Source: an uncultured bacterium (GTDB taxonomy: Bacteria; Chlamydiota; Chlamydiia; Chlamydiales; SM23-39). From it: a stretch of DNA of 32,533 bases. The position numbers and the translations under genes are program-made. Below the pieces are notes generated by a model. It saw only the letters and a list, made by a program, of their open reading frames with translations. It had not been told where the DNA came from and made no database searches. The stretch lies in contig CAYGHT010000003.1 in the NCBI GenBank assembly GCA_964349755.1, positions 1 through 32,533 of the forward strand. Reading direction: 5' to 3'. Positions 1 through 32,533 of the stretch are shown in pieces; within the stretch, counting starts at the first letter, position 1, and every line of letters starts with the position of its first letter.

Positions 1-15962: not shown

Positions 15963-17292
15963 GGGTTTGTTCTACTTTGTTGACGGTTGCGCTCACTTTG
16001 CCGTCGTGCAAAAGAGCGCGGATTGTTTGGTTGGGCGTCACATCGCTCGACGATAAAATAATCGAATCTCCGTTTTCGGAGAAGAGAATTGCGTAGCCTT
16101 TTTTCAGCAGCTGATTGGGGTGGAGCGAGCGGAGATGTTCGCTGATGCGCTGAAGTCGGTCTTTTCGTTGGCGCATGGGGGTTTGGGCGGCGGTGGCGAT
16201 TCGCTGGCGATACACGTTGAGCCGCTCTTTCCAGTCGCGCACCTTTCCACTGGGCTCGAGCAGCGAGATGTGTTTGGCCAGGGCGTCGAGTTTGCGTTTT
16301 CGCTCTAGCCCAGCTGCTCGAAGGGCTTCCTTTAAGTCTTGTTGGAGATCATCTAGCTTTTGAATGGGCAAGGCGAGTAGGGCGTAGGGCGAGGAAAAGA
16401 GGGGGTGTTTTTGAAGCGAGTGGAGCTTTTCTTTGATGGCGCGCACTTGGGCGTGCAACTTTTGTTCGGCGTAGCTTTGGGCCTGGGCCAAAAATTTCAG
16501 GAGGTTGGTTTTTTCGGCAATGGCGATCTCTGCGGCGGCGGACGGCGTGGGGGCGCGGACGTCGGCGACCCAGTCGGCGATGGTTGTGTCGGTTTCATGG
16601 CCAACTGCGGAAATGACCGGGATTTTCGATTCGAAGATCGCTTTGGCGACGATTTCTTCGTTGAACGCCCATAAATCTTCGATGCTACCGCCTCCACGGC
16701 CTACGATCAGGACATCGGCGAGCTGGTAGCGGTTGAACTCGTCAATGGCCATGGCAATTTCTTGGGCGGCGCCCTCTCCTTGCACTTTGACTGGGTTGAG
16801 CAGGACGTGAAGTCCTTGGAAGCGGCGGGTGAGGACGTTGAGGATGTCTTGGATGGCGGCCCCTGTAGGGCTGGTGACGACGCCAATTCTCTTTGGCAGT
16901 TTGGGCAGAGGCCGTTTGCGGGCGATTTCGAACCAGCCCTTGGCTTTGAGCTCTTCTTTTTTCTGATGGAGCTTAAAAAGAAGCTCGCCGACGCCCACGA
17001 GCTGGAGCTCGCGCACCACGAGTTGGTAATTTCCCCGTGGGGCGTAGATGCTCAATTCTCCAAGAACTACGACCTGATCGCCTTCTTTGGGGGTCCGGAG
17101 CAATTTAGAGGCGCTCCCCTTGAACAGCACGGCGGAAAGCTGCGCCCCTGCGTCTTTGAGGCTAAAGTAGTAATGACCTGAGCTCTGGAGTTTTAGGTTG
17201 CTGATTTCACCGCGGATCGAGACGGCTCGAAAGGGCGGCTCAAGGAGCGCTTTGAGGGCAAAGGTGAATTCTGAGACGCTAAATATTTGCAT
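15937..17292 (-). CDS. xseA: exodeoxyribonuclease VII large subunit
   Basis: The N-terminal OB-fold reads FSVSEFTFALKALLEPPFRAVSIRGEISNLKLQSSGHYYFSLKD. The catalytic region has IGVVTSPTGAAIQDIL and VGRGGGSIEDLWAFNEE. Confidence 0.92.
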   Translation of the reverse strand: MQIFSVSEFTFALKALLEPPFRAVSIRGEISNLKLQSSGHYYFSLKDAGAQLSAVLFKGSASKLLRTPKEGDQVVVLGELSIYAPRGNYQLVVRELQLVGVGELLFKLHQKKEELKAKGWFEIARKRPLPKLPKRIGVVTSPTGAAIQDILNVLTRRFQGLHVLLNPVKVQGEGAAQEIAMAIDEFNRYQLADVLIVGRGGGSIEDLWAFNEEIVAKAIFESKIPVISAVGHETDTTIADWVADVRAPTPSAAAEIAIAEKTNLLKFLAQAQSYAEQKLHAQVRAIKEKLHSLQKHPLFSSPYALLALPIQKLDDLQQDLKEALRAAGLERKRKLDALAKHISLLEPSGKVRDWKERLNVYRQRIATAAQTPMRQRKDRLQRISEHLRSLHPNQLLKKGYAILFSENGDSIILSSSDVTPNQTIRALLHDGKVSATVNKVEQTHGPRNTLF

Positions 17293-17366
17293 AAAACTTC
17301 CTGAGTTTTTCTGAAATGTCGATAAAAATCTAGCAATTTTGTTGGGTGTTTTCGTATCCTTGCGAT

Positions 17367-18143
17367 ATGTCCAAAGATCTTCTCGTCATTGCCAATTGGA
17401 AGATGTACAAGACGGCCCGCGAGGCCGCAGCGTACATCGAAGCGCTTTTGCCCCTCGTCGAGGGGCTATCCACAACTCTTTTTCTGGCGGTTCCCTATAC
17501 GTCCATCGCATCGGCAGCCAAGGCTGCTAAAGGCTCTGGCATTTTCATCGGAGCGCAGAACATGAATGACGCGCGCGAAGGGGCGTTTACGGGCGAAATC
17601 GCAGCGCTGATGCTGAAAGAGGCGGGCGCGGACTTTGTCATTCTCGGCCATTCGGAGCGGCGCCACGTGTTTGGAGAAACGGATGAATTCATCCACCGCA
17701 AGGTGATCCGCGCGCTTCAAGACGGCCTGGTGCCGATTGTGTGTGTTGGAGAGACGAGAGAAGAGCACAAAGCGGGCAAAACTGAATCGGTCATTGGGCA
17801 CCAAGTGAAGGCGTGTTTGAAATCGGTTCCAAAAGAGGAAGCGTCGAAGTTGATTGTCGCCTATGAGCCTGTCTGGGCCATTGGCACAGGCCTGATTGCG
17901 ACGCCTGCACTCATTGAATCGGCCCACGCCCTGGTGCGAGCGGCTTTAGCTGAGCTTTTTGGTCAGCGGATCGCTGCAAAAATTCCGATCGTTTACGGCG
18001 GCTCCGTCAAGCCAGAAAATGTCGCCAAGATCGCCTCCAACAAAGAAGTCAATGGCGTTTTAGTCGGCGGCGCTTCACTCGATCCTCAAATGCTTGCCCA
18101 CATCGCCAAGAACTGTAAAAAATCACCGAAAGGAAAGAAATGA
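17367..18143 (+). CDS. tpiA: triosephosphate isomerase
   Basis: Motifs are VIANWKMYKT, VILGHSERR, AYEPVWAIGTG and YGGSVKPEN. I prefer the ATG at 17367 to the GTG at 17346 used by the track. Confidence 0.93.
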   Translation: MSKDLLVIANWKMYKTAREAAAYIEALLPLVEGLSTTLFLAVPYTSIASAAKAAKGSGIFIGAQNMNDAREGAFTGEIAALMLKEAGADFVILGHSERRHVFGETDEFIHRKVIRALQDGLVPIVCVGETREEHKAGKTESVIGHQVKACLKSVPKEEASKLIVAYEPVWAIGTGLIATPALIESAHALVRAALAELFGQRIAAKIPIVYGGSVKPENVAKIASNKEVNGVLVGGASLDPQMLAHIAKNCKKSPKGKK

Positions 18144-18433
18144 GCGCTTTATTCTACATTTGCCTATTTTTATTTCTCTTCAGCGCAGTCGTGCTCTGTT
18201 TCGCAATCCTCATCCAAGAAGCCAAGAGCCTTGGGCTCGGAGCCTCTTTCGGTGGCGACAGCAACGATTCGCTCTTTGGGACATCGACCGCCGATGTGCT
18301 CAAGCGCTTTACCGCCTATTTGTCCGGCGCCTTTTTAGTGGCCTGCCTGGCGCTGTCGTTGTGGACCTCTGCATTGGGAAGGCCCAGTGCACCTGCCTCT
18401 GAGCCGAGTACAGAGGAAACCAGGGGATTTTAG
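18140..18433 (+). CDS. secG: preprotein translocase subunit SecG
   Basis: It has two TM segments and the central motif GLGASFGGDSNDSLFG. It shares an ATGA overlap with tpiA, and tpiA-secG is a conserved gene pair. Confidence 0.85.
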   Translation: MSALFYICLFLFLFSAVVLCFAILIQEAKSLGLGASFGGDSNDSLFGTSTADVLKRFTAYLSGAFLVACLALSLWTSALGRPSAPASEPSTEETRGF

Positions 18434-18441
18434 GGCTTCTC

Positions 18442-18972
18442 ATGAAGCGAGCGCTTTACTACTACGACGATGAGATGCTCCGCCGCCGAGCCCTTCCCGT
18501 CGATGTCATCACTCCAGAGATCGTGCAGCTAGCAGAAGACATGATTGAGACGATGATCGCCTCAAATGGTGTCGGGCTCGCTGCCCCACAAGTCGGCAAG
18601 CTCCTCCGTCTTTTCATCATTCGGAACGAAGTGGTCGGCCCCGACGGCAAGCCGATGCTGGGCCCTCCAGAGGTGATCATCAATCCAGTCTTGTCCAAGC
18701 CCTCAGAAGAAAAAATTCCGATGCAAGAGGGGTGCCTCTCGCTTCCCGGTCTGTACGTGGATGTAGTTCGGCCAAAAGCCATTCACGTGCGCTACCAGAA
18801 TTTAAAGGGCGAGTGGATCGAAGAATTATTAGACGACTTTAGAGCGCGCGTCACGATGCACGAAAACGATCACTTAAATGGCGTGCTCATCATCGATCGG
18901 ATCTCAAAAGACGAGCGAAAGAAAATCGAGCCGCACCTCAAGCAGATTAAGGTGAAGTACTCAACGGCTTAA
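18442..18972 (+). CDS. def: peptide deformylase
   Basis: All three deformylase motifs are present: GVGLAAPQVG, EGCLSLPG and HENDHLNG. Confidence 0.95.
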   Translation: MKRALYYYDDEMLRRRALPVDVITPEIVQLAEDMIETMIASNGVGLAAPQVGKLLRLFIIRNEVVGPDGKPMLGPPEVIINPVLSKPSEEKIPMQEGCLSLPGLYVDVVRPKAIHVRYQNLKGEWIEELLDDFRARVTMHENDHLNGVLIIDRISKDERKKIEPHLKQIKVKYSTA

Positions 18973-20084
18973 GAAACTGCTTCAAACGATGTGACTTCCT
19001 TAAGTTCAGAGCAACGAGGTTGCTCGCGAAGAATTCCAGAGACTCGAATGTAGCGGTTTTCTTTATGAGCATCGCATGCGATCGAGTAGAGCATGGGGTT
19101 CAAAGAAGCTCTGGCTTTGATCGATTCTTCGTCTACCAAAAGACTTAAATGTACGTCGCCTTCTACAGAACCTTCGTCATTTTCAGCGCCGGACAAAGAC
19201 AACACCTTGCCGATGAAGAGGCTTTGCGTGATTTCTGCAGGCGGCTTCAGTTGCTGGCCTATTTTGGTAATGGAAGGGAAGTGAGTGTCTCGAATGGCTA
19301 CTTCCCTGGGAATATTTCCGTTTAAGGGGACGGTTTGCGACCAATTCATCTCAAAATTGAAATGCATTGCCCCCACGCTAGACTTCATCTCTGCTAGCGC
19401 AAGGCAAAGGTTTGCACTGAAGGCCAGTGGTTCAAGCTCTGCGACGGGCAAATTAGTAGAGGGTCGATCCACGAAGCTGGCCAATTGATTGAGCGAGGTC
19501 ATGAGACACTCGCTGACTTTTCGAGAAAAAGGGTGTTTTGTGCTCTGTTCTGGAATGGATTGAGCCTCGTCCATGGGAAATTGGATTTTTACTACGTAAC
19601 TCCCGGTCTCTGGAGCTCCCGCTCGACAGCCGCGCATCCACTGCTCCGCCTGAGCGCGATGCAGCTTTTTGTAATAAGGTTTCGGATCGATTGCAAAGAG
19701 CGCAGAAGCGACGAGGACTTTGCGTAAACCTTCTTCGACGCTTCGCTTATCGAAGTAGGACATCCATCCATTGCCAATCTGATCACCTGTAATGCGCACG
19801 CGCAACACATCATGCTCAAGGTTCAGCAAGTCTTCGATAATTTCAGACGGCTCGCGATCCTCGTGGCGTGATAGAAATTGAATTGCGTCATAGATCCTCC
19901 GTTGGTAATCGCCAAAACTCCGGTCGATAGGCAACACAATTTCTTCCTCTTGATAGAGAAAGTTTTTGCGCAAAATAGCAATCTTGGGCAGGCCAGGCTC
20001 GATTCGGCTCCACCCGCGTTGCCTGAGATAATCAATCACTTGCTCTGAAAAGAGCCCCATTGTCTCGAGTTCAGCAAGCTGCAT
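18969..20084 (-). CDS. uncharacterised 371-aa protein, partner of the DUF4365-like gene
   Basis: It is a long ORF. I prefer the ATG at 20084, which is preceded by AGGAG at a 7-nt spacing. The track start at 20114 is a TTG. It overlaps the upstream gene by 14 nt. I see no P-loop, TM segment or recognisable catalytic motif. It is AT-richer than flanking housekeeping genes: a spot count of one 60-nt line gave ~48% GC, against ~60% in the NTT gene. Confidence 0.7.
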   Translation of the reverse strand: MQLAELETMGLFSEQVIDYLRQRGWSRIEPGLPKIAILRKNFLYQEEEIVLPIDRSFGDYQRRIYDAIQFLSRHEDREPSEIIEDLLNLEHDVLRVRITGDQIGNGWMSYFDKRSVEEGLRKVLVASALFAIDPKPYYKKLHRAQAEQWMRGCRAGAPETGSYVVKIQFPMDEAQSIPEQSTKHPFSRKVSECLMTSLNQLASFVDRPSTNLPVAELEPLAFSANLCLALAEMKSSVGAMHFNFEMNWSQTVPLNGNIPREVAIRDTHFPSITKIGQQLKPPAEITQSLFIGKVLSLSGAENDEGSVEGDVHLSLLVDEESIKARASLNPMLYSIACDAHKENRYIRVSGILREQPRCSELKEVTSFEAVS

Positions 20085-20646
20085 AGGCGATCTCCTCTTG
20101 ATTTGCGCCTGCAATCATCCACTCTCTGAATGACGAATCCGTCAATCGATTTTCGTGCGGGATATGGATCGTTACACTGGTTGAATTAGGCACAAAACTT
20201 TTTCCTCGTAAACTCATCCAATATGCTTTTCCCTTGAGAGCAAGCTCAGCTTCGCTCCACCTTATCCAGAGATTTTCGTCCATTGGCAACACAAGGATTA
20301 CTAACATTTTTGGCACCATCGTGACAACGCGTAAATCATCATAGTTCTTCATGGATAGCCGAAACGGCATGGGATCCTCATCAAACTCTGTGCTGGTTGC
20401 TTTGAGCTGCAAGTCAATTTTGGGAGAGTGGATGATGGCCTTTGATCCGAGAACGCGACCTTGCGCGCACACTGTCGCATCCACGCTATCCCGATCTATT
20501 TGAGTTCGCTCAAACGAGTATCCCAGCTTAGTCGCCAACGCATGCACATAGAGATAACTCAGTTCTTGTTTAATGTCGTTCGTTCTATGCAGCATGGGTC
20601 TTTCAATGTTTCTCAACAGAATACGCCACAAATTATTTTTTTGCAT
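20071..20646 (-). CDS. DUF4365-like protein (PD-(D/E)xK restriction-endonuclease fold)
   Basis: QELSYLYVHALATKLGYSFERTQIDRDSVDATV ... KIDLQLKATS matches my recollection of the DUF4365 pattern (E...A...G......D..G[IV]D, then Q[LV]KAT). It is followed by FRLSMKNYDDL...VPKMLVILVLP...W...LALKGKAYWMSL. This is a by-eye assignment only. Confidence 0.65.
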   Translation of the reverse strand: MQKNNLWRILLRNIERPMLHRTNDIKQELSYLYVHALATKLGYSFERTQIDRDSVDATVCAQGRVLGSKAIIHSPKIDLQLKATSTEFDEDPMPFRLSMKNYDDLRVVTMVPKMLVILVLPMDENLWIRWSEAELALKGKAYWMSLRGKSFVPNSTSVTIHIPHENRLTDSSFREWMIAGANQEEIAYAAC

Positions 20647-20662
20647 AGCTGCTGGCCAGCTA

Positions 20663-22720
20663 CTACTTTTTAACGAGCGAGATCCCTGCGGTCACACGGT
20701 CGTCTCGGTCTGTGTGGCTATAAGACAAGCGCAGCTTGATTGCGGAGCTGATCCAGGTGAATAAATCCACTTTCACTTCGTTGTAGGGCGTCTCGTTCAG
20801 TCGGTAGAATCCGTGGTGCGATTGCACTTGGCATTCCCAGAATGGATTGAAGCGCACAAATAGGTTAAGGAGCAGGGTGATTCTTCGGTCGGAGAGGGGA
20901 GACAAGAGGAGCTCGGATTCTTGGCGGGTGCAGTCGAGGATGAAGTTGTCGTGGTCGGCTTTTCGCCAATCGAAGCGGGAGCGGAAACGCCCTTCGACGG
21001 AAAAAGCTGCATTTTCATTGAGGGTCCATTGCACGCGTGCATTGGAGTAATCGAGCGTTTGGTGCCAAAAATTCCAGGCATTTCTCCAGGTCACATGCAG
21101 AGACGGCAATCGCCAGGCGAGATCTAGATAGAGTTTGGGGATGAGACGGGGGATTGTGGGATCGGCGGTGAATGCGTTGGCAAAGAGATCGGCGCTAAAA
21201 GAGGGGGCTTGCCCTGGCCGTTTTTGCGAAAAGAGCAGATTGCGGATGCCTGCTTGGAATTGATTGATCCGGTTCACGCCGTCTTGGATTGAGAAAATGT
21301 AGTGGGCATCTGGCGCTACGCTCGGCGCGCTCGCCCCCCTGTATTCGAAATACGGCTCTACGATGTGCTTGTAGCGCTCCCAAACGCGAATGGCTTTTGC
21401 CTGAACGCGAGCTCCATAGGATGCGATGCCAAGCCACTTTGCCTGTGAGGAGGGCGAGTTGGTGTAGGCGATCCCAAGGGCACCGATGAAGGGCGTTAAG
21501 GTCGCAGCGCCCAACCGAAATGTTCTGGAAAAACTTTGTCTCGCTTCGAAACGCCCCGATGCAAAGCTCTCCAAGTTCATGGCCAGCTGATCTGAGTACT
21601 TGAAATCGACATAGGAGGCTTTCAGCCAGCTAGACGACAAAATGCCAGAGCGTCCTAAGGTCATTGGTTTTGGAGCAAAGAAGAGGCTCGGCAAGTCTTG
21701 CTTGATCGACTCAAATCCGTTGACTCGAGGACGCGCTTCAGCCGCTCCGATGAAATTGGACGCTTGATGGCGCACAGCTGCGCGCGTGATTTTCGCTGGA
21801 TTGACCTCAAAATCGTCGCTCTTAAAATCGGACGGCATGCGCACATCGCTGTATTTATCCCACGTGACCGATCCCGTCGTCTGCTCGCTCTCGCTTGTCG
21901 AATGGAAGGCTCCTTGGAGCCGGTAGCGGCGCTGCTTATTGGTCGCTGTTTCCAATCGATCGGTGCCGAGGTAGCTTCGCGTGACAAAGGTCGTTTTATA
22001 TGCGGTGGGGAAGTATTCGGTTTCAAACGCGCCGCCCCAACCCGTCTTCCAGCGGTACTCAACTCTTCCGTACATGGCAAAATCTTGCCATGAATAAAGC
22101 TGATAGCGCGCCATGGCGCGAGGGCCCATGCCTTTATCCCAATCGATCGAATAGCGAAAAACGGGCTCTTTGAATTTCTTCAAGTTGAGCTTGAACGAGG
22201 GGAGCCAGAACGTCGGAATGTGAAAGAGGCGAAACCGAACATGTTTTGCCTCGAGCAAATCGTTGCTCAAAATGTCCACAGAGCTTGCGTGCAAATCCCA
22301 TGAACTATTGACATTTTCACACGTTGTGATTGAGGCGTCCTCGACTTTGTAGCTCCCGTCCGCATGGATCGTGATCTTACTCCCCCCGATGTACCACAGC
22401 GAGGAAAACGTCTTGCCGTCATACACAACGCCCCGCTTTGAATCGAAATCGTACTCCAGCTCGCTTCCCACATACGCTTTGCCTTTATACTGAACGAGGA
22501 TGTCGCCTTCCGCCTCAATCCGATGCACGCCGTCTTTGCGTATGTACTGAAGTGTGCGCGCTTGGATCCGAAGGTCTTGCCCCCGCACAACCCCGCCCTC
22601 CGTGGTGTAGAGAATCCCATTTTTGTAAGTGGGATTGCGCAAGTCTACGGAGAAGGGAATGGGCTGATCGTTTGTGGCAGCGAACAGCGCGAAGGGGAGA
22701 AGGCAGAGGCAGAAACGCAT
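20663..22720 (-). CDS. lptD: LPS-assembly outer membrane protein LptD/OstA family
   Basis: The likely start is the ATG at 22720 (MRFCLCLLPFALFAATN, a signal peptide). The track start is a TTG at 22759. The OstA-like N-domain reads GILYTTEGGVVRGQDLRIQARTLQY...EAEGDILVQYKGKAYVGSELEYDF. A large beta-barrel-like C-terminal region follows. Confidence 0.82.
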   Translation of the reverse strand: MRFCLCLLPFALFAATNDQPIPFSVDLRNPTYKNGILYTTEGGVVRGQDLRIQARTLQYIRKDGVHRIEAEGDILVQYKGKAYVGSELEYDFDSKRGVVYDGKTFSSLWYIGGSKITIHADGSYKVEDASITTCENVNSSWDLHASSVDILSNDLLEAKHVRFRLFHIPTFWLPSFKLNLKKFKEPVFRYSIDWDKGMGPRAMARYQLYSWQDFAMYGRVEYRWKTGWGGAFETEYFPTAYKTTFVTRSYLGTDRLETATNKQRRYRLQGAFHSTSESEQTTGSVTWDKYSDVRMPSDFKSDDFEVNPAKITRAAVRHQASNFIGAAEARPRVNGFESIKQDLPSLFFAPKPMTLGRSGILSSSWLKASYVDFKYSDQLAMNLESFASGRFEARQSFSRTFRLGAATLTPFIGALGIAYTNSPSSQAKWLGIASYGARVQAKAIRVWERYKHIVEPYFEYRGASAPSVAPDAHYIFSIQDGVNRINQFQAGIRNLLFSQKRPGQAPSFSADLFANAFTADPTIPRLIPKLYLDLAWRLPSLHVTWRNAWNFWHQTLDYSNARVQWTLNENAAFSVEGRFRSRFDWRKADHDNFILDCTRQESELLLSPLSDRRITLLLNLFVRFNPFWECQVQSHHGFYRLNETPYNEVKVDLFTWISSAIKLRLSYSHTDRDDRVTAGISLVKK

Positions 22721-22766
22721 GGGTCTATGAGCATAGTGCAGGGAGCGTTTGGCCTGCAACTGCTGG

Positions 22767-22805
22767 CTTATGTAACTGAAAAACGGAGTTTTTCGGTTAC
22801 ATAAG
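22767..22805. other. hairpin/inverted repeat spanning the hicB stop codon
   Basis: cttatgtaactg (22767-22778) pairs with cggttacataag (22794-22805), 11/12 complementary. The loop is aaaaacggagttttt. There is no clear downstream U-run, so terminator function is uncertain. Confidence 0.4.
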
Positions 22806-23091
22806 AATTTAGGCTCATGCCGATTGTTTTCGCTTGGAAAGCGAGTTTAGCATGTAATTCAGGCGAAATCCTGAGATTGAAAATGCCAGAAAATGTTTTT
22901 TCTGGTTTTTCGCCTCTTTTCTTACACCAAGCAAGATAATCATCGACCGAGTCTCTAAATGCTTCTTCGAGTTCCTCGACGCTCTTCCCTTGAAATGTGA
23001 TGATGTCGCTTAAAGCCAGGACCTCGCCATGAAAAATCTTCGCTTCATCATCGTATTCGACGTGTCCGATATATCCCTTGTATTTCATCAT
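22768..23091 (-). CDS. hicB: HicB-family antitoxin (N-terminal HicB fold plus C-terminal ribbon-helix-helix)
   Basis: MMKYKGYIGHVEYDDEAKIFHGEVLALSDIITFQGKSVEELEEAFRDSVDDYLAWCKKRGEKPEK is canonical HicB. The C-terminal FNLRISPELHAKLAFQAKTIGMSLNSYV is RHH-like. The 190-aa track ORF is an artefactual N-terminal extension into the neighbouring gene. Confidence 0.8.
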   Translation of the reverse strand: MMKYKGYIGHVEYDDEAKIFHGEVLALSDIITFQGKSVEELEEAFRDSVDDYLAWCKKRGEKPEKTFSGIFNLRISPELHAKLAFQAKTIGMSLNSYVTEKLRFSVT

Positions 23092-23185
23092 CGCAATGGA
23101 ATGGTACCATAGAGTGGTACGATTCATCAACCTGCGCCTTGGGTTCCAGCTATCGCATTCTCGGTTTGTAACTTCCGGCAAGAGC

Positions 23186-23881
23186 CTAGAGTGTATTCTC
23201 CACTCCGCGCCCCACCGCATTTCCAAACACAAGCTCGAACTGCACAGGTCCGACTCCGTCGTCTGTGTGGAAATACACGATGTCGACTGCGAGTGTGTTC
23301 TTGGCTGTCGTGAGCAAATAGCCGCTGTTTGTCTTTTCAATGCGCTCGAGAAGGGCTGCGCTTCCGAGCTTTTCGAATAGACGGCGGTCGTTCAAGAGAG
23401 CGCTCAGTTCGCGGATGCTTTGTGCGAGTGGGGGGAGGGCGCCTGCGCTGGGCTCGCTCACGCTGTTGGGCGTGCTTTGCGAAGGGGTTCGATTTCCAAA
23501 CTCGAGGTTGAAGTGAACAGGTCCCATCCGATGATTCGGTGAGGGCGTATAGACGACGTCGACAGGGACGGAGTAATTTTTCGTCGCGATCACATATCCG
23601 TGCTCGGTTCGGGTTACGCTCTGGATTGCTTCAGCCTGCCCAAGCGTGGCAAAGAGTTGGGGATCGCTGAGGATGGCGTTGAGTTCGCGCGCGGTTTGTG
23701 GAAATGGGGGAAGCGCCATGAGCCTTGGTGGTTGGACGGGGAGGACCCATTTGATGCGCCTGGCTGCGGTTCTTCGGCTTTCTTTGCTTGAGGGCTCTTC
23801 TCCTGCGATTGCAGCGGGTTGCACGATCGCAGATTGAGGAACGTTTGTAATTGTTCTAGATGTAATTTCGTTAATTTCCAT
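23186..23881 (-). CDS. hypothetical protein with two tandem ~77-aa domains
   Basis: Repeat 1 (aa ~54-131) is ALPPFPQTARELNAILSDPQLFATLG...GYVIATKNYSVPVDVVYTP...MGPVHFNLEFGN. Repeat 2 (aa ~146-224) is ALPPLAQSIRELSALLNDRRLFEKLG...GYLLTTAKNTLAVDIVYFH...VGPVQFELVFGN. An AGGA SD and an AT-rich upstream region are present. Confidence 0.7.
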   Translation of the reverse strand: MEINEITSRTITNVPQSAIVQPAAIAGEEPSSKESRRTAARRIKWVLPVQPPRLMALPPFPQTARELNAILSDPQLFATLGQAEAIQSVTRTEHGYVIATKNYSVPVDVVYTPSPNHRMGPVHFNLEFGNRTPSQSTPNSVSEPSAGALPPLAQSIRELSALLNDRRLFEKLGSAALLERIEKTNSGYLLTTAKNTLAVDIVYFHTDDGVGPVQFELVFGNAVGRGVENTL

Positions 23882-23905
23882 GATTTATCCTGCTGTTATT
23901 ATTAA

Positions 23906-23913
23906 ATTATACA
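23906..23913 (-). promoter_or_regulatory. extended -10 promoter candidate (TGTATAAT on the minus strand)
   Basis: It lies in the 65-nt very AT-rich gap upstream of the 231-aa gene. The -35 is weak (TAACAG at a 17-nt spacing). Confidence 0.35.
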
Positions 23914-23946
23914 TTACTTACGATTGTGCTGTTACTAAAATAATTT

Positions 23947-25608
23947 TTATTCAGTGGCTTTCATGAGCAGTCCCATGAGGGGATAGCGGTTGACGGGGTT
24001 GCCTTGGCAGATGGTGTCGAGTAGGAAGTTGATGCTTCGCTCGTCTCGGCGCGAGGCGATGGCGAGGACGGAGTCGATCAAGAGCTTTGAGGTCTCTTCG
24101 GGGGTCAGGCTATAGTCGGTTTGTTCGAGGCGGTATTTCCAGGGGAGGAGGGGGCGGAAGCGGATGAGCTCGGCTTGTTTTTGTTGTAGGACCCAGCGGC
24201 GCACGTAGTCTTCGTGGGGGCCCTTCTCTTTCATTCGGTAGAGGGCGAGATGGCAATAGCTCCGGATGAGGGGATTGGTCTGCATCGTTGTCCCTTCGCG
24301 TAAAATGGCTTTGGCGCCGTCGGTCTGTAAATTTTCAAGCAGAGCGATGAGACACGGGATGAGATCGCTCTGTTGCCGTTTGAAAAGGAGCCGCGCTAAG
24401 TGTAGAAAACTCTCTTCGGGTAGATGGAGCGATTCGCGCAGGATGTGCTCTCGAATGGCGACGGAATAAGAAAGATCGATCGAGGGGTCGTTTGCGTGGA
24501 GTTGTGCGGAGGGGACTGCTTTGAGTGCACTCAAGGTGCGGCCGACCGATGCGAGGGGTTGGAATGCGACGTCCCGCAAATCTTGGACCAGGATTTCGGC
24601 GATGACCACGGAGGCTCTGGGGTCGCGCCGCTGCAGAAGGGCAACGCCTGCGTTGAGGCGGACCTGGAGATCGGCAGAGGTGCTTAATTGAGCGAGGAGC
24701 TCTTCTGAGCCACTCACGGCGCCGAGCGCAGCGATGGCAAAGAGGTTGGATTTCTGGGCGAGCTGTTCGATGAGCGTCACAGCGCTTCTGTCGCCGAGAT
24801 GGAGGAGAGCAAGCGCTGCAGCGAGTCGCACGGTGTCTGTGGAGGCGCTCACATGTCGTTTGAGTTTGGGAATGGAGTGGCTGTCTTTGAGCGCGCCCAT
24901 TGCGAAGATGACGGCTTCGAGTTCGGCGACATGGGAGTGGGTGAGCCGTTTGCGAAAGGCGGGGAGAAAGTCGTCACGGCCGAGCTTTGCCACTTGGATG
25001 ATCGATTCGATGCGCACCTGTGGCTCGGGATCCTCGCTCAATCTGCGCAGTGTTTGGGTTGCTTCGTTCGTTCCAATCAGAGCAAATAGAGAGGGAAAGA
25101 AGGGTTTGAATTGAGGGGGTAAGCGGAACATGAGCCCTTCGATTTGACCGACTGCGTGGGGGTGTTTGCGCTGGGCCAAATAAAAGGCGGCCTCCATCCG
25201 CGTGGAGAGAAAATCGGAGCTCATGGCGCGGTGCAAGATGTCGTTGGTTCGATCGTCTTCGATTTGAGAGATGAAATGGAGCGCCATGAGTTGCGTTTGG
25301 GGATCCGGATGTTCGATCCCCAGCTCGAGAATATCGAGCGCTCCGATCGATCCGGAAAGCCCTGCGCCGAAGAGCGTCATGAGAAAACTGTCGGGCTCTT
25401 CGCTGCTTGCCCCTTTTTGCAAAAGACTCATCCCCATTTGCTGGAGCGTCTCAAAATCGTGACGCCCCGCGGCAGCCGTGTATTCTTTGTAGCGCCGAAT
25501 GGATTCTTCGACTTTCTGTTGCTGCATGAGAAACAGGCTTTGAAGGCGTAAATCTTGCAAGGGCGCCGCGAGGAGCGCTACACCAATGCTGAGCGAAAGA
25601 AGTCCCAT
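23947..25608 (-). CDS. HEAT/PBS-lyase-like repeat protein with an N-terminal signal/anchor
   Basis: Helical repeats recur about every 30-35 aa and carry D/E-P-x-x-x-V-R-type signatures (EDPEPQVRIESI, STDTVRLAAALAL, SADLQVRLNAGVAL). The N-terminus is MGLLSLSIGVALLAAPL. It overlaps maf by 31 nt. Confidence 0.75.
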   Translation of the reverse strand: MGLLSLSIGVALLAAPLQDLRLQSLFLMQQQKVEESIRRYKEYTAAAGRHDFETLQQMGMSLLQKGASSEEPDSFLMTLFGAGLSGSIGALDILELGIEHPDPQTQLMALHFISQIEDDRTNDILHRAMSSDFLSTRMEAAFYLAQRKHPHAVGQIEGLMFRLPPQFKPFFPSLFALIGTNEATQTLRRLSEDPEPQVRIESIIQVAKLGRDDFLPAFRKRLTHSHVAELEAVIFAMGALKDSHSIPKLKRHVSASTDTVRLAAALALLHLGDRSAVTLIEQLAQKSNLFAIAALGAVSGSEELLAQLSTSADLQVRLNAGVALLQRRDPRASVVIAEILVQDLRDVAFQPLASVGRTLSALKAVPSAQLHANDPSIDLSYSVAIREHILRESLHLPEESFLHLARLLFKRQQSDLIPCLIALLENLQTDGAKAILREGTTMQTNPLIRSYCHLALYRMKEKGPHEDYVRRWVLQQKQAELIRFRPLLPWKYRLEQTDYSLTPEETSKLLIDSVLAIASRRDERSINFLLDTICQGNPVNRYPLMGLLMKATE

Positions 25609-26201
25609 AAATCGAGCCCCGCAACTTGTTTTAAGAGGCGCCTAGTCGTTTGAAGCGGCAACCCCATGACGTTGTAATAACACCCTTCGATTCTTTTGAC
25701 AATGAGTGCTCCTGCTTGCTGGATGGCGTACCCGCCCGCTTTGTCAAACGGATGGAAGGCTGCGGCGTACTTGGCGATTTCCCCATCCGTCAGCTCGCAA
25801 AAGTGGACCCGCGTCTCTTCGGCCTCTCCTTTAAGTCCAGAGGGCCCCGCGACGACCACGCCAGTAAACACCTGGTGCTCAACACCCGCAAGAGCGCGAA
25901 GCATGGCATGAGCCTCCTCGGCCGTTCCCGGCTTCATGAACAGCTGGCCTTGTCTATGCACCACAGTATCCGCAGTCAAAATGGTAGAAGAAGGGTATTG
26001 TGCTTTAAGATGCAGCGCCTTGCGGCGCGCAACCTCGATCGCATAGGCCGCCGGATCACCCGAAAAAGGGACCGATTCCTCATCGACATCTGGACGAATC
26101 ACACGAAAGGGAAGCCCAAAGAAGGAGAGAATCTCCCGGCGGCGAGGGGATTGGGAGCCGAGGATGAGGTCGTTGGGTAGTGGCATTGTGAGGGTGAGCA
26201 T
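25578..26201 (-). CDS. maf: Maf-family nucleoside triphosphate pyrophosphatase
   Basis: Motifs are LILGSQSPRRREIL, ILTADTVV and DKAGGYAIQ. An alternative start lies at 26186. Confidence 0.9.
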   Translation of the reverse strand: MLTLTMPLPNDLILGSQSPRRREILSFFGLPFRVIRPDVDEESVPFSGDPAAYAIEVARRKALHLKAQYPSSTILTADTVVHRQGQLFMKPGTAEEAHAMLRALAGVEHQVFTGVVVAGPSGLKGEAEETRVHFCELTDGEIAKYAAAFHPFDKAGGYAIQQAGALIVKRIEGCYYNVMGLPLQTTRRLLKQVAGLDLWDFFRSALV

Positions 26202-26255
26202 GCCATACGAGCCGAGTTTTTAGAAAATGGTGTGTGTGGTATACTCGGAGGCCCT

Positions 26256-27293
26256 ATGACGAGTGGAATCGATCAGAAACACAGATGCTCTGAGTATGAG
26301 CCACGTCCGACGCCTTCGTCGAATGAAAGGCCGCCTCTTGAACGGAATTTATTAGGAGAGCTGGCTGCTGTTAGCGGTGGGACGCCACTCATCCCGTTGC
26401 CTCATTCGCGTCCTGATCAGTCACAGCCGACGCCAACTCCCGACATCAAACGCAAGATAGAGCCTCTCCCAGAATTAGGGTCTGGGTTCTTTGAGCGCAC
26501 AGCGTTGGCGATCAAGTACTATGTCCTCAGGTTTTTTGCTTGGGTGCGCGGCGAGAAGATGGAATCGGAGATTCCTGCTGGACTCAAGAAGCCTTATGTG
26601 CTTCGACAGATTCCAGACGAATTATTTAACGACTTCACAACATTAAGAACTCAGTCATTTGTTAAATGGTTGAGGGAAAACATCGATACATATTTCAGCG
26701 CGGAGCGGAAAAAGGAGATTTTTCGCGCTATAAGTCGAAGCAATAATGTGGAGCGAGGCAATGCTATATTTGATCGAGAGCCGTTGTCCATATTCTTGTA
26801 CTTAACAGAGACGCGATGGCAAGCCTCAGAGTGGGGATTTTTCGAGCGATTAGCCAATTCCATTAAGGACAAAATAGTCCGTAGATTGGATTCAAATCAC
26901 ACAGCCATTTGTGTGAAAGCCTTTCGTGAAGCGGTGGAAGAGGAAACGGGAGTAAAAATTGAGCGCCACATCTTGCTTTTCGTGCCTGCACTTCGTGCAG
27001 GGCTTTCTTCTGGCCAACTCCGGGCACAGTACATCGGAAAGGGCAAGGAAGAAGACGGGGGGTTTTACCGCAATCTCGGAAAGGAGATTTCCTTCCACGA
27101 AGGAGAGGAAGATGGATGGGAACAGATCGGTCGCGCGGCCTTTGAGCGGGACCCATTTTGCGTGCTTCTTTACTTAAGTCCACATGCGCCGGACCACGTT
27201 CGGAGCCCTTTCGTATCACCTTCTCGTCGCCATCTCCCTACTTCCCACGCCCCTTCTTCGCCGTCACCAGAGGCCCAGACGCTTTCGACGTGA
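26256..27293 (+). CDS. hypothetical protein with an internal ~118-aa duplication
   Basis: I prefer the ATG at 26256 (GGAGG upstream) over the GTG at 26232. Repeated landmarks are GFFERTALAIK and GFFERLANSIK, and GNAIFDREPLSIFLYLTE and GRAAFERDPFCVLLYLSP. The last ~18 codons overlap the convergent gene, so the true 3' end should be regarded with caution. Confidence 0.55.
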   Translation: MTSGIDQKHRCSEYEPRPTPSSNERPPLERNLLGELAAVSGGTPLIPLPHSRPDQSQPTPTPDIKRKIEPLPELGSGFFERTALAIKYYVLRFFAWVRGEKMESEIPAGLKKPYVLRQIPDELFNDFTTLRTQSFVKWLRENIDTYFSAERKKEIFRAISRSNNVERGNAIFDREPLSIFLYLTETRWQASEWGFFERLANSIKDKIVRRLDSNHTAICVKAFREAVEEETGVKIERHILLFVPALRAGLSSGQLRAQYIGKGKEEDGGFYRNLGKEISFHEGEEDGWEQIGRAAFERDPFCVLLYLSPHAPDHVRSPFVSPSRRHLPTSHAPSSPSPEAQTLST

Positions 27294-29109
27294 CGTCGAT
27301 CCAAATGGGTGAGCTCCAGGCGATGTGGCCGTCGGCTTGTACGACGCGTAGGTAATAATAGATGAACGGGCAGCGCTCGCCCTTGGCGGGGATGGCGACG
27401 GTTCCGATTTGGTCCATGTCGTCGATGGCGAATTCGACGCGGTCGCCTGCGAGCTCGAGGGTGCGGAATACTTTGCCGTTGCGCAGCAAGATGGCTTCGC
27501 GCAGCGGCTTGGTGCCGATGGCGTAGCCGGTGATGTGGCGATTGAACTCGAGGCCGGGGCGGCTTTTGGTGTCGAGCTCAGCGCCCATGCCAGAGGTTGC
27601 GATGTGGAGTCCTAAAATGATTCGCTCTCCGGTGGTGGCAAAGCAAGAGCGGGCTTGGAGGGCTTCGATGAGCGAGGCTCGGCTGTGTTCTTTGGCTAAG
27701 ATGGCGGTGAGACCGGCTGTGTATTGAGTCTGATTTGTTTCAAAGAGCTTACTGTAGGGGCCTCGATCGTCGTAGCCGCCGGCGGTGAATCCGAAGCGGT
27801 GTCCTTGGTTGAGCGCTTTCACGAGCGAGCCTTCTGCAGATTCATTGATGGTTTCTTTTCCACTGCCGGAAATGGGGCGCAAGTTTTTTTCTTTGGCGGT
27901 GCATTCTGAAGAGCCCCACGCATTGTAAATTTCGGCAATGCGCTCGAATTCTGGGTTGAAATCCTCAAAGTTATAGCAAGTGGTTTTTCCCATGGAAAAG
28001 GTCGGGATTGCGAGCATTTCTTTGGGGTTATTCGTCTTGTAGATTTTTTTCAGCGAATTGCTTTTTGTGTCTTTGCGCCGGAGCAGCGGCTTTGCATCTT
28101 TGGTGTATACAAATTGACGGATTCCCTCTTCGCCGCTCTCGCCCCACCACTGAAAGCCTAAGAAGGCGACGAAACGGTCGTCTTCGTTGAATTCTGCGAT
28201 CTGGGCAGTGATTTGTTTCCATTGTTCGTTGGAGGTCTCATCGTCTGCTTCAAAGCACGAGGTCGCGATGAACTGAAGGGCGGCGTCATCGCGCATGTAG
28301 CGCAAGTAGGCTTCGATGTTCTCGGATGCGTCAAAGCGGTCGGATTCTCCATGAAAGGTACCCCAAAATAGACTCAAGGGGCCATCGCTCAAGCATTTGA
28401 TGGGAGGAGAGAGGAAGATTTCGCCGCTTTTTTGATTGCGCAGTTGAATTTTGTAGATGCCGGGCTCGTTGAAATAGAGGTTGGGCAAGGCGATGAATCC
28501 GGTCTCTGGGACGAAGAGTTTCCAATTGAGGTTCTCTCGCAGATGTTCATAGCTTAAATCGATGAGTGTCCCTTCAGGGGCGTTCGAGGTGAGGTTGCCG
28601 AATTGATCTTCAAAGCGGACGATGACGTCGAACCGTTTGTTGCGGGTGACGAGCGAAGGGGCGACAATGCGCAAATGGGTGAGCTTGCCACCGCGCACAT
28701 CGAGATGAAATGCTTCGTGCTCTTTGTAATCGCCCTTGCCTTTGGGATCGATCGAAAGGGCAAATACGCGTCGTCGTTGGACGATTTTTTGGCAGAGGTT
28801 ATTTTTTAAGTGAATGATGAAGGGATCGCCGGGCTTGATTTCGATTGGCAGGGTGAACTCAAAGGTCGATTGGGCAGCCGTGGGCAAAAGCGTTTTACCA
28901 CCGGGAAGTTCTCCCCAAAGCAGGTTGTCTTTGGATTTGGGATTGGCCGTTGGGATTTGCCAATCGATCGGTCGATTTCCACTTTGAAAATCGAAGCGGA
29001 GCTTTGTCCCTTTTGGGAGGTTGGTGGCGGTGGTGTAGGTGAATTTCCAGGTGCCGATGACACCAGCTACGGCGTAGTTTGGTTCAGAAAAGCAAATCGA
29101 GCGTCGCAT
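27238..29109 (-). CDS. DUF3604-like protein (PHP-like fold family)
   Basis: The C-terminal ...FIYYYLRVVQADGHIAWSSPIWI matches the DUF3604 terminal signature as I recall it. In the central LFWGTFHGESDRFDAS, the family usually has GD.H.H(S/T). The N-terminal ~240 aa are beta-rich. Confidence 0.75.
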   Translation of the reverse strand: MRRSICFSEPNYAVAGVIGTWKFTYTTATNLPKGTKLRFDFQSGNRPIDWQIPTANPKSKDNLLWGELPGGKTLLPTAAQSTFEFTLPIEIKPGDPFIIHLKNNLCQKIVQRRRVFALSIDPKGKGDYKEHEAFHLDVRGGKLTHLRIVAPSLVTRNKRFDVIVRFEDQFGNLTSNAPEGTLIDLSYEHLRENLNWKLFVPETGFIALPNLYFNEPGIYKIQLRNQKSGEIFLSPPIKCLSDGPLSLFWGTFHGESDRFDASENIEAYLRYMRDDAALQFIATSCFEADDETSNEQWKQITAQIAEFNEDDRFVAFLGFQWWGESGEEGIRQFVYTKDAKPLLRRKDTKSNSLKKIYKTNNPKEMLAIPTFSMGKTTCYNFEDFNPEFERIAEIYNAWGSSECTAKEKNLRPISGSGKETINESAEGSLVKALNQGHRFGFTAGGYDDRGPYSKLFETNQTQYTAGLTAILAKEHSRASLIEALQARSCFATTGERIILGLHIATSGMGAELDTKSRPGLEFNRHITGYAIGTKPLREAILLRNGKVFRTLELAGDRVEFAIDDMDQIGTVAIPAKGERCPFIYYYLRVVQADGHIAWSSPIWIDVTSKASGPLVTAKKGRGK

Positions 29110-29148
29110 GAGTGAAATCCTTGTGAATAGGTCAGTTTGCCCTATGAA

Positions 29149-29592
29149 CTAAATCGAAGTAAAGCGGTTTTGTAAAAAGCGGCAGGGAAAAGCTCCTGCG
29201 TAGGCTTGGATTAGAGAAATGGCGACGCTGGGGCACTCGGAGATGATGGAGAGCAGGTGGCTGCGCGAGAGGGTGAGGAGGAGGGCGTCGGTTTTGGCGT
29301 ACGTGCTGTAGCTGCGCGGGGCGTCGTTGAATAGCGATTCGTCGCCGAAGAACTCGCAGGCGTTGAGCTCGGCGATCGGCAACAGACGCTCATCGAAAAT
29401 CTGGACGGTGCCTTGCGCGATTAAATAAATGCGATTGGCGACTTGTCCGCATCCAAAGATTTTTTCCCCTGCGTCGTAGTCGTCGTCTTGCAGCTTTTCA
29501 GCGAGCGACAGCAAAAGTTCAAAGTCGAGCTCTCCAAAGAGGCGCAAGCTTTTTAAGAAGAAGGTTTTTTCGATGAGGCTAAACGGTTTCAT
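29149..29592 (-). CDS. stand-alone cyclic-nucleotide-binding (CAP_ED) domain protein, 147 aa
   Basis: The start is the internal ATG at 29592 (MKPFSLIEKTFFLKSLRLFGELDFELLLSLAEKL). That start shares an ATGA overlap with the stop of the upstream TLC-HEAT gene. Other features are GEKIFGCGQVANRIYLIAQGTVQI and a phosphate-binding-cassette-like FFGDESLFNDAPRSYSTYA. Confidence 0.85.
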   Translation of the reverse strand: MKPFSLIEKTFFLKSLRLFGELDFELLLSLAEKLQDDDYDAGEKIFGCGQVANRIYLIAQGTVQIFDERLLPIAELNACEFFGDESLFNDAPRSYSTYAKTDALLLTLSRSHLLSIISECPSVAISLIQAYAGAFPCRFLQNRFTSI

Positions 29593-32348
29593 GGTTTGAG
29601 GAGCTCCGTGGCAAATTGGTGAAAGGCCGGTTCTGCCCGTTTCATTTTCTCGCGCAGGCGTTGACGCCAGCCTGGCATTTGGAGTTCGGCTTTCAGTCTC
29701 GTCGCGACGATTTTGTCGAAGAGCGTCGGGGATTCTTCGAGTTGATCGAGCAATTCTAACAGAGTGAGTTTGGGGAAATGGCCCTGCCAGCGGAGGCACG
29801 CGGCCATTTTTTCTTGGGGAGGGAGATCGTCGATGAGCGGCACGATGAGTCGAAACAGGCGCGGATCACAACTTCTTTCCAGACTTTCAATGGCATGGGA
29901 GTGGATTTTCGCATTCTTGCTGTGAAGCGCGCGCACGAGGAGCGATGGATCCTCGAGCGAGCCGGCGGCGCCGAGCAAATGGATGATGAAGTCGATGACG
30001 GAACTGTAGCCGGTGAGGAGCGCATTTTGGAGAAGCCCCAGATCGTAGAGTGGATAATTTTTCTGGATCGTATGGCCGAAGTAAAAATAGAAGTAGGCGC
30101 GCTCGATTTCGATGTCGACAATGTCGATGAGGTGCGCTTGAAGTTCGCTCAAGTTGAGCCTTCCTAAAATTTTGCCTGCAAGGATGCGGGCTCGATCGGG
30201 GAATGCGACATCTTTCGTGATCTGGAGCAGCAGCGGCGCTGCTTCTTGAGCGTACCTTAAGATGACGTCTTCTGCTTTTCTTCGCTCGTTGGGGCGGAAA
30301 TGGATGCTCAGCAATAGGATGTCTTGGATGGCGCTTAAAGGGGCTGTGCGCTGGATGGCCTCGAGGAGTGCGAGGCGTAGCTGATTGTCTTTTGTGGTTC
30401 GGAGAACGGCGAAGAGTGCGTTGGCGATTGCGGGCTCTACGCTTGCCGTCCGCGCAATGCAGCGGGCCGCGGCGCGCTGCACGAGGATTGAAGGGGCGCC
30501 GAGCAACGGAGTGGCCAATGTAGGAGCATCCAATAAATCGAGCGCGACGCTCACTTCATCGATGTGAGTCGATTGGAGCATGTGCTGAAGGGCTTGTTTT
30601 GCGGCCCCGTGCTTCTCGGGATCGGGACTTGTGCGAAGGGCTAGAATGCTCGCGCCGCGCAGCAGTAAATCGGAGTGCTCAAGACCTTGATTCGGATCTT
30701 CTGGATGAAAGAAACCGCGCTTGGCCAAATAGAGCGATGCCCATTTCGTCAGCTCTGGCGAAACAGACGTGTTGATCCACACATCGATCATGGAGACAAT
30801 GTCCGCATCGCTTGCGAAACTGCTCGCTTCAGCCAAGCGAAGTACCTGAATTTTAGCGATGGTTCCCATCCGGTTTGCAGCTTGTACGATCTGAGGAATC
30901 ACTGCAGCATCTCCGAGCTCGAGGAGCCCTTCGATTGCCAAAAGTTGGCTCTCTTCTGAGCCGAGTTGCAAAGACTTGAACAGATCGCTCAACGCCTCTT
31001 TGCGCTCGCGCTTAACCGTTGTGTTGAGCCAGGTTTTAAATTTCAGCTCAAAATGGATGGCATTGTCTTTTAAGTTGGCTAAAATCGCTTGGGGGTAGCC
31101 CTGGCGGATGACCCAGGTCAAGAGGAGAATGAATGCGGTGAGTCCAAGGCCGAGCCACTTGGCTCCCGCTTGCATCGCGAGCAACAGGAGCGAGCTGATG
31201 AGCATGCCAATGGGCTCAAAGAACGAGTCGTTGACGATGCGGACCTTCGATTTGAGCTTCGAGGGGACTGCATTGGAGAGTAAGTTGAAGCAATTGTCTT
31301 CGATGGTGAATAAAATTCCGTCGACTGCCACGAGGCCTAAAACAGCGAAAAGAATCGAATCAAAGCCAATCCATCCTGCATAGAGTGCGCCGAAAAACAA
31401 CGGGGTCACGAGGATGACGTTTTGTAGGCCGGTGCGGCGAACGAATCTGCTGTATACGAAGAGGCCGATGACAATGTTGCAAAGGGAAATCCACGCGCGG
31501 CAGGTGCCTAAAAATTCGGCGATGTGCCCTTTTTCATGCACGGCGAAACTTTGCATGTAATTGAATTCGGTGACGGTGATGAGGAGCTGAGTAAACAAGC
31601 TGAGCAATAGGAGGGAGATGGCAAAGCGCGAGCGCAAAATGAGCGAGACCACAGAAGAGAACGAATCGCGACTTCCCGAAAAGACCCCCTCGACGCTGTC
31701 GTCGTGCACGGGGCTTGCTTGGAAAGCGATTTTGCGCGCTTCGAGCAGGCTTGCGAAGATGGAGGCCGCCCCAAAGAAAAGAAGGCCGGGCGCTCCGATT
31801 GCATCTAAGCATAAACTGATGGCAGAGCCGGATAAAATCGTGCCGAAAAAATAGGCTGCGCTATAGAGCGAATAGACCCGCTTGGCGTCTTGGAGGTCGT
31901 GGTATTGGTCGATGAACGTCCAACTCACTGCGATCATCACGCAAAAAAACATCCGCGCGCCCGTTTTTAGGGCGTACCAAAACCAATCGGGAGGGGAGCC
32001 GCTCATCAGGAGCGCCGAGAGCGCACAAAAAGCGATTCCAAAGCCCATCGCGATCGTGAGAATGCGGTAGGGACTGAGCGATTTAAGGGCATAGAGGACC
32101 AGCGAGGAAACGACGATCATGCCCAGCGCAATGGCGAGGTAGGTGCGGGGAAGGAGGGGCGCGCCGATGTTTTCGAGAAAAAAGGCATCGGAGAGCGTGT
32201 CGAGACACGAGCTCCCGAACGCCCAGAGACAAGCCATCCGGACAAAGCGCATCGCCTGGGAGGCTTCTCCTGGATAAATGCCAAATATTTTTTGGACGAC
32301 TGCCTTCAATTCCCTGCCTGAAATCTGCTGGCCAGAAGTGTCGCGCAA
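29589..32348 (-). CDS. TLC/NTT-like membrane domain fused to a C-terminal HEAT-repeat domain (919 aa)
   Basis: The N-terminal ~430 aa are polytopic, with VSWTFIDQYHDLQDAKRVYSLYSAAYFFG (compare NTT FWGFANQI...AKRFY). Residues ~450-919 are helical repeats. The start is a TTG at 32348. The first ATG (32252) would remove the conserved KIFGIYPGE segment. Confidence 0.82.
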   Translation of the reverse strand: MRDTSGQQISGRELKAVVQKIFGIYPGEASQAMRFVRMACLWAFGSSCLDTLSDAFFLENIGAPLLPRTYLAIALGMIVVSSLVLYALKSLSPYRILTIAMGFGIAFCALSALLMSGSPPDWFWYALKTGARMFFCVMIAVSWTFIDQYHDLQDAKRVYSLYSAAYFFGTILSGSAISLCLDAIGAPGLLFFGAASIFASLLEARKIAFQASPVHDDSVEGVFSGSRDSFSSVVSLILRSRFAISLLLLSLFTQLLITVTEFNYMQSFAVHEKGHIAEFLGTCRAWISLCNIVIGLFVYSRFVRRTGLQNVILVTPLFFGALYAGWIGFDSILFAVLGLVAVDGILFTIEDNCFNLLSNAVPSKLKSKVRIVNDSFFEPIGMLISSLLLLAMQAGAKWLGLGLTAFILLLTWVIRQGYPQAILANLKDNAIHFELKFKTWLNTTVKRERKEALSDLFKSLQLGSEESQLLAIEGLLELGDAAVIPQIVQAANRMGTIAKIQVLRLAEASSFASDADIVSMIDVWINTSVSPELTKWASLYLAKRGFFHPEDPNQGLEHSDLLLRGASILALRTSPDPEKHGAAKQALQHMLQSTHIDEVSVALDLLDAPTLATPLLGAPSILVQRAAARCIARTASVEPAIANALFAVLRTTKDNQLRLALLEAIQRTAPLSAIQDILLLSIHFRPNERRKAEDVILRYAQEAAPLLLQITKDVAFPDRARILAGKILGRLNLSELQAHLIDIVDIEIERAYFYFYFGHTIQKNYPLYDLGLLQNALLTGYSSVIDFIIHLLGAAGSLEDPSLLVRALHSKNAKIHSHAIESLERSCDPRLFRLIVPLIDDLPPQEKMAACLRWQGHFPKLTLLELLDQLEESPTLFDKIVATRLKAELQMPGWRQRLREKMKRAEPAFHQFATELLKP

Positions 32349-32379
32349 GGCGCATTTCTTTTGCTAGAAATAAAAAGCG

Positions 32380-32457
32380 ACCACCATAGAGGGCACAGAG
32401 GTGCGAAACGCGCGTGTTTGCCCTCTTTTCTCTGTGTGCTCTATAGCCCTCTGTGGT
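32380..32457. repeat. palindromic 'CACAGAG' REP/MITE-like element, copy 2
   Basis: The left arm accaccatagagggcacagag pairs imperfectly with the right arm ctctgtgtgctctatagccctctgtggt. The left arm is ~7 nt shorter. The central mini-hairpin gtgcg-aaa-cgcgc (32401-32413) keeps the copy-1 stem through a G-U wobble. The flanking ...ttttctctgtg is shared with copy 1. Confidence 0.55.
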
Positions 32458-32517
32458 AAACCCTGGTCATGAGAAACTGTAACTATTCAGGTGGGGGGCT
32501 CTGAGCACAAGTTTTTG

Positions 32518-32533
32518 AACCACAGAGAACACA
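32518..32533. repeat. possible start of a third 'CACAGAG' element, truncated by the window edge
   Basis: aaccacagagaacaca matches the first bases of the left arm of copies 1 and 2 (aaccac.agag). Only 16 nt are visible. Confidence 0.3.

Follow-up and report, generated by a model that had tools for sequence, protein, structure and literature searches.

Among the multi-gene entries of the PADLOC phage-defence-candidate (PDC) catalogue, PDC-M02 is the second most abundant. It is a 'guilt-by-embedding' candidate of Payne, Hughes, Fineran and Jackson (2024), in which a family drawn from cassettes embedded in BREX, DISARM or type I restriction–modification (R-M) loci was defined as FAM_01850>>FAM_00842 and entered in Table S8 as CAS_00021, with a count of 894 RefSeq instances and the remark 'Assign as candidate PDC-M02' (Payne et al., bioRxiv 10.1101/2024.01.29.577857). 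Within the literature library that was searched, we found neither an experimental characterisation of PDC-M02 nor a two-gene system of a DUF4365 protein and an OB-fold protein under another name. Two other PDCs gave no defence when tested in a native host (PMC12409345). The DUF4365 domain has been described as resembling the classic PD-(D/E)XK restriction-endonuclease fold, and in TmuRE, a DUF4365 nuclease of the SPARDA type, Q62 and K64 are the proposed active-site residues, a Q62A/K64A protein having been made as the inactive mutant; once activated, the TmuRE-Ago complex degrades DNA non-specifically (PMC10810196).

The DNA analysed here, referred to as the window, is a stretch of 32,533 nucleotides from an uncultured bacterium. 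Its chlamydial affiliation finds support in a TLC ATP/ADP translocase and a CT351-family protein, both encoded in the window, and in the nearest homologues, which come from metagenome-assembled genomes (MAGs) of the Chlamydiales type. The same window also encodes an AbiEi/AbiEii pair. No Rfam families were found in it.

Layout of the cassette and its family assignment

The preliminary description of the window had pointed to a two-gene cassette, here called A and B, as a candidate undescribed conflict or defence system that could be matched to no named one. That part of the proposal fell, as both proteins align over their full length with the PDC-M02A and PDC-M02B families published in 2024. 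A was matched by 25 PADLOC M02A models (best PDLC04297, E 2.5e-48, residues 22-184 on profile positions 3-163 of 165) and B by 37 M02B models (best PDLC04323, E 3.4e-90, residues 14-370 on positions 16-372 of 374), and the genes follow each other in the A>>B order of that candidate, adjacent and on one strand (minus). Judged by these full-length matches, the cassette is a member of PDC-M02, already catalogued as a phage-defence candidate, and since a PADLOC look-up identifies it, the cassette itself is no discovery.

Table 1. Features of the cassette and of its boundaries in the window.
Feature	Coordinates	Strand	Remarks
Gene A, PDC-M02A	20071..20595	minus	DUF4365 / PD-(D/E)xK-type by sequence, stand-alone; probable start at Met18 (174 aa); longest ORF back to ATG 20646 (191 aa)
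Gene B, PDC-M02B	18969..20084	minus	371 aa from ATG 20084; partner protein
B residues 1-282	19239..20084	minus	alpha/beta module (model)
B residues ~283-371	18972..19238	minus	predicted C-terminal OB fold
A/B junction, translational coupling	20071..20096	minus	AGGAG 20096-20092, B ATG 20084-20082, A TGA 20073-20071
Spacer, lptD-like stop to probable A start	20596..20662	minus	67 nt; palindrome TAGCTGCTGGCCAGCTA at 20646-20662
CT351-family / LptD-like outer-membrane beta-barrel gene	20663..22759	minus	upstream boundary of gap; housekeeping, outside system
def, peptide deformylase	18442..18972	plus	convergent downstream boundary; NCBIfam E 3.3e-45

Reading of the sequence bore out most of the layout as first described (Table 1). 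The A and B ORFs overlap by 14 nt, and an AGGAG element lies inside A, 7 nt upstream of the B ATG; the ORF listing leaves the B frame open upstream of this ATG, back to TTG 20114. The 14-nt overlap is shared with homologues of the chlamydial clade (for example, 7496-8014 / 8001-9080) and measures 4 nt in more distant ones. Housekeeping genes flank the cassette, as had been reported: the stops of def and B overlap by 4 nt, secG, tpiA and xseAB lie beyond def, and the gene on the other side matched NCBIfam NF052235 (CT351_fam) with an E value of 2.6e-79, although it fell short of the equivalog cut-off, and LptD with an E value of 3.8e-9, its product having 386 homologues at E<=1e-30. The cassette is also AT-richer than its surroundings, with a GC content of 0.453 (GC3 0.495) in A and 0.490 (GC3 0.518) in B versus 0.52-0.58 (GC3 0.60-0.73) in the neighbouring genes.

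The preliminary description had further remarked, as an oddity, that the cassette starts only 16 nt after the lptD stop and lacks a Shine–Dalgarno sequence, which is most likely an artefact of taking the longest ORF. Of 20 aligned homologues, those that have no extension upstream start at the position of Met18 of the window ORF (ML.xNDIK), and the few with longer N-termini carry extensions unlike that of the window; the Pfam and PADLOC matches to A begin at residues 20-28. Considering the homologue N-termini and the starts of these matches, A is likely to begin at Met18 (ATG 20595) and to comprise 174 aa, so that the gap to the lptD-like stop widens from 16 to 67 nt. The absence of an obvious promoter, also part of the first account, was upheld: a promoter scan of the minus strand found no sigma-70-like site in the gap between the lptD-like gene and A or close to it. 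The sites returned by the promoter and terminator scan were no commoner than in shuffled controls and none accounts for expression, and the hairpin of the palindrome TAGCTGCTGGCCAGCTA has a T-run on the plus strand only. It is possible that the cassette is co-transcribed with the upstream lptD-like gene.

Protein A and its partner

The sequence of A is that of a DUF4365 (Mrr/DREN-type PD-(D/E)xK) protein that stands alone and retains the D...QxK active-site residues. It gave the anticipated match to Pfam PF14280 (E 7.5e-17, residues 28-177 on model positions 2-136 of 139) with a score of 62.1 bits against a gathering cut-off of 24.3, and the motifs E28, DRDSVDATV (51-59) and IDLQLKAT (77-84), numbered on the 191-aa ORF, are present where they had been placed. 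Across 21 homologues D51, Q80 and K82 do not vary, and D56 is at least 90% conserved; the QxK pair corresponds to Q62/K64 of TmuRE. The PF14280 score and the conserved D51, Q80 and K82 point to a nuclease. Since the A-family profile found no match at E<=1 among PDB sequences, the link to the SPARDA nuclease is one of shared Pfam membership only; more generally, nothing meaningful emerged when PDB chains were searched by sequence with A, B or the profiles of their families. A falls in PHROG phrog_27905 and B in phrog_27927.

B was said to have no recognisable family, and indeed neither the whole protein nor three segments of it nor consensus peptides matched Pfam or NCBIfam. Its homologues amount to at least 5,596 cluster representatives (50% identity) at E<=1e-3, and the best 150 listed measure about 360-445 aa, bar a few shorter fragments; the family is one of stand-alone proteins of ~360-400 aa. 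Residues Y19, W25, P52, D59, D92, G106, A128, P134, G161, S162, R188 and N225 are near-invariant across the family. AlphaFold2 gave a confident model of the whole protein (pLDDT 88, pTM 0.75) and of residues 1-282 modelled alone (pLDDT 89, pTM 0.80). A Foldseek search of this N-terminal part against the PDB found no credible analogue (top match E 0.28, prob 0.15), and its sole match in BFVD was its own homologue from Leptospira phage LE1 (Q6NE06, TMq 0.80, E 1.7e-14). An initial impression that residues 1-~60 are HicA-like was dropped, no Pfam or NCBIfam match backing it.

The C-terminal part of the model consists of strands 285-301, 307-317 and 320-328, a helix at 330-341 and strands 345-353 and 359-370. 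When B was compared with the PDB by Foldseek, almost all of the top ~50 matches were OB domains (SSB, RPA, HIN) with a prob of ~1.0, among them HIN-200 domains (p204, IFI16, AIM2-type) and SSB proteins with a target-normalised TM of 0.5-0.6; each match is weak (E 4e-3 to 5e-2) and covers only ~85-100 columns of the 371-residue query. The C-terminus of B is thus predicted to adopt an SSB/HIN-like OB fold, a five-stranded barrel with a capping helix, for which nucleic-acid binding is only putative. In the model, the helix of the barrel and the stretch that follows it carry the conserved residues Y333, A336, A339, H340 and G350, and the position of the most conserved OB residues on this capping helix, off the classic ssDNA-binding face, is more suggestive of a protein–protein contact. 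As modelled, B is a conserved 371-aa protein that joins an N-terminal module of orphan fold to a C-terminal OB fold.

Pairing, mobility and the insertion gap

The earlier expectation that the two genes keep together across unrelated genomes, defence neighbourhoods included, was borne out: of 40 other distinct loci, which come from many phyla, plasmids and temperate phages, 38 have A directly ahead of B in the same orientation. This count, the 14- or 4-nt overlap and the AGGAG inside A argue for obligate pairing; A and B are translationally coupled and, throughout these phyla, plasmids and phages, hardly ever come apart. B was found in 15 plasmid records, and the A-B pair in Leptospira phage LE1 (genes 0038/0037), in an M. 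abscessus prophage (genes 1-2) and in two IMG/VR loci, the last two with a narrower family alignment as seed, the 108-sequence broad alignment being too divergent to seed the viral-contig scan. A tblastn search of the phage collection with B returned nothing, and the phage copies were found via structure and via A.

The genomic context of PDC-M02 was different in every genome compared. HsdS and HsdR enclose the pair on a Binatia chromosome, at two other loci it follows HsdS-HsdR, at another it stands beside a DISARM-like helicase/DUF1998/PLD trio, on Entomospira p28 it neighbours three DUF262 genes, HicA and an Abi gene, and chlamydial copies have AbiE, DpdF or PDC-S05 genes nearby. Many loci, the window copy and several chlamydial ones among them, lie among housekeeping genes and outside defence islands, which speaks against a defence role. 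Embedding in R-M or DISARM loci holds for the PDC-M02 family and not for the copy of the window, which has the lptD-like gene and def as its neighbours.

A tight, translationally coupled two-gene architecture, carriage on plasmids and in prophages, the frequent proximity of AbiE, HicAB and other toxin–antitoxin (TA) modules and the many copies that stand alone among housekeeping genes would all suit an addiction module, in which A is a nuclease toxin, B is its protein antitoxin, and the pair persists mainly by stabilising the plasmids, prophages and islands on which it resides, without dedicated anti-phage sensing. Typical antitoxins, however, are small and labile, whereas B, at 371 aa, is a large and highly structured protein with conservation along its full length; furthermore, the presumed toxin gene comes first, and the family is repeatedly embedded in R-M or DISARM loci. 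We consider the TA module unlikely as the explanation of the cassette, although a TA function does not preclude defence by abortive infection.

The same neighbourhoods bear on a restriction-like nuclease acting directly, in the manner of type IV enzymes, and not by abortive infection, in which B would recognise modified, single-stranded or structured foreign DNA and guide A to the invader only. Type I R-M and DUF262/GmrSD-type genes often enclose or adjoin the pair, B has a predicted OB fold of a DNA-binding kind, and DUF4365 resembles the fold of classic PD-(D/E)XK restriction endonucleases (PMC10810196). Against this, the loci compared show no consistent linkage of the pair to a methyltransferase or modification gene, no HTH, TRD, SRA or other sequence-reading domain was detectable in B by Pfam and NCBIfam searches or by Foldseek of its N-terminal module, and the one characterised DUF4365 nuclease is a non-specific collateral DNase (PMC10810196). 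Restriction of this kind appears to us just as doubtful as an addiction module.

The three nearest relatives (75, 69 and 68% lptD identity) retain the lptD...def synteny, carry other cargo in the gap and lack the cassette, which makes the cassette accessory. These comparisons suggest that the lptD-def gap is an uptake site for accessory cargo. The cargo of the relatives includes eukaryote-like effector genes. Around the cassette, direct and inverted repeats are only short and at chance level, and neither an integrase nor a tRNA-like boundary was found.

B of the window is at most 54% identical to any other B. Its divergent clade is restricted to chlamydial/PVC MAGs, which supply nearly all of about 30 homologues at 43-54% identity, and the related PDC-M02 clade occurs in about eleven chlamydial/PVC MAG species. 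This distribution, and the place of the cassette just after an essential-type outer-membrane gene, where no promoter was recognisable, could be taken to indicate a conserved chlamydial housekeeping role, such as a nuclease and an SSB-like protein of DNA repair or recombination co-transcribed with lptD. The comparison with the three nearest relatives, where unrelated cargo occupies the site, largely refutes such a function; moreover, other chlamydial genomes carry PDC-M02 at different, non-syntenic sites, the composition of the cassette is atypical for the window, and the same pair resides on plasmids and phages of unrelated phyla. We regard a housekeeping role as highly improbable. Considering (i) the low GC and GC3 of the cassette, (ii) its differing genomic contexts, (iii) the other cargo in the gap of the relatives, and (iv) the plasmid and phage copies, the cassette is instead likely to be of horizontal, accessory origin.

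That defence systems are rare in intracellular lineages had been noted as a second oddity of the locus. The literature agrees, a 'quasi absence' of known anti-phage systems having been reported for Chlamydiae, but the AbiEi/AbiEii genes of the window and the spread of PDC-M02 among chlamydial/PVC species qualify the statement. The phylum-restricted PDC-M02 clade, taken with the AbiE pair, suggests that conflict systems are indeed present in environmental chlamydiae.

Proposed function and relation to known systems

Combining these findings, we propose with moderate confidence that the cassette is a PDC-M02 member, horizontally acquired into a cargo-accepting gap, bounded by an lptD-like gene and def, in an environmental chlamydia-like host, in which A is the effector and B a sensor or regulator. 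The most likely function is that of a nuclease effector with a nucleic-acid-sensing partner, for which we infer the following mechanism. A would be the DNA-cutting component of a complex with B. The OB fold of B would recognise a nucleic-acid cue of invasion, for example ssDNA or replication intermediates, upon which B would allow A to degrade DNA, whether that of the invader or, as in abortive infection, DNA of any origin. A parallel may be drawn to the DUF4365 nuclease of SPARDA, which is unleashed by its Argonaute partner.

A bolder version of this proposal, which we put forward only tentatively and think somewhat improbable, holds PDC-M02 to be a mechanistically new immune system, in which an orphan-fold B senses single-stranded or replicating invader DNA through its OB domain, assembles with A and switches a DREN-type nuclease on. 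If this were true, the chlamydia-restricted clade would serve environmental chlamydiae as a functioning defence against their ssDNA microviruses or conjugative elements and would partly explain the reported scarcity of known anti-phage systems in the phylum. The family is of interest because it is abundant, with its hundreds of RefSeq instances, yet B has no Pfam family and two-thirds of it has no PDB analogue, and because it offers a minimal, Argonaute-free setting for the off/on control of a DUF4365/DREN nuclease. PDC-M02 is thus a reasonable, if not urgent, target of study.

The modelled C-terminal ~90 residues of B share their barrel with OB-type sensors and binders such as SSB, RPA and the HIN-200 domains of AIM2, IFI16 and p204. 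HIN domains are innate-immune DNA sensors and provide a functional analogy for B. The similarity to HIN-200 and SSB is at the level of the fold only (12-23% identity, E of at least 4e-3), and B has a single OB domain in place of a tandem HIN pair. With Divona, the anti-phage context of which is experimentally supported (bioRxiv 10.1101/2024.07.02.601686), the cassette has the DUF4365 domain in common; Divona, however, is a single fused integron-cassette protein of DUF4365 and crr6, whereas the PDC-M02 nuclease is separate and paired with the B family. The likeness to SPARDA (TmuRE-Ago, NbaSPARDA) lies in an effector with the same QxK residues in DUF4365 and in a two-gene operon with a non-catalytic partner that is presumed to switch the nuclease on. 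Unlike the SPARDA effector, A has no APAZ domain, its 174-191 aa being entirely DUF4365 in Pfam searches; B is not an Argonaute, having no Piwi or MID match in Pfam and no PDB analogue for residues 1-282, and the genes adjacent to the cassette are def and the lptD-like gene and not a short Argonaute (MID-PIWI) gene; nor did the analysis show any sign of guide nucleic acids. With PDC-M02 as represented in PADLOC-DB the cassette shares the full-length HMM families, the A-then-B order, the strand and the adjacency, with no architectural difference, and the window copy is set apart by its place in a divergent chlamydial/PVC clade, among housekeeping genes and not inside another defence system.

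Assignment to a catalogued candidate family

Both cassette proteins match one family end to end in PADLOC-DB v2: the product of the first gene, A, is hit by 25 PDC-M02A models (best E 2.5e-48) and that of the second, B, by 37 PDC-M02B models (best E 3.4e-90). The cassette thus almost certainly belongs to PDC-M02. It adds a new, divergent member to a candidate family that is already catalogued, and is not the undescribed, nameless system for which it had been taken. The 'phage defence candidate' (PDC) set was compiled by Payne, Hughes, Fineran and Jackson from cassettes embedded in BREX, DISARM and type I R-M loci, followed by a RefSeq-wide search; their Table S8 counts 894 instances of CAS_00021 (FAM_01850>>FAM_00842), with the remark 'Assign as candidate PDC-M02', the second most abundant multi-gene candidate (bioRxiv 10.1101/2024.01.29.577857). 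The paper texts searched make no mention of PDC-M02, and the DUF4365 literature searched holds no description of a two-gene A+B system. As far as this literature shows, PDC-M02 is a catalogue entry of putative function; other PDCs have had mixed outcomes on testing.

The ORF list and a direct reading of the minus strand bear out the gene arrangement of the preliminary description. The A stop codon (TGA, 20073-20071) and the B start codon (ATG, 20084-20082) create a 14-nt overlap, and an AGGAG (20096-20092) lies 7 nt 5′ of the B ATG. The flanks are also as claimed, with def on one side, the lptD-like gene on the other, and secG and tpiA beyond; xseA/xseB and a TLC ATP/ADP translocase gene are further neighbors. 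The cassette is indeed AT-richer than its surroundings, GC and GC3 being 0.453 and 0.495 for A and 0.490 and 0.518 for B, against 0.52-0.58 and 0.60-0.73 for the surrounding genes. The stops of the convergent def and B genes overlap within a TTAA (18969-18972), so that neither strand has intergenic room for a terminator; relatives have about 90-130 nt after def.

Features of the cassette, its flanks and other genes in the window
Feature	Position	Strand	Remarks
A, longest ORF	20071-20646	-	191 aa; six-frame ORF list
B ORF	18969-20114	-	includes 371-aa reading from ATG 20084; six-frame ORF list
def	18442-18972	+	NCBIfam peptide deformylase, E 3.3e-45
lptD-like gene	20663-22759	-	698-aa outer-membrane beta-barrel; CT351 family, E 2.6e-79, below equivalog cut-off; weak LptD match
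HicB-family antitoxin ORF	22768-23148	-	Pfam E 5e-21; immediately upstream of lptD-like gene
AbiEi-like antitoxin	9892-10488	-	low-GC accessory pair with AbiEii
AbiEii nucleotidyltransferase toxin	9050-9895	-	low-GC accessory pair with AbiEi
FliO-match ORF	6632-6988	-	118 aa; Pfam FliO (flagellar/T3SS export), E 6.8e-9

In an alignment with 20 homologues, those A proteins that lack an upstream extension start at the position of Met18 of the window protein ('ML.xNDIK...'), the few with longer N-termini carry extensions unlike that of the window, and matches to Pfam and PADLOC start at residues 20-28. This comparison places the true start of A most likely at ATG 20595 (174 aa), which would make the spacer after the lptD-like stop 67 nt long. 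The 16-nt spacer without a Shine-Dalgarno sequence, earlier noted as an oddity, is probably an artefact of ORF calling. The 67-nt spacer contains no recognisable minus-strand sigma-70 promoter. It does contain, directly after the lptD-like stop, a perfect-stem palindrome, TAGCTGCTGGCCAGCTA (20646-20662), which spans the ATG that opens the longest A ORF and, having its T-run on the plus strand only, is not an obvious terminator for the lptD-like gene. Co-transcription of A and B with this upstream gene is possible.

A nuclease-like protein and its OB-fold partner

As anticipated, A is a DUF4365 protein, scoring 62.1 bits for PF14280 where the cut-off is 24.3, and E28, DRDSVDATV (residues 51-59) and IDLQLKAT (residues 77-84) are all present in it. 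D51, Q80 and K82 do not vary among 21 A-family members, and D56 reaches at least 90% conservation. The characterised DUF4365 nuclease TmuRE, from a SPARDA-type short-Argonaute system, has Q62 and K64 as proposed active-site residues; a Q62A/K64A variant was made as the inactive mutant, and the activated TmuRE-Ago complex degrades DNA non-specifically (PMC10810196). Since Q80 and K82 of A are equivalent to Q62 and K64, and D51 and D56 are conserved as well, A looks like an active nuclease. The A-family profile had no match among PDB sequences.

B, searched whole, in segments and as a consensus, belongs to no Pfam or NCBIfam family, in line with the initial reading, and has no sequence relative in the PDB. 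An exhaustive HMMER search, counted as 50%-identity cluster representatives, returned 5,596 at E<=1e-3, with 1,966 left at E<=1e-30; the best 150 of the 5,596 are about 360-445 aa long, except for a few shorter fragments, and include no fusions. A and B each have a PHROG family of unknown function. The AlphaFold2 model of B, built with 35 homologues as input, is confident (pLDDT 88, pTM 0.75). In Foldseek searches of the PDB it matched over the last ~90 residues only, which are predicted to adopt an OB fold resembling those of SSB, RPA and HIN-200 DNA sensors (E 4e-3 to 5e-2, target-normalised TM 0.5-0.6). Residues 1-282 modeled alone reach pLDDT 89 and pTM 0.80, with no credible Foldseek analogue in the PDB (best E 0.28, probability 0.15). 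The best-conserved OB residues, Y333, A336, A339 and H340, lie on the capping helix, a hint that they serve a protein contact instead of a DNA-binding face and a caution for a DNA-binding reading of the domain.

Linkage, mobility and genomic context

Relatives of B were collected by a word-indexed search (36) and by scanning a single genome for each GTDB species (30 loci), with plasmid, phage and IMG/VR matches added. The neighborhood of A and B recurs across unrelated genomes: at 38 of 40 distinct loci, family HMMs find an A homologue directly 5′ of B in the same orientation, with the two genes overlapping or adjoining. The exceptions are a fragment and an Archangium contig. On the latter (Archangium sp. 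MAG, L021 7121-9406), the family HMM at E<=0.01 recognises no A upstream of a full-length B homologue, which may reflect decay of the copy, a frameshift or a different partner.

Several of these loci are defence neighborhoods. On a Binatia chromosome (L034) the pair lies between HsdS and HsdR, adjoining DUF1828/DUF1829 genes, and at two more Binatia loci HsdS-HsdR immediately precedes it. In L034 (6985-9218), the genes of two DUF1828/DUF1829 proteins and a 134-aa ORF separate HsdS from the pair and may constitute another embedded candidate. On a fermentation-metagenome contig the pair abuts a DISARM-type helicase/DUF1998/PLD trio, and on Entomospira plasmid p28 its neighbors are HicA, an Abi gene, three DUF262 genes and recombinases. 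The Paenibacillus copy comes after two integrases and phage-like genes. Temperate phages carry it too: it is LE1-0038/0037 in Leptospira phage LE1 (L044 38735-40000; BX571876 38735-40413), where the B model matches Q6NE06 (TMq 0.80, E 1.7e-14; pairwise BLASTP E 6e-9), and in two M. abscessus prophages it forms genes 1-2, at the left extremity (hhalign probability 99.6%; prophi102-2 is L045 398-2160). Sequence search with B missed these phage copies, which surfaced via structure and via A. AbiE, DpdF, PDC-S05 and mad2 genes lie near some chlamydial copies in a PADLOC scan of neighbors; several copies sit among ordinary genes.

Chlamydial/PVC MAGs are almost the sole source of the nearest B homologues (43-54% identity); they are labeled Rhabdochlamydiaceae, Parachlamydiales, Waddliaceae, Chlamydiae and, in some cases, Verrucomicrobiae. 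Myxococcota follow as the next group, at 28-32%. The pair occupies a different place in each chlamydial-clade genome inspected, and both observations agree with circulation of this clade inside the phylum. Three carriers of the chlamydial-clade pair (L008, L013 and L014; OY970179.1, CAWIWQ010000001.1 and OY970364.1) are 2.0-2.3 Mb MAGs labeled 'uncultured Verrucomicrobiae', and some CT351-family homologues are likewise labeled Verrucomicrobiota; these may be loose PVC assignments of chlamydia-like genomes.

In the three closest lptD-like relatives (75%, 69% and 68% identity), Maf-HEAT-...-lptD and def-secG-tpiA-xseA are still syntenic. In the gap corresponding to window positions 18973-20662, all three carry other cargo in place of the A-B pair: a ubiquitin-domain gene (L039 6796-7311), an LRR gene (L040 8189-9349), and five genes including ADH, a GMC oxidoreductase and Fic (L041 2231-6924). 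The gap looks like a recurrent cargo hotspot, also for eukaryote-like effector genes, and PDC-M02 is its cargo in the window genome; no repeats, integrase or RNA gene mark an insertion around the cassette. A role in housekeeping repair is largely refuted by this comparison and is very improbable.

With the AbiEi/AbiEii pair (GC 0.45-0.47) and PDC-M02, 11 kb of this chlamydia-like genome hold at least two cassettes of conflict type. No HicA-like ORF was found near the HicB-family ORF, which may be an orphan, unless its partner is very small or degraded. The FliO-match ORF lies near an Omp85/BamA-like gene (2393-4291).

Proposed function and comparison with known systems

A nuclease-type A with intact catalytic residues is strictly linked to a translationally coupled OB-fold partner, and the pair is accessory, mobile and repeatedly found in or beside restriction and defence loci. 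We consider a conflict or defence role probable. A toxin-antitoxin or addiction module is an unlikely reading of this mobile pair, and equally unlikely is a type IV-like restriction enzyme that acts directly, in which B would be the recognition subunit. Within a defence role, we tentatively propose a sensor-nuclease mechanism: A and B would form a complex, the OB domain of B would sense a nucleic-acid signature of invasion, or B would gate A otherwise, and A would then degrade DNA, plausibly non-specifically, resulting in abortive infection by analogy with the DUF4365 nuclease of SPARDA.

PDC-M02 is a large, uncharacterised and partly fold-orphan family. According to Tesson et al., known anti-phage systems are nearly absent from chlamydiae; against this background a phylum-restricted PDC-M02 clade, with AbiEi/AbiEii also in the window, is notable. 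Whereas the SPARDA-type TmuRE works with Argonaute, the PDC-M02 pair is Argonaute-free and offers a different setting for a DREN-type nuclease.
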